64,000 bases of DNA, taken from positions 6,255,465 through 6,319,464 of the forward strand of contig OW818698.1 of the NCBI GenBank assembly GCA_942493375.1, in the 5' to 3' direction. The position numbers and the translations under genes were made by a program. Below the pieces are notes generated by a model. That model was given only the letters and a program-made list of their open reading frames with translations, was not told where the DNA came from and did not search any database. Origin of the DNA: Abditibacteriota bacterium (GTDB lineage: Bacteria > Armatimonadota > UBA5829). How positions within the stretch are numbered: the stretch's first letter is position 1; every line of letters begins with the position of its first letter. Of this stretch, positions 1 to 64,000 are shown one piece after another.

Positions 1-1
1 G

Positions 2-763
2 AATGTCGGTAAGTCATCTTTAATCAATAGAGTTTTAGGTGAAAAACGCGTCATTGTCTCAGATATTCCCGGTACTACACGCGATACTATTGACACCGTA
101 TTCCAGAAAGACGACAATACTGTTGTCTTGATTGACACAGCCGGTATCAGAAAGTCCGGTAAGATCCAGGGCTCAGTTGAATACTATACAGTTCTCCGTG
201 CTGTCAGAAGTATGGAAAGGGCTGATGTAGCTATAATTCTTCTGGATGCTGGTCAGGGACTTCTTGAAGGTGATAAGCGGGTTGCTGGTCTGGCTCACGA
301 AGCCGGAAGAGCCTGCGTAATTGTTGTCAACAAATGGGATCTGAGACCTGAAGAAGATAAGAAGGTCTTCGCTGATGAACTCCGACTCCAGTTGCCGTTT
401 ATCAGTTATGCTCCAATTGTATTCTGTTCAGCCTTGACTGGTTATGGTGTAATGGACGTTGTCGATACTGCTATCGATGTTACAGCTAACCACTCACTGC
501 GAATATCAACTGGTGAACTGAATAGAATATTCCAGGGAGCGGCTGATGAGCATCCTTATGGAAGAAAAGGCCGTGATCTTAAGATCAAATATGCAACAAT
601 GACCGAGGTCAAACCGCCGAACATTGTAGTGTTCGTGAATGATCCGGAATTGGTGCATTTCTCATATGCAAGGTATCTGGAGAACAAACTCAGAGAAGTC
701 TATTCCTATGAAGGAACTACAGTGCGCCTGAGTTTCAGGAAAGCAAAGAAAACGAGGGGCTGA
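2..763 (+). CDS. der: GTPase Der/EngA, C-terminal GTPase domain plus KH domain (5' end lies outside the window)
   Basis: The in-frame translation starting at nt 2 reads NVGKSSLINRVLG...DTAGIR...NKWDL, which gives the G1/G3/G4 GTPase motifs followed by a KH-like tail. The reading frame is open to the window edge. Confidence 0.8.
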   Translation, partial: NVGKSSLINRVLGEKRVIVSDIPGTTRDTIDTVFQKDDNTVVLIDTAGIRKSGKIQGSVEYYTVLRAVRSMERADVAIILLDAGQGLLEGDKRVAGLAHEAGRACVIVVNKWDLRPEEDKKVFADELRLQLPFISYAPIVFCSALTGYGVMDVVDTAIDVTANHSLRISTGELNRIFQGAADEHPYGRKGRDLKIKYATMTEVKPPNIVVFVNDPELVHFSYARYLENKLREVYSYEGTTVRLSFRKAKKTRG

Positions 764-764
764 T

Positions 765-1400
765 TTGGCTAATACCGTCCTGTCGCTGATTGCGTGCTAT
801 TTAATAGGCTCGATTCCTTTTGGATTATTAGCTGGATGGTTATTTAAAAAAGTCGATATCAGGGAGTTTGGCAGCGGTAATATTGGCGCTACCAATGTCC
901 TCAGAACACTTGGACCAGGACCGGCGTTCCTGGTCTTTTTGCTGGATACCGCAAAAGGCTATGTTGCTGTCCTCATATGTGAAATACTTGTCCCTCACAG
1001 TCCCGGTATTGTAGTTGCAGGGGCGCTGCTGAGCGTTGCTGGTCACAATTTCTCCATATTCCTCAAGTTCCATGGAGGCAAGGGGGTAGCTACTACCCTG
1101 GGGGTTATTCTGGGCCTGAACCTTACTACCGGTCTTATCGGGTTGGGTGTTTGGATACTCTTTGTGGGTATAACCAGATATATCTCCATTGCATCAATTG
1201 TAGCTGCTATTACCGTGCCGACTGTTATGCATTTCTGGACTGCTCTGCAGGTCCCTGTAATCTATCAGCTGACCGCTGTAGTTGCTGCTTTGGCAATTAT
1301 ATTAAAGCACCGCCCAAACATAAAAAGGCTGCTCGATGGAACAGAGAGCCGCGTTGGGCAAAGAGTCAAGATGCCGAGTGACAGTGAGGAACCCAAATGA
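765..1400 (+). CDS. plsY: Glycerol-3-phosphate acyltransferase PlsY
   Basis: 211-aa polytopic membrane protein with the GSGNIGATN motif. It sits immediately downstream of der, which is a conserved der-plsY neighbourhood. Confidence 0.8.
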   Translation: MANTVLSLIACYLIGSIPFGLLAGWLFKKVDIREFGSGNIGATNVLRTLGPGPAFLVFLLDTAKGYVAVLICEILVPHSPGIVVAGALLSVAGHNFSIFLKFHGGKGVATTLGVILGLNLTTGLIGLGVWILFVGITRYISIASIVAAITVPTVMHFWTALQVPVIYQLTAVVAALAIILKHRPNIKRLLDGTESRVGQRVKMPSDSEEPK

Positions 1401-1918
1401 ACGAAGAACACAGTCCGCACGTCAAACTAGCTTTACAGACTATCAATGAGTATGTCCGCACCGGTGCCATTCTGGATGTCCGATCTGAAGCCCCAGCTGA
1501 ACTCATCGGAAGCAGTGCAGGAGTCTTTGTATCTCTGCACAAGCATGGTGAACTGAGGGGATGTATCGGGACTATCGAGGCAACCACAGACAGTATTGCT
1601 GAAGAGATCATAAACAATGCGATCAGTGCTGCTACCCGCGACTGGAGATTCCAGCCCGTTGATCCAAGTGAATTAGCAGACCTTGAATGCAGTGTAGATG
1701 TCCTTGGAACTGCTGAGCCGGTTACCGACATATCTGAGATGGACCCAAAAGTGTATGGAGTGATCGTACGCAGAGGCAGCCGTAAAGGCCTCCTGCTGCC
1801 CGATCTGGACGGAGTAGACACTGTAGCGCATCAGATAGCCATAGCCCTCCGCAAAGCCGGTATAGGCGAAGAAGAAAGCTACGAGCTATTCAAATTCAAA
1901 GTAACCAGATATCACTGA
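1397..1918 (+). CDS. AMMECR1 domain protein
   Basis: 173 aa with an AMMECR1-like core (GVFVSLHKHGELRGCIG). Its start overlaps the plsY stop (ATGA). Confidence 0.6.
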   Translation: MNEEHSPHVKLALQTINEYVRTGAILDVRSEAPAELIGSSAGVFVSLHKHGELRGCIGTIEATTDSIAEEIINNAISAATRDWRFQPVDPSELADLECSVDVLGTAEPVTDISEMDPKVYGVIVRRGSRKGLLLPDLDGVDTVAHQIAIALRKAGIGEEESYELFKFKVTRYH

Positions 1919-2157
1919 TGTGAATTGTGGTGAATGCTGCCTGTAATTGTGGTGCAGGCCTTCCAGCGTAACAGTTCAGTTTTAGTGGGTAATATGATAA
2001 AATTCCGTTCGTCCTGAGTAGCGCAAAGCGCGTATCGAAGGATGAACGGAATTTTGCCCACAAATACTGAATTGTTACCATAATTGCATATACAGGGTAC
2101 AAAAATAATGGGCGCTTGATTAAGCGCCCATTAAACTGAAAGCATATTGTGTGATAT

Positions 2158-2373
2158 CTAAGCTGACCGCTGAACTCTGCCGGCCTTGAGGCACTTTGCA
2201 CAGACTTTGAGTGTCTTTGGGGTGCCTTTGATCACTGTGTGGACGGTCTGCAGGTTCGGTAACCATCTCCGCTTGGTTCTTGGTGCACGAAGTGCCCACG
2301 CTCCGGAGTGGATGTGTCTTATGTTCTGACCGAACTGAGGTCCTTTACCACAAGAGTCGCATATATTGGACAT
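2158..2373 (-). CDS. rpmB: 50S ribosomal protein L28
   Basis: The C-terminal 71 aa of the longer ORF read MSNICDSCGKGPQFGQNIRHIHSGAWALRAPRTKRRWLPNLQ...CAKCLKAGRVQR, a classic L28 sequence. There is an ATG at 2373 with an AAAAAGGAGC SD sequence 8 nt upstream. The annotated 134-aa ORF is an over-extension. Confidence 0.85.
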   Translation of the reverse strand: MSNICDSCGKGPQFGQNIRHIHSGAWALRAPRTKRRWLPNLQTVHTVIKGTPKTLKVCAKCLKAGRVQRSA

Positions 2374-2441
2374 ATCAATGAAGCTCCTTTTTTTGAGAAA
2401 TAGAGCGAAGTATCGAGCTGAATAAAGCTCACACTTCAGTT

Positions 2442-3677
2442 TTGGCGGTTCGCCAAACACTGAAGAATTGTCTCGCAAACACGGGTTATATACTATCACA
2501 AAATGGCAAGAATAGGCAAATGAAATCAGATAGCAACATATTAAATATACTGAAAAGTGCACCGATATTGTCCCAGAATGACACTATAAGGCGTGCTGCC
2601 GGACTAATTAAGGCCTCAGAAGGGTCTGCAGTATTCGTTCGCTTCGACAGTTCTGTCTCAGGGGTTGTAACAGAGCAATCGATATCTGCATTTATTGCAT
2701 CAAAAGATGATACCCGGGAAGCGCTCGATGCCCCAATCGGTCCCCTGGCAAAACCTACTTCAGCTGTTCTACATCCTTCTTCGACAATTAAGGATGCAGC
2801 TGAAGCTTTCGGTGGGTCAGATTCCGATGTGCTTCCAGTAGTCGATGATTACGGGACATTTATGGGAGCGATAATTCGGGCTGATGTAATCTGTATACTG
2901 ACAGACAACCTGAGACCACCAAGTGTTGGAGGAATGGCCACCCCACTCGGTGTTTTCCTGACAACAGGATCACACAGTGGTGGAGCTGGAGCACTTGGCT
3001 TAATTCTGACAGGTGTATCGATGTCAGTGATGATTGCAATTGCTTCACTCGTATCATACGGATTAATGCAGTTATTTACCCATCTTACTGGTATCAGGGT
3101 GGACTTCATGCTTGATTCTGTTCCACTTGCCAGTACCATGAGTGTGTATGATTTACCCTATTATATTTCGGCAGTTCTACGTTCTGTTATATTTCTGGCA
3201 TTACTACGGTTCAGCCCGTTGTCCGGATATCACGCAGCAGAACACATGACAGTGCATGCCATTGAAAGAGGAGAATCCCTTACACCGGAAGTAGTCAGCC
3301 AGATGCCAAGAGTCCATCCGAGATGTGGTTCCAACATACTGGCAATCGCAGGCGTTTTTATGATTGTTGCAGAGACGATCGGTGCCGAAGCAGCAGTCTT
3401 TGCAGCTGTTCTGGTCGTAGTGTTGGGTTGGAGAAAAATAGGTGGATTTCTACAATCAGCAATTACTACAAAGACACCTTCGGAGAAACAGCTTGCAAGT
3501 GGCATAGCAGCTGGTAAAGAAGTAATGGAAAGATTCCAGGCCAATCCAGGCTACCAGGCATTTGGTTTCCAGAGAATCCTGAACATAGGCTTCCTGCAGA
3601 CCCTGTTAGGCATGATCGTCTCTTTCGGCCTAATATACCTGCTGCAAGAACTACTAAACATCAATTTCCTGCTGTAA
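2442..3677 (+). CDS. CBS-pair domain membrane protein with an HxxEH-containing polytopic C-terminal domain (DUF1385/YqhQ-like?)
   Basis: The N-terminus has a CBS-like region and several TM helices follow. The motif GYHAAEHMTVHAIE is present. The true start may be the internal Met at about 2520. Confidence 0.45.
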   Translation: MAVRQTLKNCLANTGYILSQNGKNRQMKSDSNILNILKSAPILSQNDTIRRAAGLIKASEGSAVFVRFDSSVSGVVTEQSISAFIASKDDTREALDAPIGPLAKPTSAVLHPSSTIKDAAEAFGGSDSDVLPVVDDYGTFMGAIIRADVICILTDNLRPPSVGGMATPLGVFLTTGSHSGGAGALGLILTGVSMSVMIAIASLVSYGLMQLFTHLTGIRVDFMLDSVPLASTMSVYDLPYYISAVLRSVIFLALLRFSPLSGYHAAEHMTVHAIERGESLTPEVVSQMPRVHPRCGSNILAIAGVFMIVAETIGAEAAVFAAVLVVVLGWRKIGGFLQSAITTKTPSEKQLASGIAAGKEVMERFQANPGYQAFGFQRILNIGFLQTLLGMIVSFGLIYLLQELLNINFLL

Positions 3678-3832
3678 ACTTGATAACACTATAGAATAGC
3701 ACAACCAATTCTCCCTTGGAGAAGAGTCATAGCTGTCTAATAACTATTGTAGGGGCGATCCCTCTGCGGTCGCCCGGAGCACTTCATAATTCATAACTCA
3801 TAATATACTGAACAAGCATGTGGAGATAAAAA

Positions 3833-4069
3833 ATGGAAGACTGTAAGAAGAATTTCTACGTAACGCCGGAGAGCAACACACAATACTTGCTGCGTACCTA
3901 TCCCGAGTGTTGTCAGGTATTTGAGAAGCATGAGATGCCATGCAGCGAGTGCATGGGTGTAGGGTGCGATACTCTGGCGGACTGCGCTATTATGCATGGA
4001 GTGGATATAGATGTGCTTGTGACTGAACTGCGCGAATGCCTGGGTTGCACGGAGCCTCCCAGTCTGTGA
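3833..4069 (+). CDS. DUF1858 family small redox/disulfide protein (hybrid-cluster-protein-associated domain)
   Basis: 78 aa, YPECCQVFEKHEMPCSECMG...AIMHGVDIDVLVTELRE matches the DUF1858 pattern. There is a GGAGATAAAAAATG RBS. Confidence 0.6.
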   Translation: MEDCKKNFYVTPESNTQYLLRTYPECCQVFEKHEMPCSECMGVGCDTLADCAIMHGVDIDVLVTELRECLGCTEPPSL

Positions 4070-4161
4070 TACTCCACTAGTCCCCAGACAACCAAAGCCG
4101 CCAGCACCGCAATGCCGACGGCCCATAGCATCCTGACTTGTTCTTCAGTCAGTTTTTTCAT
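3913..4161 (-). CDS. Candidate small membrane protein translationally coupled to tyrS; only the first ~30 codons lie in non-overlapping sequence
   Basis: Its ATG is 1 nt after the tyrS stop (TAAGATG). The N-terminus MKKLTEEQVRMLWAVGIAVLAALVVWGLV is a clean TM helix. The remainder overlaps DUF1858 in antisense and looks non-coding. Confidence 0.25.
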   Translation of the reverse strand: MKKLTEEQVRMLWAVGIAVLAALVVWGLVEYHRLGGSVQPRHSRSSVTSTSISTPCIIAQSARVSHPTPMHSLHGISCFSNT

Positions 4162-4162
4162 C

Positions 4163-5404
4163 TTACACGGTCACGTGGGCGAATTTCAGTTTTCCTGCCC
4201 TCAATATAATCCCATCACCGATCTCAACTCCGGCAGTGATGTCAGTTATCTTTGTTCCATCGACAGATACTCCGCCCTGCTGCACAAGCCTCTTGGCTTC
4301 ATTGCCTGATGGAGCCAGACCTGCAGATACAAGCAGCCTGACGATAACAATCTTGCCATCAGTCAGTAAACTTGAATCCAGCTTAACTTCCGGCATATCC
4401 TCTGGTATCTCTTTGTTGCTGAATACCCGTTCGAACTCTGCAACCGCATGCTGTCCCGCTTCCGCAGAGTGGTAGATTGCCACAATCTCTTTACCCAGCC
4501 GCTTCTTCATATCCATCGGATGCAACTTGCCTGCCTGGACATCACTCCACATCGTGTTTATCTCATCCAGAGGCACATCGGTGCACAGTTCATAGAACTT
4601 CGGCATCATTTCATCAGGCAGAGACATTATCTTTCCGAACATGTCTTTGGGATTTTCAGTAATACCTACATAGTTGCCCAATGACTTGGACATCTTCTGC
4701 ACGCCGTCCAAACCAGGCAGAATAGGCATAAACAGACCGATCTGCTCTTCCTGGTCATACTGGCCCTGCAGGTCCCGTCCCATCATTATGTTGAACTTCT
4801 GCTCAGTTCCACCGACTTCGACATCCGATTTAAGGAACACAGAGTCATAAGCCTGGCAGATAGGATACATCAGCTCGTGTACGCTGATAGGTTTCCCTTC
4901 AGCCAGCCTGGTTGCGAAATCGTCCCTTTCGAGGATTCTGGCAACAGTCACTTTAGCTGCTATCTTAATAACTTCCGCAAAACCCAAAGGTCCAAGCCAC
5001 TCGCTGTTAAATACTACCTTGGTCTTCTCAGGTATAAGTATCTTGCAGAACTGATCGTAATAAGTTTGAGCGTTGGCCTTGATCTCCTCAGTGCTCAGCT
5101 GAGGTCTGGTGACGCTGCGTCCGCTGGGGTCACCAATCGAAGCAGTAAAATCGCCAATAATTATATATACTTCGTGGCCCATGTCCTGGAACTGCCGCAT
5201 CTTCCGAAGGACAACCGCACTCCCAAGGTGAATATCCGGAGCAGTAGGGTCAAGTCCAAGCTTTATCCGAAGGGTTTTGCCCTCAGATTCGGCCTTCTTG
5301 AGTTTTACCCGCAGTCCTTCTTCAGGGACAATCTCTACTGTGCCACGCTTAATAAGCTGAAGCTGTTCATCTATAGTCAACTTGCTTTTCCAGCCTCCAT
5401 CCAT
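4163..5404 (-). CDS. tyrS: Tyrosyl-tRNA synthetase (with C-terminal S4-like domain)
   Basis: KMSKS-type motif KMSKSLGN, HIG-like region PTAPDIHLGS, and a C-terminal S4 domain (RLLVSAGLAPSGNEAKRLVQQGGVSVDG). I take the start as the Met at 5404. The upstream in-frame extension is low-complexity. Confidence 0.85.
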   Translation of the reverse strand: MDGGWKSKLTIDEQLQLIKRGTVEIVPEEGLRVKLKKAESEGKTLRIKLGLDPTAPDIHLGSAVVLRKMRQFQDMGHEVYIIIGDFTASIGDPSGRSVTRPQLSTEEIKANAQTYYDQFCKILIPEKTKVVFNSEWLGPLGFAEVIKIAAKVTVARILERDDFATRLAEGKPISVHELMYPICQAYDSVFLKSDVEVGGTEQKFNIMMGRDLQGQYDQEEQIGLFMPILPGLDGVQKMSKSLGNYVGITENPKDMFGKIMSLPDEMMPKFYELCTDVPLDEINTMWSDVQAGKLHPMDMKKRLGKEIVAIYHSAEAGQHAVAEFERVFSNKEIPEDMPEVKLDSSLLTDGKIVIVRLLVSAGLAPSGNEAKRLVQQGGVSVDGTKITDITAGVEIGDGIILRAGKLKFAHVTV

Positions 5405-5786
5405 ACCATTAGCCTGCATTAATAATGCGAGCTTGAACATAAACATCGTACCACGACAGGCCTCGGGAGTCAAACCAGCAGGCAGAGAGTGGAAGAGTGG
5501 GAGATGGGGGGACAGGGAGAGTGGGAGAAAACATATAAGTCCGATCCGTCTGATCCGACCAATCCGTCCGATAGAATCCCGGAAAGAAAACCAGCGCCAA
5601 TTCATCACACTTTTCCGGATCTATGCATCGGTATCAGAACGAAGGGGAGCACTAACAATAGTATATATTACAATCCGTCATCCCCGGAGTGCCGATGCCG
5701 ATGCACTGCCTGCCTACGCAGAGTTGCATTCATACAAGTTACAGTATTATTGTATGTATTATATGCTGTAAACACGGAGCTTATAA

Positions 5787-6842
5787 ATGTTAAATCATAA
5801 ACCAATAGAAACAGTCATAGCCGGGCTTGGTCGGGCTGGTTGGGATATCCACTGGAAGCAACTACTCAAAGAACATCCTGGTTATCGAGTAGTTGGTGTT
5901 ATCGAACCTATGGAATCCAGACGGCTTGAAGCACAACAAGAGATTGCTTGTCGCACATATGCATCCTTTGCTGACTTCCTGGCTGATCCAATCGGTGAAC
6001 TCATTGTTATAGCGACGCCAAGTGGAGCTCACGGTTCTGAAGCACTCGCATGTCTTGAGATAGGATTAAACGTAGCAGTTGACAAGCCCATGTGCCAGGG
6101 TGTTGCAGAAGCTGACGCAATTATTGATCTTGCACATACTCGGAATTTGGTCCTGACCTGCTATCACCCATACCGGTTTAAAGAGGATTTCCTGGTTATT
6201 CGAGATATAATCCGCTCCGGGCGGATTGGTCGTATTGTGGAGATCAAATGCAACCGCAGTGAGTTCTTCCGCAGAAATGACTGGGTGATGCGCAAAGCCA
6301 AAGGTGGAGGAATGCACAATGTATGGGGTTCTCATACGGTTGACCAGTGTCTGCAGCTTGCAGCAAGTCCCGTAAATGAAGTGTTCAGTGATCTTCAGTC
6401 CACTGTTACCCCTGGTGATGCAGACGATCACTGCAAGATACTCATTAAATGTGAAAATGGTACCCTAATCGACGCTGAGATATCCAACAGTATGATATTT
6501 CCCCCTCAACCGGAGTGGATGGTTGCAGGGGAGTGCGGAGGTCTGGTTTCCTGTTCAGAAGGCATTCACGTGAAATGGTTTAATCCCAACAAAGCCCCGG
6601 AGATAATAATGCACGATGGCCCTGCTGTGAACCGCCGTTACGATAATGATGATACACTTCCCTGGCAGGAGGAGATTATACCTCTACCTGAGACAAGAGG
6701 ATTCGTGGCATTCTATGACAACCTCTGCCTGGCAATCCGGGAAAGCGCTCCACTGGAAATAACTCCTGAGAGCGCAAGAGACACAATAGCAGTCCTGGAA
6801 ACCTGCCGCAAGCAAAACCCGCATATCTGGGCAGATATCTGA
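5787..6842 (+). CDS. Gfo/Idh/MocA family NAD(P)-dependent oxidoreductase
   Basis: N-terminal Rossmann motif IAGLGRAGWDIHW, EIGLNVAVDKP in the middle, and the C-terminal alpha/beta domain. Confidence 0.6.
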   Translation: MLNHKPIETVIAGLGRAGWDIHWKQLLKEHPGYRVVGVIEPMESRRLEAQQEIACRTYASFADFLADPIGELIVIATPSGAHGSEALACLEIGLNVAVDKPMCQGVAEADAIIDLAHTRNLVLTCYHPYRFKEDFLVIRDIIRSGRIGRIVEIKCNRSEFFRRNDWVMRKAKGGGMHNVWGSHTVDQCLQLAASPVNEVFSDLQSTVTPGDADDHCKILIKCENGTLIDAEISNSMIFPPQPEWMVAGECGGLVSCSEGIHVKWFNPNKAPEIIMHDGPAVNRRYDNDDTLPWQEEIIPLPETRGFVAFYDNLCLAIRESAPLEITPESARDTIAVLETCRKQNPHIWADI

Positions 6843-7052
6843 CACAACATAGGTGTAAAAGACTGAGTTTCTTTTGAACTCGGACAAGAGGTTGGGTAAA
6901 TGAAGCAAAGGGTATAGTAAAGAAGAATTGGCAGGCGTATTAAAAGTGCTCAGATTGTGCATTGTCTGAAAATGTAGTGGCTATTAATCATTCATACACT
7001 GCTTTATGAAGGAACTGCCTGTCAACGATTGTTGTTTGGAGTTATCGGAGTT

Positions 7053-7922
7053 ATGGTGTATCCTGAAAATAAAATCATTGCATTTGCCAAATCAACGTTG
7101 ATTTTGATCTGTGTTGTAGCTGCTATATTAGGAGCAGTTCATGTTATATTTCTGTTGACAAAACTGACAAGGCAGCTTGGCCAGATGACTGTCAAACTTG
7201 ATAAACTGGATACAATGACATCAGAGATCAATCGTCTGAATTCACGGTTGAATATGCTTGAAGAGACAAATAACAAGCTTTACCGCATGGAGAATTATAT
7301 GCGCTTTTTGCCGGTTTTAGCTGATGTTGGGAAAGTAGCAGTAGCGGAATCTTCAAGTGCAAATCGGAAGCTCGATATTACAAACGAAAGATTAGCAAAA
7401 ACGAACTCATTCATGCTTGATTCTACAAAAAAACTTAATGCTACTAACTATAATTTGCAGTTCACTAATGGCAATTTAAGGGGAATGCGAACCAACCTCT
7501 CCCATATGGGGGACTCGATGGACTTAATGGCTGCACAGCTTCCAGTGTTAAATGATATGAATCAACAACTCGCTCAGACCAATTTCAACCTTGGTAAGAC
7601 TACTGCAAGTATCGAACAGGTCACACGTGGGGTCGACAAGGTCAGTAGTGGGCTTGATGTAATGCAAATACAGCTAAAAGATATGGACACCAACTTCACG
7701 GTTCTTCCTGAGATGAAATTGAGTTTGGACAAGACTAATGAGATGTTAACAGCCACTACTCTAACCCTTCAGCCACTATGTCTGAGTCTGCCTGCATTAA
7801 ATGCATCAGTTCAACAGATGAATCTTACAACCCAGGATATGTCGAAAAGCTTGAAGAAACTTCCAAATCAGGGTGCGGTGGGTCTAGGAGTGCTGACAAG
7901 TGCGATACTTTTTAGAAAATAG
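7053..7922 (+). CDS. Membrane-anchored coiled-coil protein with Asn/Thr-rich heptad-like repeats (hypothetical)
   Basis: A single N-terminal TM helix (ILICVVAAILGAVHVIFLL) is followed by about 230 aa of TNxxLxx-type repeats. No recognisable catalytic motif. Confidence 0.45.
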   Translation: MVYPENKIIAFAKSTLILICVVAAILGAVHVIFLLTKLTRQLGQMTVKLDKLDTMTSEINRLNSRLNMLEETNNKLYRMENYMRFLPVLADVGKVAVAESSSANRKLDITNERLAKTNSFMLDSTKKLNATNYNLQFTNGNLRGMRTNLSHMGDSMDLMAAQLPVLNDMNQQLAQTNFNLGKTTASIEQVTRGVDKVSSGLDVMQIQLKDMDTNFTVLPEMKLSLDKTNEMLTATTLTLQPLCLSLPALNASVQQMNLTTQDMSKSLKKLPNQGAVGLGVLTSAILFRK

Positions 7923-8067
7923 CTGCCAGGTAGTCCCTGCTGCCGCACAATAGCGAAGCTTAGTGCATAAAACGGATTGGCTTTAAGTACATTTTAAAAT
8001 GATCAGCATGTATGGAATGGTATACTATATATACTCGTGAGATACCTTACTGTTTGATTGCATACTA

Positions 8068-8172
8068 ACCCGTTTTATTCACCAAGCTTCGCTTTTGTCC
8101 GGCAGTTGGGACAAAAGCTGAGAGTGTAAATGCATAGCATTTACACCGTCAGTCATGAATAATGCGGGCTAA
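8068..8172 (-). repeat. MITE/REP-like nested palindromic element, family 1 copy (reverse orientation, with an internal palindromic insertion)
   Basis: Outer arms CCCGTTTTATTCACCAAGC ... GTCATGAATAATGCGGGC match the arms of the copies at 28637, 31215 and 63631. The inner palindrome is CTTTTGTCC/GGACAAAAG. Confidence 0.6.
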
Positions 8173-8397
8173 ACATATATGCATCAAAATGGAGGAGCAT
8201 ACACTATTATATTTTCCAGCACTCCTCCCGATGTAGATACACTGGTAATCCCAAAGATTCCTGCCGAAATTTAAGAACGCCTCCCCTCATTACATACCAC
8301 AACATTAGTAGGCAGACTATTTCATTGTAAGAGCTTGCTGTATGCATGTTTGCTGCGATTCTGGTTGTTTTGAAATTGCATCTATAGTCTGCTTCCT

Positions 8398-8455
8398 TCT
8401 AGCCCGTATTATTCACCAAGCAACGCTTTAGTTCCTCAGGATGGCAATGTTCACA
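8398..8455. repeat. Partial family-1 MITE arm fused to a family-2-like motif (cctcaggatgg)
   Basis: ctagcccgtattattcaccaagcaacgcttt followed by agttcctcaggatggca. Confidence 0.4.
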
Positions 8456-8949
8456 TGAAACTGAACTCATACCATATACCGCATCAATCTTAGTGATGAT
8501 TATTATTCTATATAAGTAGAAATGCGTGTAAACACGATGAGATTGAAGCACATATACATTAGCTTCCGAGGAAATGCATTTATACAACCTGTTATAATGC
8601 GCGAGCTGCAGAATAAGTGCGGGCATAACAAGCGTCGTCGCACAAAACATCCTGCATCAACTGCAACAATTGAACAATCAGTAAAAACAGTGTAAGTAAA
8701 GAGGTGTATCTGCATATATACTGGTAATGATGTCATATGTGTGCCGCGTAATCACACAAAACATCACCATATCCATCCTAAGTAAACGATGATTTTGCAA
8801 AGTAGGTAATACTACTTATAATGCTTTTTCGTGCTAATGCCTAAAATCAGTTATGTATAACACTCTATTTTCCGATATATAAAATAGCTATCCGCAAATA
8901 GAGAAAAATGGAACGAATAACAAAATATAAAAGACCAGAAGGTGGAAGC

Positions 8950-11900
8950 ATGCGAATAAACTCTATCAAACTACTGCCGAGAGTGCTCGGTGCATTTGTG
9001 ATCGTGGCTTTGATTGCCATTACGATCGGAATGGTAGGCCTGAAGACAGTTACAGAGATCGGTGGGCAACGCCTTCCGAGTATAGTTGCATTGCAGGACA
9101 TGACTCTTGCCCAGCAGAAAGTGTGGGTAGCAGAGCGTGGACTTATCAACCCGAGGATGATGGATCCCAAAGTACGTGCTGCCCAATACAAATATATTGA
9201 AGGTGCTTGGACGCTTGCTGATGATGCGGTCAAGGTATATGAGCCATCTGCTAAATCTAAAGAAGAAGAAGCAATTTGGAAAGAGCTCAAGCCGCAGTGG
9301 GATGAATGGAGAAAGTCACATGAGGCTGTCGTCCAGTTGGCCCGGCAGAAAGATGAGTTACTTGCTTCTGGAGCAACCACACAGAGTCCGAAGATACTTG
9401 CACTTGACCTCGAGACATTTAATGCATCTATGGAGGCAAGAGGCAAGGCATTATCTTCTATTGATTGTATAAACAAGATTCTCGTAATTAACAAAAAAGT
9501 AGCTTCGGCTTCTGCATTAACTGGCCGACGCAATATGATTACCGCAATGGCAGCCGGTATGCTCCTTGCCTTAGCTTTTGGAGTTATAATCGCCCTCAGC
9601 GTCTCCAAGCCGGTTGTAGGTATCAAAAATGTTGCTGATCAACTTGCTCTCGGAGAAGTAGACGTAAACCTGACTGTTAGCGGTAAAGATGAGATAGCGG
9701 ACCTCACGCGAGCTATGGAACAGATGGTTGCTGGGATAAAAGTTACCGTTGCAGCAGCCGGACAGATATCCAAAGGCGATATGTCTACTTATGTTGAACC
9801 CAGGTCTGACAAGGATGTATTAGCCATCGCAATGAACGGTGTCGTAGAGTCTGTGCGTGGACTGGTGGATGAGGCCGGAATGCTGAGTAAAGCAGCAGTA
9901 GACGGACGCCTGGACACCAGAGGAGAGGCTGATAAGTTTGAGGGTGGATTCCGCGAGATCATCGTCGGAGTCAATGACACACTCGATGCTGTCATTGGAC
10001 CACTCAATGTCGCTGCAGAGTACGTTGAGCGTATATCCAATGGCGACATCCCTGCCAGAATCACCGATAGTTACAACGGTGACTTCAATGAGATAAAGAA
10101 TAACCTGAATAAATGTATTGATGCCGTAAATGCAATGACTGCTGACGCTAACATGCTGAGCGTAGCAGCAGTAGAGGGTAAACTGGATACCCGTGCAGAC
10201 GCAACAAAGCATCAGGGTGACTTCAGAAAAATAATCTCCGGAGTCAATGACACTCTTGATTCAGTCATAGGACCATTAAATGTTGCTGCCGAATATATGG
10301 AGCGCATTGCCAATGGAGACATTCCTGCAAAGATCACCGATGAATACAATGGTGACTTCAACGAGATCAAGAATAACCTGAACAAGTGTATTGATCAGAT
10401 CAGTATGCTGGTTGACGAAGTTGGTGTAGTCATTGGTGCAGCCAAAGATGGCAAACTGTCTATGAGATCAGATACCGAAAGAGTTCAGGGTGTATACCGC
10501 AAACTTCTGCGTGGACTCAACGAGACCCTGGATTCAGTAGTCGGACCATTGAATGTAGCTGCAGAGCACATTGAACGCATCTCAAATGGAGATATCCCCT
10601 CACCGATCACCGATGTATACAATGGTGATTTCAACGAGATCAAGAACAGCCTGAATAAGTGCATAGGCGCAGTCAACCTGCTGGTTGCTGATGCTGGTAT
10701 GCTGAGTGAAGCTGCCATAGAGGGCAAACTCGATACCCGAGCTGATGCATCTAAGCACGGTGGTGATTTCCGTAAGGTTGTTACTGGAGTCAATGGAACC
10801 CTTGATGCAGTAATTGGACCACTCAATGTTGCTGCTGAGTATGTTGAGCGAATTTCCAATGGAGACATCCCTGGGAAAATCACCGATAGTTACAATGGTG
10901 ATTTCAACGAGATCAAGAACAACCTGAACAAGTGTATAGAATCGGTTAATGCGATGGCAGCCGATGCTGTAATGCTCAGCGAAGCCGCTGTAGAGGGAAA
11001 ACTGGCCACCAGAGCTGATGCATCAAAGCACCAGGGTGATTTCCGTAAAATCATTCAGGGAGTTAACGATACACTTGATTCAGTTGTTGGTCCTTTGAAT
11101 GTAGCAGCAGATTATGTTGACAGAATATCCAATGGGAATATACCTTCCAGTATAACCGACAACTATAATGGTGACTTCAACACCCTGAAGAATAACTTGA
11201 ACAAATGTATTGCAGCAGTTAATGCGATGGTTGCAGATGCTGGTATGTTGAGTATAGCTGCCGTAGAAGGTAAATTGGATACAAGAGCTGATGCAAGTAA
11301 ACATCAGGGAGACTTCAAAGCGATTGTTGAAGGAGTCAATCAGACTCTGGATTCGATAGTTGGGAACCTGGAAGCAATACCGACTCCGATCCAGTTTATG
11401 GACAAGGATTACAATATCCAGTATATCAACAAGACAGGAGCAGCTCTACTCGGTAAGAGTAAAACTGAACTCACTAAATACAAGTGTGCGGATGTCTGGA
11501 ATACATCAAAGTGCCGAACAAAAGACTGTCCATGTTCGAAAGCGATGGAGCTTAACAGCAGTTACGAATGTGACAATGATACAATGGTTGGCGACAAGCG
11601 ATTTGACATACATTGTGCAGCTGCTCCTCTTAAGGATAAAGCTGGTAACACAGTTGGGTCATTCGAGTTCGTAATTGATCAGTCGGATATAGTCAATGCC
11701 GGCAGAGTAATGCAGAAGATCGGCCAGTATCAGGACTTGGAAGTGGAGAAACTCAATTCTGCGTTGGCACAATTTGCACAAAATGATTTGACAGTAAGTG
11801 TTGAAACAGGGACTGCAGATGCTGATACAGCGGAGACTAAAGGAAAATTCGACAAGATAGCCGATGCTTTCAATGATTGTGTAACAGCGATGGGCAGTGT

Positions 11901-13059
11901 TATTGGCCAGGTAGCCGAGGCTGCAAACAAAGTAGCTGATTCTACATTAGCCCTTTCTAAAACTGCAACTGATGTTGGGAATTCCTCTCAGCAGATATCT
12001 TTGACCGTAGACCAGGTAGCTACAGGCTCCCAGGAACAGTCAAGAACCGTGCAGAACAGTGCCGAAGCTATGGAACAGCTGATGAGAGCTATCGGTGAAG
12101 TTGCTGCTGGTGCTCAGAGTCAGGCTAAACAGGTAGATCAGACTGTTGGACTTGTCCAGCAGATCACTGCCGCCATTGATGAAGTTGCCAAGAATAGCAG
12201 CACTGTTGCTCAGGCCAGCCGAGAAGTCAACGAAGTCGCCATCAAGGGCGGATTGCAGGTAGCCAAGTCTGGTGAAGGCATGGTCCGCATCAAAGATGCT
12301 ACAGATAAAGTCGGAACAATGGTCAAGCAGCTGGGTGATAGCAGCAAACAGATAGGGGCCATCGTCGAGACTATCGATGATATCGCTGAGCAGACAAACC
12401 TGTTGGCTCTAAACGCTGCAATCGAAGCAGCCAGGGCAGGGGAGCATGGTAAAGGATTCGCAGTAGTTGCAGATGAAGTCCGCAAGCTTGCCGAAAGGTC
12501 CAGTAAGGCCACTGGTGAGATCGCAGACCTGATTGGGACTATGCAGAATATGATCAACTCAGCTGTCGATGCGATGAGCATCGGGAGTAAAGAGGTCAGT
12601 GAGGGCACAGTGCTCTCAGCTGAAGCAGGGGATGCTCTGAAGAATATCCAGGGAGCCGTTCAGGGAATCGTATCTCAGATAGACAATATGGCTGCTGCTG
12701 CTCAGCAGATGTCTGCATCGAGCACGGAAGTCGTAAGAGCCATAGAGAACGTATCTGCAGTAACCGAAGAGACTACCGCAGCTGCCGAAGAGATGGCTGC
12801 ATCGAGTGCTGAGGTCTCCCGTCAGATAGAGCAGGTTGCTGCAGTCAGCGAAGAGAACGCTGCTGCTGCTGAGGAAGTCAGTGCCACAACCCAGGAGCAG
12901 ACCGCTGCTGCTGAGGAAATGACCGCAGGCACAGAAGACCTGTCCAACATGGCTGAAGACCTGCAGGAACTGGTCTCTGCATTCAAGACCAACACAGTTG
13001 GGAACACCCTGCAGAGCATGACAAAACAATCAACCAACAAACGCCGCAGAGCGGCATAA
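8950..13059 (+). CDS. Methyl-accepting chemotaxis protein with 2 TM helices, a periplasmic sensor domain, a poly-HAMP array (~12 HAMP units), a Cys-rich PAS domain, a further HAMP domain and an MCP signalling domain
   Basis: TM1 at ~res 20-45 and TM2 at ~200-225, then a canonical HAMP. Six tandem 91-aa (273-nt) repeats each contain two helix-connector-helix HAMP-like units ([41 protein letters not shown]). The PAS domain carries C-x7-C-x4-C-x-C. The MCP core is [38 protein letters not shown] take the start as the Met at 8950 (GAAGGTGGAAGCATG RBS); the ORF is open from 8908. Confidence 0.85.
9840..11390 (+). repeat. Intragenic tandem repeat, 273-bp period x ~5.7 copies (encodes the poly-HAMP array)
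   Basis: ggtgacttcaa[ct]gagat[ac]aagaa[tc]aacctgaa[tc]aa[ag]tg recurs at 10078, 10351, 10624, 10894 and 11170. Confidence 0.85.
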
Positions 13060-13072
13060 AACAAAGAAAGTT

Positions 13073-13103
13073 CCCAGCCCACCTTTAAAGGGTGGGTTGG
13101 GAA
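13073..13103 (+). terminator. Stem-loop downstream of the MCP gene (CCCAGCCCACC-TTTAAA-GGTGGGTTGGG); no T-run
   Basis: 11-bp stem with G.U pairs 14 nt after the stop codon. It is followed by a second short hairpin, CCCCCTTTGAAGGGGGG, at about 13175. Confidence 0.35.
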
Positions 13104-13285
13104 CATAATTCACTTGTAGAGAAGTGGATCACTAACACGGAGGACCACTACTTCCCCTTGGAGAATGGTACAACCCAATTCCCCCTTTGAAGGGGGGTAG
13201 GGGGATGTGAATCTAGGAGATGGTTGGCAATCTCGGATGGTTATTTTCAACATCCAACCTCCAACATCCAAACACGGAGCGAGAT

Positions 13286-13786
13286 ATGAGCGAGACTAAT
13301 GAAATAGGATATGAGCAATTCGAGCAACTCGTGGTATTCCAGTTGGCGCATGAGTACTACGGCGTTGATATAGGGGCTGTAAGCACAATTATCCGGATGC
13401 AGGATTTAACTGCAGTTCCTCAGACCCCCCACTATGTTGAGGGTGTCATCAACCTTAGAGGCAGCATTATCCCGGTGATCGATCTGAGAAAGCGCTTTCA
13501 CCTTGCCCAGGAACCAACAACCAAGTCCAGCCGGATAGTTGTAGTTGAAGCCAATGGAGCCATGGTAGGCATGATCGTAGACGCGGTCGCTGAAACCCTT
13601 AGGATTTCGACTGACAATATAGAACCACCGTCCTGCGTAATAGCCTCAGTAGAGTCCGAATACCTGAGGGGAATAGCCAAACAGGGTGACAGACTGGTTA
13701 TTCTGCTGGACATCAACCTGGTAATGGGAGCCCACGACCTGGACATCCTCACCCGCCAGAAACATAATTCAGCAAAAGCTGCATAG
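13286..13786 (+). CDS. cheW: Chemotaxis coupling protein CheW
   Basis: About 165 aa with a CheW fold signature (FQLAHEYYGVDIGAVSTII...VINLRGSIIPVIDLRKRF...GMIVDAV). The start is placed at MSETNEIGYEQ, which has a GGAGCGAGATATG RBS. Confidence 0.8.
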   Translation: MSETNEIGYEQFEQLVVFQLAHEYYGVDIGAVSTIIRMQDLTAVPQTPHYVEGVINLRGSIIPVIDLRKRFHLAQEPTTKSSRIVVVEANGAMVGMIVDAVAETLRISTDNIEPPSCVIASVESEYLRGIAKQGDRLVILLDINLVMGAHDLDILTRQKHNSAKAA

Positions 13787-13912
13787 AACAAGAACCAAAC
13801 CAACAAAAGCGGGAGAATGTACCCAACACTCTCCCGCACCTCCACTATAATCATTCTCGAATAACGCACAATACCTACGTTCATCCTGGCCATTCCAACC
13901 CAATACCACCTC

Positions 13913-14005
13913 CCGTTCGTCCTGAGCGCAGTCGAAGGGCAGCAATCCCAGCCAGCAGTAATCCTGTAAATCCCATAATCCTATTAATCTTCTTCAGACA
14001 ATACC
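13913..14005 (+). repeat. ~95-bp direct repeat copy 1 (immediately upstream of the beta-helix gene)
   Basis: ccgttcgtcctgagcgcagtcgaagggcagca...aatcctgtaaatcccataatcctattaatctt. Two 32-bp blocks are identical to the copy at 15781. Confidence 0.8.
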
Positions 14006-14018
14006 CGAAGGATTACTG

Positions 14019-15716
14019 ATGTCCAATGTAAAACACTATCTCATGAAAACACTCGTTTTGCTTATCTATATATTCCTGTCTACTGCTGCTCAAGGTGCGG
14101 TTCCGGTGACCAAACCTGATGAGCATATACCTCTTCGTACTCTCCACGTTAGTCAGCTTCCTCTGAAAGGAATTGAACTGCAGTTCAGGTCTATTTCGGA
14201 AGCTGCAAAGGTAGTTAAGCCGGGAGACCTTGTTCTGATACACGGTGGAGTTTACCGGGAAGGGGTTGTAATAGAACGCAGCGGAGATATAAAGCAACCG
14301 ATTATATTCCAGGCAGCCGATCTTGAGCATGTTGTTGTAACAGGAGCTGACCGCGTTGTGGACTGGACCCCTGTCCCCGGTAAGTCAGATGTATTCTGCA
14401 CTCCCTGGACGCTGAAATTTATTGGTTGGAACCCTGACTTCTCTCACGGCGCTCCTCCTCCGATAGGCCGGGCTGAGCAGGTGATGGTGGAAGGATATCT
14501 GATGCACCAGGTCCTCTCCCTTGATACCCTCAGTTATGGATCATTTTATGTGGACACATCGGATAAGAAACTCTATCTCCAGATGCCAAGTCCGGGTTAT
14601 GATGTTTCGAAAACCAGGATCGATATCTCCAGCCGCGAGAATATATGGGATGTGCGAGGCAGTTTCGTGCACACCCGGGGGATAACATTCAAGTATGCAG
14701 CCAATAAGGCTCAAAGCGGAATGGTGACCATCGGTGGAGACAGTAGTGTCCTCGAAGACTGTGTGTTGGAGCGGTCAAATGGGGTGGGGCTGACACTTGT
14801 CGGTAAGAATACTGTAATCAAAGACTGCGAAATCCGGGAGAATGGGCAGATGGGTCTGGGTGGTAGTGGAACCAATCTGCTGATAACCGGATGCCTGGTC
14901 ACTAATAACAACACCAAGAACTATCCCCGTGGTTGGGAAGCAGGTGGCTGTAAAATAAGCATGTCCAAAAATGTTGTATTCGACAAGTGCAGGTTTATTG
15001 ACAACCGCGGGGTAGGGATATGGTTCGATATAGGCAATGAGGCCTGTGTCGTCCGCAACTGCCTGATCGCCGACAATGAGTTCTCCGGTATCTTCTACGA
15101 AATATCCTACGGTCTGCACGCACACGATAACGTCATTATACGCAATGGATTTGAGGATGCGTATGGCAGTTGGGGATCTGTTGCCGGGATATCTCTCTCC
15201 AGTTCACCGGACTGCGTTATAGAGCGAAATATTCTGGCAGGCAATGCCGAAGGTTTCAGCTACCGTGAACAGCACCGGACCACCCCGCGCATAGGCAGAT
15301 CCGGACCGGAGGAAAAAGTCTGGGTCAACAATGAGATCGTGCGTAACAACATTATCGCTTACAACGGTGTGCAGACATGGGGATGGTTCGATTCAGCCGA
15401 TGGCAGGCAGTGGCCGCGTGCATGGGGCAAGAGTAAAGAGATGTCACTTGAGGATCTCCACCTGAACATGCGTGACAATGTCTTCAGCATATCAGCAGGC
15501 CAGGAACTCTTCAACTGGTCCCCAAAATGGGCAGACGCCAAACACTACACAGATCTATCCTCAGTAAGAAAAGACTTGAACCTGGAGCAGGGGAGCGTCC
15601 TTGAACAAGTGAATTTCAAAGACCCATTCAAAATGGATTTCCGCCTGACCAAACCAACCCCCAATCAACTAAAATCCTACCCCAGAGGAACCATACCAGG
15701 AGTAAAAACCAACTAG
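14019..15716 (+). CDS. Secreted right-handed parallel beta-helix protein (pectate-lyase-fold; possible polysaccharide lyase/hydrolase or adhesin)
   Basis: Signal peptide MKTLVLLIYIFLSTAAQGA. There are multiple beta-helix coil repeats (NGVGLTLVGKNTVIKDCEIRENGQMGLGG..., NNTKNYPRGWEAGGCKISMSKNVVFDKCRFIDNRGVGIWFD). AAGGA RBS. Confidence 0.55.
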   Translation: MSNVKHYLMKTLVLLIYIFLSTAAQGAVPVTKPDEHIPLRTLHVSQLPLKGIELQFRSISEAAKVVKPGDLVLIHGGVYREGVVIERSGDIKQPIIFQAADLEHVVVTGADRVVDWTPVPGKSDVFCTPWTLKFIGWNPDFSHGAPPPIGRAEQVMVEGYLMHQVLSLDTLSYGSFYVDTSDKKLYLQMPSPGYDVSKTRIDISSRENIWDVRGSFVHTRGITFKYAANKAQSGMVTIGGDSSVLEDCVLERSNGVGLTLVGKNTVIKDCEIRENGQMGLGGSGTNLLITGCLVTNNNTKNYPRGWEAGGCKISMSKNVVFDKCRFIDNRGVGIWFDIGNEACVVRNCLIADNEFSGIFYEISYGLHAHDNVIIRNGFEDAYGSWGSVAGISLSSSPDCVIERNILAGNAEGFSYREQHRTTPRIGRSGPEEKVWVNNEIVRNNIIAYNGVQTWGWFDSADGRQWPRAWGKSKEMSLEDLHLNMRDNVFSISAGQELFNWSPKWADAKHYTDLSSVRKDLNLEQGSVLEQVNFKDPFKMDFRLTKPTPNQLKSYPRGTIPGVKTN

Positions 15717-15780
15717 CAATGGACAATTGATAATGCGGAAAAGGAATGGGTTGATTTATCTTATTTATCCCCACTGCATT

Positions 15781-15873
15781 CCGTTCGTCCTGAGCGCAGT
15801 CGAAGGGCAGCAGCACCTGGTCACAATAATCCTGTAAATCCCATAATCCTATTAATCTTGTTCAGACAACACC
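15781..15873 (+). repeat. ~95-bp direct repeat copy 2 (immediately downstream of the beta-helix gene)
   Basis: Same two 32-bp blocks as the copy at 13913, with a 15-bp variable spacer between them. Confidence 0.8.
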
Positions 15874-16478
15874 TGTCCCCTATATCGAACACAATGTCCT
15901 TCATCAGCAACAATACAACGATGCATAAAAAAATCCAGAACTAATATCTCAAAAACCGATACAAAATCGCGTTCTTGGCGTCTTATAATCATGAGAGTAT
16001 TTTTTTATGCTGTCTGTAAGCGCACATTGCTTCTGGTGTAGTTATATTAGAAGCAGTCTAGCGCTTTTTTGTTTGTCGCAATAATGACCAACAAATCATC
16101 ATTCGTCGCGACAAAGACTCTGGTGGTTAAATAATAATGGCCGAAAAATCGGTGTGTTTTGGTGAATTACACGCAGTTTCTAGAAAAAAGCAGTATGTTT
16201 CAGAAAGAAACAGGTATGTTTTCGTTAGTTACAGCGTAATACTTGAGCTCAAATCATCCCTGTTGAGATTGGCAAATCCCATGAAAATAAAATTTCCGAA
16301 CGAACTACCTGTCAAATTGTGTGTAACCATTGTCTTCTGTGACAGATCGAGTGATGGGGGAAGAGGAGAAAAAGTAGTTTCGTAAAGAATGCAAAAACGA
16401 ACTATTCCACGCTCAGAGCCTTGAAAATTGAGCTCGATTCGTTCTCCATAAAACCCGAATGGAAAACCGAAACGAACT

Positions 16479-16512
16479 AAAAAGGACAGGACCTGAGAGC
16501 CCTGTCCTTTGC
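16479..16512 (-). terminator. Rho-independent terminator for the minus-strand gene ending at 16539
   Basis: Minus strand reads AAAGGACAGGGCTCTCAGGTCCTGTCCTTTTTAG, an 8-bp GC-rich stem plus a T-run. Confidence 0.6.
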
Positions 16513-16538
16513 GTCTTATTGGTATTGTTATTTAATGA

Positions 16539-17831
16539 CTACTTGTCAGAGTAGATAAATGTCCAGGGTTTACCACCGGCGCCCGGGGTGCCTCCGGCGA
16601 ACTCACCGTCGGGGTCGTATGCGGTGACTTCCAGAATGTATTTTGTCCCTGCGACTAGTTTGTCGGCTCTGATTGCTGCCTTGGAGTCCTTTGTGCGGAC
16701 CTGGGGGGCGACTTCGGCGCCGTCTAGTGATTTTACACTCACCCTGTACTCCGCTACTCCGTCCAGCGCTGCCCAGGAGCACTCTATCTCGCCATTTACT
16801 GCAGTAGCTGTCTCTCCGGATGCCGGAATGACTCCGCTGAGTATTCTACCCAGTGCCAATGGCTTAAGCTTGAATACCTGATTGCCGCTCACAGCAGCTA
16901 CTTCCGTAGCCCTGTTGAACCAGTCCGGGTTATCGCCGGTGTAAACATAACCGGCATACTCACCGTCAGGCAGATTAGATATAGTAAACTTGCCTTCAGC
17001 ATCGGTGGTCGCTCTTGCGCCTTCGATCTCCATGAGGTCCTTATCAACCGCTCTCACTTTTACACCGGAGACCGGCTTGTTGCTGAACAGCACAATTCCC
17101 TGCAGTGTATTACCGATAGTTATCTTAGGCTGAGCTGCTGTTGTGTTGTTCTGAGGGACCGTGTCAGTCACCACAAACGCAACTGGTCGATAGGAGCAGT
17201 CATACTCATGTCCAAGTGACTTCGACACGAAAGATAAAGGCACCATAAACTTCCCGTCTCTCATATAAGTAGATATCGGGAGCTTGACTGCCAGCGAATT
17301 GACCATCGCAGTATCCTGGTTTTTCTTAAATGTCAGTTTGACATTCTTTCCAGCCAGAGACATCTGCCCACCGGCTTCGGCAGTTATAGAGCCCCATCCA
17401 AGTTTTTCGAGGTCTCTTAACCAGATCATGACCTGCTGCCCGCGGATAAGCTCGATAGCTCCGGCATTCATAACCTTACCGTCAACAACCAGAATGACAT
17501 CGCTGACGATGTCCCCGGGTGCTATCACCTGTGAGTCTGTCTTGACGACAGGTGGCGTGGTAACCGGAGGTGTCTTAACAGTTGGTGTTGTGGGTTTTGT
17601 GACAGGCCGAATGCGGACAGGTGATGTGTTCCTGATCCTTACAGAAGGTCTCACCGACGCGCGCGGAGACTTAGGAGTGACTTTGACAGTCGAATCCTGC
17701 TGGGCTATTACACATGAACCTGCAGAAATAAGCCCGGCAGCCACGATGCCGGTTATGATACTAATTGCTGGGTTGAGGCTCCGTCTTTTCCATGTTGTTG
17801 AGAGTAGTAGGTTCCGGGAGCTTATTCTCAT
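16539..17831 (-). CDS. Secreted multidomain protein: copper-amine-oxidase-N-terminal-like (stalk) domain, CarboxypepD_reg-like domain and a fibronectin-III-like domain
   Basis: There is a Pro/Thr-rich linker. DGKVMNAGAIELIRGQQVMIWLRDLEKLGW is the CuAO-N-like part. TTDAEGKFTISNLPDGEY is Cna-B/CarboxypepD_reg-like. AEYRVSVKS...GTKYILEVTAYD is FN3-like. The start is uncertain because the ORF overlaps the anti-sigma gene. Confidence 0.45.
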   Translation of the reverse strand: MRISSRNLLLSTTWKRRSLNPAISIITGIVAAGLISAGSCVIAQQDSTVKVTPKSPRASVRPSVRIRNTSPVRIRPVTKPTTPTVKTPPVTTPPVVKTDSQVIAPGDIVSDVILVVDGKVMNAGAIELIRGQQVMIWLRDLEKLGWGSITAEAGGQMSLAGKNVKLTFKKNQDTAMVNSLAVKLPISTYMRDGKFMVPLSFVSKSLGHEYDCSYRPVAFVVTDTVPQNNTTAAQPKITIGNTLQGIVLFSNKPVSGVKVRAVDKDLMEIEGARATTDAEGKFTISNLPDGEYAGYVYTGDNPDWFNRATEVAAVSGNQVFKLKPLALGRILSGVIPASGETATAVNGEIECSWAALDGVAEYRVSVKSLDGAEVAPQVRTKDSKAAIRADKLVAGTKYILEVTAYDPDGEFAGGTPGAGGKPWTFIYSDK

Positions 17832-18504
17832 CTGGTATGACCTCCGAATTATTCGCATCGGGTTCGGATGTCAGTGGGAGCGGTTCGTCGAGAATAATCA
17901 CCCTATGGCGCCTGTTCGAGTCGCCCTGTCTGGTTGTTGCCAGTCCAACCGAACTCATGTCCCTGGTTGCATTAGTCAGGTACCGGAAATAGTCCGATGC
18001 TGTAGGTGATACCGTTCCACTGTTATCCGTATTCGATGTAGCTGCTGTCTTTTCAGCTTTATTCGGCACAGTGGTCGTGTTTTCCTTCTTATGCCCGACT
18101 CTTTGGTTGGACTTCTCCGGCATTGTTATGGCAGGTAAGGGTGCCAGGACAGTCTGATTCTCATTCGTATTCTGCCCGACACCTATCCAGCGGCCGAATG
18201 CAAATCCCAATGCCAGGAAGAGCAGCATAGAGAAAGCCGGCACCAATCTGCGAATAGTAGACTGCCTTGGTTTGCTGCAATCACTCACTGCACCTTTTAC
18301 ATACCACTTGATCCGGCTGATCTCATCCTCGGAAAGCTCGGGGATTGTGTCATTCATTAGTGTGCTGACAGCCATCCGCTCATTCAGGTCTTCCCGACAC
18401 TTAGAGCACTGCTCTGTGTGTGTCCGGACAATTCTGGCCTCTTCAGCGCTGGCATCTCCAAATACATATGGGCCCATCAGGCTCTTGGCTTTACTACAGA
18501 TCAT
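17761..18504 (-). CDS. Anti-sigma factor, zf-HC2 type, single-pass membrane protein
   Basis: N-terminal HTEQCSKCREDL zinc-finger-like motif, a TM helix (LVPAFSMLLFLALGFAF) and a Pro/Thr-rich periplasmic tail. The ATG overlaps the sigma-factor stop (ATGA). Confidence 0.65.
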   Translation of the reverse strand: MICSKAKSLMGPYVFGDASAEEARIVRTHTEQCSKCREDLNERMAVSTLMNDTIPELSEDEISRIKWYVKGAVSDCSKPRQSTIRRLVPAFSMLLFLALGFAFGRWIGVGQNTNENQTVLAPLPAITMPEKSNQRVGHKKENTTTVPNKAEKTAATSNTDNSGTVSPTASDYFRYLTNATRDMSSVGLATTRQGDSNRRHRVIILDEPLPLTSEPDANNSEVIPDENKLPEPTTLNNMEKTEPQPSN

Positions 18505-19076
18505 TTCCTGTCCACCTCCGTGGTCAGTGGGAAGATTATCCCCTTGAGAGACAACCGCAAGTTAGCTGTTGCGCGGGACTGGTGAGCTTTTACAGCCCCT
18601 ACTGAGCACTCCAGTGCATCTGCGATCTCTGTGATAGACATCAATCGATAGTGTCTCAGCACAAACACTATTCTCTGCTTTTCAGGTAGATGGTCAACTG
18701 CCGTGCGTATTATACGGCTCTGGTCCATCCGCAATGTGATCTCTTCAGGCTGGTCAACATCCGGTCCCTGGAGTCTGTCCCAGTCCTCATCAGTCAATTC
18801 TGATGGTGCATTCTTATGTCGGCGACGGCGGTCTATGCAGTGGTTCAAGCAGACTCTATATAGCCAGGCGCTGAGATTGTCAGTAGGAGACATCCCGGGC
18901 AGCGTCTTGTGGAGTCTTATGAAGACCTCCTGCACAGCATCGACTGCATCTTCCCGATTGTGCATAACACCCCAGGCCAGAGCAAAAACCTTGTTGGCGT
19001 GCAGGGACATCAGGCGGTCAAACGCCTCACTTTCCCCCCTCTGGAACCTGGAAATCAGGACTTCGTCATTCGGCAT
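18501..19076 (-). CDS. ECF-family RNA polymerase sigma factor (sigma-70 regions 2 and 4)
   Basis: 191 aa. Region 2 is FDRLMSLHANKVFALAWGVM...AVQEVFIRL. Region 4 HTH is SITEIADALECSVGAVKAHQSRA. Confidence 0.8.
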   Translation of the reverse strand: MPNDEVLISRFQRGESEAFDRLMSLHANKVFALAWGVMHNREDAVDAVQEVFIRLHKTLPGMSPTDNLSAWLYRVCLNHCIDRRRRHKNAPSELTDEDWDRLQGPDVDQPEEITLRMDQSRIIRTAVDHLPEKQRIVFVLRHYRLMSITEIADALECSVGAVKAHQSRATANLRLSLKGIIFPLTTEVDRK

Positions 19077-19199
19077 AATCGACGTGCTATATTCCTTTTT
19101 AAGTGATGTACAACATCATCTCGTTCGTGCTATATATAATAACGCTATCCAGCATGAAAAGTTACGTGGGTATTTAATAATATCTCAGGATGAGGTGGT

Positions 19200-19362
19200 G
19201 GAGCTGCGGAGAAACCTTGTCATTCTTAACGCTAACTTTGTCATTCTGAACGCAGTGAAGAATCTGCTGTTCCGGATACCTCACATACCCATAACAGCAG
19301 ATTCTTCGTTCCTCAGAATGACACTGGGGACGGCAGGCTGGAAGCCTGCACCACAATTCAGC
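19200..19362. repeat. Family-2 palindromic repeat (GTCATTCTGA...CAGCAGATTCTTCGTTCCTCAGAATGACA plus GGACGGCAGGCTGGAAGCCTGCACCACAAT module)
   Basis: Long imperfect inverted repeat plus a 7-bp-stem hairpin. Related copy at 53411-53552. Confidence 0.6.
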
Positions 19363-19377
19363 CTGTAAATACTGGAC

Positions 19378-20748
19378 TCAGTTATTTAAGCTGGTAAGAG
19401 GGGCTGGGATTCGGCCTCCCATTCTTACGAAGTCGGGTGATGCCGGACACTGGATCTGCATTATGGGGCTTTCTCCGAACAGGCCTCCGAATACCGCTCT
19501 GTCTCCAACACTCTTTCCTGGGACTGGAATAAGCCGCACGGAAGTAGTCTTGCGGTTGATGACTCCAATAGCGAGTTCGTCCATTGCGATACCTGTCAGT
19601 GTCTCAGCTGTAGTGTCACCGGGCAGGACTATCATATCCAGTCCTACAGAGCAGACACTTGTCATAGCTTCCAGCTTTTCGAGAGAGAGGCTGCCATTTT
19701 CTACTGCTTTGGCCAGTGTTGAGTCTTCGGCAACCGGTATAAAGGCACCGGAGAGACCTCCGACCGATGAGGATGCAAATGCTCCACCTTTTTTGACGGC
19801 GTCATTCAGCATCGCAAGTGCAGCGGTAGTGCCAGGACCTCCGATGGCGCTGATGCCCATGGCTTCAAAAATCTCTCCCACACTGTCACCAATAGCCGGG
19901 GTGGGGGCCAGCGAGAGGTCAACAATTCCAAACTGCGCGCCGATGGCTTGTGCTACTTCGCGTCCGATGAGTTCTCCACATCTGGTGACTCTGAAAGCGG
20001 TGCTCTTGATCTCTTCAGCAACGCTGCCAAGGTCGCAGGATGCATTTCTCGCTCTAAGGCGTTCAATGGCTCTCTTGACCACACCAGGGCCACTGACGCC
20101 GATGTTGATTACTGTCTCAGGTTCGCCGATGCCTTTGTAGGCGCCAGCCATAAATGGGTTGTCTTCAGGCATGTTGGCGAACACACTCAGCTTTGCGCAT
20201 CCGAATCCGTCAGCATGTGCAGTCCTTTGTGCGGTATCCAGCCATATCTGGCCAAGCAGCAGGAGGGCGTCTACGTTAATACCAGCTTTGGTGCTGGCAG
20301 CGTTGACTGATGCACACACCCTGCTGGTCTCGGATAGGACAACCGGCAGCGTCTCAATAAGAGCCTTATCAGCATTTGTCATGCCTTTTTGGACTAGAGC
20401 AGAGTATCCGCCGATGATATCCATACCGGCTTCTCCAGCAGCTTCATCCATAACATGGGCAAACTTTATAAAGTCATCAATACCGTGTCCAGCCAGCACG
20501 TTTGCAATAGGACTCACTGCTATACGCTTGTTGATGATAGGTATGCCATATCTTCTTGATATCTGTCTGCAGGCTTCAAGCAGGGGGACACCGTGACGGA
20601 TGATCTTCTCGCGAGCCATACTGCAGACTTTATCTATGTTTCTGTCGGTGCAGTCGAATAAGTCAAGGCCCATTGTAACTGCTCTAACATCCAGGTGCTC
20701 GTTCTGGAGCATCTCAATAGTCTGGAGGATATCGTCCTGTCCAATCAT
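19378..20748 (-). CDS. UPF0210 (DUF711) family protein
   Basis: 456 aa with an N-terminus (ILQTIEMLQNEHLDVRAVTMGLDLFDC) typical of UPF0210. It is paired with an upstream ACT-domain gene, as in other genomes. Confidence 0.6.
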   Translation of the reverse strand: MIGQDDILQTIEMLQNEHLDVRAVTMGLDLFDCTDRNIDKVCSMAREKIIRHGVPLLEACRQISRRYGIPIINKRIAVSPIANVLAGHGIDDFIKFAHVMDEAAGEAGMDIIGGYSALVQKGMTNADKALIETLPVVLSETSRVCASVNAASTKAGINVDALLLLGQIWLDTAQRTAHADGFGCAKLSVFANMPEDNPFMAGAYKGIGEPETVINIGVSGPGVVKRAIERLRARNASCDLGSVAEEIKSTAFRVTRCGELIGREVAQAIGAQFGIVDLSLAPTPAIGDSVGEIFEAMGISAIGGPGTTAALAMLNDAVKKGGAFASSSVGGLSGAFIPVAEDSTLAKAVENGSLSLEKLEAMTSVCSVGLDMIVLPGDTTAETLTGIAMDELAIGVINRKTTSVRLIPVPGKSVGDRAVFGGLFGESPIMQIQCPASPDFVRMGGRIPAPLTSLNN

Positions 20749-21329
20749 CTTGACACCTGCCCTGCTGAACTACCAAGCTGATTAACAGGGGCTACATCGC
20801 TGGTCGCTCTAAAAATATTCTCGTGCTGGAAATGCACCAGGAATCCCATATCCTTGCCCATCTCTTCCAGGCTGGTCTGAACTGATTCGACATCGGTACC
20901 GATAGGTACAGAGACATGGGCCAGCATCAGGAACCGGTCGTGTGTAACATACGCATAAAGGTCATCTATGTTTGTCCCGTGCCCAGCCAGCACATCAGCA
21001 GCTTCTGCTATGACTCCGGCTTTGTCATTCCCGGTGATACTGAGCATATATCTTTCGCATTCTGTATCAGTGGGTACGTGTGTCTCGACAAAAGGCCTGA
21101 CATTGACTTCAAACTCTCCGACATCACCGGAACGTTCAACTGCCTGACGGATTGCAAGCTGGGGGGTATCGTCCGGCATCTGGACAGAGAATATCAGGGT
21201 GAAATACCCACGCATGACCGTCTGGCTGACATTGGTAATGTTGCCTCCGGAGTTTGAAAGAGCCCGACTCACATCGCGAATAATGCCGACTCTATCGATA
21301 GCCATAACCGTTACTACGTAATTTATCAA
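20745..21329 (-). CDS. Tandem ACT-domain protein (UPF0237-like), in an operon with UPF0210
   Basis: Two ACT-like halves (VTVMAIDRVGIIRDVSRAL... and LSITGNDKAGVIAEAADVLAGHG...). 4-nt overlap with the downstream gene. Confidence 0.55.
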   Translation of the reverse strand: MINYVVTVMAIDRVGIIRDVSRALSNSGGNITNVSQTVMRGYFTLIFSVQMPDDTPQLAIRQAVERSGDVGEFEVNVRPFVETHVPTDTECERYMLSITGNDKAGVIAEAADVLAGHGTNIDDLYAYVTHDRFLMLAHVSVPIGTDVESVQTSLEEMGKDMGFLVHFQHENIFRATSDVAPVNQLGSSAGQVSR

Positions 21330-21490
21330 ATTATTATATCCTTATATAGCTTAATACGTGGTAGAAATACGTAAAGCATCTTGTTAAATATCAGCTTATG
21401 TATCGGTGACTCACGTTTTACCGACTCGCTTATTATATCACGCGAGTATGCGAATCAAAAAACACCGGTTGTCGTTGGAGGTAGTGAAAA

Positions 21491-22138
21491 GTGAGACATA
21501 TAAGGATATATCTATGCATAGTCCTGGTCGTATTAATGGCAGTTCCGGCGTATGCATGCTATACCGGAATGAATTTGATCCCGACTGTCGACATGGTAGG
21601 ACAAAGAACACTGCGCCTGGACTTACAGATTGAAGGCAAGACTGATGGTCTCCAGGCTGATACCTGGATACTAAACAGCCAATATGGTATATCGGATCAG
21701 CTGGAGTTTGGTATAGACCATGATTTCAGTGACGGAGCCAGCCCGCGCAATATGCTGAACGTCAAATACCTGATTCCTGCTTCCAATACATTGAAAATGC
21801 CGATATCGTTAGGTGTCTGTAATATAGCAGACAGTACCAAAGCTGATCTATATGCTGTGACAGCATACCAGGCAGATTTTGCCAGGCTTCACTTTGGTTA
21901 CGGTAGATTGGACAGTGAAGATGAGTGGTTCGTCGGGGCGGATAAGACAATAAGTGGTTATACATTGATGGCTGAGTATATGCATGGCCAGCCAAACTCG
22001 CTGACACTGGGTGCCTCATATAACCTCAGTCCATACGTTTCGCTCTCAGCAAGTTATGAGCACCCGAACGACGACAGCAGCGACAGGTTCATTATGTATT
22101 TTGGATACTCGTTGCTTATCGGTGGTAAGTCCGAGTAG
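21491..22138 (+). CDS. Outer-membrane beta-barrel protein (hypothetical)
   Basis: Signal peptide, alternating amphipathic beta-strands, and an aromatic-rich C-terminus (FIMYFGYSLLIGG). Confidence 0.4.
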   Translation: MRHIRIYLCIVLVVLMAVPAYACYTGMNLIPTVDMVGQRTLRLDLQIEGKTDGLQADTWILNSQYGISDQLEFGIDHDFSDGASPRNMLNVKYLIPASNTLKMPISLGVCNIADSTKADLYAVTAYQADFARLHFGYGRLDSEDEWFVGADKTISGYTLMAEYMHGQPNSLTLGASYNLSPYVSLSASYEHPNDDSSDRFIMYFGYSLLIGGKSE

Positions 22139-22237
22139 AGATACTACACCAAGACCAGTGCTTGTTCAAGGATGGACAAGACTACCTGGTATAAACATAG
22201 ACTCCCAGTTCATGGATGAACCGGGAGTCTATATGCT

Positions 22238-25200
22238 TTATGACAGACTCTTGCTGGATGGTTGGAGGCTCTCTTCTATTTGGTGATCTGGTCTCTTTTT
22301 ACCGTTACCACCGCTCCATCGATCCAGATGTTTTCGGGCATGGGCCTTAGTATGCTCAAGCGCCATATATACTGCCGGCAAGACAAGCAGTGTGAAGAGT
22401 GTTGATGTTACAAGGCCACCAACCATGACTATTGCCAGAGGCTTTTCGATTTCTGCGCCAACGCCTCCGCTGAGAAGAATGGGCAGTAGTCCGAGAGCTG
22501 CGCAGGATGCGGTCATTAGTTTTGGCCTCAACCTTTGAACACTTGCAAGCCGAATCGCTTGTTCTCTGGTATATCCTTCGGCGATGAAGTCACTGGTCTG
22601 GGTAAGTAGAACCAGACTGTTTTGGACTGCAATACCAAACAGTGCTATAAACCCTACTGCTGATGATACATTCAGACTCTCACCGGCAATGAGCAATGAT
22701 GCAACGCCTCCGATGAAAGCACTTGGGACAGTGGCCAGGATTATACCAGCATGGCTTGCTGAGTTGAGCGCCAGAAAGAGAAGCATAAACACTACTGCCA
22801 ATGCTATCACTGTTGCCAGCATTAGCGATTTCATTGCCCTCTGCTGGTTCTGGAATTGTCCGCCAAATACTACATAGTAATCAGCCGGAAGCTCAATGCT
22901 CTTGAGATCCTGTTTGATATCGGTAACTACACTTCCGAGGTCTCGTCCCTGTATGCTTGCATCTATGCTGAAGCGTCGGTTCATTGCTTCACGCATTATT
23001 ACATTGGGCCCTTCAGAGAGTGTTACACTTGCTACCTGTGAGAGTGGAATCTGGCCACCAGACGGCATATCCACCATCAGATTTTTGATAGAGTCGATAT
23101 CTCCACGCATCTCATCAGGGAACCTTACAAATACACCATAGCTGCGCTGGTTCTTCCAGACTTGTGTGAGTTCCTCTCCGCCGATAGCCAGCCTGACAAT
23201 CTCGGAGACCTGTCCTACGGATACACCATATCTGGCTGCTGCCTGCCGGTCGATTTGTATTTGAACTTGTGGTATACCGGCTGTCTGGTCCATCTTTACA
23301 TCTGCTACTCCACGAGTCTTTAGCATGATCTCTTCGATCTGTTTGCCTTTTTGTGCAAGCACCTGAATGTCAGGGCCGAATAACTTGACCTGCAGTGGAG
23401 CAGGAGTGCCTTCCAAACTTTCGTTAATCTTGTTTTGTAATGGTTGAGTAAATGCTGTTGCGACGCCCGGAATGCGTTCGATTTGCTCCCTGATCTCAGA
23501 GAGTATCTGATCAGCCGGTTTAGTGAGTTTATCCCTCGATTTTAGGTTGACGAACATTTCCCCCGAGTTTACCGGCAGCACGCATCCGATAGCTCTTTCA
23601 GAACGGCCATTCCGTCTGATAACCTCCAGGATATTGGGGTTCTTAATCAATATTTGTTCGATCTGAGTGGTAATGCGGTTATTCTCTTCAAGAGATGTTT
23701 CAGCTGGTGTGCTGGTAGAGATAAACCATGAGCCTTCATCAAGACGGGGCATAAAGTCGCGTCCAAGCATCATCACGCCTAACGCTGTTGGTATCAGCAG
23801 TCCAAAAGCTATACCAATAACGATCCATCGATGATGAAGTGCATATTCCAGAGCTGGAACATAGCCTTTCTTTATCCACTTGACGAACTTTACCTCGCCT
23901 TCAGCATCCTCTCCAGCTTTGGGGTGCAGTAGTCGGTTTGCCAGTATTGGAGTAAACGTGAGGGAGAGAACAAGCGCTACAAGCATTGCCGCAGCAACAG
24001 TGATGGCGAGTGGACGGAACAGAAGCCCTTCTATCCCACCCATCAGGAATAGTGGCAGGAACACAGCAATGATGATCAGCGTAGCGAAAGCGATAGGACG
24101 GCCGACCTCAATGGAAGCCTTTCGAGCAACTCTCTCCTTTGCCTGTGGGTCTTCCATATCTTCGCGGTTCTTGTGGAAGCGGTGGTATATGTTTTCGACC
24201 ATAATGATAGATGCGTCTACCATTATTCCGACAGCAATTGCGAGTCCACCCAGAGACATTGTATTTAGACCAATGCCGAATTGCTGCATGATTATGCCGG
24301 CAATCATGACTGAAAGCGGTAAGGAAGCAGCTACAATAATGGTGCTTCTGAAGTGACCCAGGAACACCAGCAGTACAACTATGACCAACACAGCGCCAAT
24401 AAGAATAGCCCTGGTAACACTGGTAAGTGAGTCCTTAATCAGATGGGTCTGATCATAATATGGGCTGAGACGGACACCTTTGGGCAGTGTCGGTCGCATA
24501 TCTTCAATGGCTTTTTCTATGCCTTCAACCACTTTGACCGTGTCAGCGTTGGGTTGCTTGATGACGAGGGCAACGACGGTCTCCTTGCCATTTTTACTGG
24601 CGATACCTCTTCGGATAGCAGTGCTTTCCTCTACATCAGCAATATCCCCCAGGAAGAGTGGAACGCCATTGTTTTCGGCAACCATCGTGTCTTTGATATC
24701 ATCAAGTGATGTGAAACGACCGATACCACGGACGGTGTATTCGGTAGGGCCGGTGCTTATAAAACCGCCTGCTGCATTTTCATTACCTCCCTTGACAGCA
24801 TCCTCGATGTCTGCAAGTTTGACTTTATACGTCCGCAGTTTATATGGGTCGATGGTTACCCTGTACTGCTTCATGCTTCCGCCCATGTTTAATACTTCGG
24901 CGACTCCGGGAACTGTCAGCAGATTATAGCGCACCTGCCATTCTGCGATTTCACGCATCTCTGCAGCCGGTAGATCACCCTCTATTGCTAGTTCATAGAC
25001 TTCAGCGAGTCTTGTTGTTGCACTACTCAAAGTGGGCGGTTCTGTCCCTGGAGGAAGCTGTCCGGCTACCTGTGACATACGCTCAGTCACAAATTGACGG
25101 GCTCTCCAGAACTCGGTTTCTATGTCGAATTCTACTACGACCGATGAGAGTCCCTGTGTGGTCTGGCTCCTGATCCTGCGGACACCAGGGAGCCCGTTCA

Positions 25201-25438
25201 TTGCGGACTCCATTGGCCGGGTGATCATCATCTCTATCTCTTCAGCGGCCATTGCTTCATTTTCGGTCACTATTGTAAAGACCGGAATAGTAATATCCGG
25301 ATACACATTCCTGGGCATCTGCTGGTAAGCTATAATGCCAAAGACAAGCGCAAGCGCTACCAGCATCATCACAATCGCCTTCTGCTTGAAGGAGGAATGG
25401 ATGATTTTATCAATCAGACTTCCGTGAGTTGAATCCAT
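22238..25438 (-). CDS. RND heavy-metal efflux pump, CzcA/CusA family (HME-RND)
   Basis: 1066 aa, 12 TM helices. N-terminal signature AIVMMLVALALVFGIIAYQQMP...DIETEFWRARQFV is typical of CzcA/CusA. Confidence 0.85.
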   Translation of the reverse strand: MDSTHGSLIDKIIHSSFKQKAIVMMLVALALVFGIIAYQQMPRNVYPDITIPVFTIVTENEAMAAEEIEMMITRPMESAMNGLPGVRRIRSQTTQGLSSVVVEFDIETEFWRARQFVTERMSQVAGQLPPGTEPPTLSSATTRLAEVYELAIEGDLPAAEMREIAEWQVRYNLLTVPGVAEVLNMGGSMKQYRVTIDPYKLRTYKVKLADIEDAVKGGNENAAGGFISTGPTEYTVRGIGRFTSLDDIKDTMVAENNGVPLFLGDIADVEESTAIRRGIASKNGKETVVALVIKQPNADTVKVVEGIEKAIEDMRPTLPKGVRLSPYYDQTHLIKDSLTSVTRAILIGAVLVIVVLLVFLGHFRSTIIVAASLPLSVMIAGIIMQQFGIGLNTMSLGGLAIAVGIMVDASIIMVENIYHRFHKNREDMEDPQAKERVARKASIEVGRPIAFATLIIIAVFLPLFLMGGIEGLLFRPLAITVAAAMLVALVLSLTFTPILANRLLHPKAGEDAEGEVKFVKWIKKGYVPALEYALHHRWIVIGIAFGLLIPTALGVMMLGRDFMPRLDEGSWFISTSTPAETSLEENNRITTQIEQILIKNPNILEVIRRNGRSERAIGCVLPVNSGEMFVNLKSRDKLTKPADQILSEIREQIERIPGVATAFTQPLQNKINESLEGTPAPLQVKLFGPDIQVLAQKGKQIEEIMLKTRGVADVKMDQTAGIPQVQIQIDRQAAARYGVSVGQVSEIVRLAIGGEELTQVWKNQRSYGVFVRFPDEMRGDIDSIKNLMVDMPSGGQIPLSQVASVTLSEGPNVIMREAMNRRFSIDASIQGRDLGSVVTDIKQDLKSIELPADYYVVFGGQFQNQQRAMKSLMLATVIALAVVFMLLFLALNSASHAGIILATVPSAFIGGVASLLIAGESLNVSSAVGFIALFGIAVQNSLVLLTQTSDFIAEGYTREQAIRLASVQRLRPKLMTASCAALGLLPILLSGGVGAEIEKPLAIVMVGGLVTSTLFTLLVLPAVYMALEHTKAHARKHLDRWSGGNGKKRPDHQIEESLQPSSKSLS

Positions 25439-25447
25439 AGTTTCCTC

Positions 25448-26998
25448 CTAATGTGCGTCGGCGCATCCGGCGCTCAGTTGTCCTGAACCCATTGCGGTCT
25501 TGAGTTGAAACGCGCCAACAGTCACTACTTCGGTGTTTGGAGAAATACCACTCAGTACCTCAATGCGGTCTCCATGAACAGGTCCTGTTGTTACTTCGGC
25601 TCTGTCATATTCACCACAGGCGCTTGGTCCGTTTTTTATATCCTCCGGGCATTCGGTGCAAGTTGTAAAGACAATCTTTTTGCCCGCATCGTCAAGAATA
25701 GCTTGCCTGGGAATAAGTAATGTGCTGCCCCTTTTGCTGGTAATGAGTGATATCCTGGCGAACATTTCACCTCTGAGCATCCCTTGTGTATTTGAGACAA
25801 CACATCGAATCTTGGCTGTGCGGGAATCTGAACTCAGGAAATCATCGATGGAATCCACCCGACCACGAAATACCTTGTTGGGATATGTGTCCACACGGAT
25901 TTCGACAGGTTGTCCTTTTCGTACACGAGCAAGGTCTTTTTCGTATATGTCTGATTCAATCCACACTTGATTGAGGTTTGCTACGGTGAAGAGTGGGCTT
26001 TCCGGAGATGCCATCTCCCCGATATTGGTGTGGCGTGAGATTATGCGTCCGGAAACCGGTGACACGACAGTGATGTTTTCACCTGTGCCGGACGGACTAG
26101 CGCCAAGGATTTTGATCCTGTCTATAGCTGCCTGCACATCAATGCGTGCTCCAGCGATATCATTTTTTACAGTCTGTAGAGACCGCAGGTCAATAGCTTT
26201 ACTGTGGTAGACTTTTTCTTCTCTAGCAAGATATTGTTTTGATATCTCAACTTTTGACTGCGCTTTTTCGATTCTGGCTTCTGCTTGAGTTACTTTTGAC
26301 TGCGCTGTATCTACCAGAGCTGAGTCTCTTTTATATTCAGCCTCAGCGGTTTCTAAATCGTGTTTGGATACTATTTTGCTTACATACAACTCTTTTGTTC
26401 TATCGAGCCTGGATTTACATTGAAGAAGTTCACTCTGCTCACGGACGAGTTCACTCTTAGCCTGTGCGAGCTCACTTTTAGCATCTGCAAGCTCTCCCTG
26501 TGCTGTTAGGCTCTCAGAACGTGCTTCTTCAACCGGCCTTGTACTATTTGCACCCAGTTCAACGATGCGCAACTCACGTGCATAATTGTTCTCAGCTGCT
26601 TTGAGTTTTGAAAGAGCCTGGCGGTATTGTGATCTTGCTTCTGCTAGTTCGATACTGGAAATTACCGCCAGCACTTGTCCGCGGCTGACTATGTCACCAA
26701 TAGTCCCACGGGCGGAGACTACTTTACCTGCAATCCTTGGTGTTATTTTAACCATACGGTCAGGAGGCACTGTCACTTTTCCGGTTGCGGAGATGATATC
26801 CCATCCCTCTCCCATTACGGCAACGGCCGTTTGAAGCCCGGCAATCTTTTCCTTTTCAGGCTGGCTGGCGTCTGTCACTTCATTTTCGGTATGTGTAGTT
26901 TCTATAGGGAGCGACTTGGACTTATTCATTACTGCATATGTAATACCCACCGAAACCAGGGCTACTATTATAACTGTGACCGGTGTTTTTATATTCAT
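25448..26998 (-). CDS. RND membrane fusion (periplasmic adaptor) protein, CzcB/HlyD family, with a long coiled-coil hairpin and a Cys-containing C-terminal extension
   Basis: The order is lipoyl/beta-barrel/MP domains. The coiled-coil segment is AELAEARSQYRQALSKLKAAENNYAREL.... 9 nt separate it from the RND gene. Confidence 0.8.
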   Translation of the reverse strand: MNIKTPVTVIIVALVSVGITYAVMNKSKSLPIETTHTENEVTDASQPEKEKIAGLQTAVAVMGEGWDIISATGKVTVPPDRMVKITPRIAGKVVSARGTIGDIVSRGQVLAVISSIELAEARSQYRQALSKLKAAENNYARELRIVELGANSTRPVEEARSESLTAQGELADAKSELAQAKSELVREQSELLQCKSRLDRTKELYVSKIVSKHDLETAEAEYKRDSALVDTAQSKVTQAEARIEKAQSKVEISKQYLAREEKVYHSKAIDLRSLQTVKNDIAGARIDVQAAIDRIKILGASPSGTGENITVVSPVSGRIISRHTNIGEMASPESPLFTVANLNQVWIESDIYEKDLARVRKGQPVEIRVDTYPNKVFRGRVDSIDDFLSSDSRTAKIRCVVSNTQGMLRGEMFARISLITSKRGSTLLIPRQAILDDAGKKIVFTTCTECPEDIKNGPSACGEYDRAEVTTGPVHGDRIEVLSGISPNTEVVTVGAFQLKTAMGSGQLSAGCADAH

Positions 26999-28253
26999 TT
27001 CTTAACCTCCGTTGCGGTAGTATTGGTTAATCCAGACCCTGTGGCCCACTCAAGCTGTGCGATTGACTTCGCATGGTCTGCCAGCGCTGTGAAATATTCT
27101 GTTTTGATACTACGAAGGGTTCGTTGAGCTTCCAATACTTCCAGGTAACTGGTTGCGCCTTTTTCATAACCTGTTTGAGCCATCTGCGCGAGTTCATCGG
27201 ATTTATCCATAATGCCCCCTTGATACTCGCGTACTTTATCTGTGAAGATGTCTCCACTTGAAGGATGGCTTGCTCTACATCTAGTGATATATCATTTTTA
27301 ACAGATTCAAGCTGCTTCTCATGGCTTTGCGTGGTGATTGCAGCCTGTTTCTTGTCTGCCTTTACAGATCCCCAGTCGAATATTGGGAGAGTAATGACGA
27401 GTGCGATCCCACAGTTGGTATTTGAATTAAATGTCTCGGTTCTGGCTTGAACGGCAATATCCGGAGAGTTTTTGATCTGTATTGCGCGAATTTCTTGTCT
27501 GCTTGCATCTGCTTGTGCTTTAGATGAAGCGATTTCGGGCCTTTGAGTATGTGCAAGGGTGCGGAGCTGTTCTCGGTCGATAGGTGTGGTTGAGAATGTG
27601 AGTCGGTCTATTGCTGTTAACTCCTGATCCATTGAGCGGTTCATTAGTGAATTCAGGCTGGCTTTTGCCTGAGTTAATGCTAGTTGTGCCTGTGAGAGTT
27701 CCTGTCTGGATTTGGCATGTTCAACATCAGTTTTGATAAGTTGTGAACCAGGGACTGTTCCGACATCATACTGTTTCTGAACTGCCGCACGGAGAGTCTC
27801 TAGATATACTAGATTTGCCTGGTTTAATTGGACTAGTTCCTGTGCTTTTGCGATGTCCCAATATGCTTGCTTTACGCGCAGGATCAGGTCTTGCCTGATG
27901 GACGCTGCATCGAAAGATGCAGCAGTTGCCTGGAATGCAGCTATCTCCTCACGTGTCTTTCTTGCACCATTGAGTTCCAATGGTTGGGATATAAATATTG
28001 CTGAATCCGACCCAGCGGTTCCAATTAGATTTGGCGCAACACTGATTTCAGGATTAGTTAAGGCTCTTGCGCCTTTTATAGTTTGTTTTGCAGCATCAGC
28101 AGATAGCATTCCGGATGCAACTGCGGGATTGTGTTTCAGTGCTAATTCGACGGACTGACTTAGTGACAATTCATCTGCTGTTACAGTATTACTGGACAGA
28201 AACAGGCAGACGAATGCCATCAGCACCCATCGAATAGGGTTCATAGTAACCAT
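26995..28253 (-). pseudogene. TolC-like outer-membrane efflux protein (CzcC-like), apparently disrupted by a -1 frameshift near 27205-27215
   Basis: The 408-aa ORF carries the OEP N-terminus and first repeat, then turns to nonsense after ...IKYASIKGAL. The 71-aa ORF in another frame carries the OEP C-terminal helix MDKSDELAQMAQTGYEKGATSYLEVLEAQRTLRSIK. Confidence 0.6.
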
Positions 28254-28354
28254 TGATACCTCACGTATTAAATTAGTAAATATTGATTGGGATAATGTGT
28301 GCAGACGTACTGAAGTGATACACGTCGTCTGCGTTAGTTGGCTTAAGGTAGGAG

Positions 28355-28606
28355 CTATATTGCAGATTCTGGGGGTTGAAAGACATCATCTGGAGCGAAA
28401 TGAGGAATAGTGGAGTTATGAACAGGTGAGTATGCGAAGTGGATAAGATCAGTATTCATCAAGTATGTGCCAATCAGGACAATGTGACTGCACGTCATTG
28501 CACACTCTCCATCGTCGCAATCACAATGGCAGTCAGCAACTACTGCACTACATACGAGTAGCAATATGATCACTATTAACTTGATAAATCTGGTCTGGTT
28601 CATCAT
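28355..28606 (-). CDS. Small secreted Cys/His-rich peptide (candidate periplasmic metal-binding protein) leading the efflux operon
   Basis: 83 aa with a signal peptide (LIVIILLLVCSAVVA) and the motif DCHCDCDDGECAMTCSH. It lies 100 bp upstream of the OEP gene on the same strand. Confidence 0.4.
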   Translation of the reverse strand: MMNQTRFIKLIVIILLLVCSAVVADCHCDCDDGECAMTCSHIVLIGTYLMNTDLIHFAYSPVHNSTIPHFAPDDVFQPPESAI

Positions 28607-28636
28607 TTTTTACTTATATTATATCCTAATGGATAA

Positions 28637-28718
28637 CTAGCGCACATTACTCGTGATTGATTCACTTTCGCCCCTAATGCCGGTCGAAAGCAGAGTCTGG
28701 TGAATAATGCGCGTTAGC
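28637..28718. repeat. MITE/REP-like nested palindromic element, family 1
   Basis: CTAGCGCACATTACTCGTGATTGATTCACTTTCGCCCCTAATGCCGGTCGAAAGCAGAGTCTGGTGAATAATGCGCGTTAGC. Outer arms are CGCACATTA.TCGTG/CTGGTGAATAATGCGCG and inner arms are CTTTCG.CC/GGTCGAAAG. Confidence 0.7.
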
Positions 28719-28815
28719 TCTATTACGCATATGGCAGGTATTGAGTTCCATCGTGCACAAGTGCAAAAGGCCTCCCATCCGTGGAAGGCCTTTTGAATAT
28801 TAACTAGCAATTGAT

Positions 28816-29838
28816 CTAGCCGAAACCTGTTTCAATGAACTGATCGCGGATGGCGTCCAGTTGGTCTAGGGCTTTTCCGCATCCGACAGCTACGCAGGAG
28901 AGCGGGTCTTCTGCAACTATTACGTGGATGCCGGTCTCTTTGGAGATTCTCTGGTCAAGTCCTCTGAGCAGAGCAACTCCACCGGTGAGTACAATTCCTC
29001 TTTCGATAATATCTGCGCTCAGTTCAGGAGGAGTCAGTTCCAGGACATTCTTGATGCGTCCCATAATCGCTGTCACTGGCTCATCCAGTGCTTCTCTGAT
29101 TTCCAGAGAACTGATTGTAACTACCTTTGGAAGACCTGCAACAAGGTCACGGCCTTTTACATCCAGCAATAGCTCTTCCTGAAGAGGGGATGCGCTTCCG
29201 ATTTTCAGCTTAATCTCTTCAGCTGTTCGGTCACCGATCATCAGGTTATATTTGTTCTTGATGTGCCGCTGAATGACCTCGTCCATCTTGATCCCACCAA
29301 CTCTGATGGATTTCGAGATGACGGTTCCGTCCAATGACAATACAGCGATGTCAGTAGTTCCACCGCCAAGGTCAACAATCATGTTTCCCCCGGGTTTGGA
29401 TATAGGCAGCCCCGCTCCGATGGCAGCGGCTCTGGGTTCTTCTATTGGATAAGCCTGCTTTGCGCCAGCTTCTCTTGCAGCCTGAGTTACTGCTCCTTTT
29501 TCAACAGGAGTAACTTCGGATGGAACCGCAATGATGACAATTGGTTTGATACCGAGTAGACTACGTCCGCAAACTTTGGCGATGATGAATTCCAACATCT
29601 TGAGAGTAGTGCTGTAGTCTGCAATAACGCCTTCAGACATGGGGCAGACAGCTTGTATATTGCCGGGAGTCTTACCGAGCATTTCTTGAGCTTCAGTGCC
29701 GACTGCCAGCAACCCTCCTGTGGATACATTCTTAGCGACAACGCATGGTTCTCGCAAGACTATCCCTTTACCTTTGAGGTATACCAGTATATTAGTTGTG
29801 CCGAGGTCTATTCCCAACTCGGGGACTAGGTTAAACAA
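28816..29838 (-). CDS. mreB: Rod-shape-determining actin homologue MreB
   Basis: 340 aa; LGIDLGTTNILVYLKGKGIVLREPCVVA...MIVDLGGGTTDIAVLSLDG are the actin-fold phosphate 1/2 motifs. Confidence 0.85.
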   Translation of the reverse strand: MFNLVPELGIDLGTTNILVYLKGKGIVLREPCVVAKNVSTGGLLAVGTEAQEMLGKTPGNIQAVCPMSEGVIADYSTTLKMLEFIIAKVCGRSLLGIKPIVIIAVPSEVTPVEKGAVTQAAREAGAKQAYPIEEPRAAAIGAGLPISKPGGNMIVDLGGGTTDIAVLSLDGTVISKSIRVGGIKMDEVIQRHIKNKYNLMIGDRTAEEIKLKIGSASPLQEELLLDVKGRDLVAGLPKVVTISSLEIREALDEPVTAIMGRIKNVLELTPPELSADIIERGIVLTGGVALLRGLDQRISKETGIHVIVAEDPLSCVAVGCGKALDQLDAIRDQFIETGFG

Positions 29839-31114
29839 AGACGGGTTCCCTTTCTGTTTCGGTGCTGACCAGTTCTATCTGTGCACCGAGTGCACGTAGC
29901 TTCGGTACCATGTTATCATAACCACGCCGAATGTGCTCAACACCAGTTATCTCACTCTTACCTTCAGCGGCTAATGCAGCACACACTAACGCTGCGCCTG
30001 CGCGCAAGTCGGAGGCCGTGGTCTGAGCTCCAGTTAGAGTGGGGATTCCAGCTATGATGGCATTTCTACCTTCTTGCTTGATGTTAGCGCCCATTCTCTG
30101 CAGTTCGGAGACGTATCTAAAACGTCGTTCATATACGTTTTCAGTAACGATTGATGTGCCGTCGGCTACGGTTAAAAGAGCTGCGAACGGTTGCTGCAGG
30201 TCAGTAGGAAAACCTGGGTAGGGCATTGTCATTATGTCTGTAGCGAGAGGACGTTCGTGGCATCTTACTCTCATATCATCAGCGGAGACATCAACAATAG
30301 CGCCGGCTTCTCTAAGCTTTAGGCAGAAAGATTCGACATGCTCGGGGACAATGTTTTCGATTCTTACATCGCCTCTGGTTATTGCAGCAGCGACGGCAAA
30401 TGTCCCGGCTTCCATTCGGTCAAATGGTACGGAATAATCGGTCCCACGGAGTTCTTCCACACCGCTGATGCGTATAGTGGTTGTTCCAGCTCCGGATATC
30501 CGGGCTCCCATTGTTCTGAGGAAATTAGCAAGTTCAAAAACTTCTGGTTCAGCAGCTGCATTGTGTATAGTGGTAAGTCCATCTGTAAGACATGCTATGG
30601 TCATCAAATGCTGAGTAGCGCCTGCACTGGGGAAATTGAGGTATATCTGAGTTCCTTTGAGATGGTCACACTGGGCTTCGACAAATCCGTGGTCAATGAC
30701 TACATGGGCTCCAAGGGTCTGGATTCCCTTTACATGGAAGTCAATCGGTCTAGCACCAATGTCGCATCCACCAGGCATTGCAACTTTTGCATAACCTCGT
30801 CTGGCCAGGACTGGACCCAAAACGCAAAAAGAAGCTCGCATCGTTCTTACAAGTTCATAAGAGGTTTCTGTGTGGGGGATTTCAGTGGCATCTACGCGAA
30901 GGATACCTCCGCTCTCTAGCTCACATTTTACACCAAGGCCACGCATGACCTCTATCATAGTCCTGACATCAGCGATTGCCGGAACATTACGCAGAATGGT
31001 TTCACCTTTTGCCAATAAAGCCCCAGCCATTACAGCCAGTGCCCCATTCTTGCTGCCACTAGGCTGTACGCATCCTTCTAATCTCGCGCCGCCAGTCAGT
31101 ATGAGCTTGTCCAA
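29831..31114 (-). CDS. murA: UDP-N-acetylglucosamine 1-carboxyvinyltransferase MurA (TTG start)
   Basis: LDKLILTGGARLEGCVQPSGSKNGALAV aligns with the MurA N-terminus. TTG at 31114 is preceded by GGGAGGG. The catalytic Cys is in ...RASFCVLGP.... Confidence 0.8.
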   Translation of the reverse strand: MDKLILTGGARLEGCVQPSGSKNGALAVMAGALLAKGETILRNVPAIADVRTMIEVMRGLGVKCELESGGILRVDATEIPHTETSYELVRTMRASFCVLGPVLARRGYAKVAMPGGCDIGARPIDFHVKGIQTLGAHVVIDHGFVEAQCDHLKGTQIYLNFPSAGATQHLMTIACLTDGLTTIHNAAAEPEVFELANFLRTMGARISGAGTTTIRISGVEELRGTDYSVPFDRMEAGTFAVAAAITRGDVRIENIVPEHVESFCLKLREAGAIVDVSADDMRVRCHERPLATDIMTMPYPGFPTDLQQPFAALLTVADGTSIVTENVYERRFRYVSELQRMGANIKQEGRNAIIAGIPTLTGAQTTASDLRAGAALVCAALAAEGKSEITGVEHIRRGYDNMVPKLRALGAQIELVSTETEREPVFV

Positions 31115-31214
31115 AAACCAATCCCTCCCGATACAATCTAGCCAGGCCGAATCTGAACGCTTTTTCACGTACAGATTTTTCAGTAAGGAGTCTCCCTTAC
31201 AAGTAACCGACGCG

Positions 31215-31296
31215 CTATCGCGCATTATTCGTGATCGGCCCACTTTCGACCCTACTGCCGGTCGAAAGTAGAGTTTTGTGAATAATACGCGTTAGT
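31215..31296. repeat. MITE/REP-like nested palindromic element, family 1
   Basis: CGCGCATTATTCGTGATCGGCCCACTTTCGACCCTACTGCCGGTCGAAAGTAGAGTTTTGTGAATAATACGCG. Confidence 0.7.
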
Positions 31297-31598
31297 ACAC
31301 GCTCAAAAGTATAGCCCCAAAGAGGCAAGCCTGTCAACACAACGAGGAACATTTGCCCTAATTTAGTTGTGTCTACAGAAGTATCAACGCAACGCAAATT
31401 GAAAAGTTACACTGCATTTGTACAATATCAATAGGAATGTGTGTCAATGTTGTCGGTGACCACTAGTATTCTACCAGAAAATGTTGTATTTATACGAAAA
31501 TGGGAGTGGGGGATGGTGAAATGACGGAGACAGTATAGTCCGTCCACCCTTCGATTGCGCTCAGGGTGGACGGGGTGTGTGGCTGGATTATTCGTAAT

Positions 31599-32402
31599 TT
31601 AGACTTTCAATACGCAGACAGATGCTGGAACTCTGACTCTTGGAGCTATGCTTTCAGATATCATGAATTCATATCCTGATCCAGCAGGTCCAACATATCC
31701 GGTAGCCATATCCTGGCCGACTACAATGGAAGCAAATTGTTTGCCTGATGCCAGCAATACTCCACCGCTCTTAAGTGATGGTGCCTTGATTATCTTAGAG
31801 CCGACCACACCGGAAATATGTTCCATTTCCGAAGGTCCACCCTGCGGATAGAGTCTGAACAACAGGTTGTATAGTCCAGGCGCTAATGCCAGAGTGTAAG
31901 GGCCATGGAAGCCTTTGTCATCCAGTTTGGTAACAGCTGAAATAATATCAGTGCCTGCTGCTCCAATGGCATCCCAGTTTGATAGTTTTACAGACTGAGT
32001 TCCTGAAGCAGTTAGTAGACCATCAACTCCGAGGGCTTTATTACCCTCGAATATAATGCTGTCTTCCATAGCTGCAACAGCCTGTGCTGCTCCGGCAACA
32101 GCGGACATGTCCATTGCGAATCCATTCTCTACAAAACCAGCGATATCACGAGCGGATAGTGTGAAGCCGGTGTCTATTAACGGAACCGGGACTGACTTAG
32201 ATGCAGAAAGGGTTACTGACCCATCATTTATTACCCGGTCTTCGAGCGGGATCTGTTTGAGACCCAGTCCATAAGGTCCTTCAATATCCAACACTCTTCG
32301 TCCGGTGAGTACACTCTTTGCTGCTTCTATGACAACATGGTCAAGCAGATTCCAGACGACTTCCCCAAATGGGGCATCATTTCTTCCCAAAAAATTATCC
32401 AT
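31599..32402 (-). CDS. Encapsulin nanocompartment shell protein (family 1, HK97 fold)
   Basis: 267 aa and collinear with known encapsulins: VLDIEGPYGLGLKQ (DVEGPYGW in T. maritima), GPYTLALAPGLYNLL (GPYTLVINTDRW), IVVGQDMATGYVG (LILGQDLSIGY), C-terminal ...VPASVCVLKV. Confidence 0.8.
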   Translation of the reverse strand: MDNFLGRNDAPFGEVVWNLLDHVVIEAAKSVLTGRRVLDIEGPYGLGLKQIPLEDRVINDGSVTLSASKSVPVPLIDTGFTLSARDIAGFVENGFAMDMSAVAGAAQAVAAMEDSIIFEGNKALGVDGLLTASGTQSVKLSNWDAIGAAGTDIISAVTKLDDKGFHGPYTLALAPGLYNLLFRLYPQGGPSEMEHISGVVGSKIIKAPSLKSGGVLLASGKQFASIVVGQDMATGYVGPAGSGYEFMISESIAPRVRVPASVCVLKV

Positions 32403-32490
32403 ATTTATATCTCCTAGTCTAGATGTTGGAGGTTAGAGGTTGGATGTTAGTATTTGTTATCCAAACTCTCCGAAATCATATTGCATTGTT

Positions 32491-32889
32491 TTACTTGAGT
32501 GATCCGATAGTTGGGATGTGCACAGGTGCTTCATCCGCAGATTCGGCTTCTGCCTTGTCCTCAGGAGTAGGAAGGGACATGTCTCCTTGCTCTACCTCTT
32601 CAGCCATCTCACGGACTTCATCGAAACCATTTTGAAGCCACCCTTCCTCATCAGGTAGAAGGATCTTCAGTAGTTGAATAAATTCACCAACGTGGACCCT
32701 CTCCTCATTGGCAATATCCAGAAAGACTTTTTTTGCCAACGGATTGTCAGTGGCTTCGGCATGTGCTTCATAAAGTGATGCTGCATCCAGTTCGGCAGCG
32801 GTATTCATTCTGATAGCTCTTACTAATTCCGGTAGTGTCATTTTTCTACCTGGAACAATCTGCGAAAAGGGATCTGTGAAATTGGGCAT
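32491..32889 (-). CDS. Encapsulated ferritin-like cargo protein (EncFtn/Flp) with C-terminal encapsulin targeting peptide
   Basis: 132 aa from the ATG at 32889 (GGAGGCTCAGATATG RBS). Ferritin-like residues are ...AELDAASLYEAHAE...ANEERVHVGEF (E/Y, then EExxH). An acidic linker precedes a C-terminal ...VHIPTIGSLK tail, which matches the GSLxIGSLK-type targeting peptide. It lies 88 bp upstream of the shell gene. Confidence 0.75.
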   Translation of the reverse strand: MPNFTDPFSQIVPGRKMTLPELVRAIRMNTAAELDAASLYEAHAEATDNPLAKKVFLDIANEERVHVGEFIQLLKILLPDEEGWLQNGFDEVREMAEEVEQGDMSLPTPEDKAEAESADEAPVHIPTIGSLK

Positions 32890-33089
32890 ATCTGAGCCTC
32901 CGAACCTAGGAATTATATAGAGTCTGCCTGCTAGTGTAGTGGACTCCAGTTTGAAAATACCCGAATTTGAACAATGCCAAACAGAAAGGTTGAAAGATAT
33001 AGAAATATTTGTTGAGTAAGGGATGTATACTAGGGCAATCAATCAAATAGCAAAGGGTGAGTGTTTGATCGTGTGAAGATTTTGTCAGG

Positions 33090-33165
33090 TGGAGCCGACG
33101 AGGGGACTCGAACCCTTGGCCTGAGCTTTACGAAAGCCCTGCTCTACCAACTGAGCTACGTCGGC
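33090..33165 (-). tRNA. tRNA-Thr (anticodon CGU)
   Basis: Cloverleaf read as GCCGACGTAGCTCAGTTGGTAGAGCAGGGCTTTCGTAAAGCTCAGGCCAAGGGTTCGAGTCCCCTCGTCGGCTCCA. Anticodon loop TTCGTAA. Confidence 0.8.
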
Positions 33166-33172
33166 ATTCCGA

Positions 33173-33248
33173 TGGTGCCGAGAGTCAGAGTTGAACTGAC
33201 GACACGTGGATTTTCAGTCCACTGCTCTACCAACTGAGCTACCTCGGC
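33173..33248 (-). tRNA. tRNA-Phe (anticodon GAA)
   Basis: GCCGAGGTAGCTCAGTTGGTAGAGCAGTGGACTGAAAATCCACGTGTCGTCAGTTCAACTCTGACTCTCGGCACCA. Confidence 0.8.
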
Positions 33249-33303
33249 ACGCGGTCTTCAAGCCAAACCGACCCACTTTGGTGGTGGGTCGGTTCAGGAA
33301 AAT

Positions 33304-33380
33304 TGGCGGGGATGACGAGACTCGGACTCGCGGCCTCCTACGTGACAGGCAGGCGCTCTAACCAACTGAGCTACACCCCC
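33304..33380 (-). tRNA. tRNA-Asp (anticodon GUC)
   Basis: GGGGGTGTAGCTCAGTTGGTTAGAGCGCCTGCCTGTCACGTAGGAGGCCGCGAGTCCGAGTCTCGTCATCCCCGCCA. Confidence 0.75.
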
Positions 33381-33391
33381 GGGTGTGGACT

Positions 33392-33467
33392 TGGTGGGCG
33401 AAACAGGGCTCGAACCTGTGACATCTTCCTTGTAAGGGAAGCGCTCTCCCAGCTGAGCTACTCGCCC
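33392..33467 (-). tRNA. tRNA-Val (anticodon UAC)
   Basis: GGGCGAGTAGCTCAGCTGGGAGAGCGCTTCCCTTACAAGGAAGATGTCACAGGTTCGAGCCCTGTTTCGCCCACCA. Confidence 0.8.
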
Positions 33468-33769
33468 GACTCGCTGACCACCAAACAGTAGATATTTTAT
33501 CACAGGCGTTCATTGTTGTCAATGATCGTCTGTTTGCTGTCTGACTCTGTCACTAGCTCCAAACAGCCAAGCAGAATTATAGCATTAGTCAGGCTCAGGT
33601 GTCAATGGGGAATTTGGGAGATGGGGAGAGTTGGGACTGGGAGACGGGGCGACTAGGAGAGAGGGGGACTGGGGAGAGGAAAGCAGGAGAGTACTGAGGA
33701 GAGGCAGAAGAGGTATTTGTGGAGAATGAAGTTTACGGTTATTAATATCAATAGTACGGAGTTTAGCAG

Positions 33770-34873
33770 ATGACATCACGAGACGTTATTGATGATTTAC
33801 TGAGACGCAATAAATCCAGTCGTATGGGAGTGCATGAGCTATTCTGGCCGGAGACATTTCCTACATGGCTTGAACAGGGATATCCTACATATACAAATGA
33901 ACATGGTGAAACTGTGCCTGTGGATCATATAGAGCACTTTGGTCTGGATATGCGGGATGCGGCTGCTTGGCTTGATCCTATGCCCATTCAGGGATTTATG
34001 GAAGTTGTCGAGGAAAGCGATGAGTGGGTTTCACGACGCAATGGTGCCGGAGCTGTCCTGAAATATTGGAAACACAAGAGTGGAACACCTGAACATATAG
34101 ACTTTCGTATGACAAGCAGGGAAGTGTGGGACAGAGACTACCGAGGCCTTGTGGACATAATTGACCGAAATCGTGTGGATATTGAAGGCACAAAGAAAGG
34201 CCTGGCTCTATGCAGGGAAAAAGGCAATTTTGCTTGTTTTGGTCATACTCTTATTTGGGAGACAATGCGTGCCAGTATGGGTGATATTTGCATGTTCGAG
34301 AGTATGGCACTGGATCCTGACTGGATACACGATTACTGCAGAGTATATACGGATTATTACAAGAACCACTATAAAATACTCCTCGAAGAAGCCGGAAAAC
34401 CGGATGGAGTGTGGATATATGAAGACCTTGGTTATCGCAATGGCCTGTTTTGTTCACCAAAGACAATGGATGAGTTGATATTCCCATATTATAGAGATAT
34501 GGTGAGTTTCTATCACAGTTATGATATTCCAGTGGTGCTGCATTCTTGCGGTAATATTTCTGAAGGGGTAAGGATGATCGCTGAAGCTGGATTTGATGGT
34601 TTGCACCCAATGGAAGTCAAAGCCGGATGCGATCTGTTGAAATTTGCAGAGGAATACGGTGATCAGCTGACATTTATCGGAGGCCTGGATGTTAGAATTC
34701 TAGAAACCGGTGACCGGGATGTCATCAAGGCTGGTATTCTGCGTATTATCAATGGCATGAAATCGCGTGGAGCACGGTATGTTTTTGGCTCTGATCACTC
34801 GATACCGCCCTCAGTGAAATACGAAGATTATAAGTACGCACTGGAAGTGTATAGGGACAATTCGGAATATTAA
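33770..34873 (+). CDS. Uroporphyrinogen decarboxylase (URO-D) superfamily protein (HemE/MtaA-like methyltransferase fold)
   Basis: 367 aa. URO-D-like C-terminal region: HSCGNISEGVRMIAEAGFDGLHPME...FIGGLD. Confidence 0.5.
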   Translation: MTSRDVIDDLLRRNKSSRMGVHELFWPETFPTWLEQGYPTYTNEHGETVPVDHIEHFGLDMRDAAAWLDPMPIQGFMEVVEESDEWVSRRNGAGAVLKYWKHKSGTPEHIDFRMTSREVWDRDYRGLVDIIDRNRVDIEGTKKGLALCREKGNFACFGHTLIWETMRASMGDICMFESMALDPDWIHDYCRVYTDYYKNHYKILLEEAGKPDGVWIYEDLGYRNGLFCSPKTMDELIFPYYRDMVSFYHSYDIPVVLHSCGNISEGVRMIAEAGFDGLHPMEVKAGCDLLKFAEEYGDQLTFIGGLDVRILETGDRDVIKAGILRIINGMKSRGARYVFGSDHSIPPSVKYEDYKYALEVYRDNSEY

Positions 34874-35117
34874 TGCATTTCTACAATAATTCTATACAGT
34901 GAATGGATAATCTTTGAATGGAGAACTTACAGATTTCATTCTTGGCGCCTTTGCGGTTTGGCGTGAGATTAAATGGCATTCAGTCACCCCAAATGGGGGC
35001 AGATTGTCTGCGCGATTTGTCGAGACTTTCCTCTTTACTCTATAATGATAGCTGTCACTTTGAGACCCCCGTATTGCAGTGATGTGGTGCAAGCGAGTGT
35101 GAGAGGACATACGTAAT

Positions 35118-35987
35118 ATGTTATCAAGACCCCTTTTTGGGTTGGACAGATCTTCAAGGAAAGATGCACGCAAGAGTGTCGATGCACTTCCGGATGGTCT
35201 TTGGACAAAATGTCCTGGATGCAGTGAGATCCTGTTCAACAAGGAACTACAGAAGAACTTTAGAGTATGCGGCAAGTGTGGTTTTCATTACCGACTTGGC
35301 GCTGACGACCGTATACAAATAACAGTGGATGATGGTTCGTTTGAGGAAACATTTGCAGACCTCAGACCGGGCAACCCATTGTTGTTTCCGGACTATGACA
35401 GTAAGCTTCTGAAAGGAAAGAATTCTTCCGGACAGAATGAAGCTATAATCACCGGTACCGCGCGCATAATGGAATACAAAGTATCTATCGGCGTTGCAGA
35501 CTTCAGCTTTATGGGAGGAAGTATGGGCGGTGTTGTCGGTGAGAAGATTGTGCGCAGTATAGAGCTGGCAATCGAACAGAAATTGCCGGTTATTCTGTTT
35601 ACTACTTCAGGTGGTGCTCGTATGCAGGAAGGGATTCTTTCCCTTATGCAGATGGCAAAGACAACAGCTGCCTGTTATAAACTGGGCCAGGCTGGACTGC
35701 CGTATATTGTAGTGATGACTGACCCTACGACTGCTGGAGTCCACGCCAGTTTTGCTTCAGTTGGTGACTTTATTCTGGCTGAGCCGGGAGCTTTGATAGG
35801 TTTTGCCGGTGCCAGAGTTGCTCAACAGGCTGGAGTTATACACAGACCGGACAACTTCCAGAAATCTGAGTTCCAACTGGAGCACGGGATGATAGACCAG
35901 GTGCTCATCAGGCGCGACATTCGCCCAGCAATCAGCAGGATCCTCGGATTCTGTGGAATGGAGGTGGTTGAAGATGTCGACAGATAA
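35118..35987 (+). CDS. accD: Acetyl-CoA carboxylase carboxyltransferase beta subunit
   Basis: N-terminal zinc ribbon CPGCSEILFNKELQKNFRVCGKCGFHYR; carboxyltransferase motif GGSMGGVVGEKI. Confidence 0.85.
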   Translation: MLSRPLFGLDRSSRKDARKSVDALPDGLWTKCPGCSEILFNKELQKNFRVCGKCGFHYRLGADDRIQITVDDGSFEETFADLRPGNPLLFPDYDSKLLKGKNSSGQNEAIITGTARIMEYKVSIGVADFSFMGGSMGGVVGEKIVRSIELAIEQKLPVILFTTSGGARMQEGILSLMQMAKTTAACYKLGQAGLPYIVVMTDPTTAGVHASFASVGDFILAEPGALIGFAGARVAQQAGVIHRPDNFQKSEFQLEHGMIDQVLIRRDIRPAISRILGFCGMEVVEDVDR

Positions 35988-36954
35988 TTGGAGCGTCCTG
36001 GATTTCGAAAAGCCAATCACACAACTGGATGAAGAGATCAACAAAATCAAACGGTTGACAGCTGAGCGAGGTGAAGACCATTCGGATGATATAGCTGGCC
36101 TCGAAGCTGACAGGGACAGACTTCTCCAGGAAATATTCGACAATTTGACTCCATGGGATAAAACCCTGCTTGCCCGTCATCCCAAACGTCCGTATACTCT
36201 TGATTACATCCGTATGATGTTTGATGACTATACGGAACTCCACGGAGACCGGTTGTTCGCCGATGACAATGCGATGGTCGGTGGAATCGGGATTCTCGGT
36301 GGAAAGCAGGTTGTATTTGTTGGCCAGCAGAAGGGCAGAGATCTCAAAGAAAGGCAGTTCCGAAACTTTGGAAGCGCCAAACCTGAAGGTTATCGCAAAG
36401 CTTTAAGGCTGATGAAACTGGCTGAGAAGTTCAACCGCCCAATTGTGGTCCTTGTAGATACGCCTGCTGCGGACTGCAGTGTTGGATCTGAAGAGAGAGG
36501 TATAAGCGAAGCTATCGCTCGAAACATGATGGAGATGTCCGGACTGCGAGTGCCGGTTGTCGCTGTTGTTATTGGAGAAGGCGGCAGTGGCGGAGCGATT
36601 GGTATCGCAGTTGCAAACCGGGTGTTGATGATGGAGAACTCGGTATACTCGGTTATTCCTCCTGAAGGCTGCGCAGCAATCCTTTGGAGAGACCCTACCC
36701 GTGGACGCGATGCGGCTGAAGCATTGAAGATAACCTCAGATGAAGCTCTTAAAATGGGCGTGATTGAGGAGATTATTGCAGAACCACTCGGTGGGGCTCA
36801 TCGCAATCCGGATGTTGCGGCTACCTCACTAAAGAAGGCGATTCTAAGAAACATAGAAGAGCTGGAGAGTATGTCTGCTGACGACTTGGCGCAGCAGAGA
36901 TATGACAGGTTCCGAGCTATCGGTGCGTATCGAGTGGCTGAGATAGACGAATAA
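35977..36954 (+). CDS. accA: Acetyl-CoA carboxylase carboxyltransferase alpha subunit
   Basis: LDFEKPITQLDEEINKIK...ARHPKRPYTLDYI...GGIGILGGKQVVFVGQQKG. The start overlaps accD by 11 nt. Confidence 0.85.
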   Translation, partial: STDNWSVLDFEKPITQLDEEINKIKRLTAERGEDHSDDIAGLEADRDRLLQEIFDNLTPWDKTLLARHPKRPYTLDYIRMMFDDYTELHGDRLFADDNAMVGGIGILGGKQVVFVGQQKGRDLKERQFRNFGSAKPEGYRKALRLMKLAEKFNRPIVVLVDTPAADCSVGSEERGISEAIARNMMEMSGLRVPVVAVVIGEGGSGGAIGIAVANRVLMMENSVYSVIPPEGCAAILWRDPTRGRDAAEALKITSDEALKMGVIEEIIAEPLGGAHRNPDVAATSLKKAILRNIEELESMSADDLAQQRYDRFRAIGAYRVAEIDE

Positions 36955-36969
36955 TTCTTGCAGGCACCA

Positions 36970-37015
36970 TCCGTTTGCCCTAAGCTAGTCAAAGGGCGAA
37001 TGGATGGTGCTTATT
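36970..37015 (+). terminator. Stem-loop terminator downstream of accA
   Basis: GCACCATCCGTTTGCCC...GGGCGAATGGATGGTGC followed by TTATTGG. Confidence 0.45.
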
Positions 37016-37153
37016 GGCGTGTGCCGTTTTGGATCTAGTGAAAGGTGTCAAAAGCAGATCCTTCATTGCATTCAGGATGACACTCTGTGCATTCAGGATG
37101 ATAGTGATTATGATTCGGATTGCATTAGGTTGCGTGCGAAAGGATATTTTTGA

Positions 37154-38125
37154 ATGAAGCGTATTGCCGTTATGACCAGTGGTGGTGATTCACCTGGTAT
37201 GAACGCTGCGATTAGGGCAGTAGTCCGTTGTGGTATGGGTGTTGGTGCTGATGTGTACGGGATCAAACGCGGATATGCCGGGCTCATGGAAAATGATATA
37301 ATTGAGCTCGATTCCAGAATGGTCGGTGGATGCATACGAAGCGGCGGGACCATTCTTCTCAGCGCCAGGTCAAAGGAATTTACCACCGAAGCGGGGCAGT
37401 GCAAAGCTATGGACGTGCTGCATGGCTGGGGAATAGAAGGATTGGTCGTTATCGGTGGAGACGGGTCTTTGAATGGCGCTAACGCACTCTCGAAGCGCGG
37501 CTTTCCAGTTGTTGGTATCCCTGCATCGATAGACAACGACATTGCTGAAACTGAAATGTCGCTTGGGGTAGATACTGCTCTGGATACAATACTGGGTGCA
37601 GTGGACCGTATTAAAGATACAGCCAGCGCTCATCAGAGGGCTTTCATAATAGAAGTAATGGGCCGTCGACACGGATATCTCGCCCTGGCAACAGGCATAG
37701 CCGGTGGAGCTGAGATGGTTGTGCTTCCGGACAGTGTTGTGGACAAGGAAACAGTTGTAAAGGCCGTAAAGTCTGCATTCTTCCGCGGTAAACCTCATTT
37801 TATTATAATTGCAGCTGAAGGTGCATCCAGTCCAGAAAAGAGTATTACCAATCTTTTGATGGATTATGTGACTGAAGCTGGACACGAACCCAGGTGTACA
37901 GTCCTTGGACATGTACAGCGCGGTGGTAGTCCGACCTGCTACGATCGGCTTCTTGGCACTCGATTAGGTGCTGGCGCAGTAGACTGCCTTATGGCTGGTC
38001 AGACTGGTGTTATGGTTGGGGTGCAGGCTGGTAATATCGTTGCAACCGACCTTGATAAAGTTCTCTCAGAAAGTCCCGCACTAAATGCGGATTTACTAAA
38101 ACTTACAACTCCTCTCGCGATGTAG
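37154..38125 (+). CDS. pfkA: ATP-dependent 6-phosphofructokinase
   Basis: MKRIAVMTSGGDSPGMNAAIRAVVR... GGDGSL ... MGR motifs; 323 aa. Confidence 0.85.
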   Translation: MKRIAVMTSGGDSPGMNAAIRAVVRCGMGVGADVYGIKRGYAGLMENDIIELDSRMVGGCIRSGGTILLSARSKEFTTEAGQCKAMDVLHGWGIEGLVVIGGDGSLNGANALSKRGFPVVGIPASIDNDIAETEMSLGVDTALDTILGAVDRIKDTASAHQRAFIIEVMGRRHGYLALATGIAGGAEMVVLPDSVVDKETVVKAVKSAFFRGKPHFIIIAAEGASSPEKSITNLLMDYVTEAGHEPRCTVLGHVQRGGSPTCYDRLLGTRLGAGAVDCLMAGQTGVMVGVQAGNIVATDLDKVLSESPALNADLLKLTTPLAM

Positions 38126-38137
38126 GAAAGGATCGAT

Positions 38138-39559
38138 ATGAAATCTTCTCCCAGTCCAGGTAATAGCATTAGAATACGTGTCAGGCATGCCAGCGATACG
38201 ACTTCGTTCGCAGCATTAGTGTCTGCGATATCCGGAGTCGATGGCCAGGTTGGCGCTGTTGACATAGTTGAATCCGGACGCACCCATATCATCAGGGATG
38301 TTACAGTCAATACCACTGGAGATGCCCATGTGAAGAGCATCGAAGCAGCAGTGCGTGCCTTGGTTGGTATCGAAGTGCTTGCTATAGATGATTGCACATT
38401 CAAAATGCATGAAGGCGGCAAGTTGGATATGGTTTCCCGGAGCCCTCTCAAGGACTACGTTGACCTTTCCATGGCATATACGCCCGGTGTCGCCAGAGTC
38501 TGCACAGCCATACAGGAAAATCCAGCGCTTGCCCGTGATTACACGATAAGGCGTTCGATGGTTGCTGTGATTACTGATGGGACAGCTGTTCTTGGCCTTG
38601 GGAACATCGGTGCTATGGCTGCACTGCCCGTTATGGAAGGGAAAGCGGTTCTGTTTAAGGAGTTTGGCGGGGTCAATTCATTTCCTATATGCGTAGACAC
38701 CAAGGATCCTGAAGTCCTGTTGGAGACAGCCAGAGCTATCGCAGTGACATTTGGTGGAATTAACCTGGAAGACATCGCAGCGCCTGTGTGCTTTGATATA
38801 GAGCGCAGACTTACACAATTGGTGGACATTCCGGTTTTCCATGATGACCAGCACGGCACAGCAGTGGTTGTAGGTGCGGCGTTTATTAACTCAGTCAAAG
38901 TCACCGGATACAAACCAGCGGACATAACTTGCGTTGTGTGCGGAGCAGGTGCAGCTGGTGTTGCCTGCACAAGAGCACTTCTTGATCTTGGGGTAGGGGA
39001 TATAATCGTCTGTGACCGTCAGGGAGCTATATTCCGAGGGCGTGATGGACTCTCTCCTTCCAAGAACTGGTTGGCAGAGAATACCAACCGTGAGAACAAG
39101 AGCGGCAGCCTGCAGGAAGTCCTCAAAGGCGCTAACATGTTCCTCGGATTGTCCGGGCCTAATCTATTGACTGGTGATGATGTCAGGACAATGGCAGAGA
39201 AGCCGATTGTGTTCGCTCTTTCGAATCCTACTCCTGAGGTTCCTCCGGAGGCAATTAGTGACTATGCATCAGTGATTGCGACAGGCAGGTCGGATTACCC
39301 TAACCAGATAAACAACGTACTCTGTTTCCCTGGTCTTTTCAGAGGCTTGATGGAGTCTGGCGTCAAGATGGTTACCCGGGAGATGATGACGGCAGCTGCA
39401 CGGGCGATTGCTGCCTGTGTGAGTGATGCTGAACTGTCACCTGGTTGTGTTATACCAAGTGCATTTAACAAGTCCGTTGGTGAGTCTGTATGTGCTGCGG
39501 TCATGAACCTGGCTGCTGATCCTACAGCTCCCAAGACTCCTATTTACTTTGAGTTTTAA
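38138..39559 (+). CDS. NAD(P)-dependent malic enzyme with N-terminal ACT-like domain
   Basis: YTPGVARVC...VITDGTAVLGLGNIG...VFHDDQHGTAVV...VCGAGAAGVA. It is preceded by an ~90-aa ACT-like N-terminus. Confidence 0.8.
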   Translation: MKSSPSPGNSIRIRVRHASDTTSFAALVSAISGVDGQVGAVDIVESGRTHIIRDVTVNTTGDAHVKSIEAAVRALVGIEVLAIDDCTFKMHEGGKLDMVSRSPLKDYVDLSMAYTPGVARVCTAIQENPALARDYTIRRSMVAVITDGTAVLGLGNIGAMAALPVMEGKAVLFKEFGGVNSFPICVDTKDPEVLLETARAIAVTFGGINLEDIAAPVCFDIERRLTQLVDIPVFHDDQHGTAVVVGAAFINSVKVTGYKPADITCVVCGAGAAGVACTRALLDLGVGDIIVCDRQGAIFRGRDGLSPSKNWLAENTNRENKSGSLQEVLKGANMFLGLSGPNLLTGDDVRTMAEKPIVFALSNPTPEVPPEAISDYASVIATGRSDYPNQINNVLCFPGLFRGLMESGVKMVTREMMTAAARAIAACVSDAELSPGCVIPSAFNKSVGESVCAAVMNLAADPTAPKTPIYFEF

Positions 39560-40773
39560 TGGCTCAATACAATCGTTTGAAAGTTATCGTATGCCCCGAT
39601 TCATTCAAAGGCAGCCTCAGTTCTTCTGAGGCTGCTGATGCTATTGAACGGGGCATATTGGCGTGTGGTTCCTCATTTCCCGTTGAAGTGGTTAAGGTTC
39701 CCCTTGCTGATGGTGGTGAAGGAACGGCTGAAGTGCTTCTGCAGGCTCTTGGCGGGCGGTTTGTGGAAGTAGATGTCCACGACCCATTGATGCGTCCTAT
39801 GCGGGCATCCTATGCGCTTTCAGCAGACGGGAAGACCGCAATAGTTGAGATGGCAACTGCTTCCGGGTTGTGCCTGCTTAAGGAAAACGAAAGAGATCCC
39901 AGGATAACTACCACATTTGGCACAGGGGAACTGATATCTGCAGCACAAAAATCCGGAGTTGAGCGGATATTAGTGTGCATCGGCGGTAGTGCAACGAATG
40001 ATGGCGGGAGTGGAGTCGCATCTGCGCTGGGTGTTAGATTTCTTGATGCTTCCGGCAAAGAGTTACCTTATGGGGGAGCATCACTAGCTGGTTTGGATCG
40101 CATTGATATGAGTGGATTCATCTTTCCTGCTGGTGATGTGGCAGTAACTGTGGCGTGTGATGTTACGAATCCTCTTACCGGCCCTAATGGTGCATCTGCT
40201 ATTTATGGACCGCAAAAAGGTGCGGACACGCAGATGGTCTCAGAATTGGATGCTGCTCTTTCTCGATATGGTGCAGTAGTTGAAGGTGAATTGGGTGTCA
40301 GTGTAGTTAATATGCCTGGTGCAGGGGCGGCAGGTGGTCTTGGAGCTGGATTGGCAGCGTTCTTTGGAGCTGAACTGAGGTCTGGGATAGATATGGTGTT
40401 GGATGCTGTTGGGTTTGATGAAATGCTGTCTGATGCTGATCTGGTGATCACTGGTGAGGGTTGTATAGATAGCCAGACTGCATCTGGCAAGGTGATTGGT
40501 GGAATCCTCAATAGAGCCCAGCGGTTACATGTTCCTGTGGTCGCTTTTGGAGGTAAGGTGGAGGTTGTGCCGGAGTTGTATGAATCCGGTCTTGTAGCTG
40601 CATTCCCCATAGCTTCGGGTCCGATGAGCCTTTTTGACTCCATAAGTTCTGCGAAACAGCTTTTGGAAAGCGCTGCTGAAAGAGTTTTCAGACTTTCATC
40701 AGTTTTTTTGAAAAAAAATAAATGTTCCGGTAATGATGCTGGGAGTCAAACGTCTAGCATTAATAATGGTTGA
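39559..40773 (+). CDS. Glycerate kinase
   Basis: MAQYNRLKVIVCPDSFKGSLSSSEAADAI...LADGGEGT...VITGEGCIDSQTASGKV (GlxK/GarK family). Confidence 0.8.
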   Translation: MAQYNRLKVIVCPDSFKGSLSSSEAADAIERGILACGSSFPVEVVKVPLADGGEGTAEVLLQALGGRFVEVDVHDPLMRPMRASYALSADGKTAIVEMATASGLCLLKENERDPRITTTFGTGELISAAQKSGVERILVCIGGSATNDGGSGVASALGVRFLDASGKELPYGGASLAGLDRIDMSGFIFPAGDVAVTVACDVTNPLTGPNGASAIYGPQKGADTQMVSELDAALSRYGAVVEGELGVSVVNMPGAGAAGGLGAGLAAFFGAELRSGIDMVLDAVGFDEMLSDADLVITGEGCIDSQTASGKVIGGILNRAQRLHVPVVAFGGKVEVVPELYESGLVAAFPIASGPMSLFDSISSAKQLLESAAERVFRLSSVFLKKNKCSGNDAGSQTSSINNG

Positions 40774-40913
40774 GAGAAGTTGCAGCATATACTGTATGAA
40801 TGTTTGCTGCATATATGCTCATCATTTATCTGTTAGTTTGTAAACGAATTGTAGTGTCTGGTATAATCTTGACGGCGGGCTCAGAACTGCCCAAGGACTA
40901 TAGGTGAGGTGTT

Positions 40914-41561
40914 TTGATGTTGAGTGCGCGCAAGTTGGCGTTGTTATGTGTATTGGCTGCTGTCGGAGCAATGCTCTCTTCAGTAGTGTGGTCTGCTCCG
41001 GCTGATATTAAAATTGCAGTAGTAGATATCACTCGAATCCGCAAAGATTCTCCTAGACTGAAACAGTATGATGCTAATTTTGCAAAGATTCAGTCTGAAC
41101 TACAAGCTGAACTGGACATCAGAGGCAGTCACTTACTCTTGGACGAAGCTAAAATAAAGGCATATATCGCCCTCAAACAAAAGGGACAGACTGCTACAGA
41201 TGCGGATAATGCAGCGATGAAAGCTACAGATGCTGAGCAGGCAGCTTTGGATACTGAGCTGAAGACACTCCAGCAGACTCCGACTCCTGATGACACACAG
41301 AAAGCGCGTCAGAAGGCATTGATGGATACACTTCAGAAGAACAAAGCAACTGCAGAAATGTTCGTGAAGGATTCTCAGGGAATACTACAGGGCAAGGGTG
41401 ATGAACTCAGTGCCAAGATAGAAGCTGATATATTAACTGCTGTCAAAGAAGCTGCCATTGCCAGATCATTCACTTATGTTTATGACAAGGGTGCACTCCT
41501 GTATGGTGGTACTGATCTGACTGACGATGTTATAAAGCGTTTACCAAGCAAAGCAGACTAG
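40914..41561 (+). CDS. Periplasmic chaperone Skp/OmpH family
   Basis: Signal peptide, KIAVVDITRIRKDSP start, coiled-coil middle, C-terminus ...ARSFTYVYDKGALLYGGTDLTDDV. Confidence 0.65.
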   Translation: MMLSARKLALLCVLAAVGAMLSSVVWSAPADIKIAVVDITRIRKDSPRLKQYDANFAKIQSELQAELDIRGSHLLLDEAKIKAYIALKQKGQTATDADNAAMKATDAEQAALDTELKTLQQTPTPDDTQKARQKALMDTLQKNKATAEMFVKDSQGILQGKGDELSAKIEADILTAVKEAAIARSFTYVYDKGALLYGGTDLTDDVIKRLPSKAD

Positions 41562-41641
41562 CTCTCTTTGTTCATTGCACAATACATATCCAGTTTGTGT
41601 GAATAATGTGGATTAAGTGAATAGCTTGTATTGTATATTCT

Positions 41642-41676
41642 GCCCTCCGGCGTTGCCGGAGGGATGTTTTGCTGTT
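41642..41676 (+). terminator. Rho-independent terminator after the skp-like gene
   Basis: CCCTCCGGCGTTGCCGGAGGG followed by ATGTTTTGCTGTTTGG. Confidence 0.65.
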
Positions 41677-41759
41677 TGGACTGTATTATTCATAGGTGAT
41701 TGTGTTCAGTCATACGGGCTAACATATGGAACCCGGGGTGGGTTGTGAAACGACTCTGG

Positions 41760-42851
41760 ATGATAACTTTAGCATTAACATTGTTTGGTGTGGGCATCGG
41801 GATCGTTCTTGTTACCATGTTCCGTCCCAAACCGATCATTCGGAGTATCCAAAGAGAGACGGTATATGTCGATATAGCCAGGCTGTTAGAATTGCATCCG
41901 CAATCTAGACTGGTTGCTGATATGAATAAAATGGCGTCAGGAATGTTTGTTGCGAAAGAATTCCAGACACCGGCTGTGGATTCCCAAGTTGAAGCTCAGG
42001 CTGCAATGCCTGAAGGCATTAGTGCGGAAGTAGCGGCTAAAGTCCGTGAAGCAATGAGCGTGCAGGTTCTGGGAGAAGCGGACAAAGCATTGACTCTTTG
42101 GGAGAAAGACCGAAAGAAGTCGTTGAGTGTTCGTCTTGCATGGAACCGGAAAAATATGATGAGCCGTGCTCAGGATGCAATCTGGTTCAACAAGAACGAT
42201 ATTTATAACCGTGCCGGCGATCAGTTGATGGATGTTGAACGAAAATATGGCTTCAACATGCTCAACAAAAGGCTTGTTAAAAAGCAGCTGGAAATCGCCA
42301 GTGATATTCACGGATACAAGCCTCCGGACATACCTGTGAGGTTAGAGACTGTCAAGGAAGAGCTGAATGCTCTTGGAAAACAGTATATAGGTGAGCAGCA
42401 GACTATTGATGCCTGGATGCAGGGAGAGATAGATAGAGTCCGCAGTGAGACTATGGCGGATGTTAACTCTTCCCTTTCAAGAGAGAGGGTAAGATCAACA
42501 GTTGCAATTCAAGCGGATGTGCAAAAAGCAAGGGCACGTATAAGTAGTAGATTAGAATCGGTCAACAGTGCGAAACCGAAACGTCTATTAGTACTACCGG
42601 ACGTTGCAACTGATGTGATAGTAAGGGTAAGACCTGTATTAGTCAGGAAAGATGTCGAAAAGATTGATATGTCGGGATTGGCGAAATCAACTCTCGATAT
42701 CCAAAAGCGCATTAGAGACGATGTTCGTTCAGTTGTAACGGATGAAGCAAAGAGTTTGGGCGTGAAGGTGGTCTTTGACAGGTCTCAAGCTGTTGGGGCA
42801 AGGGATATGACTGCAGATTTCGCTCAGTTGATTAACAATAATGTGTGGTGA
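41760..42851 (+). CDS. Membrane-anchored coiled-coil protein, possible second OmpH-like/hypothetical
   Basis: N-terminal TM helix MITLALTLFGVGIGIVLV, then a predicted helical region. Start uncertain. Confidence 0.35.
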   Translation: MITLALTLFGVGIGIVLVTMFRPKPIIRSIQRETVYVDIARLLELHPQSRLVADMNKMASGMFVAKEFQTPAVDSQVEAQAAMPEGISAEVAAKVREAMSVQVLGEADKALTLWEKDRKKSLSVRLAWNRKNMMSRAQDAIWFNKNDIYNRAGDQLMDVERKYGFNMLNKRLVKKQLEIASDIHGYKPPDIPVRLETVKEELNALGKQYIGEQQTIDAWMQGEIDRVRSETMADVNSSLSRERVRSTVAIQADVQKARARISSRLESVNSAKPKRLLVLPDVATDVIVRVRPVLVRKDVEKIDMSGLAKSTLDIQKRIRDDVRSVVTDEAKSLGVKVVFDRSQAVGARDMTADFAQLINNNVW

Positions 42852-42872
42852 CGCACAGATGAAACGAGTATT

Positions 42873-43946
42873 ATGGACCAATTTTCTGCCACAATTGCAG
42901 AGCTAGCCGAAATGGTTGGCGGAGTTGTCGAAGGTGAATCTGATACGCTGATCACCGGCGTGGCTGTTGTTGAGGATGCTGAAGAGGGTGATCTTGTAAT
43001 TGCAGATCGTGACCCTTATTTCTCCAAAGCCATGACCTCCGCTGCCTGCTGTATTTTAACCGGGCATAATTCTAGTCATTCGAAAAATGGCAAGTCTCTC
43101 CTTCGGACTGATAATCCTCAGGAAGCCTTTATGAAATTGTTGAAGGTTTACGGTGGAGAAGAGATATTGCCCAAATCCGGTATCGCTGCTGGTGCAGTTG
43201 TAGAAGAAGATGTAACGCTGGGAGAAAATGTTTCCATAGGCGCCAATTGTTTTGTTGGACGAGGCAGTGTAATTGGATCCGGGACAGTTATCTATCCGAA
43301 CGCTTACGTTGGTGAGCAGGTTGTTATCGGTAAGGACTGCCGTATTTATCCCAATGTTACTATATACAGATCATGCTGCATTGGAAGCAGAGTTACTTTG
43401 CATGCAGGCGGCGTTATAGGTGGAGACGGATTCGGATTTAAGTCCTGCGGTGAGAGTGGTCTGCTTAAGTATCCACATATCGGTTCGGTAGAGATTGGTG
43501 ACGATGTTGAGATCGGCGCTAATTCGACCATAGACAGAGCCAAGACCGGTAAGACTGTCATTGGCAGTGGAACAAAGATTGATAATCTAGTGCATATAGC
43601 ACACAACGTAAAGATTGGTAAGAATTGCGTGGTTGTGGCTCAGACCGGAGTTGCAGGTAGTGCCCATATTGGTGATGGTGTTACTTTGGCGGCTCAGTCA
43701 GGGGTCAAAGACCATGTTGATATAGGTTCATCTGCAGTTATAGCAGCTAGATCCGGAGTAATTGGGAACGTCCAGAGTGGGGCGGTCGTATCGGGTTTTC
43801 CAGCTAGAGATCACAGGCACGAAATGCGGGTTGAAGCAGCGCGGCTTCATCTGCCCGAAATGATGAAACGGCTTCGCGCACTTGAAAAAGAATTCGAGTT
43901 GCTGCGAGGCCAGGATGTTGACGGGCGGGAGGATGAAATAGAATGA
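42873..43946 (+). CDS. lpxD: UDP-3-O-(3-hydroxyacyl)glucosamine N-acyltransferase
   Basis: Left-handed beta-helix hexapeptide repeats. C-terminus [27 protein letters not shown]. Confidence 0.85.
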
Positions 43947-44818
43947 CACCAGCAATAGCCGACGTTTACGTATTACCGGCCGAACAACGCATATCTACAT
44001 ATCGTGACCCAAAGATACAGACGACTCTGAAGGATAGTATTCATTTAAGCGGAGTTGGTCTGCATAGTGGGGAAAAGACACATCTGACCATAAGACCTGC
44101 GCGAAGTGGGTCTGGGATTGTTTTCACTAATGGTAATGTAATAGTTCCTGCATTGGCTAAATATGTTGTGGATACTTCCAGAGGAACAACCATCGGTCTA
44201 GATGGAGTCTGTTTCCGGACTATTGAGCATGTAATGGGAGCTCTGAGTGGTCTGGGAGTGGATAACGCATTGATTGAGATGAGTGGGTCTGAAACGCCGG
44301 CAATGGACGGCAGTGCCTGCCAATTAGCCCAGATGATTGAGTCTGCGGGTATGATCGAACTTGGTGACACTCGCAAGGCAATCAATCTGACTGAACCTGT
44401 ATGTGTGCAGTCGGGGGATTCATTTATTCTTGCTGTTCCGGCTGATGAGTTTCGCATGACTTATGTGCTTCGATATGATCATCCTCTGATAGGTGCCCAG
44501 AGTCTTACTTATGTGCTTTCTGAAGATAATTTCTCACGCGAAATCGCGCCTTCACGGACATTCGTGCTGTATGAAGAGGTTGCTGCTCTACTTGATATGC
44601 AACTGGCGCGTGGTGGAAGCATAGATAACGTTATAGTTTTTTGGCAGGATCATACCAGCACGGAACTGAGGTTCCCTGATGAGTTGGTTCGCCATAAAAT
44701 GTTGGATATGGTTGGTGATTTCGCACTTTTAGGTGGCAGGCTGAATGCCGAAGTGCTTGCAGTGAGATCCGGTCACCGACTTAATGTTGAGTTTGCAAAG
44801 GCCGTTACGGCTTTATAA
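43943..44818 (+). CDS. lpxC: UDP-3-O-acyl-N-acetylglucosamine deacetylase
   Basis: [26 protein letters not shown]...[21 protein letters not shown]. Confidence 0.85.
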
Positions 44819-44829
44819 TTGGGGGTTGC

Positions 44830-45321
44830 ATGGAATATCTATACGATTGCGAGGAAATTCGCGGTATTTTACCACACCGTTATCCGTTTTTATTAGTGGA
44901 CAGGATAACAGAACTTGTTCCGGATAAAAGTATCCGTGGATATAAGAATGTTACTATTAATGAAGAGTTTTTCCAGGGACACTTCCCTGGTCATGCTGTT
45001 ATGCCTGGGGTGCTTGTTTTAGAAGCTATGGCACAGGTTGGCGGTGTTTTGCTGCTTTCTGTTGAAGGCAATAAGGGTAAGCTTGCTTATTTTGCCGGTA
45101 TGGACAGAGTTAAGTTCAGAAAACCTGTGTTGCCAGGCGATACTCTAGTAACAGATATCGAATTGCTTGCCCGAAAAGGCAACATCGGAAAAGTCCGTGC
45201 AGTTGCCAGAGTCGAAGGCAGCGTCGTATGCGAGGGTGAGTTCATGTTCGCTCTCGTAGAGCGGGAAAGATCGACCAGACGAAAAGGCGACACTACTCCC
45301 ACAGGAACAGAGCAGGTTTAG
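44830..45321 (+). CDS. fabZ: 3-hydroxyacyl-ACP dehydratase
   Basis: [14 protein letters not shown]...[23 protein letters not shown]. Confidence 0.9.
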
Positions 45322-45326
45322 CTACA

Positions 45327-46136
45327 ATGAGTGAATCTTTGACGCAAATACATCCAACGGCCATTATTGAGCCGTCGGTCGAACTTGGCGAGGGAGTGAT
45401 CGTCGGCGCATACAGCATCATTCGTGGTGATGTAAAGATCGGTGACCGGACTCGCATAGAGCCCCACGTTGTAATCGAGGGACATACTACCATTGGTGTG
45501 GATAATGTGTTCCATCCGGGCAGCGTGATCGGTGGTCCTCCTCAGGACTACGGTTACAAGGGTGAAGTCAGTTTTGTAAAGATTGGCGACAAGAACATAT
45601 TCAGAGAATGTGTAACTGTCCACCGTGCCAGTGGTGAGGGTGAATCGACTGTTGTTGGTGATGCCAATATGCTGATGGCATATTGTCATGTAGGACACAA
45701 CTGTACACTCGGCAGCCACATCACCATGGCTAATACAGTCGGTATCAGTGGCCACACTGTGGTTGAGGACAATGTTGTGTTTGGTGGGATGACAGGCATA
45801 CACCAGAAACTGCGTGTTGGAAAACTAGCTATGGTTGGAGGATTCTCCAAGATAGTCCAGGATGTCCCACCATTCTCAATGGTTGATGGTCGCCCTGGTA
45901 GAGTTTTGGACATTAATGTTGTCGGACTCAGACGCAATAACATTCCGACCAAGTCCAGGACAGATATCAGAAAAGCTTACAAGATCCTTTACAGGTCTGA
46001 TCTCAATGCGACTCAGGCTTTAGAGAGGATTGAAAAGGAGTTGGAGATCACTCCGGAGATCAGCTACCTCATCGAGTTTATCAAGAAGATAAGACTCGGA
46101 GCGCGCGGTCGCCAGCTGGAGACTCCCAGGCTCTAG
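45327..46136 (+). CDS. lpxA: UDP-N-acetylglucosamine O-acyltransferase
   Basis: IHPTAIIEPSVELGEGVIVGAYSIIRGDVKIGDRTRI hexapeptide repeats and the LpxA C-terminal helical domain. Confidence 0.85.
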   Translation: MSESLTQIHPTAIIEPSVELGEGVIVGAYSIIRGDVKIGDRTRIEPHVVIEGHTTIGVDNVFHPGSVIGGPPQDYGYKGEVSFVKIGDKNIFRECVTVHRASGEGESTVVGDANMLMAYCHVGHNCTLGSHITMANTVGISGHTVVEDNVVFGGMTGIHQKLRVGKLAMVGGFSKIVQDVPPFSMVDGRPGRVLDINVVGLRRNNIPTKSRTDIRKAYKILYRSDLNATQALERIEKELEITPEISYLIEFIKKIRLGARGRQLETPRL

Positions 46137-47299
46137 TGAAAAAGTACTCCATCGCTCTTTCCGCCGGTGAAGCTTCCGGTGATCTGCACGGCAGCAATCT
46201 TGTCAGAGAACTGACAAACAGACTTGAACCCGGCACGTCCTTTTGGGGCGGTGGCGGAGAGCGAATGAATCAAGCCGGGGTAAACCTGGTGGTGAATACG
46301 TCCGGTGGTGGGACCATTGGTGTCTTTGAGACACTGGCCTCCATGCCGGGCGTTTTTGCGAAATATCACAGGCTGCGGAAAGAGTTGATCTCGAAAAAGC
46401 CTGACCTCTTTATTCCCATAGACTTTGGGGCGTTCAATATAAGGCTTGCCCGAATAGCTTTTGAGAACGGGATTGATGTGGTCTATTATATCCCTCCTGG
46501 ATCCTGGAGACATACAGTCAAAGGGGCAGATGGGCTCAAAGCCTGTGGAGGAAAGGTTGTGACCCCATTCCCGTGGTCATTTGAAGGGCTTAAGGCGCAG
46601 GGCATTGATGTCCGCTGGCCTGGCCATCCTCTGCTTGATATTGTTAGCCCTACGTGCTCTAAACAGGAGTTCTGCAAGCAAAACGGGATTAAGGGGAGGA
46701 TTGTTGGCCTGTTTCCCGGCAGCCGCTCCCACGAGATTGGTTCGCATCTGATTCCACTCCTGAAATGCGCAGATATAATGACCCGTGAGATTGGGAATGT
46801 CAGTTTTGTTATGGGAGCAGCTTCTAATTCGTCTGCGCTACAGGCTAGAATTGATGCCTACCTGCGAACGCTTGGAAGTCAGGCTAGAGTGGTTGTCCTT
46901 GAAAACAGGACCTATGACTGTATGGCATTTTCAGATTTTGCAGTTGTTACGTCGGGCACGGCTACCCTTGAAGCTGCGATATTGGATACTCCTATGGTAA
47001 TAATCTACCGAGGAACTCCTATTATGCGATTTGAATTTCTCTTCCGCAAGGGTGTTATCGAGAGCTTTATAGGACTGCCGAATATCATTGCCGGGTCTAT
47101 GATTGCTCCTGAGATGCTTGGAGCTGAAGTGACCGGCGAGAGCCTGGCAGCTATGGCTTTGAGCATCTTGAATGATAAAAACTGGCAACAGAGTATGAAA
47201 AGTGATTATGCCAAAGTGAGGGAGCTACTTGGTGGCAAGGGTTCTCTTGGCAGGGCAGCAGAGGCAGTGATTGAACTGGCCGGAATGGAAAGCAGATAA
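46136..47299 (+). CDS. lpxB: Lipid-A-disaccharide synthase (GTG start)
   Basis: KYSIALSAGEASGDLHGSNLVRELT... GT-B fold. The start overlaps the lpxA stop. Confidence 0.8.
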   Translation: MKKYSIALSAGEASGDLHGSNLVRELTNRLEPGTSFWGGGGERMNQAGVNLVVNTSGGGTIGVFETLASMPGVFAKYHRLRKELISKKPDLFIPIDFGAFNIRLARIAFENGIDVVYYIPPGSWRHTVKGADGLKACGGKVVTPFPWSFEGLKAQGIDVRWPGHPLLDIVSPTCSKQEFCKQNGIKGRIVGLFPGSRSHEIGSHLIPLLKCADIMTREIGNVSFVMGAASNSSALQARIDAYLRTLGSQARVVVLENRTYDCMAFSDFAVVTSGTATLEAAILDTPMVIIYRGTPIMRFEFLFRKGVIESFIGLPNIIAGSMIAPEMLGAEVTGESLAAMALSILNDKNWQQSMKSDYAKVRELLGGKGSLGRAAEAVIELAGMESR

Positions 47300-49097
47300 A
47301 TTGAACACTCGCAGCAGGCTTCTGAATAGTATATTGGTTTATAAGGGACGGTTAGCGATGGCATTACTAGCCTCCCTTGTTGTATCAGGTTGCCAGATTG
47401 GAATGGGCAAGCTGTTGACGTGGTTTGTAGATGCTGCTAATGGTAAAGCGGCAAAAATCCCATTTATGGAATGGCTTACAGGGCGTGGGATGATTCATGG
47501 TGATCCTGACTGGGCGATGATGTTGATAGTCACTGTCGGAATCACTCTTATCTCAATACCAAAAGCTGTTTTCATGTATTTTAGCTCATATCTTGTGGCT
47601 TCCATCACAAACAGGTTGGGTGCAGATGTGCGCAGCGAGATGTATGCGCACATGCAGACTCTACCACTGCGTTTCTTCCATCGCAGTCGAATCGGTGATC
47701 TGATGTCGCGAATGAGTAACGATATCGCTGTCATACAGCAGTCCAGTCAAGTTGTTGTTCAAGCAATATATGGTCCGACAATGGTGATTGCTGGTCTCAT
47801 AGCAATGTTCACATATAGCTGGAAGATGTCGTTATTGTCGCTTGTGTGCGTTCCTCCCATGGCTATTGCGATAGATCGCATAAGCCGCAAGATCAAGGCA
47901 TTGACTCGGGTAACTCAGGAATCTCTAGGTGATGTAAGTTCCACTATTGAGGAATCCGTTCGTGGTGTCCGGATTATCAAGACGTTCGGTATGGAACAGG
48001 AAGAGATAGCTAAATTCGACGGTGTCAACAATGTCAGTCTGAGAGCTGCTCTAAAAGCAGCAAGGCGTAGTTCGCTTGTTTTGCCATCCGCTGAGCTTAT
48101 GGGAGGAGTGGCTGCTGCGCTGATTATCCTTATCGGTGGATATATGATATTCAAGAAGGAAATGACATTCGGTGATCTGACTGGATTTACTTATCTGGCG
48201 TTTATAGTTGCTGATGCGGGGAAACAGTTTGGACGGTTGAATGTTACTTACCAGCAGGTGCTTGCTGCAGGTGAGAGAATATATGAGATCGTGGATACTC
48301 GGTCTGATCTGATTGAGAAACCGGATGCTATTGAGATAACCGAACCGCTGGGTAAAGTTGAGTTCAGGGATGTTTGCTTTGAGTATAACGAGGGTGAAAA
48401 TGTTCTGGATAAACTCTCTTTCACTATAGATCCCGGGAAGATAGTTGCTATTGTTGGACCTAGTGGGGCGGGGAAATCTACTATTGCTGACCTGATACCC
48501 AGGTTCTATGATGTTACCGGCGGTAGTCTGCTGGTTGATGATATTGATGTCCGCGACCTGCAGGTCAAGTCTCTGCGCAGTATGATAGCAATGGTACCCC
48601 AGGAGACTATACTGTTCAGCGGGACAATCGGGCAAAATATAGCTTACGGCAAACCCGGAGCTTCGATGGAAGAGATTATAGAAGCTGCAAACTCAGCTAA
48701 TGCTCATGACTTTATTACTGCCCAGCTTGGTGGTTATAACACCGTTCTTGGTGAGGGTGGGGTAGGACTCTCCGGAGGGCAGCGCCAGCGTATAGCTATT
48801 GCTCGTGCCTTGTTGAAGAATCCGAAGATACTTATACTGGATGAGGCGACTTCATCATTGGATGCTGCTTCAGAGACCGCAGTTCAGGAAGCTTTGGACA
48901 GGTTGATGAAGGGACGATCTACCCTGGTTATTGCTCACCGGTTGTCTACAGTCAGGAATGCTGACCGTATTATTGTTCTGGACAAGGGTGGGGTAGCAGA
49001 ATCGGGCAGCTTTGCTGAACTGGTTGGTTCTGGCGGGACATTCTCTGAACTTTACAGGTCGCAGTACAGAAATCAGGAGGCGGAAGAGGTTGTCTAG
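47271..49097 (+). CDS. msbA: Lipid A export ABC transporter permease/ATPase MsbA
   Basis: 6-TM domain followed by Walker A GPSGAGKST, signature LSGGQRQRIAIARA and Walker B ILILDEATS. Confidence 0.8.
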   Translation: MNWPEWKADKLNTRSRLLNSILVYKGRLAMALLASLVVSGCQIGMGKLLTWFVDAANGKAAKIPFMEWLTGRGMIHGDPDWAMMLIVTVGITLISIPKAVFMYFSSYLVASITNRLGADVRSEMYAHMQTLPLRFFHRSRIGDLMSRMSNDIAVIQQSSQVVVQAIYGPTMVIAGLIAMFTYSWKMSLLSLVCVPPMAIAIDRISRKIKALTRVTQESLGDVSSTIEESVRGVRIIKTFGMEQEEIAKFDGVNNVSLRAALKAARRSSLVLPSAELMGGVAAALIILIGGYMIFKKEMTFGDLTGFTYLAFIVADAGKQFGRLNVTYQQVLAAGERIYEIVDTRSDLIEKPDAIEITEPLGKVEFRDVCFEYNEGENVLDKLSFTIDPGKIVAIVGPSGAGKSTIADLIPRFYDVTGGSLLVDDIDVRDLQVKSLRSMIAMVPQETILFSGTIGQNIAYGKPGASMEEIIEAANSANAHDFITAQLGGYNTVLGEGGVGLSGGQRQRIAIARALLKNPKILILDEATSSLDAASETAVQEALDRLMKGRSTLVIAHRLSTVRNADRIIVLDKGGVAESGSFAELVGSGGTFSELYRSQYRNQEAEEVV

Positions 49098-49761
49098 CGA
49101 GGAAGTTGTCCGCATACCGCTGAAGAAACGCCTGCAGTCCGGCTTCATATTCTGGGCATTGTGGATTGTCGCCACCGGGATAGCTGCTTCTGTGCGGTTC
49201 CGCGTATTTAACGAAGACAGATTTAATGAAGTTGCTTCCGGTGGCAAAGGCGGGTTAATACTCCTCTGGCACAGTTCTACGATACTTCCGATCTACTATT
49301 GTCGACATCGGGGGATCTATTCAATAGTCTCAATGTCGAATGATGGAGACATCCAGAACCGCCACCTGGAGAGCCGTGGATTTAAGACGATCCGCGGGTC
49401 CAGTAAACGCGGTGGTGCTCGTGCTCTGCTGGAAGCTGTCAAAGTGCTGCGTTCGGGCGGAGCGATTGCAATTACACCGGATGGCCCCAGAGGGCCTGTT
49501 CACCAGGTACAGGCCGGTGTTGTGCATATGGCGAGGCATTCCGGTTGTGCTATCTTGCCTGTTGGTGTGGCGTGTCGTCCCTGTAAACGGGCTGAAAAGG
49601 CCTGGGACAGGTTTATGATACCGTTGCCTTTTGCTAAATCTGTGCTGTATTTCGGTGATTACCTTTATGTTGGAGCGGATGATGACGATGAGACATCGGC
49701 TAAGCGTATAGAAGATGCTATAAATGAAGCTGAGAGACTGGCTGAAGAGGCTTTAGGATGA
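49090..49761 (+). CDS. DUF374 lysophospholipid-acyltransferase-like protein (commonly paired with waaA); TTG start
   Basis: The GGAAGAGG RBS followed by TTG overlaps the msbA stop. The protein has a TM segment and lies immediately upstream of waaA. Confidence 0.5.
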   Translation: MSSEEVVRIPLKKRLQSGFIFWALWIVATGIAASVRFRVFNEDRFNEVASGGKGGLILLWHSSTILPIYYCRHRGIYSIVSMSNDGDIQNRHLESRGFKTIRGSSKRGGARALLEAVKVLRSGGAIAITPDGPRGPVHQVQAGVVHMARHSGCAILPVGVACRPCKRAEKAWDRFMIPLPFAKSVLYFGDYLYVGADDDDETSAKRIEDAINEAERLAEEALG

Positions 49762-51044
49762 TTTTCTGGATATATAATCTTGCACTGCTTCTGCTCAGTC
49801 CCTTAGTCGTTCTATTTGTTCTTTATCGGATATTTGTTTCGAAGAAATCTGGTAAGGCCTGGCGTGATCAGCTGGGGCTTGTTAGTGTTCCCCGTGAGAT
49901 CGCTGAAAAGAAGCCGGTGTGGATTCATGCGGTGTCAGTAGGGGAGTCTGTTGCCAGCGCGGCTGTTGTTGCTGAGCTCAAAACCATGTCTCCTGAGACG
50001 CCTGTTGTTGTCTCTACGACTACACAGACTGGTCGTTCTCAAGCTGAAAAAAGCATCAAAAATGCTGATGCGTTTATATACTATCCTTTCGATATCCTCC
50101 CTTGCGTTGCTAATTCTATCAAGCAGGTGAACCCTTCTGTGTTTGCCAGCACTGATACCGAAATATGGCCTAATTTCCGGCATGTATTGAGATCACGAAA
50201 AGTCCGAAGCGCACTTATCAACGGGACGATATCTGATCACACATTGAATGGCGCCGCGAAATTACCGTGGCTCTACCGATGGGCGTTGGGGAATATGGAT
50301 ATGTTCTGCATGCAGAGCCAGGAGGATGCTGACAGAGTTGTCTCGATCGGCGCAGATCCTGCCAAAGTTACGGTGACCGGCAATATCAAATGGGACCAGG
50401 CTCTATCTGATCTTGATGGGTTGGATATTGAGCTACTACGGCAGAGATATAAGGTCACTGAAGGAACCCCGGTGTTTGTTGCCGGAAGCACTAATCCTGG
50501 CGAGGACGCACCTGTTCTTGATGCTTTTCTACTGGCACGGAGAGAGAACCCCAATTTACGGATAGTAATAGCTCCCAGGCAGATTGAACGCAAGGATGAA
50601 ATAGTTCAGCTTGCAAAGGAACGTGGGCTGACTTCGTCATGGCGAAGTCAACCTGATACCATCACGGGTAAAGAGGATGTTCTTGTTCTTGACACCTTTG
50701 GGGAGTTAGCGAAGATATATGCCCTGGCGCAGGTTACATTTGTTGGTGGGAGCTTGATTCCCAGGGGCTGCCACAGTATTTTACAGCCAATTACTCTGGG
50801 TAAACCGGTGTTTTTTGGTCCCCATACATTCAAAGCCCGTGACGTTACCAGTCAGGCTGAAAGAGCGGGAGTTGGATTCCGGATACATTCGGCAGATGAA
50901 TTGGGAACGCAAATCACTGCCTTGCTTTCGGATTCGGACAAGCTGATGGATATCGAGCGCAGATGCCGTGAACTTGTTGATGCAAACCATGGTGCTGCTG
51001 TAAAAACCGCTGAAACCTTGCTAACCCGCATTACTCAAGGATAA
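49758..51044 (+). CDS. waaA: 3-deoxy-D-manno-octulosonic acid (Kdo) transferase
   Basis: VWIHAVSVGESVASAAVVAELK... is the KdtA N-terminal signature; 428 aa. Confidence 0.8.
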   Translation: MIFWIYNLALLLLSPLVVLFVLYRIFVSKKSGKAWRDQLGLVSVPREIAEKKPVWIHAVSVGESVASAAVVAELKTMSPETPVVVSTTTQTGRSQAEKSIKNADAFIYYPFDILPCVANSIKQVNPSVFASTDTEIWPNFRHVLRSRKVRSALINGTISDHTLNGAAKLPWLYRWALGNMDMFCMQSQEDADRVVSIGADPAKVTVTGNIKWDQALSDLDGLDIELLRQRYKVTEGTPVFVAGSTNPGEDAPVLDAFLLARRENPNLRIVIAPRQIERKDEIVQLAKERGLTSSWRSQPDTITGKEDVLVLDTFGELAKIYALAQVTFVGGSLIPRGCHSILQPITLGKPVFFGPHTFKARDVTSQAERAGVGFRIHSADELGTQITALLSDSDKLMDIERRCRELVDANHGAAVKTAETLLTRITQG

Positions 51045-51134
51045 CTCAACTCTTATCTGAACTGCATGATAAACTGAAGCTTCGTGAATAACACAGGCTA
51101 ATAGCCTGATAATTCTGCTCTCGGAGGATCATAT

Positions 51135-53378
51135 ATGCCCAGCTATTTAGTTCCAGTTGTTCTCTTGATGACAATACTACAAATACCTGCACACTCTCAG
51201 GTTAGGTGGTTGGACGGTACTAAAGCCAATGCTCCGCAGGGAGCCTTGTTGACCCCTAATGTGGATTATTATGGGGAGTGTGTTTCCACGGGAGTTACAT
51301 ATGAATATGAGACCCCTCAGGTTGGTAAGGCTGATGCTCCTGATGATGACAAAGCGTTTCTCGGAAAGCGGTTATTTGATGGGGTTCAGGACTACTGGTA
51401 TTCAAGACCGGCTGGGCCTACACTGCAATCGCCGGGATCGGTTATATTCGACTTCAAGAGAGTCTGCAAGTTCAATGAGATTGATTTACTCAGCGAGACC
51501 AAACATGCAAGATTTCAAGTCGAAGTGTCATCAGATAAATTCAAATGGAAAACTGTTTATGATTCCAAGGAAAAGGTTGCTTCCACATCAGCATTCCGCC
51601 GTCTAGCTGTAAAAGCATCCGGGCGTTATCTGCGGTTGAGAGTTGAGACTGACGGTACAATCAACCTTGCTGAAGCCTGGGTATGGGGTAATGTCAGGAT
51701 GTCTGAAAAGGACTACGCTGATTTAGGCATGCGCAGCACACTTGACCTGCAAAAGGCTGAGGGACTGCAGGGGATACCTGCAACCAAGGTCAGTGATAGT
51801 GATTATGCGAAGTGGTTGACTGAGCTCAAAGCCTGCGAGGCAAATAAGAGCCTAGCTGTCTGGTCACAGGTGTTTCCGTGGAACTCACTTGCATCTGGTC
51901 CGATACTTCCCAACAGAACATTAATAAACAAATCACTTGATGCAGTCATGTGTCGAAATGAAGCTGAGCCTGTTGCTGTCTACCTGACCAATACCAGTCG
52001 GAATCGTGTGAGAACTCTCAATTTGGAGCTGTCCGGTTTTGTTGATGCAAGCGGTAAACTTGCCCGCAGTATTACAGGTGAGCTCCATATCTTTGGTGTT
52101 CAACAGTCTAAGGCATTCGGGCCTACTCCATATGTATTGTTATCGGAGAACAATAAGCCGGGCAGGGATGTGCTCCGCAGATATTGCCTGAATGCTGCTC
52201 AGGTTATGGACTTTCCGACTGTGAGGCTCTCTCCTGCAGGCAGTGCAATATTATGGGTGAAAATTCGTACAGATAACTGTCTTCCTGGCAAATATAGTGC
52301 TGTTCTGAGCTGCAAAGAGGGACCATCAATCAGGCTTGACGTCAATGTCGCAGATATTATCCTCCCACACCCCAAAGTCTGGGTTAACTACTGGACAAAT
52401 GAGACCAATATGGCCCCTTTCAGAGCGGTTGACTGGGTGGACAAGGAAGCCCGGGTCCGAAAAGAAATGGGAATGAATGTTGTTGACGGTTGGCCTGAGG
52501 GTGGAACAGGTGCTGAAGCCCTTTACAAGATCAACAAGCAGACTCTCTTCAAGATATGGGGAATGGGCACCTATGGATACAAATTGTGGTCTGTCGGGCA
52601 TCAGGACCTGAAGTTTGGAATATCTGACTTTACACCGGATATGCGTGAGGATCTGAAGAACATTATCAGAGCTCATGCCCACGCGGCATCGCTATTCCAC
52701 CTTGATTATTCGCAGTGGTTTATTGAGACAGCTGATGAGCCCAATCCGAAGTGTCTGGACTTGTTCGGAGAGATGGCTAAGGTCTGTAAAGAAGCAGATC
52801 CGAATGTGATGATTTATGCTAATCCCTGCGGATGGCTCGGGCTGCCTGACAAGGTTGTTGAGGATGACTCAACGATGTACCCTACTATGAAAGACTGGTA
52901 TAACAAATATATCGACATATCAGTGCCGGGTTTCTTGAACCTGATTGATGCGCCTAATACATACAAGCTCTATACTGCTCCACGGTCATATAACGCCCTT
53001 TATGATGTGATGGGCAGCAAGACAAGGTCTGACAATTCCTATGGTCTGATCAATTATCCGAGGTACCTTGCGTGGCTGGCGATCCGTCACGGGATGAACG
53101 GTTGGGCATACTACTCGATATACCAGCCCAGAGGGAATCCGTGGGACGATAACGATCAACCCGAACCGGACTATTTGACCATTTTGCCCGGTCCAAACGG
53201 TCCAGTTATATCACGTGGTTCAGAAGCATCAGGTGAAGCATATGAAGATTATTGCTTGATGAGTCTTTTGAAGGATCGCAAGCCTGATGTTCACGCAAGG
53301 CTGATAAGTGAATGGCTGGTGGCTGGTAACTATGAATCTGCCAGGAACCAGGCTATTCAGGCGCTGAGTGGTAAGTAG
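51135..53378 (+). CDS. Secreted protein with an N-terminal discoidin (F5/8 type C)-like domain and a large C-terminal glycoside-hydrolase-like domain (hypothetical)
   Basis: Signal peptide. FDGVQDYWYS...FKRVCKFNEIDL...YLRLRVETDG resembles a discoidin/CBM. 747 aa. Confidence 0.4.
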   Translation: MPSYLVPVVLLMTILQIPAHSQVRWLDGTKANAPQGALLTPNVDYYGECVSTGVTYEYETPQVGKADAPDDDKAFLGKRLFDGVQDYWYSRPAGPTLQSPGSVIFDFKRVCKFNEIDLLSETKHARFQVEVSSDKFKWKTVYDSKEKVASTSAFRRLAVKASGRYLRLRVETDGTINLAEAWVWGNVRMSEKDYADLGMRSTLDLQKAEGLQGIPATKVSDSDYAKWLTELKACEANKSLAVWSQVFPWNSLASGPILPNRTLINKSLDAVMCRNEAEPVAVYLTNTSRNRVRTLNLELSGFVDASGKLARSITGELHIFGVQQSKAFGPTPYVLLSENNKPGRDVLRRYCLNAAQVMDFPTVRLSPAGSAILWVKIRTDNCLPGKYSAVLSCKEGPSIRLDVNVADIILPHPKVWVNYWTNETNMAPFRAVDWVDKEARVRKEMGMNVVDGWPEGGTGAEALYKINKQTLFKIWGMGTYGYKLWSVGHQDLKFGISDFTPDMREDLKNIIRAHAHAASLFHLDYSQWFIETADEPNPKCLDLFGEMAKVCKEADPNVMIYANPCGWLGLPDKVVEDDSTMYPTMKDWYNKYIDISVPGFLNLIDAPNTYKLYTAPRSYNALYDVMGSKTRSDNSYGLINYPRYLAWLAIRHGMNGWAYYSIYQPRGNPWDDNDQPEPDYLTILPGPNGPVISRGSEASGEAYEDYCLMSLLKDRKPDVHARLISEWLVAGNYESARNQAIQALSGK

Positions 53379-53410
53379 GTTGGTGTTCGGCTGTCTGGGT
53401 AGGAATTTGG

Positions 53411-53552
53411 GGACGGCAGGCTGGAAGCCTGCATCACAATAGTTACTCTGCTGGTGATTGTCATCCTGAGGAATGAAGGATCTGCTTTTACGTGTGGATT
53501 ACACTGGCACAGCAGATCCTTCGTTCCTCAGGATGACAGAGGGGTCAGGATG
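53411..53552. repeat. Family-2 palindromic repeat between convergent genes
   Basis: GGGGACGGCAGGCTGGAAGCCTGCATCACAAT + GTCATCCTGAGGAATGAAGGATCTGC...GCAGATCCTTCGTTCCTCAGGATGAC. Confidence 0.6.
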
Positions 53553-53564
53553 ACACGGATGGGA

Positions 53565-54356
53565 TTACATCTTTGTTACTGTGGTATCCATCTGTGATTT
53601 TAGGCGGGTGATCGAGGCTGGGGCCTTTTTTGTTTTCGGGATTATTATTGTGGTTGTTGATGTCAGGGAACCTGTAACTTTGGCTAATTTGCAGTCCTTG
53701 CGGTCCAGCAGATACGTTCCAGCGCCTTGTATCTGAGCTTTAGCTGTGCTGCCTGGTGTTGGTGTTTTGCCCTCAGAGAGTATCCTGGACATATCGACTA
53801 CTCCTGAATAGGCTTGGACTATTTTATGGACTTTTTTGCCATTGGTGCTGGATGTTATTCCTTTGTAAGTAGCTGTGGCTTTCAGACTGCCAATGTTTCC
53901 GGGCAATGCGACAGTCGTTGACCATGTATCACCTACCGAAACTCTCTTTTTAGGCAGAACGATTGCTGTACCTTCTGAGGTTCCAGGTAAACTGCCTTTC
54001 TTACCGAGGTATTCCCCCAGGTTACTAATCACCACATTGCGGTCGAGTGGAGGGATTCTTTTGATGTCGTTTCCAATTCCCTTGATAGTTAGTGAAACTG
54101 CTGCTGAACCATCTTTATTGGTTTTTATAACTTTTTGAATCATCATAATGTTGACAGTATCTGTAGATGCTGGTGTGGAAGCAGCACCTGGGGTATCGCT
54201 GGGAATTGATTGCTCAGTCTTTACGACAACCCGATATTTATCCGTCTGACCTGCTCTGAAACGGTATTCCAGTTTCACAGGTCTGGCAAATGCCGGCGCC
54301 AGAGAAATAGCCAGCAGTATTGTGCCCAGCATTATGTTTATAATCTTTCTTGTCAT
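53565..54356 (-). CDS. Secreted hypothetical protein
   Basis: Signal peptide KIINIMLGTILLAISLAPAFA, followed by a Ser/Thr/Gly/Lys-rich region predicted to be beta. Confidence 0.35.
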   Translation of the reverse strand: MTRKIINIMLGTILLAISLAPAFARPVKLEYRFRAGQTDKYRVVVKTEQSIPSDTPGAASTPASTDTVNIMMIQKVIKTNKDGSAAVSLTIKGIGNDIKRIPPLDRNVVISNLGEYLGKKGSLPGTSEGTAIVLPKKRVSVGDTWSTTVALPGNIGSLKATATYKGITSSTNGKKVHKIVQAYSGVVDMSRILSEGKTPTPGSTAKAQIQGAGTYLLDRKDCKLAKVTGSLTSTTTIIIPKTKKAPASITRLKSQMDTTVTKM

Positions 54357-54433
54357 TTGTTCCTCCAGAAGCACTAATTCGCAAGTGCTTATAGTTTCAT
54401 TGGTATGTCAGCCTGGCATAATGGTTGGAAAAA

Positions 54434-55465
54434 CTATTTTTGAAGCTCCTCATAGAAAGGCTTTAATACTCTGTCTATCGATTTACGGCTTTCTCCGTAG
54501 TCTACTACTTGCCTTATACCGAAGTATGAGCGTTTGGTCTGACTGAGAATTGTAAGGCCGGTACCGCTGTCAAGAGACTTGAGTTGAATGTCCAGGTCCT
54601 GACCTGCACTGAGACTCAGGATTCCACCTTTCCACTTGGCCTCTATTTTGCCGGTAGTTTTGTCCTGCTTGTGAAGCGAGGTGTTTTTTGCACGCTTGAT
54701 GACCCGGATCATTGCATCATATGCTTTGTCGTAGGATGTACGAATCTGAGCCTGATACGTTGCAGAATGACTGTTAGGCCTGGCCCAGTCTACAAACTGA
54801 AGTAGATCACTTGCCTCTTTAAATCCGGGGTCTTTTTTTGAGGCTTCTTTTAATTCTTTTGAAGCAGCGTCCATATCTCCCTTGTCCATTGCGGAAACAC
54901 CTTTGGAATAGGACTCATACGCTCCTATATCGCTTGTTGGCTTCTCAGTGACCTTCTCACGCACTTCGGCGGTGATCGTAACCCCAAGGGTATCAAGTAG
55001 TTTTTCAGCAAGTTTGTCCTGGACGGAAAAAATATCGTCAATTTTTCCGTCTGCCTGGGTTGCGTTGGATATTTCTCCGGTTTCCGGGGTTACAAACCTG
55101 GCGGTCAGCCTGATCTGTTCACCGGATTTTTGGAACGAACCCATTACAACCATTTGGGCACCAAGAAGCTTACCGAGTTTGGTTGCGGATGAGGGTTCGA
55201 CCAGCCCGGACTCCTGCAACTTGAGTTCCTTGAGAGCGTCGTTTAACCGCATTCGTTCGACCAGGGACAGCGATGGCACCTGGGATAGCTTGACTGTTAA
55301 GGTTTCTCCGATTCCAACAGATAACCAGTCATTATTGGGATCTTTATTGATATTGGTAAAGGAGGTAACGGCAATTACCTTGCGCGCCGACTTCTCAGCG
55401 GCAGGCAAGACGGTTGAATGACTTAACAAGATAACTACAGACAATACTATCAGCAGAGTTTTCAT
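54434..55465 (-). CDS. Secreted protein with CsgG/LpoB-like N-terminal domain
   Basis: KVIAVTSFTNINKDPNNDWLSVGIGETLTVKL...VERMRLNDALKELKLQESGLV...LGAQMVVMGSF matches the CsgG-family N-terminal fold signature. Confidence 0.4.
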   Translation of the reverse strand: MKTLLIVLSVVILLSHSTVLPAAEKSARKVIAVTSFTNINKDPNNDWLSVGIGETLTVKLSQVPSLSLVERMRLNDALKELKLQESGLVEPSSATKLGKLLGAQMVVMGSFQKSGEQIRLTARFVTPETGEISNATQADGKIDDIFSVQDKLAEKLLDTLGVTITAEVREKVTEKPTSDIGAYESYSKGVSAMDKGDMDAASKELKEASKKDPGFKEASDLLQFVDWARPNSHSATYQAQIRTSYDKAYDAMIRVIKRAKNTSLHKQDKTTGKIEAKWKGGILSLSAGQDLDIQLKSLDSGTGLTILSQTKRSYFGIRQVVDYGESRKSIDRVLKPFYEELQK

Positions 55466-56532
55466 GGCATACTCTCCTCTGTTGTTTGTTTTATATAAGA
55501 CTTTGGTGACCGACAGAATGCAGTCAAGACCTCATCAGGTGTATCTCTTGGAACTTCACATCCGGGACTTAACATATACCTGCTGCCAGCGGCTCTGGAA
55601 ATGAGATTGTGGCAGTGTTTTTCACAGGTTACTGGATCGGATTGCAGGAGTTCAGTTACAGGATCAAGGTTGCCTTTAAAGCAGCGTCCCGCTGCGCTGT
55701 ACGCTGCCAGGGCTTTGTCAAAGTCTACCATATGGTCTACATTATAAAGATCAGCGCCAGCTGTTGACATATAAGGCAGGTGACCCTCTGTGTTTCCACA
55801 GACATGCAGTTTTACTCTCCCACCAGCCTGGTGTATTGCATCACAGACCATCTGTTCATATGGCAGAGCGAACTCTTTATACATATCGGGAGATATAAGA
55901 GAAGCTGCGGCGTCTCCTGCTCCGACCATGTCTGCCCCGGCTTCTAATTGCGCTAAAGAGAACTGGATTTCGATTTTTGTAAGGAAAAGCAGTATCTCAT
56001 GGGCAAGTGTCGGGTTTTCCATAACAAGCATCATGAAATTGACCATTCCACATACACTGCAGGCTTCGGCATACGGCATTTCGACCCACCCGAGGACAGC
56101 GCATTTATCACCGACGTATTTGGACATTTCTCTGACTGCCTTGACTCTATCCGCCATACGGCCTTTGGTTGGATCTGGTATAACAAGCGATTTGAAATCC
56201 TGTTCTGTTTGGACAAGTGGTTGTGCCAGATAAGGTGTACCTTCTTCAGGAAAGACAGCTTCACCTCCAAGATCAGATGCAACTCTGAAAGCATCCGAGC
56301 AGGCTGTGATTGCATCCATAGGGAACTTGTCCAGCATTAACAGCTGTGCCTGGGCAAGTGCTCTTCCGTTGGTTGCGAATTCTCTATATGAAATCCCGGC
56401 GTGTTTAGCAGAAATGAACATCAGAAGTGGAAACACCGGGACACGGTCAGTCGGCTTGCCTTCGAGTGTATGTATAAATCTGGTTTTACCTGACATTTCC
56501 ATATAACTACCTATAACCTCACATGTCTGCAA
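55462..56532 (-). CDS. Uroporphyrinogen decarboxylase (URO-D) superfamily protein, second paralogue
   Basis: 356 aa. TRFIHTLEGKPTDRVPVFPL... and ...LHVCGNTEGHLPYMSTAGADLYNVD have URO-D/MtaA-like topology. Confidence 0.5.
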   Translation of the reverse strand: MQTCEVIGSYMEMSGKTRFIHTLEGKPTDRVPVFPLLMFISAKHAGISYREFATNGRALAQAQLLMLDKFPMDAITACSDAFRVASDLGGEAVFPEEGTPYLAQPLVQTEQDFKSLVIPDPTKGRMADRVKAVREMSKYVGDKCAVLGWVEMPYAEACSVCGMVNFMMLVMENPTLAHEILLFLTKIEIQFSLAQLEAGADMVGAGDAAASLISPDMYKEFALPYEQMVCDAIHQAGGRVKLHVCGNTEGHLPYMSTAGADLYNVDHMVDFDKALAAYSAAGRCFKGNLDPVTELLQSDPVTCEKHCHNLISRAAGSRYMLSPGCEVPRDTPDEVLTAFCRSPKSYIKQTTEESMP

Positions 56533-56767
56533 TATTATACTACGTGAGTGATAAAACGAGATAGGGGAACCGAAAACAATAATGCTATAAGCGAATTAAT
56601 CCGATTTCGCATATCGTTTCATACAAATATATTTAACCGCTAAACACGCCAAATACGCGAAAATGGGAGTCATTGTCGAGGATAAGCGCGAACGGGAATG
56701 GCTGGTTTGATAGCGATATTGGGTTCCTTAAGAACTCTTGCAAAATTCTCTATTCCTATGGCATAAT

Positions 56768-58288
56768 ATGCGCATGAATCTTTATGTTACGCTAAAAGAT
56801 GCCGTGCAGAAATCTCCCAATGCAACGGCCTTAATATTTAAAGACCAGAAGACTACTTACACAGAATTACTCTCAACTATAGACCGATTTTCAACAGGGC
56901 TGGCACGTCTGGGTGTCTCGAGAGGGGACAAAATAGCGCTGATGATGCGCAACTCTCCGGAATTTGTGATAGCCTACTATGCAGCGGTCAAGTTGGGAGC
57001 GGTTGTTGTTCCACTCAACTTTATGCTTAAACCTCGTGAAGTGGAATACATACTTTCCAACAGTGGTGCTATGGGCGTTGTGGCACAGACAACTTATGTT
57101 CCGATAATACAGACTGCAGTAGAAAACATGTCTGAGTTCCGGTTCATTGTCTCATGCACGGAAGCTGAGGGTGCGATACCATTCAATGATCTGATGACTC
57201 AGGACATTGCTTCGGAATCAACAGAAGTTGGTCGGTCGGATCTGGCAACCATTTTGTATACATCGGGCACTACAGGTAAGCCAAAGGGTGCGATGCTTAC
57301 GCATGGGAACTTGATGTCCAATGTGGATTCGTGTACTGAGGCATTGCTTGCAGGTCCTGATGATGTGTTTTTGTGCCTGCTGCCGATGTTCCATACGTTC
57401 GCGTGGACAACTTGTGTCTTGTTGCCGCTTGCATTAGGTCTGCCGACAGTAATCATTGAATCTATTCAACCTTTCCAGGAAGTCGCGGCTCAGATTATAC
57501 AGCATAAAGTTACCCTGCTAATAGCTGTTCCTCCTATATTTGGTGCGATGGCCAGAATGCCATTTGGTAAAGAATCGGCATCTGCACTGCCTCTACGGAC
57601 TTGTGTCGCTGGTGCAGCGCCATTGCCAGGTGCAGTAAAAGCCGCTTTCGAGGATAAGTTTGGAATTCCGCTCATAGAGGGATATGGCCTCACGGAAGCT
57701 AGTCCAGTTGTGTGTCTCAATCCTCTCAGAGGAGAGAATCGGACTGGAACTGCGGGAGTATGTATTCCCGGGGTTGAGGTCAAAATTGTTGTTGAAGATG
57801 GTTCTGATGCAACGGGGTCGGATGTCGGCGAGATCTGTGTCCGTGGCGATAATGTGATGGTTGGTTATTACAACGATCCGGAATCCACTAAGGATGCTCT
57901 AGATGATGATGGTTGGCTGCACACCGGTGATGTTGGTAGGATTCAGCAAGGTGGATATATAGAGATCGTTGACCGCAAGAAAGATATGATCATAGTTAAG
58001 GGATTTAACGTTTATTCTCGAGAGGTTGAGGATGTCCTTATGATGCATCCTAACGTCGAGGAGTGCGCAGTGATAGGGATCCCGGACGAACATGGAGATG
58101 AGCTTGTAAAAGCCTTCGTTGCCCCAAAAGAAGATAAAATGGTCGATAAAACCGAACTCCTGGCTCTATGCCGAGAACACCTGGCCTCCTACAAGATGCC
58201 AAGGCAGATAACTATGACAACAATCCTACCCAAAAACGCAGTAGGAAAGATACTAAAACGTGAACTAAGGTCTGCGGTGACGGATTAG
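56768..58288 (+). CDS. Long-chain fatty-acid--CoA ligase (AMP-binding superfamily)
   Basis: AMP-binding motif ILYTSGTTGKPKGAMLTHGNL... plus YGLTEA, GEICVRG, GWLHTGD and C-terminal PKNAVGKILKREL. Confidence 0.85.
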   Translation: MRMNLYVTLKDAVQKSPNATALIFKDQKTTYTELLSTIDRFSTGLARLGVSRGDKIALMMRNSPEFVIAYYAAVKLGAVVVPLNFMLKPREVEYILSNSGAMGVVAQTTYVPIIQTAVENMSEFRFIVSCTEAEGAIPFNDLMTQDIASESTEVGRSDLATILYTSGTTGKPKGAMLTHGNLMSNVDSCTEALLAGPDDVFLCLLPMFHTFAWTTCVLLPLALGLPTVIIESIQPFQEVAAQIIQHKVTLLIAVPPIFGAMARMPFGKESASALPLRTCVAGAAPLPGAVKAAFEDKFGIPLIEGYGLTEASPVVCLNPLRGENRTGTAGVCIPGVEVKIVVEDGSDATGSDVGEICVRGDNVMVGYYNDPESTKDALDDDGWLHTGDVGRIQQGGYIEIVDRKKDMIIVKGFNVYSREVEDVLMMHPNVEECAVIGIPDEHGDELVKAFVAPKEDKMVDKTELLALCREHLASYKMPRQITMTTILPKNAVGKILKRELRSAVTD

Positions 58289-58379
58289 GGATTTTTGGAC
58301 AGGATTAACAAGATTGACAGGATTAACATGAAAGTTTTAATTGCCTGTAGATTGCTAATCTTGTAAATCCTGTCAATGA

Positions 58380-59930
58380 TTACTTTCCAAAGACTTTCCT
58401 CACCAGTCTTTCAACTTCCGGGTTCCATCCTCCTCTGCCTAAGGCGACTGTTGGGATATAGTCGAATCCGTGGAGAGCTGAGTAGGCTTGCTCTACTACT
58501 TCTGATGAGTAGGTATATCTTGGAGGGTAGATCGTTTCGCTGCCATCTGCTGCAGGTAGGGTCAGGAATGGCAGCCTGCCGATTGAGCTTTTGAACAACG
58601 TTCTCCTCTCGGTTCGACTGCTGATGGTATTTGGCAGCATCATCTGGATCACTGGTGTGTAGGGGAGTAGAGACTGAACTATTCCCTCTCCTCCAATAAG
58701 AACAGCGGGATTTTCAAGAATCAACCGGGTGAGAAGCTCAGCTTTACCTCTATAGTAGTTTGCATTTGGATCATTCCAGAACAGGGATGTTTGATCGAGA
58801 TAAATAGCCTTGAGTTTATAAAGCTCAATCAATGATTTTGCACTGCCTGCAAAGTAGTCATTCCACTTTTGATATGCAGGATTTATGTAGGCCAGATAGG
58901 CTTCCTCACGACCATCGCCATCGACATCGTAACGCCACCATCGTTCCTCATTGTTGTGGTTTCGGGTTATGCAATCCTTGAAATCATCCCAGAGTTCGGA
59001 CCAGGGATTTATGCCTGTGAGATTGATGTGTGGCATTATAAGATAACCCAGAGAATCGGCTGTGTTGCAGAGGGATGAGAATCCTGTCTCGCCCCCGCAG
59101 GCATCAGAGGGTGTGAACTTTGGTCTGGCCATATCGTATGGACCTTCCCAGCCTGGAATATAAACAAGAGTTGTGGGTGGATTGCAGTATGTTTGCAGCG
59201 TCCGGAGTATATCTTCCATCTGGTTGAAAGTGAGTAGAGGTTCACCATAACTGCATTCTGCGTGCAAATATATGGCTTTGTCCAGTAGCCTATAGCTATC
59301 GTCGAATAATGAAGGACGATTTGCATTAACTTCACTTTCGAATGTGGATATCAGTGAATCAAGTGAGTCAGCCTGCATGTATTTCCAGGATGGAAAATTG
59401 TATGGAAGGTCGGTGGAACTCAGTTCTTTTTCCAGATAAAAATCGAGAGTTGTCTTGTCCTGTCCGCTTGTGATTCTTATGCTTCCATATTGCTGGACCA
59501 GATCGGAGGAATATATAGCTACCCATCCGGATTTGAGTTTCAAGGCAATGAATGCGATGGTCAAGTTGTATTCGCTGCGCGCAAATGGGTGGTTGGCTGA
59601 ATAGAGGTCTTCATACCAGGATGACAATACTGCGTGCAAGCCTCCAGCAGGGATTTCCCGTTTGATGAGTTCATTTGTGTGACCATCGACACTCCAGCAT
59701 TCCGTGGCAGTTTCATTAAATTGTAGTGTAAATGACAGGCCTTTGATTGAGTTGCTGGACAGGAAACAGTTTATGCTGGCGTTATGCGCTTCAGCATCAA
59801 CAGCCACGTAGGATGACTCATTGTGATATTGGTGAGAACCATTAATTAGGTTCTCTGAGACATCCTTGGTTGATTTTCCAATGCGGTAATCAACGGGCAT
59901 TTCTCCGATGGTAAGCAGCCTGGTTTGCAT
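58380..59930 (-). CDS. Hypothetical protein (possible TIM-barrel glycoside-hydrolase-like)
   Basis: 516 aa with no signal peptide or recognised motif. It is convergent with the CoA ligase gene. Confidence 0.3.
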   Translation of the reverse strand: MQTRLLTIGEMPVDYRIGKSTKDVSENLINGSHQYHNESSYVAVDAEAHNASINCFLSSNSIKGLSFTLQFNETATECWSVDGHTNELIKREIPAGGLHAVLSSWYEDLYSANHPFARSEYNLTIAFIALKLKSGWVAIYSSDLVQQYGSIRITSGQDKTTLDFYLEKELSSTDLPYNFPSWKYMQADSLDSLISTFESEVNANRPSLFDDSYRLLDKAIYLHAECSYGEPLLTFNQMEDILRTLQTYCNPPTTLVYIPGWEGPYDMARPKFTPSDACGGETGFSSLCNTADSLGYLIMPHINLTGINPWSELWDDFKDCITRNHNNEERWWRYDVDGDGREEAYLAYINPAYQKWNDYFAGSAKSLIELYKLKAIYLDQTSLFWNDPNANYYRGKAELLTRLILENPAVLIGGEGIVQSLLPYTPVIQMMLPNTISSRTERRTLFKSSIGRLPFLTLPAADGSETIYPPRYTYSSEVVEQAYSALHGFDYIPTVALGRGGWNPEVERLVRKVFGK

Positions 59931-60072
59931 ATAATCCCTCTTTGATGACGTTGCATGAGTAAAGGTAAGCGGTTATTATCATGACAACCGTTCGATAGGA
60001 TTATACCATGGGCATTATGGATACGTTTATAACTACCGCGAAACATGCTAACTACGCGAAAGGGATGAGATA

Positions 60073-61545
60073 GTGAGAGTTGGGGATAGCAGATTCTTTT
60101 TTCTGGATGATTTGATATATAGTTTTGGGGTGCAGCAGAATGTTGTGAAGGGGAATGTGTTTCCAGAGCCGGTTATTTCGCTTGGGGGGCCTGGTTCGTG
60201 GGATGAAAAGAGAATACAGTTTTCCAGCGTGTTATACGATAAGCACAAACGTATATTCAGGATGTGGTATCTGGGCTTGGGAGATGAACCGGAATGTGAG
60301 TCGGGTGAAGGACCCAGGAGCGTCGTGCATCGAGGTGTGAGTTATATTGGGCATACAAAACAAGGTTATGCGGAAAGCCCGGACGGTGTAAACTGGGTGA
60401 AACCCAGCCTGGGACTACTCGAATACAATGGTTCTTTGGATAACAATATTGTCCCGGTTCATCCAGCTCTTCCAGGCAGCCCGATGGTTATTGAAGATCC
60501 TGAGGAAGGGTTGAATCCACACAGATATAAGATGATTCTTTCAAATGGGGGCGGAGGCGGGCTCAGCTTTTCGGATGATGGTATTCACTGGCAGTCGTAC
60601 AGGGACGGTGTCAATCTATACCAGTGTGGAAGTGAGAGAGGTAAGGAAGAATCTTTTGATCTATTCACTCAGGAACCATATAGTTTTATCAAAGACATCT
60701 GTACAGCTGATGAACGGAAGCGCTATCGGATATATACTCAAGCATCGAGTGGTCCCCCAAACTGGGTGAGGAGAACAGGTCTTGTATACAGCTCTGATGC
60801 AAAGCATTGGGAAGTGCATCCGGAACCGGTGATGGGTATACCGGATGGTGGTTCCGGTATATCCGGCCAGGTGCATGGCCTGGCGGTGATGTTGTACAAG
60901 GACTATTATGTTGCATTTATCCATCTCTGTCTTCCTCATTCAAAAACTGGATGGCTGGCACCAAGGGTTCATTTGGCGATTTCAACTGATGGGGAGAGCT
61001 TCAGGATATTTGAGGATGAGGCCAGTGCTTTGATACCTACGGGACCAGATGGCGGTTGGTGGGAAGGGGGAGTAACATCCGATTCCGTGTTGTTGGTTGG
61101 AGACGAGATACACTGTTATTTTACTGGTCTAAATGTGAATGCTGCCTGGGATGGAAACCCTGAGTCGGAGGAGCGACCTGGATTAAATACAGGACTTGCA
61201 AAATGGGATGTGGATAGATTGCTATCGGTCAGTCTCAAGCCTGGGTATACTGAAGGGTATTTTATGCTGCCAGTGGTTGATATAAAACAGGATTGCTTTC
61301 CTGAGGTATATGTCAATGCAGATCTCAATGATCCAACAACTGACTTGAGAATTGCTCTGTTGGATGAATCTACCAGGCTTATTGTAGACGGATTTGGATT
61401 TGATTACTTCAGGTTGAATTCTGAGTTATCAGGTAATTGGGGTTCGGGAATCCTGCGATCAAATGATCGAGTTATACCTTGTGTCCACATATCGGGTGAT
61501 GCGACCAGGATATATTCCTTGGAATTGCACAGCGGGAAAGTATAA
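60073..61545 (+). CDS. Five-bladed beta-propeller glycoside hydrolase/phosphorylase-like protein (GH130/GH43-like)
   Basis: GGPGSWDEKRIQFSSVLYD...FRMWYLG and repeated W/D-containing blade motifs. 490 aa. Confidence 0.4.
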   Translation: MRVGDSRFFFLDDLIYSFGVQQNVVKGNVFPEPVISLGGPGSWDEKRIQFSSVLYDKHKRIFRMWYLGLGDEPECESGEGPRSVVHRGVSYIGHTKQGYAESPDGVNWVKPSLGLLEYNGSLDNNIVPVHPALPGSPMVIEDPEEGLNPHRYKMILSNGGGGGLSFSDDGIHWQSYRDGVNLYQCGSERGKEESFDLFTQEPYSFIKDICTADERKRYRIYTQASSGPPNWVRRTGLVYSSDAKHWEVHPEPVMGIPDGGSGISGQVHGLAVMLYKDYYVAFIHLCLPHSKTGWLAPRVHLAISTDGESFRIFEDEASALIPTGPDGGWWEGGVTSDSVLLVGDEIHCYFTGLNVNAAWDGNPESEERPGLNTGLAKWDVDRLLSVSLKPGYTEGYFMLPVVDIKQDCFPEVYVNADLNDPTTDLRIALLDESTRLIVDGFGFDYFRLNSELSGNWGSGILRSNDRVIPCVHISGDATRIYSLELHSGKV

Positions 61546-61620
61546 AATGGGATATATGCATCAAATGGGAGCTGCTGGTGCATGCTCCCATTTGGTGTTG
61601 GCGTTGATGGTGAAATCTGA

Positions 61621-62406
61621 CTATTTGTAGTGGTTCTGTAATTCCGTCGCATATGCGGGAGTGACTGGTTTACTGTGATCCCAAACAGGAGCGGCGTTTA
61701 CTTCATCCTTTGTTGCATTGAGAATGATTTTTCTTTCGGGCCATTCAACTGCAATTATGCGTTGAGGGGGGAGCAGGACTTTCTTTCCAAACCATAGATG
61801 TGAGGTGTCAATAGCAACGAATTTAATATCGAAGCAAGCGTCATCTATGATAAAATCTTCTACTTTTCCAATGCTTCCATCCACAGCCTCAACATGATAC
61901 CCAATTACATCATCCGCACTGCGCAGGTGTGTTTCAACCTTTTCTGGCTTTGGTTCCATTTCCGGTTCAAGAGCAGATTCTTCATTCTCTTTGACCGCTG
62001 CACCCATGATCCCGGCTTGATACGGATACATGCCAGTTCCCCATGAGTATATCCCACCCCAGTAGTAAGGCCATCCATAGAAATCGTAGTAGTCTTGTTC
62101 AGACTGGCGTGAGATCGGTAGATCGGTGTTTATGTCCGGGCTATTGTCTATCTGGTCAATAGTCAGATTCATCTTCAAAATGCGTGCATGCCAGTCTGCT
62201 GCAGCGAACGCAATCGGAGATAGAAGCACTTCCCGGTCATCCATATCAACCACGAAATGTCTCACTACCCACTTCTCGTCATCAAACAGAACGTCCTCAA
62301 GCTTTCCAACTTCATCATCATTCGCGTAGACTGTATAATCACGCATGTCTCTAACGCTTCGGAGCATTACATCCCTCTCCGAAGCTTTTATATCACACTC
62401 TTTCAT
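61621..62406 (-). CDS. Tandem PRC-barrel domain protein
   Basis: LRSVRDMRDYTVYANDDEVGKLEDVLFDDEKWVVRHFVVD and LRSADDVIGYHVEAVDGSIGKVEDFIIDDACFDIKFVAID, with a Tyr/Trp/Gly-rich linker between them. Confidence 0.55.
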   Translation of the reverse strand: MKECDIKASERDVMLRSVRDMRDYTVYANDDEVGKLEDVLFDDEKWVVRHFVVDMDDREVLLSPIAFAAADWHARILKMNLTIDQIDNSPDINTDLPISRQSEQDYYDFYGWPYYWGGIYSWGTGMYPYQAGIMGAAVKENEESALEPEMEPKPEKVETHLRSADDVIGYHVEAVDGSIGKVEDFIIDDACFDIKFVAIDTSHLWFGKKVLLPPQRIIAVEWPERKIILNATKDEVNAAPVWDHSKPVTPAYATELQNHYK

Positions 62407-62616
62407 CTTGATTCCTCCGTAAGCAAGCACCGGCCAAAGCAACCGTATCATAAACAGTTCTATTGGCACATTGCATCGATGTGCAGCCTACAAAACCTTC
62501 ATACCCATTTGGCAACCCCAATAAGCACTTTGGAAAGAAATAGACAGTAAAAGGATTTGTCAATGATTCCTAGATTGTTGCGATGTGGGTCTTGTGTTCG
62601 GGGTGGAATATGATGG

Positions 62617-63570
62617 TTACTTGTCTGGATATGTCTGATTCAGTATCGTTCTGAGCTTAAGAATGGAAGCATTTGAGATGGGTATATGGAAATCGAACTC
62701 CGACAAGGTGTAGTCCAGCAGTCTTGTTGCTGTATCACCAAGGAGATTGGGTGTGCTGCGACAGATATTGCCCATGTTGAGGCCTCGGTGGTTGAGTATG
62801 TATTTGGCGGCTGGCAGGTAATCACATGCGCACATTATATCGTGCATAATCTGAGCTGATTCGTATGCTTGATTCCTGAGTTCCGGATCAGAGCCGTTAC
62901 ACATTGTTACACAGTGTTCGGGACATACGTTTGCTATTATGCCACAATGGCCGGCTCCTCCTGCTTTTAGTGTCTCAGGTGTGCAGCGCAGGTTGGCTGC
63001 GAATATCTTAAGGGGTGTGTTTTCCGCGGCGTGGACTTTAGTCATGCAATTATTCAGGTCTGACGATGTCTCTTTTACAAATATGAAACGACCGGTTGGA
63101 GCTATCTGAGAGATTTCCTCGGAGGTGATTTGTATGTGTTTCGGGGAGGGGCATTCATATATTCCCAGAGGAATCTTAGTAAGTTCACTCAATTTTATTA
63201 GTTGTCCGGGAATGTCACTGGGAGACGGCAGGATCGAAAGCAGAACGACTACGGCGTCTACCCCTGTGTCATACATTGCTTTGACGCTAATGACCTGTTC
63301 ATCCAGCGATCCGCTAAAATTACCACTGGCTACGATCGGTATAGCTCCATTGGTGCGGTTGACTACCCGGTTAGCTATCAGATGTCTTTCCTCAGGGGTC
63401 AGGTGGAACATTTCACTGGAAAGACAGACGGTGAATATTGCTGATACTCCTGCATTTATGTAGAAATCAACCATTTCGTCTATAACATCATAGTTTACGG
63501 CTCCATTGACATCGAATGGGGTCAACATTACCGGAATTGCGCCGGATGGAATTTCAATAAATCTTGCCAA
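62617..63570 (-). CDS. Dihydrodipicolinate synthase/N-acetylneuraminate lyase (DapA/NAL) family class I aldolase
   Basis: IPVMLTPFDVNGAVNYDVIDEMVDFYINAGVSAIFTV... TIM-barrel. The Schiff-base Lys region is FIFVKETSSD. Confidence 0.6.
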   Translation of the reverse strand: MARFIEIPSGAIPVMLTPFDVNGAVNYDVIDEMVDFYINAGVSAIFTVCLSSEMFHLTPEERHLIANRVVNRTNGAIPIVASGNFSGSLDEQVISVKAMYDTGVDAVVVLLSILPSPSDIPGQLIKLSELTKIPLGIYECPSPKHIQITSEEISQIAPTGRFIFVKETSSDLNNCMTKVHAAENTPLKIFAANLRCTPETLKAGGAGHCGIIANVCPEHCVTMCNGSDPELRNQAYESAQIMHDIMCACDYLPAAKYILNHRGLNMGNICRSTPNLLGDTATRLLDYTLSEFDFHIPISNASILKLRTILNQTYPDK

Positions 63571-63630
63571 TGAAGTTGTCCTCCTGCCCCCAAGTTGGGG
63601 GTGCCAACTTATTTCGTTTAGAAACCTATA

Positions 63631-63711
63631 CTAGCCCGCATTATTCATGATTGACTCGCTTTCGCCCCTACTGCTGGTCGAAAGCAGTGCTTGGTGAATA
63701 AAGCGGGCTAG
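63631..63711. repeat. MITE/REP-like nested palindromic element, family 1
   Basis: CTAGCCCGCATTATTCATGATTGACTCGCTTTCGCCCCTACTGCTGGTCGAAAGCAGTGCTTGGTGAATAAAGCGGGCTAG, which has perfect 11-bp terminal inverted repeats. Confidence 0.75.
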
Positions 63712-64000
63712 TTATGACGGCTCAAATGGCCGTCAAAACCTGATGGTTTCTTAGTAGCCATTTGCTGACCGGCTGATCAACACATGATCTGATGTATATT
63801 ACAATTCTTTATCTTGAAATTCCTGCTGTCAGGAAGTACGTAGTGAGTTCGACATATTCAATTCTATCCTGATTATGATATACTCTCGCTAGTAATCTAT
63901 GCTGGGGCTCATTATGTTGTGAGTTCTGTCTATATATTCCACTTTGAAAGGTGATTATCAATGCTTCAACCATACGATCTACGCTGTGAATATGCCGAGA

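Follow-up and report, generated by a model that had tools for sequence, protein, structure and literature searches.

Domain architecture of the receptor

The locus described here raises the question of whether a chemoreceptor with a long chain of HAMP units and a cysteine-rich PAS domain is an oddity of one genome or belongs to a known class, and what its PAS domain may sense. The gene lies in the window, that is, the whole stretch of 64,000 nucleotides from an Abditibacteriota bacterium that was analysed. A sequence-only reading had placed it at 8950-13059, in agreement with the likely start codon and with the 1369-aa NCBI protein P0004, to which the product is a 100% match. The reading frame is open from an earlier ATG at 8908 (8908..13059, 1383 aa), and the ATG at 8950 is the likely start, with the Shine-Dalgarno sequence GAAGGTGGA 5 nt upstream.

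By its domain matches, the product is a transmembrane methyl-accepting chemotaxis protein. Its predicted order is a first transmembrane helix, a periplasmic four-helix-bundle sensor, a second transmembrane helix, two canonical HAMPs, a poly-HAMP array, a PAS domain, a further HAMP and the MCP domain. This amounts to 14 HAMPs, 13 of them consecutive. The Pfam model HAMP_2 (PF18947) matched in 6 stretches with 546 bits (cut-off 24.3), and HAMP, 4HB_MCP_1 (PF12729, cut-off 27 bits), PAS_4 and MCPsignal (PF00015, cut-off 34.6 bits) were also found. The features of the receptor are as follows:

8950..13059, + strand: receptor gene, 1369 aa from the ATG at 8950
8977..9039, + strand: TM1 (approximate), a Kyte-Doolittle hydrophobic window in the N-terminal region
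9040..9531, + strand: periplasmic four-helix-bundle ligand-binding domain (4HB_MCP_1, 30.3 bits), between two hydrophobic segments
9532..9600, + strand: TM2 (approximate), a hydrophobic window from aa 209
9601..9756, + strand: HAMP1, canonical (Pfam HAMP, 37.6 bits when scanned alone)
9757..9858, + strand: HAMP2, canonical type, its last helix continuing into the first array unit
9859..11361, + strand: poly-HAMP array A1 B1 A2 B2 A3 B3 A4 B4 A5 B5 A6, from the repeat period and unit profiles
11362..11697, + strand: PAS domain, beginning where a B unit would start, with GNLEAIP replacing GPLNVAA
11485..11535, + strand: cysteine motif C-x8-C-x4-C-x-C in the translation, invariant in the alignment; candidate Fe-S cluster or metal ligands
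11698..11916, + strand: linker helix followed by HAMP14, B-like with a connector 8 aa longer (hhalign)
11917..12957, + strand: MCP kinase-control (signalling) domain (MCPsignal, 154.2 bits), with the conserved hairpin tip present

The array consists of 6 A units of 46 aa, which are non-canonical, and 5 B units of 45 aa, which are canonical. These 11 units alternate strictly and without indels at a period of exactly 91 aa (273 nt), and Tandem Repeats Finder reported the 273-bp period at 9967-11295 (score 974). Where six modules had been counted before, five full 91-aa modules and one half (5.5) were found. Each B unit taken alone matched positions 20-67 of HAMP_2 at 68-80 bits and the canonical HAMP model weakly. 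Profiles of the A units matched Aer2 HAMP4 (E 1e-4) and, at E 0.012, the AskA poly-HAMP crystal structures, those of the B units matched Aer2 HAMP5 and AskA, and the two profiles aligned to each other with 92.5% probability in hhalign. These profile tests agree with the earlier assignment of the 45-aa units as HAMPs and, with the HAMP_2 and MCPsignal matches, bear out the identification of the protein as a poly-HAMP chemoreceptor.

A second canonical HAMP, HAMP2, lies between HAMP1 and the array and was not part of the earlier description. Alone it gave no Pfam match; a profile built from its relatives matched Af1503 HAMP structures (E 1e-4), and its profile aligned to the B-unit profile with 83% probability. 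The further HAMP that had been proposed downstream of the PAS domain was recovered as HAMP14, whose profile aligned to the B profile with 93.9% probability (hhalign, E 1.5e-7) and matched the CpxA HAMP weakly. Four motifs in the MCP domain resemble methylation sites, in sequence only (pattern [ASTG][ASTG]xx[EQ][EQ]xx[ASTG][ASTG]).

Every A-to-B junction has a glycine (V[IV]GPLN), as does the stretch before the PAS domain (IVGNLE), whereas B-to-A junctions carry it in some units only (ADAGML or DEVGVV vs ADANML or DAVML). An AlphaFold2 monomer model of the rod (residues 225-499) had a regular helix-loop periodicity and low confidence (pLDDT 42), and the four-helix-bundle packing of the rod is therefore predicted from homology.

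Its unit types and their order mark the array as a chemoreceptor-type poly-HAMP array already represented in the literature. Like the published arrays (PF18947; Dunin-Horkawicz & Lupas 2010; Coles et al. 2026, PMC13446029), it has alternating A/B di-HAMPs of fixed length placed before the methyl-accepting domain, with A units of the Aer2 HAMP2/4 sequence type and a glycine at the A-to-B junction. The published account stresses soluble receptors, in which an upstream input is typically absent (PMC13446029). In contrast to these soluble arrays, the present one is preceded by a periplasmic sensor, two transmembrane helices and two canonical HAMPs, and, unlike published arrays, it is interrupted by a PAS domain before the MCP domain. 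Membrane-anchored poly-HAMP receptors are nevertheless common in sequence data, since 59 of the 121 sampled relatives are anchored. We conclude that the receptor is real and, within the known class of very long poly-HAMP chemotaxis receptors, fairly ordinary.

Age and length of the array

The repeats had been described as near-identical at the DNA level and the array as unusually long, with recent expansion or ongoing recombination, a variable copy number and an assembly artefact all under consideration. The repeats proved to be well diverged. Pairwise identity between modules is 57-78% in protein, and in DNA it is 55-74% for A units and 68-84% for B units, falling to 38-65% at third codon positions. 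Exact matches between two modules extend over at most 9-31 nt, depending on the pair, and a single pair exceeds 18 nt. Nor is the array long for its family: unit counts range from 8 to 42 among the 120 best homologues, as against 11 in this receptor, and arrays of “dozens” of units, as well as one with 31 HAMPs, have been described (PMC13446029).

The count of 6 A and 5 B units is the same in P0121 (>90% identity) and in P0027 (71% identity, on three contigs), and also in P0123. P0121 comes from another metagenome contig, whose colinearity with the window was established by blastn and comparison at a fixed offset; whole-protein MAFFT alignment slips by one module in the repeats. Modules 1-4 are each nearest to the module at the same position in P0121, and for modules 1 and 4 this same-position pairing persists as far as P0027 and P0018. 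Every relative that lacks the PAS domain has exactly 7 A and 7 B units. At B5, the window and its closest relative have units of different type, and units can therefore be replaced.

These data bear on the view that the array arose by recent intragenic amplification, or is an assembly artefact, with a varying copy number. In its favour are the period of exactly 273 bp, the differing type of B5, and the nearly identical di-HAMP modules of many bacterial arrays, which are consistent with an origin by intragenic amplification in general (PMC13446029). The diverged synonymous sites and the scarcity of long exact runs speak against it, as do the uniform composition of the PAS-less relatives and the equal counts in relatives from independent assemblies, because of which recent expansion, length variability and artefact are all left unsupported. 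We regard this view as largely refuted by the repeat comparison and its residual probability as minimal; by the same evidence, the array is old and stable in length.

A four-cysteine PAS family

To judge from where it begins, the PAS domain takes the position of a B unit in the array. Its cysteine motif is C-x8-C-x4-C-x-C, with one residue more in the first interval than the C-x7-C-x4-C-x-C reported earlier; the 18-aa cysteine stretch of that report maps to nt 11482-11535. The conservation of the cysteines among homologues was confirmed: all four are invariant in alignment A1, and 125 of the 149 top family representatives carry the strict motif. Since they are invariant, the proposal of a metal or redox site in this domain stands as a fair candidate. 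The close clade alone has two additional cysteines, C888 and C903 in the numbering of the 1383-aa frame. An AlphaFold2 model of the domain (pLDDT 91) has the fold of a PAS domain, with the cysteine loop confidently placed and devoid of secondary structure. The four cysteines would lie where the E-alpha helix starts, in the loop that follows it and where the F-alpha helix starts. Among solved sequences the heme-PAS of Aer2 comes closest (E 2e-4), in a match confined to the N-terminal 39 residues and covering positions 2-39 of the profile.

An exhaustive profile search of representative proteins revealed a family of 672 clusters at E<=1e-30, mostly chemoreceptors in which the domain is usually embedded in HAMP arrays; a word-index search gave only 8 short proteins. 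In the genome contigs searched, the best match to the PAS profile was 54-56% identical. A three-cysteine sister subtype is common, also within the same proteins as four-cysteine domains: 179 of the sampled domains have four cysteines vs 112 (~38%) without the fourth, which carry V, L, I, T or A in its place. An Asp, Asn or Glu occupies position C+2 in 165 of the 179 four-cysteine domains. In the E-alpha/F-alpha region of the family consensus the cysteines are invariant, and no histidine is. The named hosts are mostly anaerobic lineages; Hyphomicrobiales, Rhodocyclaceae and a Chitinophaga MAG are not obviously so. No published characterisation of the family was found in the literature and no solved structure, and a search of papers for the motif string gave no match.

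Comparison with known sensory PAS domains

The receptor resembles Aer2 of Pseudomonas aeruginosa and Vibrio in having a PAS domain in line between HAMPs and upstream of the MCP domain, and in the DQS/DQT junction after the last PAS strand. Aer2 is soluble, with 5 diverse HAMPs and heme b, whereas the present protein is predicted to be transmembrane and has 14 HAMPs including a regular array; the four-cysteine motif here corresponds to the heme-binding helices of Aer2. The NCBIfam Aer2 model NF041847 aligns over the PAS-HAMP-MCP part with 324 bits, and annotation of the receptor as an Aer2 aerotaxis transducer was rejected, this score being below the equivalog cut-off of 1200.

Two Fe-S PAS proteins offer further points of comparison. 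The [4Fe-4S] cluster of the OrpR PAS domain is held by C52, C61 and C65 (C-x8-C-x3-C) together with an Asp or Glu at 54 (PMC8359166). Compared by these published ligand positions, the redox-sensitive OrpR of Desulfovibrio vulgaris Hildenborough shares with the present domain a C-x8-C in the PAS core and an acidic C+2 residue, and its three-cysteine set is resembled by the three-cysteine variants of the family. OrpR differs in being a sigma-54 activator, with x3 to the third cysteine and no C-x-C, as against x4 and C-x-C in a chemoreceptor here. NreB likewise has a PAS domain with three or four cysteines that hold a sensory Fe-S cluster, [4Fe-4S] in Staphylococcus carnosus and [2Fe-2S] in Bacillus licheniformis (PMC13478379). 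Unlike this receptor, it has a CX2CX11C or CX2CX11CX2C motif, a histidine-kinase output and Firmicute hosts; both motifs are absent from the present PAS domain, and PDB searches gave no significant match to NreB.

Possible occupants of the cysteine site

Judged by conservation and predicted placement, the four-cysteine site probably holds an Fe-S cluster or a metal ion. An Fe-S cluster seems the likeliest occupant, to which we would give about an even chance. The mostly anaerobic named hosts and the locus of one relative, which lies near a gene for a glycyl-radical enzyme, argue for a cluster; the hosts that are not obvious anaerobes argue against it, as does the motif, which is identical to that of no characterised Fe-S PAS domain. 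The three-cysteine subtype fits a sensory cluster in which one ligand is labile or is not a cysteine, as in NreB, rather than an obligatory Zn(Cys)4 site. With a cluster in place of heme, the domain would be an Aer2-like sensor of redox state, O2 or a related small molecule.

Pairs of the C-x-C type are found in Cu(I)/Zn sites, for example that of CopY, and in As(III) sites, for example that of ArsR. The motif might accordingly bind Zn(II), either as a purely structural knuckle that holds the E-alpha/F-alpha loop in shape or in order to sense thiophilic metals or metalloids (Zn, Cu(I), Cd, As(III)), and four invariant cysteines within 17 residues in a confidently modelled loop would suit such a tetrahedral site equally well. 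With Zn(II) or another such metal bound, the receptor would take its input from the periplasmic domain alone, or would report metal stress. [quoted passage not shown] We consider this kind of metal site rather unlikely. Still less probable is a metal-free thiol/disulfide or persulfide switch for cytoplasmic redox, reactive sulfur or oxygen species. The invariant cysteines do lie near one another in sequence, and the close clade has added C888 and C903, but four strictly spaced cysteines, surrounded by conserved Thr and Asp across hundreds of clusters, are more typical of a ligand set than of a disulfide pair, and the papers found on PAS chemoreceptors offer no precedent. Binding of heme b as in Aer2, with the cysteines incidental, appears the most doubtful of these options. 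It draws on the heme-PAS of Aer2 being the nearest solved sequence and on the alignment to the Aer2 model, but the former match ends before the cofactor-binding helices, the score of the latter is far under its cut-off, and invariant cysteines are found where an invariant histidine would be sought.

Proposed signalling and its implications

Published chemoreceptor arrays are built of A+B di-HAMP modules, for which a rotation-toggle model has been proposed (PMC13446029). For the receptor as a whole, we favour, on balance, an explanation that combines two sensory inputs in series, relay along a rod and an Fe-S PAS domain. The protein would be a homodimer in which the units of the HAMP array stack as four-helix bundles into a rigid rod. 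A periplasmic signal would be relayed along this rod by helix rotation of alternating sense, which each A unit would reverse and each B unit restore, and would reach the PAS domain, which would contribute its own cytoplasmic input. The combined signal would then cross the DQS junction and the last HAMP and arrive at the tip that controls CheA, with CheW from the adjacent gene coupling the receptor to a CheA encoded elsewhere. We know of no receptor for which passage of a periplasmic signal through 13 HAMPs has been established, and the N-terminal HAMPs of Aer2 are not a signal source.

The poly-HAMP part adds little to what is known, being typical and rather short in a family for which a Pfam model and crystal structures of a related array are already available. 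It is, however, a natural case of a poly-HAMP array with a defined upstream input, the periplasmic sensor, and would permit a direct test of long-chain HAMP signalling. The more useful lead is the cysteine-PAS family, with its hundreds of clusters, mostly chemoreceptors. Tentatively, and with somewhat less than even confidence, we suggest that the four- and three-cysteine domains may form an uncharacterised and widespread class of Fe-S sensors in chemoreceptors. They would be the Fe-S counterpart of the Aer2 heme-PAS and provide an input for redox, O2, NO or sulfide taxis in mostly anaerobic bacteria and archaea, typically as an A-HAMP / PAS / HAMP cassette present once or several times per poly-HAMP rod. 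A July 2026 review of aerotaxis receptors mentions no Fe-S-based taxis receptor, and none was met elsewhere in the literature searched. If the PAS domain does bind an Fe-S cluster, it would represent a new cofactor class for taxis receptors and would help to explain how anaerobes sense redox conditions or oxygen for movement.

Gene neighbourhood

Two features flanking the receptor gene were annotated:

8794..8822, + strand: candidate sigma-70-type promoter TTTGCA-17-TATAAT (consensus scan 10/12)
13220..13786, + strand: cheW, 160 nt downstream of the receptor gene (Pfam CheW, 136 bits)

The earlier observation that cheW is adjacent and that cheA and cheY are missing from the window was reproduced: by tblastn the window has neither a CheY-like receiver nor a second CheW-like domain, and there was no CheA among the window ORFs of at least 500 aa. 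No cheR or cheB was found in the window either. The possibility that the receptor gene and cheW form a conserved pair was rejected, since cheW is absent from the vicinity of the P0027 locus. As to taxonomy, the nearest named relatives of TyrRS all come from Armatimonadota MAGs, with 64-74% identity.

A promoter upstream of the receptor gene is weakly suggested by the candidate listed above; promoter-type matches in the upstream region as a whole were not enriched over shuffled sequences. The sole Rfam match on the flanks was a spurious miRNA on a palindrome. The last 178 nt before the receptor gene are 88% conserved in the relative L062, and a neighbouring gene encodes a DUF711 protein.

Domain architecture of the receptor and HAMP identity of the array units

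The poly-HAMP chemoreceptor noticed in the sequence-only reading is real and far beyond chance, and several details of that reading are wrong. Unusual length, near-identical repeats and a variable copy number were all unsupported. The receptor is encoded by a single long ORF in the ORF listing (8908..13059, + strand) with two candidate in-frame ATGs, one at 8950 with GAAGGTGGA correctly spaced upstream and one at 8908 without such a site. NCBI's identical copy of the protein, P0004, is 1369 aa long, which places the start at 8950. Residue numbers below are those of the 1383-aa ORF; subtracting 14 gives the position in the 1369-aa protein.

Pfam domains of the receptor (residues, strand, domain)
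25-156, +, 4HB_MCP_1
228-276, +, HAMP
six stretches, +, HAMP_2 (PF18947), 546 bits in sum
821-924, +, PAS_4
1133-1286, +, MCPsignal

The 4HB domain is bracketed by two hydrophobic segments, so the chemoreceptor is transmembrane and its sensor periplasmic; about 1150 residues form the cytoplasmic portion. The array (nt 9859-11361) comprises five complete 91-aa modules, which span residues 318-772, and then a half module at 773-818, each complete module consisting of a 46-aa non-canonical A unit followed by a 45-aa canonical B unit.

Four independent profile tests (single B units, the A profile, the B profile, and A against B) bear out, at the level of sequence, the proposal that the units are HAMP domains. 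Each B unit taken singly matched HAMP_2 positions 20-67 with 68-80 bits and canonical HAMP weakly. HAMP_2 positions 1-24 covered the second helix alone of each A unit, so the Pfam model runs from the end of an A unit through an entire B unit. Combining 38 diverse A units into one profile gave matches to Aer2 HAMP4 (3VOL residues 143-182, E 1e-4) and to two crystal structures of the AskA poly-HAMP, 9TRJ and 9TRK (E 0.012-0.043), and the B-unit profile matched Aer2 HAMP5 (2.3e-5) and 9TRK (3e-5). The A and B profiles matched each other with 92.5% probability, aligned across the connector and second helix.

Two further HAMPs are not part of the array. One is the stretch from HAMP1 to the first array unit (~residues 283-333), for which Pfam returned nothing when it was scanned alone; a profile built from relatives matched Af1503 HAMP structures (E 1e-4). 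The post-PAS segment matched the B profile with 93.9% probability and has a connector 8 residues longer. This brings the receptor to 14 HAMPs, 13 of them consecutive. With a rod of some 14 HAMPs, the predicted membrane-to-baseplate distance would greatly exceed that of standard receptors, and such receptors would then form an array of their own. An AlphaFold2 monomer model of residues 225-499 had a low pLDDT of 42 and showed just the expected periodic helices and 9-15-residue loops.

The poly-HAMP reading is thus right, and already known. Chemoreceptor-associated arrays have been described as chains of di-HAMP modules, each pairing a group A HAMP (non-canonical) with one of group B (canonical), with up to dozens of domains and conserved junction glycines; the two HAMP types are proposed to alternately reverse helix rotation, and group A includes the second HAMP of Aer2 (Coles et al. 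2026, PMC13446029). The array studied here is of the same kind. Published arrays typically lack an upstream input domain (PMC13446029), whereas the present receptor has one, as did 59 of 121 sampled sequences; membrane anchoring is therefore common at the level of sequence data.

Age and stability of the array

The DNA repeats had been taken for near-identical, which was wrong. Tandem Repeats Finder reported a 273-bp period with 4.9 copies and 71% matches only, and identity among the repeats proved moderate, lowest at third codon positions. The repeats are old, and their similarity is maintained by selection on the protein.

Similarity among the repeats of the array
Complete modules, protein identity: 57-78%
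Modules, DNA identity: 58-76%
A units, DNA identity: 55-74%
B units, DNA identity: 68-84%
Third codon positions, identity: 38-65%
Longest exact run common to two modules: 9-31 nt

Unit HMMs built from the window receptor, which itself has 6 A and 5 B units, counted 5-21 A and 3-21 B units in its 120 best homologues, with 21+21 in P0001. The 11 units are therefore not exceptional, although this list is ordered by total score and so biased to long arrays. The supposed variability in copy number was likewise not seen: P0121 (>90% identity, from a JGI metagenome), P0027 and P0123 (both 71%) all share the 6A+5B count, with the PAS domain next. In six PAS-less relatives, two of them paralogues from the window's own genome, the count is always 7A+7B and the length 1319-1338 aa. 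The similar lengths of PAS-containing (1369 aa) and PAS-less (~1320 aa) receptors may reflect a constraint on rod length.

An assembly artefact is very unlikely, since the metagenome contig carrying P0121 (L062) is colinear with the window over the entire gene with a length difference of 3 nt, and P0027 was assembled on three separate contigs. Modules 1-4 are each closest to the P0121 module at the same position, and modules 1 and 4 likewise in P0027 and P0018, making the array older than these splits. Unit B5 (window 11081-11210, aa 728-772) is of the standard B type; its counterpart in P0121 is divergent and of a different type. Nucleotide identity between the window and L062 rises from ~85% in the 5' part to 94-95% in the 3' part, with the step near B5. 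Single units or segments are accordingly exchangeable, and the B5 difference looks like recombination or unit replacement within the array.

A PAS domain with invariant cysteines

The PAS domain with its invariant cysteines is the sole part with discovery potential.

11485-11535, + strand: cysteine motif C-x8-C-x4-C-x-C, 17 residues, from the translation

The expectation that the cysteines are conserved held: all four are invariant when aligned to seven homologues whose identity goes down to 35%, together with two threonines and one methionine. In the 1369-aa protein the four are C846, C855, C860 and C862. Two other cysteines, C888 and C903, occur in the close clade only; in other members, the region of C888 carries the motif TDAHP.

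When 1.84 billion representatives were searched exhaustively with the profile, 672 clusters reached E<=1e-30 and 3,972 reached E<=1e-10. The strict motif was present in 125 of the 149 top representatives (consensus CYD[LH]FKT[SP][DH]CxTxxC[AR]C), and a strict hairpin pattern identified at least 90 of these 149 as MCPs. Of the 125 motif-bearing proteins, 97 also had A or B HAMP units, and 87 of 162 motif-bearing PAS domains directly followed an A unit. The PAS domain starts at the exact start position of a B unit (IVGNLEAIP vs VIGPLNVAA) and ends in DQS or DQT, followed by a helix and then a HAMP. From this context, it appears to behave as an A-PAS-HAMP cassette, used once or several times per array. 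In certain proteins, 3-5 PAS domains of the three- or four-cysteine type stand in tandem. Two very large proteins from the representative search, P0125 (4,799 aa) and P0175 (3,417 aa), have 31 and 19 PAS-like stretches, respectively, that match the profile without the cysteine motif.

In the confident AlphaFold2 model of the PAS domain (pLDDT 91), the first cysteine opens E-alpha, the second falls in the loop after it, and the other two open F-alpha. Fold searches returned generic PAS domains alone (NifL, LOV, DosP, NtrB; 10-19% identity). The nearest solved sequence was the Aer2 heme-PAS (E 2e-4, N-terminal 39 residues only), and the NCBIfam Aer2 model scored 324 bits on the PAS-HAMP-MCP part, far under its cut-off of 1200. 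A July 2026 review of aerotaxis receptors lists no iron-sulfur or cysteine-based receptors, and our other literature searches found no description of the motif. The family is large and related to the Aer2 PAS, and appears never to have been studied experimentally.

Candidate cofactors

The cysteine site is probably an iron-sulfur or metal site, as suggested by the motif and its conservation. Iron-sulfur clusters are documented in the PAS domains of Staphylococcus carnosus NreB ([4Fe-4S], CX2CX11CX2C), Bacillus licheniformis NreB ([2Fe-2S], three cysteines and a labile sulfur ligand; PMC13478379) and Desulfovibrio vulgaris OrpR (DVU2106; redox-sensitive [4Fe-4S], C52/C61/C65, Asp or Glu at position 54; PMC8359166). 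OrpR, with C-x8-C-x3-C and an acidic residue at C+2, has the nearest documented spacing to the motif found here; of 179 four-cysteine domains of this family, 165 have Asp, Asn or Glu at that position. We give an iron-sulfur cluster in this family roughly even chances.

Zinc or another thiophilic metal comes next. Four cysteines could suit it, and a three-cysteine subtype, C-x8-C-x4-C-x-[VLIAT], is frequent (112 domains against the 179, both types in 57 proteins), which speaks against a Zn(Cys)4 site being obligatory and fits sensory clusters with one exchangeable ligand. The three-cysteine subtype is present in P0126, P0128, P0131 and others, with P0064 and P0088 among the close relatives. Heme is what the related Aer2 PAS binds; at the present site it is unlikely, and so is a metal-free switch made of the cysteine thiols. 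The named hosts of related loci belong mostly to anaerobic lineages, with some exceptions.

Host lineages of related loci
Bacillota MAGs
Desulfurivibrionaceae, other Deltaproteobacteria
Methanomassiliicoccales, Methanobacteriota
Ignavibacteria, Melioribacteraceae
Spirochaetota
Omnitrophota

Genomic surroundings

Features around the receptor gene
4163-5608, - strand: TyrRS
7029-7922, + strand: ORF of 297 aa
7933-8112: hairpin
160 nt downstream of the receptor, + strand: cheW (Pfam)
22238-28253, - strand: RND efflux pump with an outer-membrane factor

The best named relatives of the TyrRS were all Armatimonadota MAGs (64-74% identity), and the outer-membrane factor indicates a diderm cell. The large ORFs of the window include this RND efflux system, an ABC transporter and an acyl-CoA-type ligase; no CheA was among them, and tblastn of the window turned up neither a receiver domain nor any additional CheW-like domain or MCP. 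The window's 8.2-Mb genome (a contig of 8,198,536 bp) encodes at least four further poly-HAMP MCPs (P0031, P0034, P0041, P0107), two with exactly 7A+7B and ~1320 aa and one with 13+13. In P0107 there are two PAS domains with the cysteines, and their motifs are identical.

Pairing of receptor and cheW as a conserved unit was rejected, as it is not kept at the P0027 locus (contigs L063 and L064). There, the receptor gene has no adjacent cheW and lies among glycoside hydrolases, near a gene for a PFL-like glycyl-radical enzyme, which suggests an anaerobic or facultative host.

The 297-aa ORF upstream of the receptor combines a hydrophobic segment at the N-terminus with 'TN..L'-rich sequence that is repetitive and resembles a coiled coil; it had no Pfam match and is not kept upstream of the receptor in L062. 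The hairpin (46-nt arms, 85% complementary) lies upstream of the receptor gene, in ~1 kb of non-coding DNA, and the Rfam 'mir-2319' hits on both strands are merely this palindrome. It is a small dispersed repeat, with partial copies at 8399-8439, 63632-63712 and L062:1555-1599.

Follow-up and report, generated by a model that had tools for sequence, protein, structure and literature searches.

What kind of element is the nested palindrome of about 80 bp that recurs throughout the window, i.e., the whole 64-kb stretch of DNA analysed here? The first-pass annotation left the choice between a non-autonomous, possibly active mobile element and a REP-type repeat, with a possible role of the hairpin at the RNA level. 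From the comparisons reported below, the repeat is most probably, with a probability of roughly 85%, an IS1380-type MITE that a DDE transposase of the same type presumably mobilises in trans. This identification is drawn from sequence comparison.

Copies, anatomy and genomic context

The family comprises four full copies (A, B, C and D), one decayed copy (F) and two right-half copies (E and G). This amounts to seven copies or fragments found by nhmmer within 64 kb, which corresponds to the multiple dispersed copies typical of MITEs. Copy A is located at 28637-28717 on the plus strand (core 28641-28713, flanks CTAG at 28637-28640 and TTAG at 28714-28717, E-value of 7e-26), between mreB, whose stop lies 99 nt upstream, and a TolC-like gene, which begins 384 nt downstream. 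Copy B (31215-31295, plus strand, flanks CTAT and TTAG, E-value of 1.3e-25) occupies the encapsulin-murA spacer, the murA start (a TTG at 31113 on the minus strand) being 102 nt further downstream. The best-preserved of the window copies is copy C (63631-63711, plus strand, E-value of 1.4e-26), with a CTAG/CTAG target-site duplication (TSD) and terminal inverted repeats (TIRs) at 63635-63650 and 63692-63707; a DapA-like gene on the minus strand (62617-63570) starts 61 nt downstream of this copy. Three members share the 1-kb spacer that precedes the gene of a 1383-aa chemoreceptor. These are copy D (8065-8172, minus strand, TSD TTAG/TTAG, E-value of 5.9e-20), half copy E (8399-8441, minus strand, E-value of 4.2e-6), which lacks the left arm and consists of the right arm with its TIR and a CTAG flank, and half copy G (7931-7978, plus strand, E-value of 7.4e-6), a decayed right arm with the right TIR that begins 9 nt beyond the end of ORF 7029-7922 and is 85% complementary to copy D. 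Finally, copy F (51021-51101, plus strand, TSD CTAA/CTAA, E-value of 1.1e-4) is old and decayed but full-length. It is inserted at the kdtA stop codon, and the final 24 nt of the kdtA ORF lie within it. The nhmmer profile was built from the full copies A-D themselves, so their own E-values are expected, and E, F and G are independent matches.

An unbiased repeat search also retrieved copies A, B and C as direct 81-bp repeats of 83-84% mutual identity, together with copy D and the partial arms. All five loci of the first-pass annotation are real and homologous, their coordinates being right within 3 bp, and copies F and G are additions to its list. The outer inverted repeats and the inner stem that it had described were confirmed by alignment and by motif counts exceeding those of shuffled sequences: the end motif gave 17 matches in the window vs. 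4.0 ± 1.9 in shuffles, and the inner stem 3 matches vs. none.

The core of a full copy is 73 bp long (100 bp in copy D) and contains no ORF. It is bounded by TIRs of 16 bp (CCCGCATTATTCRTGA on the left and TGGTGAATAAWGCGGG on the right) and flanked on each side by 4 bp, whose consensus, taken position by position, is Y-T-A-R (CTAG, TTAG, CTAA or TTAA). The interior, of about 41 bp, consists of a 9-10-bp stem and an 8-nt loop, which reads CTACTGCC in most copies of the window. Two subfamilies coexist in the window. Copies A, B and C carry the inner stem CTTTCGNCC/GGTCGAAAG, copies D, E and G (subfamily 2) the inner stem CTTTTGTCC/GGACAAAAG, and the stems of both differ from each other through compensatory double changes. 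The extra length of copy D is a 27-bp hairpin at 8121-8147, a perfect palindrome with a 10-bp stem (GTGTAAATGC-ATA-GCATTTACAC) found nowhere else in the window. The palindromic insertion noticed earlier in this reverse copy is therein recognized.

MITE copies are strongly excluded from ORFs: called ORFs hold 2 of 37 copies vs. 66% of the YTAR sites in the same loci. The earlier statement that all copies are intergenic is accordingly right for most of them but not for copy F, because of its 24-nt overlap with the end of kdtA. The preference proposed for convergent or divergent gene junctions is not found, all window copies lying between co-directional genes. For the copies overall, the orientation relative to the flanking genes is sense in 12 cases, antisense in 9, convergent in 5 and divergent in 6. 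A preference for insertion at stop codons was considered as well and is not established: the TAR of the target forms a stop in 7 of 35 cases vs. an expectation of 10% based on the available YTAR sites outside ORFs (binomial p of 0.054). Insertions fall exactly at stop codons and in 5′ leaders of essential genes (kdtA and murA) without destroying them.

At the kdtA locus, the relatives L045 (3990-4025) and L046 encode a 424-aa protein whose stop is the TAA of the MITE target CTAA. In the window (50990-51044), an 8-nt deletion just upstream results in a 428-aa ORF that reads 24 nt into the decayed copy F, and KdtA thereby gains a different C-terminus. The nearest named homologues of this KdtA, at about 60% identity, come from Armatimonadota MAGs.

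Besides, several other features of the window were recorded. A second small repeat family, with the core CCGTTCGTCCTGAGCGCAGTCGAAGGG, occurs at 13913-14005, 15781-15873 and 31541-31575. Two direct copies of 93 nt, 88% identical, bracket ORF 14019-15716, and the inverted, hairpin-forming copy at 31541-31575 directly follows the encapsulin gene and is shared with the relative L024. A third family, at 19294-19357 and 53408-53544, is composed of TGTCATCCTGAGGAAYGAAGGATCTGCT and the adjacent TGGGGACGGCAGGCTGGAAGCCTGCA; its copies make up a 28-bp inverted pair, 96% complementary, at 53459-53538, and the 166-nt region around this pair has a folding energy of about -79 kcal/mol. The chemoreceptor gene, ORF 8908-13059, encodes a methyl-accepting chemotaxis/Aer2-like protein of 1383 aa and contains five in-frame tandem repeats of 273 bp (9862-11253), 66-75% identical, consistent with a repeated signalling-domain array. 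The encapsulin gene (31599-32402) encodes a family-1 shell protein (NF041155, 7e-69) and has a small upstream ORF (32491-33042), whose matching gene in L024 carries a rubrerythrin domain. Next to this region, a Val-Asp-Phe-Thr tRNA cluster extends from 33090 to 33467.

Target-site duplication and IS1380-type ends

The flanks of the element were examined in 36 distinct copies, taken from the window and from scans of metagenomes and genomes. Identical flanking 4-mers were present in 19 of the 36, vs. a mean of 6.0 in shuffles, and none of 10,000 shuffles reached 19. The suggestion that the CTAG-type flanks are target-site duplications is therefore supported. Among the identical 4-mers, 16 of 19 are non-palindromic (TTAG nine times, CTAA four times, and ATAG, TGAA and TTCA), hence they are direct repeats and no extension of the inverted repeat. 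When flanks are read in the orientation of the element, 26 are TTAG vs. 10 for its reverse complement CTAA, an excess that hints at an insertion orientation biased relative to an asymmetric target.

Relatives provided the corresponding empty sites. In the relative L024 (JGI 3300045131, 92% DNA identity), which is collinear through the encapsulin-murA spacer, the site of copy B is empty and reads GTGTA-CTAG-CGCGTCG vs. GTGTA-CTAA[copy B]ATAG-CGCGTCG in the window. Likewise, exactly 77 bp, i.e., the core plus one TSD, are missing at the position of copy A from the relative L028 (86-92% identity), leaving GGATAA-CTAA-CTCTATT between mreB and the TolC-like gene. These precise empty sites, together with the TSDs, support the earlier view of a non-autonomous mobile element of MITE type. 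The site of copy F is occupied in the relatives L045 and L046 (91% and 77% identity), where the element has decayed independently. Since A and B are absent from close relatives whereas F is common to relatives and decayed, A and B are young and F is old, and these copies can serve as dated insertion markers between close Armatimonadota-like genomes. The idea of an active or recently active element is only partly borne out: A and B are missing from relatives of about 90% identity, but any current activity is hypothetical. As to the half copies, E and G (8399-8441 and 7931-7978 of the window) and a further one at locus L037 (8082-8138) all keep the right end and lack the left. This may reflect chance, or one-ended events of the kind seen in the IS1380 family.

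The TSDs of the young copies are imperfect. Copy A has CTAG/TTAG vs. CTAA at its empty site, and copy B has CTAT/TTAG vs. CTAG. These mismatches are attributed to later substitutions, which is a weak point of the argument, and the 4-bp duplication model rests on the statistics over the 36 copies, not on copies A and B. A duplication of TA only, as in IS630/Tc1-like elements, was also weighed, since fewer changes are needed to reconcile it with the empty sites of A and B. This model predicts complementary outer positions; among the 24 copies with a central TA on both sides, the outer positions were identical in 17 and complementary in 4, and it was rejected on these statistics.

The likely parent family was indicated by the ends. 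A sensitive BLAST search of copy C against 72,556 plasmids returned three weak matches, two of which fell exactly on the termini of full-length insertion sequences (ISs). These two matches are individually weak (E-values of 0.7 and 3), and the argument for IS1380 rests on where they fall and on the flanks, not on E-values. The first IS, of 1621 bp, is carried by Bradyrhizobium septentrionale pBs5S5b (L027) and reads CTAG-CCCGTCTTATTCATGA ... TGATGAATAAGACGGG-CTAG. The second, of 1615 bp, comes from the megaplasmid of Methylorubrum extorquens AM1 (L026) and reads CTAG-CCCGTCTTATTCACGA ... TGGTGAATAAAGCGGG-CTAG. In each of them, the single ORF encodes an IS1380-family DDE transposase, with profile scores of 6e-166 and 4.5e-160 for PF13701, and of 7.5e-123 and 6.7e-120 for NF033539. 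The right end of the MITE is identical to the L026 IS end at 16 of 16 positions (21 of 21 for the right end of copy C with its flank), and the left end matches the L027 IS end at 14 of 16 positions, or 18 of 21 when extended.

Six further IS1380 members from plasmids of other taxa were compared, of which four have clearly related ends: ISPa33 and a Halomonas IS (CTAG/TTAG followed by CCCGGATTTCTCATGA), ISSp1 (TTAA followed by CCCGCCTTATTCACCA) and ISBdi2 (ending in CCGTCTTATTCGT). The founder IS1380A (CGCGGAWWTCTCACA) and a Nostoc IS (CGGATTTCTCAC) display more distant variants. Full-length ISs (L026, L027, L031, L032 and L034) are flanked by CTAG/CTAG, TTAG/CTAG or TTAA/TTAA. Since matching ends and 4-bp YTAR flanks occur together in full-length ISs, both are IS1380-type features. 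In addition, a T/G asymmetry between the two ends of the MITE (TCATGA vs. TCACCA) is conserved and mirrors the left/right-end asymmetry of full-length IS1380 elements.

MITEs are under about 300-600 bp and have no coding capacity. The window element shows every testable feature of a MITE and of an IS1380-derived MITE that was examined, i.e., a short non-coding core, TIRs, direct TSDs, dispersed copies and precise empty sites on the one hand, and TIRs homologous to those of the parent family with the same duplication length and target on the other. According to this reading, the transposase would bind both 16-bp TIRs and insert the element at a YTAR tetranucleotide, which would be duplicated on either side. 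It would presumably be supplied in trans by an IS1380 gene elsewhere in the genome. No IS1380 transposase was detected in the 64-kb window or in the fetched MITE-bearing loci by tblastn with two IS1380 transposases, and the copies could be orphans, given this absence from the loci examined.

The maintained hairpin and the competing explanations

Each of copies A-D folds at the RNA level into one long hairpin of -28 to -47.6 kcal/mol, with z-scores from -3.7 to -8 (-41.9 kcal/mol and -7.4 for copy C). In an alignment of 14 copies of the window's two subfamilies, 92% of the outer-helix cells are paired, and paired cells amount to 89% vs. 33-45% after a shift of the partners by one to three columns. 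Compensatory double changes affect seven base pairs (16 cells), and the covariation score reaches 0.160 vs. 0.113 ± 0.011 in shuffles, none of 500 attaining the observed value. The pairing of the MITE interior is maintained by compensatory changes. Such a hairpin is not required by simple TIR recognition, hence something else constrains the interior. The 8-nt loop, too, is semi-conserved (CTAsTGCC) across subfamilies whose stems differ. A MAFFT/RNAalifold consensus of all 31 cross-phylum copies was limited to the outer stem, since the interiors do not align, and for this reason covariation was counted solely within the two subfamilies of the window.

Could the hairpin then be primarily a host device, e.g., an mRNA-stabilising or attenuating structure or a protein-binding site, with the transposon-like features being secondary? 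The covarying stem pairs and the loop shared by different stems would fit such a function, as would the position of copy B. Indeed, directly upstream of this copy, a sigma70-like promoter (TTGACA-18-TATACT, 11 of 12 positions, 31337-31308 on the minus strand) is conserved in L024, where the MITE site is empty. From this consensus match, the predicted murA mRNA would begin with an 81-nt hairpin contributed by copy B. More generally, a transcript crossing a copy would carry a long stable stem-loop, formed by the noncoding interior of about 40 bp with its 8-nt loop, and neighbouring genes such as murA may be affected.

However, maintained pairing does not imply an RNA function, since the arms of inverted-repeat transposons also co-vary for DNA-level reasons; constraints on the DNA or the amplification of different master copies would be expected to leave the same pattern. 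Orientation is unbiased (12 sense vs. 9 antisense copies), and neither strand folds consistently better, which led us to reject a strand-specific RNA function. In Rfam, the whole window gave only four tRNAs at the gathering threshold and no match to the repeat. In a permissive scan of copy C (E-values up to 10), the best hits were miRNA-hairpin noise with E-values above 1, at 13-15 bits vs. gathering scores of 80-91, i.e., about 65 bits or more below them, and a known Rfam family was discarded as a candidate. Moreover, close relatives differ in whether a copy is present at essential genes, and old copies (F, E and G) decay. The stable hairpin that had been put forward stands, a strand-specific RNA role is not supported, and a primary host function appears improbable.

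Even less probable is a MITE derived from another DDE family that likewise targets YTAR with a 4-bp duplication, for instance from the IS5 group of the IS5 family. Insertion of IS5 takes place at YTAR and yields a 4-bp duplication. The families cannot be told apart by target preference alone, and YTAR is mentioned in an IS5 context in PMC5009759. What speaks against an IS5-type origin is the terminal 16 bp, which match IS1380-family ends at 14-16 of 16 positions and start with CC like most IS1380 ends examined. They are presumably unlike the IS5 end, which we take to be GGAAGGTGCGAA.

The REP/REPIN alternative, i.e., paired extragenic palindromes spread by a RAYT (an HUH tyrosine transposase) acting on single-stranded hairpins, is the least credible and fails despite real likenesses (short, mostly intergenic palindromes in nested or paired hairpins at high local density, a hairpin conserved by compensatory changes, and half copies resembling single REP arms), because the window element lacks the defining REP features and has instead the termini of DDE-type IS1380 elements, 4-bp direct target duplications and precise empty sites, features that REP/REPIN spread is not known to leave, and no RAYT (PF01797) was found among the annotated genes flanking the copies.

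Distribution and comparison with known systems

Having retained an IS1380-type MITE, we considered how far the family extends. The expectation that more copies exist outside the window was verified both in metagenome contigs and in a genome scan. A metagenome scan for the subfamily-specific motif returned 10 stretches, in which nhmmer recognized about 10 distinct full copies and a single distinct half copy; the ends are the same in all of them, and the flanks are YTAR. In one of these contigs (L035, 2416-2574), two MITEs of different subfamilies are arranged head to tail with a single TTAG in common, suggesting that one of them inserted into the target duplicated by the other. The genome scan (one genome per species, two ends required) yielded at least 23 loci, twelve of them from one unclassified MAG. 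The others among the matches listed come from MAGs labelled Betaproteobacteria/Burkholderiales, Nitrospiraceae, Mariprofundaceae, Armatimonadetes, Chthonomonadales and Thermodesulfobacteriota, together with the cyanobacterium Nodosilinea and Paratractidigestivibacter (Coriobacteriia). The loci listed have these ends and YTAR flanks in common but differ in their interiors, most of which fold as hairpins, and the cross-phylum interiors often have a CTAGTGCY-like loop. In the viral-contig scan, the subfamily motif had no match, and the TIR scan gave mostly solitary, chance-like matches and one MITE of 236 bp. The latter (L058, 801-1044, IMG/VR) is a very GC-rich, near-perfect palindrome (-175 kcal/mol) whose CCCGCATTATTCATGA ends are perfect and whose flanks are CTAG/CTAG. 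It represents a longer MITE with this type of end, from an unrelated high-GC host.

The element is an ordinary kind of selfish DNA, but the family appears to be undescribed, and its ends recur across distant phyla. IS1380 is not mentioned in two reviews of prokaryotic MITEs (PMC10969869; PMC3184786). For annotation, repeats of this kind should be labelled IS1380-type MITEs rather than REPs or candidate RNAs, and the 16-bp end motif with YTAR flanks offers a simple search key for the family in many phyla.

A bolder proposal can be formulated, which we regard as unlikely. The elements would form a cross-phylum superfamily of IS1380-type MITEs in which the interior hairpin (covarying stems and a loop close to CTAsTGCC) is itself selected, either because transposition needs it, as a DNA hairpin or as a site for the transposase or a host factor, or because it has been co-opted as an RNA element, e.g., at the 5′ end of the murA mRNA. 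In addition, scattered ends and right-half copies could be usable as surrogate ends in one-ended, gene-capturing transposition. The use of surrogate ends by IS1380-family transposases is known for ISEcp1 and ISPme1 (PMC9330008), and the mobilisation of adjacent host genes by IS1380 transposases through dispersed IS1380-type ends is a testable idea. The cross-phylum reuse of ends, the maintained hairpin and the possible use of surrogate ends are mildly interesting, and would not surprise a specialist.

Compared with the IS1380 family itself (IS1380A, ISEcp1, ISPme1, ISPa33, ISSp1 and ISBdi2; PF13701/NF033539), the MITE has the same type of TIR (CCCGnnTTnTTCA, starting with CC), an identity of 13-16 of 16 positions with individual ends, and the same 4-bp YTAR flanks. 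It differs by its core of 73 bp without a transposase gene, whereas the ISs measure about 1.6 kb, and by its interior hairpin, for which the IS1380-family ISs examined show no equivalent in their subterminal regions. A full-length IS1380 partner of the MITE was not found in the window.

Among classical bacterial MITEs, Correia and RUP duplicate TA. The Correia/NEMIS elements of Neisseria, ERIC, RUP, Nezha, Chunjie and MITEAba12 are likewise short, non-coding and multi-copy, with TIRs and TSDs, a location mostly between genes, a long stable hairpin, filled and empty sites between relatives, and truncated copies. Such general features have been reviewed (PMC3184786; PMC10969869). Chunjie was rejected as a relative on account of its 9-bp direct repeats, the TSD of that element being 9 bp long (PMC3184786). 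The family described here leaves the current understanding of MITEs unchallenged. It is distinguished from these classical MITEs by a different parent family, a 4-bp YTAR duplication, a core that is among the shortest at 73 bp, and the recurrence of the same TIRs, with different interiors, in several phyla.

Follow-up and report, generated by a model that had tools for sequence, protein, structure and literature searches.

A Predicted Family 1 Encapsulin Operon with a Ferritin-Like Cargo in an Uncultured Armatimonadota Bacterium

Characterized Encapsulin Systems Related to the Locus

Family 1 encapsulin operons have a layout in which a single cargo gene lies directly upstream of the shell gene; Flp cargos of this family match the Pfam Rubrerythrin/COQ7 models, and the operon type considered here ranks second among the most common family 1 types (PMC8346489). 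The locus described below, which lies in a 64-kb window (the whole stretch of DNA that was analysed), agrees with this layout and with these Pfam matches of the cargo. Several systems with solved structures are related to it.

Among solved structures, M. xanthus EncA/EncB/EncC (4pt2, 7s20, 7s4q, 7s8t, 7s5c) are the best match to both window proteins; the locus has the family 1 architecture, a C-terminal targeting peptide (TP), and the EExxH ferroxidase motif in common with them. The window shell is about 33% identical to EncA and has 20 residues fewer; in the alignment, 12 residues are deleted from its E-loop hairpin. [quoted passage not shown] Cargo-loaded EncA forms T=3 particles.

The T=1 systems of T. 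maritima, R. rubrum, and H. ochraceum (3dkt, 5da5, 7oe2) follow the same operon logic, with Flp first and the shell second, and the concept of a decameric EncFtn; the Glu/Tyr/Glu/His ferroxidase spacing is common to these EncFtn proteins and the window cargo. Their shells consist of 264–266 amino acids, which is nearly the length of the window shell (267 amino acids), and the alignment is almost free of gaps. In the P. furiosus encapsulin (2e0z, 5n5e), the shell domain and the EncFtn domain both match the window proteins, but Flp is fused to the N terminus of the shell and lacks a targeting peptide, whereas the window has separate genes and a C-terminal TP. The IMEF encapsulin of Q. thermotolerans (6nj8, T=4), a family 1 system that mineralises iron and uses a targeting motif of the TVGSL type, is also among the closest solved relatives of the shell. 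However, its shell has 282 amino acids, and its cargo is not of the EncFtn type but IMEF, a four-helix-bundle dimer that lacks EXXH (PMC11202242).

Organization of the Two-Gene Operon

The gene pair and its spacer are arranged as follows.

32491–32889, minus strand: cargo gene, predicted 132-aa EncB/EncC-type encapsulated ferritin-like protein, ATG at 32889
32403–32490, minus strand: intergenic spacer of 88 bp, holding the ribosome-binding site of the shell gene (read from sequence)
31599–32402, minus strand: shell gene, predicted 267-aa family 1 encapsulin, HK97-fold protomer

Both open reading frames (ORFs), the spacer, and the segments AELDAASLYEAHAE, ANEERVHVGEF, and VHIPTIGSLK are present as recorded in the initial annotation. 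Shine-Dalgarno-like sites are located at 32897–32901 (GGAGG, cargo gene) and at 32411–32415 (AGGAG, shell gene). A longer ORF of 183 amino acids, opening with TTG, offers an alternative start for the cargo; this candidate was rejected in favour of the 132-aa form as the cargo gene, since the alignment with the NCBIfam EncB_fam profile starts at the first residue of that form. Both genes look intact and expressed, judging from the Shine-Dalgarno-like sites, the native codon usage, and the identical shell protein that is found on independent metagenome contigs. With profile E-values of 1e-70 (shell) and 5e-32 (cargo), the predicted gene pair is not a chance pattern.

The locus very probably represents a family 1 ('classical') encapsulin operon of Flp/EncFtn type, carried on the chromosome of an uncultured member of the Armatimonadota; its activity and assembly are assigned by homology, and none of the tests run gave evidence against this reading of the locus. 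The proposal that the two genes make up a self-contained encapsulin system is borne out by matches to curated profile hidden Markov models (HMMs) above cutoff, by relatives of solved structure, by the predicted fold, and by the retention of the gene pair at 79 of the 80 related loci compared (see section Distribution and Phylogeny).

Shell Protein

The 267-aa protein had initially been read as a family 1 encapsulin, and HMM searches agree. It matches Pfam PF04454 Linocin_M18 with an E-value of 1.7e-70 and 237.6 bits (cutoff 24.3) over profile positions 2–253 of 253, and the equivalog model NCBIfam NF041155 encap_f1 with 232.2 bits (cutoff 100) over positions 1–261 of 261. A sequence search of the PDB yields 37 solved encapsulin chains that match the shell, the best being EncA 4pt2 (E=9e-45, 156 bits); QtEnc 6nj8 is matched at E=3e-39. 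An AF2 model of the shell, built on an alignment of 32 sequences, has a pLDDT of 87.8 and a pTM of 0.83, with an N-helix at residues 14–29 and an E-loop hairpin at residues 50–72. In a Foldseek search of the PDB, the top 50 matches to this model are all encapsulin shells (E down to 7e-27, TM 0.81–0.87), and the best superpositions on solved encapsulins reach TM 0.86–0.87. This comparison with the HK97 fold, which the initial annotation had named as a check, shows the downstream gene, at the level of the predicted model, to encode an HK97-fold shell protomer.

The HK97 fold is common to encapsulins and phage capsids, and the shell also gives weak, sub-threshold Pfam matches to Major_capside PF09950 (19 bits versus a cutoff of 26.8) and to DUF6260, as would fit a major capsid protein left by a degraded HK97-type prophage, with an unrelated small ORF upstream. 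Such an origin is vanishingly improbable. It is refuted for practical purposes by the encap_f1 score, which is far over the cutoff of an equivalog encapsulin model, by the structural matches, every top one of which is an encapsulin, and by the upstream ORF and its tail, which are co-conserved with the shell at 79 of the 80 loci. The gene neighbourhood argues in the same direction: the operon is flanked by tRNAs, a URO-D paralogue, and an accD-like ORF (read by eye from its translation) on one side, and by murA and mreB on the other, and examination of the immediate neighbours by homology found no terminase, portal, protease, or tail genes beside the shell gene.

Cargo Protein and Targeting Peptide

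Two segments of the cargo gene are considered in this section.

32692–32793, minus strand: predicted ferroxidase-centre segment, residues 33–66 (E33, Y40, E62/E63, H66)
32494–32523, minus strand: VHIPTIGSLK, the C-terminal targeting peptide; the linker before it (residues ~100–122) is acidic and modelled with low confidence

The cargo matches NCBIfam NF058679 EncB_fam with 110.4 bits (cutoff 90), residues 1–131 aligning with profile positions 1–117 of 117, and Pfam Rubrerythrin with an E-value of 1.4e-07. Its nearest solved chain is M. xanthus EncC 7s8t (7e-17 alone, 1.4e-25 with a profile), in an alignment that spans cargo residues 5–131 and includes the tail. The second-best solved match is P. 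furiosus EncFtn 5n5e (4e-15, residues 16–96), which places P. furiosus in the same cargo sub-branch as the window cargo. A profile search reaches H. ochraceum EncFtn with no better than E=0.003, and the score against the R. rubrum-type model TIGR04535 ferrit_encaps is below cutoff (71.5 bits versus 125). By these sequence matches, the cargo is a member of the EncFtn superfamily that falls within the EncB/EncC/P. furiosus branch, a branch with fewer mechanistic data, and outside the R. rubrum-type subfamily.

The ferritin-like region comprises approximately residues 16–96, which align to the EncFtn domains of P. furiosus and EncC. Within it, Glu33, Tyr40, Glu62, Glu63, and His66 are invariant in 23 cargo homologues. 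The spacing E-7-Y-23-E-3-H is that of Glu32/Tyr39/Glu62/His65 in R. rubrum EncFtn, where mutation of these residues lowers or abolishes ferroxidase activity (PMC11202242). The E/Y and EExxH residues pointed out previously in the 132-aa ORF are accounted for by this E33/Y40/E63/H66 pattern, together with the EncB_fam score above cutoff. The AF2 model of the cargo from a single sequence is poor (pLDDT 68.8 overall, with broken helices), and its linker and tail have pLDDT values below 56.

The PTIGSLK ending of the cargo aligns with the tail of EncC, and a T[IV]GSL[KR] C terminus is kept at nearly all of the related loci with a cargo gene, consistent with the earlier interpretation of the tail as an encapsulin targeting peptide. 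In the 64-kb window, the cargo is the sole ORF with a tail of this type. Taken as a whole, the sequence comparisons show the upstream gene to encode a short, predicted ferritin-like protein with ferroxidase residues, an acidic linker that is probably disordered, and a conserved T-I-G-S-L-K targeting peptide.

Distribution and Phylogeny

Exact shell peptides used as queries over genome contigs found no relative, whereas an alignment-based scan of the contigs with the shell found 291. The related-locus set consists of 80 loci with a shell homologue from GTDB genomes. A cargo homologue lies directly upstream of the shell in 79 of these, separated from it by a spacer of 5 to 160 bp, and nearly all of these 79 cargos end in T[IV]GSL[KR], with linkers that vary freely. 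The members of the shell clade belong to Armatimonadota, Anaerolineae, methanogens, and Planctomycetota, and anaerobic lineages (Methanolinea, Methanoregula, Methanothrix, Anaerolineae, Brocadiaceae) are prominent among them. This comparison shows that the predicted gene pair is kept as a unit over many phyla, and hundreds of public genomes carry what is by homology the same operon.

In a neighbour-joining (NJ) tree, the window shell pairs with that of locus L086, within a clade that contains all Armatimonadota-labelled shells. The MurA protein encoded in the window is 72–75% identical to that of Armatimonadota metagenome-assembled genomes (MAGs). Among Armatimonadota MAGs, encapsulin homologues are already annotated by NCBI as 'family 1 encapsulin nanocompartment shell protein'. 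A literature search for encapsulin with Armatimonadetes found no paper, and the text supplements of PMC8346489 do not mention the relevant taxa. The suggestion that the locus could be an undescribed encapsulin system does not hold, given the existing names in Armatimonadota MAGs and the rank of its operon type as the second commonest of family 1 (PMC8346489). The operon is real but standard, a two-gene family 1 ferritin-cargo system that automated annotation would call correctly; it adds one example of the well-described Flp/EncFtn encapsulin in the rarely cultured phylum Armatimonadota and opens no new biological question.

Shell Size

Comparison with solved shells gives different indications from sequence and from the model. 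The similarity of the window shell is lower to T=1 shells (79–81 bits) than to natural T=3/T=4 shells (132–156 bits), and the sequence favours kinship with the latter. However, the length of the protomer and the E-loop conformation of the predicted model resemble those of T=1 protomers, and the lowest rmsd of the model, 2.8–3.0 A, is obtained on T=1 protomers of the T. maritima/R. rubrum/H. ochraceum group. The expectation of ~24 nm particles, stated in the initial annotation, is not secure, as the nearest solved relatives of the shell and the cargo are T=3 and T=4 iron-storage systems. PDB entries 9zvv/9zw3 were rejected as a guide to the T number: they are similar in length, but uninformative on the window shell because they are versions of the Q. 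thermotolerans shell engineered with A-domain-loop deletions.

Proposed Function

The mechanism that may be proposed for the operon is drawn from characterized homologues (M. xanthus EncA/B/C, P. furiosus, R. rubrum, and T. maritima). The cargo would form D5 decamers in which dimer interfaces build di-iron ferroxidase centres. The shell would self-assemble, with the C-terminal peptide of the cargo docking in a pocket between the N-helix and the P-domain, so that the cargo becomes enclosed. Fe(II) would then pass through the pores of the shell and be oxidised by the cargo, with deposition of a ferric mineral inside. The outcome would be iron storage and protection against Fe(II)/oxidant chemistry.

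With the same build, the main role might instead be detoxification of O2/H2O2/Fe(II) in an oxygen-sensitive organism, in the manner of rubrerythrin, with bulk iron storage secondary. The concentration of the shell clade in the anaerobic lineages listed above and the match of the cargo to the Pfam Rubrerythrin model point to this role. However, the closest characterized systems (M. xanthus EncA/B/C and Q. thermotolerans) are demonstrated iron-mineralising stores, and the two roles are not mutually exclusive. Detoxification as the main role is a tentative alternative, less likely than not.

The locus also documents a widespread and experimentally untouched shell/cargo clade that is common in anaerobes and methanogens. 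This clade lies between the T=1 and the T=3/T=4 models and could thus help to explain how shells encode their size; the operon is also a compact candidate for nanocage engineering. A more far-reaching view is that this uncharacterised multi-phylum clade, with its T=3/T=4-like sequence yet T=1-like E-loop and length, has an unexpected or switchable geometry, a specialisation for dealing with oxidants and iron in anaerobes, or a partnership with the URO-D paralogue; this is rather improbable. This paralogue, of the URO-D family, adjoins the operon both in the window and in its closest GTDB relatives. It is the only recurring neighbour (found at L001, L002, and L017), and no flanking gene is common to more than a few of the related loci. 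If true, a partnership of this kind would link iron to tetrapyrrole metabolism.

Flanking Regions and Regulatory Elements

The following elements flank the two genes.

33090–33467, minus strand: tRNA cluster Thr(CGT), Phe(GAA), Asp(GTC), Val(TAC), found by ARAGORN and Rfam, on the same strand as the operon
32943–32996, minus strand: conserved block, candidate promoter/operator, within the 200 bp that separate tRNA-Thr from the cargo gene
31540–31573, minus strand: stem-loop, 26 nt past the shell stop codon, 11-bp stem without a U-tract
31214–31295, no strand assigned: MITE copy, 82-nt palindromic repeat in the murA leader, outside the encapsulin system

The tRNA-Thr/Phe/Asp/Val cluster had been recognised at first inspection and is recovered by both programs; the Rfam search yields the four tRNAs only and nothing for the MITE or the stem-loop. 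A strong sigma-70-like promoter lies upstream of the tRNAs at 33522–33494 (TTGACA-17-TAAAAT, 11/12 matches, extended TG), and the operon may receive read-through from it. The order of tRNAs followed by the operon is also found in L081 and L086.

A scan for promoters and terminators found no consensus sigma-70 promoter and no U-tract terminator for the operon itself. At 32943–32996, the window and the diverged relative L086 have almost the same sequence, whereas the intergenic sequence on both sides of this block has drifted. This conserved block is probably a regulatory region of the operon's own.

The stem-loop at 31540–31573 has a predicted RNA fold of -23.2 kcal/mol (z = -3.3), and L081 carries a compensatory change in its stem (CCGTTCACCC/GGGTGAACGG). 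It is a possible terminator or stabiliser of the operon, and was not called by the terminator scan because a T-run is absent. The core motif of the stem-loop, CCTGAGCGCAGTCGAAGGG, recurs at 13921 and 15789.

Lateral Acquisition

The boundary arrangement, with tRNAs upstream and a MITE downstream, had been regarded as suggestive of lateral acquisition, and the operon might accordingly be viewed as a recently acquired mini-island beside the tRNA cluster, delimited by the MITE. It does lie next to the 3' end of tRNA-Thr, where genomic islands classically integrate, and Armatimonadota relatives with MurA proteins 74–75% identical to that of the window have no operon beside murA. In GCA_021372295.1, the operon and murA are on different contigs (L004 versus L085), so the position of the operon is not fixed within the phylum. 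At a larger scale, family 1 operon types are scattered over distant phyla, which has been attributed to frequent horizontal gene transfer (HGT) (PMC8346489), and the shell clade is likewise spread over multiple phyla.

However, the ORFs between the tRNAs and murA (31100–33090) include no mobility genes or integrase. The longest repeat derived from tRNA-Thr downstream is 9 nt, compared with a mean of 8.2 and a maximum of 12 in shuffled sequences. The two operon genes have GC z-scores of -0.3 and -0.5 and codon-usage z-scores of +1.6 and -0.2 relative to 46 genes of the window, and the GC profile has no step. Examined as a genomic island, the locus has no integrase or recombinase ORF, no repeat of the tRNA 3' end above chance, and no atypical composition, and without an integrase, an att repeat, or a compositional anomaly a recent lateral acquisition is not supported. 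The NJ shell tree, in which the window shell groups with Armatimonadota shells in agreement with the affinity of MurA, leads to the same view. The MITE is ruled out as an island border: L081 and L086 have the operon but an empty MITE site, so the element arrived later, in the murA leader (see section MITE in the murA Leader). Recent lateral acquisition of the operon is thus disfavoured and considered unlikely, and the boundary arrangement is not taken as a sign of it.

MITE in the murA Leader

The MITE copy reported downstream of the shell gene is real. Three full-length copies of the 82-nt repeat are present in the window (31214–31295, 28636, and 63630). Its predicted fold consists of an outer stem formed by the terminal inverted repeats (TIRs) and an inner hairpin (-43.9 kcal/mol, z = -5.6), and the terminal repeats include ACGCGTATTATTC. 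The copy in the murA leader is flanked by a TA-TA duplication, and the corresponding site is empty in both L081 and L086. Because these two loci have the same operon without the MITE, the element was inserted after the operon was already in place.

The repeat is small and non-coding, ends in inverted repeats, is present in multiple copies, has duplicated its target site, and is polymorphic for insertion; it is a true MITE and a later, independent insertion in the murA leader. It resembles TA-duplicating bacterial MITEs in size (~77–82 nt), in its non-coding nature, in its imperfect TIRs, in its several copies per genome, in its TA duplication, and in its presence/absence polymorphism. Candidate comparators are elements of the IS630/Tc1-mariner type, such as the Neisseria Correia element and pneumococcal RUP. 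The TA duplication would suggest a partner transposase of the IS630 family; no partner transposase was noted in the window. The locus offers a clean natural case of MITE insertion polymorphism in a murA leader. A longer variant of the MITE is located at 8064–8171, and weaker fragments are also present in the window.

Identity of the Encapsulin Operon

The locus is an ordinary family 1 encapsulin operon with an encapsulated ferritin-like (Flp/EncFtn) cargo, an uncharacterised new member of this group in an Armatimonadota genome. Its identification in the initial annotation is correct, its composition is native and its phylogeny is consistent with the phylum. Both ORFs of the proposed two-gene pair were found on one strand, with the cargo gene upstream and a gap of 88 bp:

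31599–32402, minus strand: shell ORF, 267 aa (ORF list)
32491–32889, minus strand: cargo ORF, 132 aa from the first ATG at 32889 (MPNFTDPF...VHIPTIGSLK)

In the mechanical ORF list the cargo runs for 183 aa from a TTG at 33042; the 132-aa reading is taken as the cargo gene because the NCBIfam EncB_fam profile alignment starts at its residue 1 and GGAGG lies 8–12 nt ahead of its ATG. AGGAG precedes the shell ATG.

Pfam Linocin_M18 covers the shell protein end to end (1.7e-70), and the NCBIfam equivalog "family 1 encapsulin nanocompartment shell protein" gives 232 bits (cutoff, 100 bits). All 37 distinct PDB sequences that match the shell are encapsulins, led by M. xanthus EncA (9e-45), the Dendrosporobacter quercicolus shell, Q. 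thermotolerans (3e-39) and Bacillus methanolicus. The AlphaFold2 model built from a 32-sequence alignment (mean pLDDT 87.8, pTM 0.83) has an N-terminal helix, an E-loop hairpin and an alpha/beta core, and its top 50 Foldseek matches in the PDB are exclusively encapsulin shells (TM 0.81–0.87). The HMM and Foldseek matches therefore speak against a non-HK97 fold and bear out the HK97-fold family 1 shell that had been proposed.

The cargo scores 110 bits on EncB_fam, above the cutoff of 90, and 71.5 bits on the R. rubrum-type model TIGR04535, under its cutoff of 125. Pfam returns a Rubrerythrin match and a weak COQ7 match, the labels that group "Flp" ferroxidase cargos (Andreas and Giessen, PMC8346489). 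The nearest solved relative is M. xanthus EncC (7s8t), aligned over residues 5–131 with the ...GSL tail included, followed by the P. furiosus EncFtn domain (5n5e) and then EncB, whereas H. ochraceum EncFtn is reached only by profile search (E = 0.003); on these sequence relationships, the cargo is assigned to the EncB/EncC/Pfu branch of the EncFtn superfamily. Glu33, Tyr40, Glu62, Glu63 and His66 are invariant in an alignment of 23 homologues, which together with the EncB_fam score substantiates the ferritin-like nature claimed for the upstream ORF. The ferroxidase residues have the same spacing as Glu32/Tyr39/Glu62/His65 of R. rubrum EncFtn, in which mutation of three metal ligands lowers or abolishes ferroxidase activity (PMC11202242).

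When the shell alignment was searched against GTDB species representatives, 291 relatives were found and 80 loci were kept. In 79 of these, the gene immediately upstream of the shell gene encodes a cargo homologue; in the remaining locus the contig begins 68 nt ahead of the shell gene. Nearly all related cargos carry T[IV]GSL[KR] in their tails with zero to few residues after it, and the linkers differ in length and sequence, the behaviour that a flexibly tethered targeting peptide should show; the reading of the C terminus as a targeting tail is thus supported. Among the ORFs of the whole 64-kb window, only the cargo ORF has a tail of this type.

Shell Size and Proposed Function

Indications of shell size diverge. 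The shell scores 132–156 bits against natural T=3/T=4 shells and 83 bits or less against T=1 shells, and the closest cargo relatives come from T=3 systems. By contrast, its length is similar to that of T=1 shells, 12 residues of the M. xanthus EncA E-loop are missing from it in the alignment, and the predicted protomer superposes on T=1-state protomers with an rmsd of 2.8–3.0 Å versus 4–6.5 Å on most T=3/T=4 chains. Sequence thus points to the larger T=3/T=4 forms, and length, E-loop and modelled protomer to T=1 (about 24 nm), the size that the initial annotation had expected. According to the literature, T number is set by E-loop orientation and not by a sequence signature, and EncA forms T=1 shells without cargo and T=3 shells with it (PMC11202242). 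The similarly short PDB entries 9zvv and 9zw3 are uninformative on size because both derive from the Q. thermotolerans shell by engineered deletions in the A-domain.

By analogy with characterised homologues, the cargo would form D5 decamers with di-iron ferroxidase centres at the dimer interfaces, and its C-terminal peptide would dock in the N-helix/P-domain pocket of the shell during assembly. Fe(II) would enter via the shell pores, be oxidised and be deposited as mineral in the lumen; in characterised homologues, Flp cargos alone are incapable of holding mineral and need the shell. Given the enrichment of the shell clade in anaerobes, guarding the cell from O2, H2O2 and Fe(II) may matter as much as storing iron.

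A divergent paralogue of the uroporphyrinogen decarboxylase family (URO-D; decarboxylase/methyltransferase-like) adjoins the operon in 4 of 81 loci, the window included. In the two closest GTDB relatives (L001, L002) and an Anaerolineae locus (L017), it is directly downstream of the shell gene:

33770–34873, plus strand: window paralogue (Pfam 6.5e-17, C-terminal half only)
L001, 6894–8051
L002, about 7178–8005
L017, about 6424–7428

This proximity possibly reflects a link between iron and tetrapyrroles, or coincidence. That the clade is unusual in geometry, has an anaerobe-specific role or is functionally tied to the paralogue that recurs beside the operon is improbable.

Phylogenetic Setting and Lateral Acquisition

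The operon lies between a tRNA cluster and murA-mreB:

33090–33467, minus strand (that of the operon): tRNA-Val, Asp, Phe and Thr
29831–31114, minus strand: murA
28816–29838, minus strand: mreB, overlapping murA by 8 nt

All four tRNAs of the upstream cluster noted earlier were detected by both ARAGORN and Rfam. MurA homologues have 427 aa; the mechanical 470-aa ORF runs too far. The MurA encoded beside the operon is 72–75% identical to those of Armatimonadota-labelled MAGs and 87–95% identical to proteins of short unlabelled metagenome contigs. Named best matches of the shell are Armatimonadota (59–64% identity), already called "family 1 encapsulin nanocompartment shell protein" at NCBI. Neighbour-joining analysis of 82 shells pairs the window shell with that of the close relative L086, and the two join a 10-member clade holding every Armatimonadota-labelled sequence; the family extends to Anaerolineae, Methanolinea, Methanoregula, Methanothrix, Brocadiaceae, Pirellulales and others.

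L086 (MurA 95%, shell 92.5% and cargo 78% identical) keeps the order tRNA-Thr, cargo, shell, murA, and the JGI metagenome contig L081 encodes an identical shell protein in the same setting of URO-D, tRNA, cargo and shell genes. Farther Armatimonadota (MurA 74–75%) keep murA-mreB together with different genes upstream, and in GCA_021372295.1 the encapsulin operon (contig L004) is not on the murA contig (L085); the position beside the tRNAs is therefore specific to the lineage of the window. The murA-mreB pairing is present in all Armatimonadota relatives examined (L083–L086).

Recent lateral acquisition, which the initial annotation had suggested from the flanking tRNAs and repeat, is not supported. 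The GC profile shows no step, and against 46 window genes the shell and cargo have GC z-scores of −0.3 and −0.5, GC3 z-scores of −1.6 and −1.3, and codon-usage scores of +1.6 and −0.2, respectively. The ORF list contains no integrase at the locus, no repeat of tRNA-Thr sequence over the 2 kb downstream exceeds 9 nt, a length that shuffles also give, and the shell tree accords with the host phylum given by MurA identity. Horizontal transfer of family 1 operons is held to be common (PMC8346489), and an ancient transfer into the phylum is conceivable.

The Flanking MITE

The 82-nt palindromic repeat between the shell gene and murA is a genuine MITE, given its imperfect terminal inverted repeats, TA duplication, several copies and very stable fold (−43.9 kcal/mol, z = −5.6):

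31214–31295, 28636–28717, 63630–63711: full copies (repeat comparison within the window)
8064–8171: further family copy
near 7933, 8399, 51015: fragments
31337–31308: conserved sigma-70-like promoter TTGACA-18-TATACT, ahead of murA

In the shell–murA spacer, an insertion of about 77 nt in the window is missing from L081 and L086, whose empty site is GTAC-TA-GCGCGTCG; with the insertion, the window has GTAC-TA-[ACGCGTATTATTC...GAATAATGCGCGA]-TA-GCGCGTCG. The insertion is later than the arrival of the operon. The repeat reported downstream is thus real, and its reading as a border of the encapsulin locus is rejected: it sits about 10 nt downstream of the conserved sigma-70-like promoter, in the murA 5′ leader. 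The mechanical MurA ORF runs into it, and in the murA mRNA leader it would make a −44 kcal/mol hairpin. Rfam has no match for the element, none of the 86 related loci carries a copy, and no partner transposase was found in the window.

Expression Signals and Small Repeats

In the 200-bp region from tRNA-Thr to the cargo ATG, the window and L086 are nearly identical over the block 32943–32996 and have diverged around it. A TATAAT-like motif lies at 32913–32921, before the cargo gene; a consensus sigma-70 scan found no site in this region and placed a strong tRNA-cluster promoter farther upstream, and a stem-loop follows the shell gene:

33522–33494, minus strand: near-consensus TTGACA-17-TAAAAT, extended TG
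31540–31573: GC-rich stem-loop, 26 nt after the shell stop, with an 11-bp stem and no U-tract

Transcription of the operon from its own promoter and by read-through are both possible. The interval from tRNA-Thr to the cargo gene (32890–33089) showed no terminator, so the operon may share part of its transcription with the tRNAs.

In L081 the stem-loop after the shell gene (−23.2 kcal/mol, z = −3.3) carries a compensatory change in its stem, and L086 lacks the stem-loop. Its core, CCTGAGCGCAGTCGAAGGG, recurs at 13921 and 15789, where it stands at the head of two direct repeats of 93 nt (13913–14005 and 15781–15873) that are 1.9 kb apart and 88% identical; the hairpin may thus represent a second family of small repeats or of terminator-like elements.

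Repeats of other kinds occur elsewhere in the window. At 9862–11253, a 273-nt unit stands five times in tandem (66–75% identical) and probably encodes a 91-aa repeated domain of a large protein. Repeats of 33 and 36 nt at 19294–19357 and 53408–53544 (also 63220–63252) are 89–97% identical, about 34 kb apart and in swapped order.
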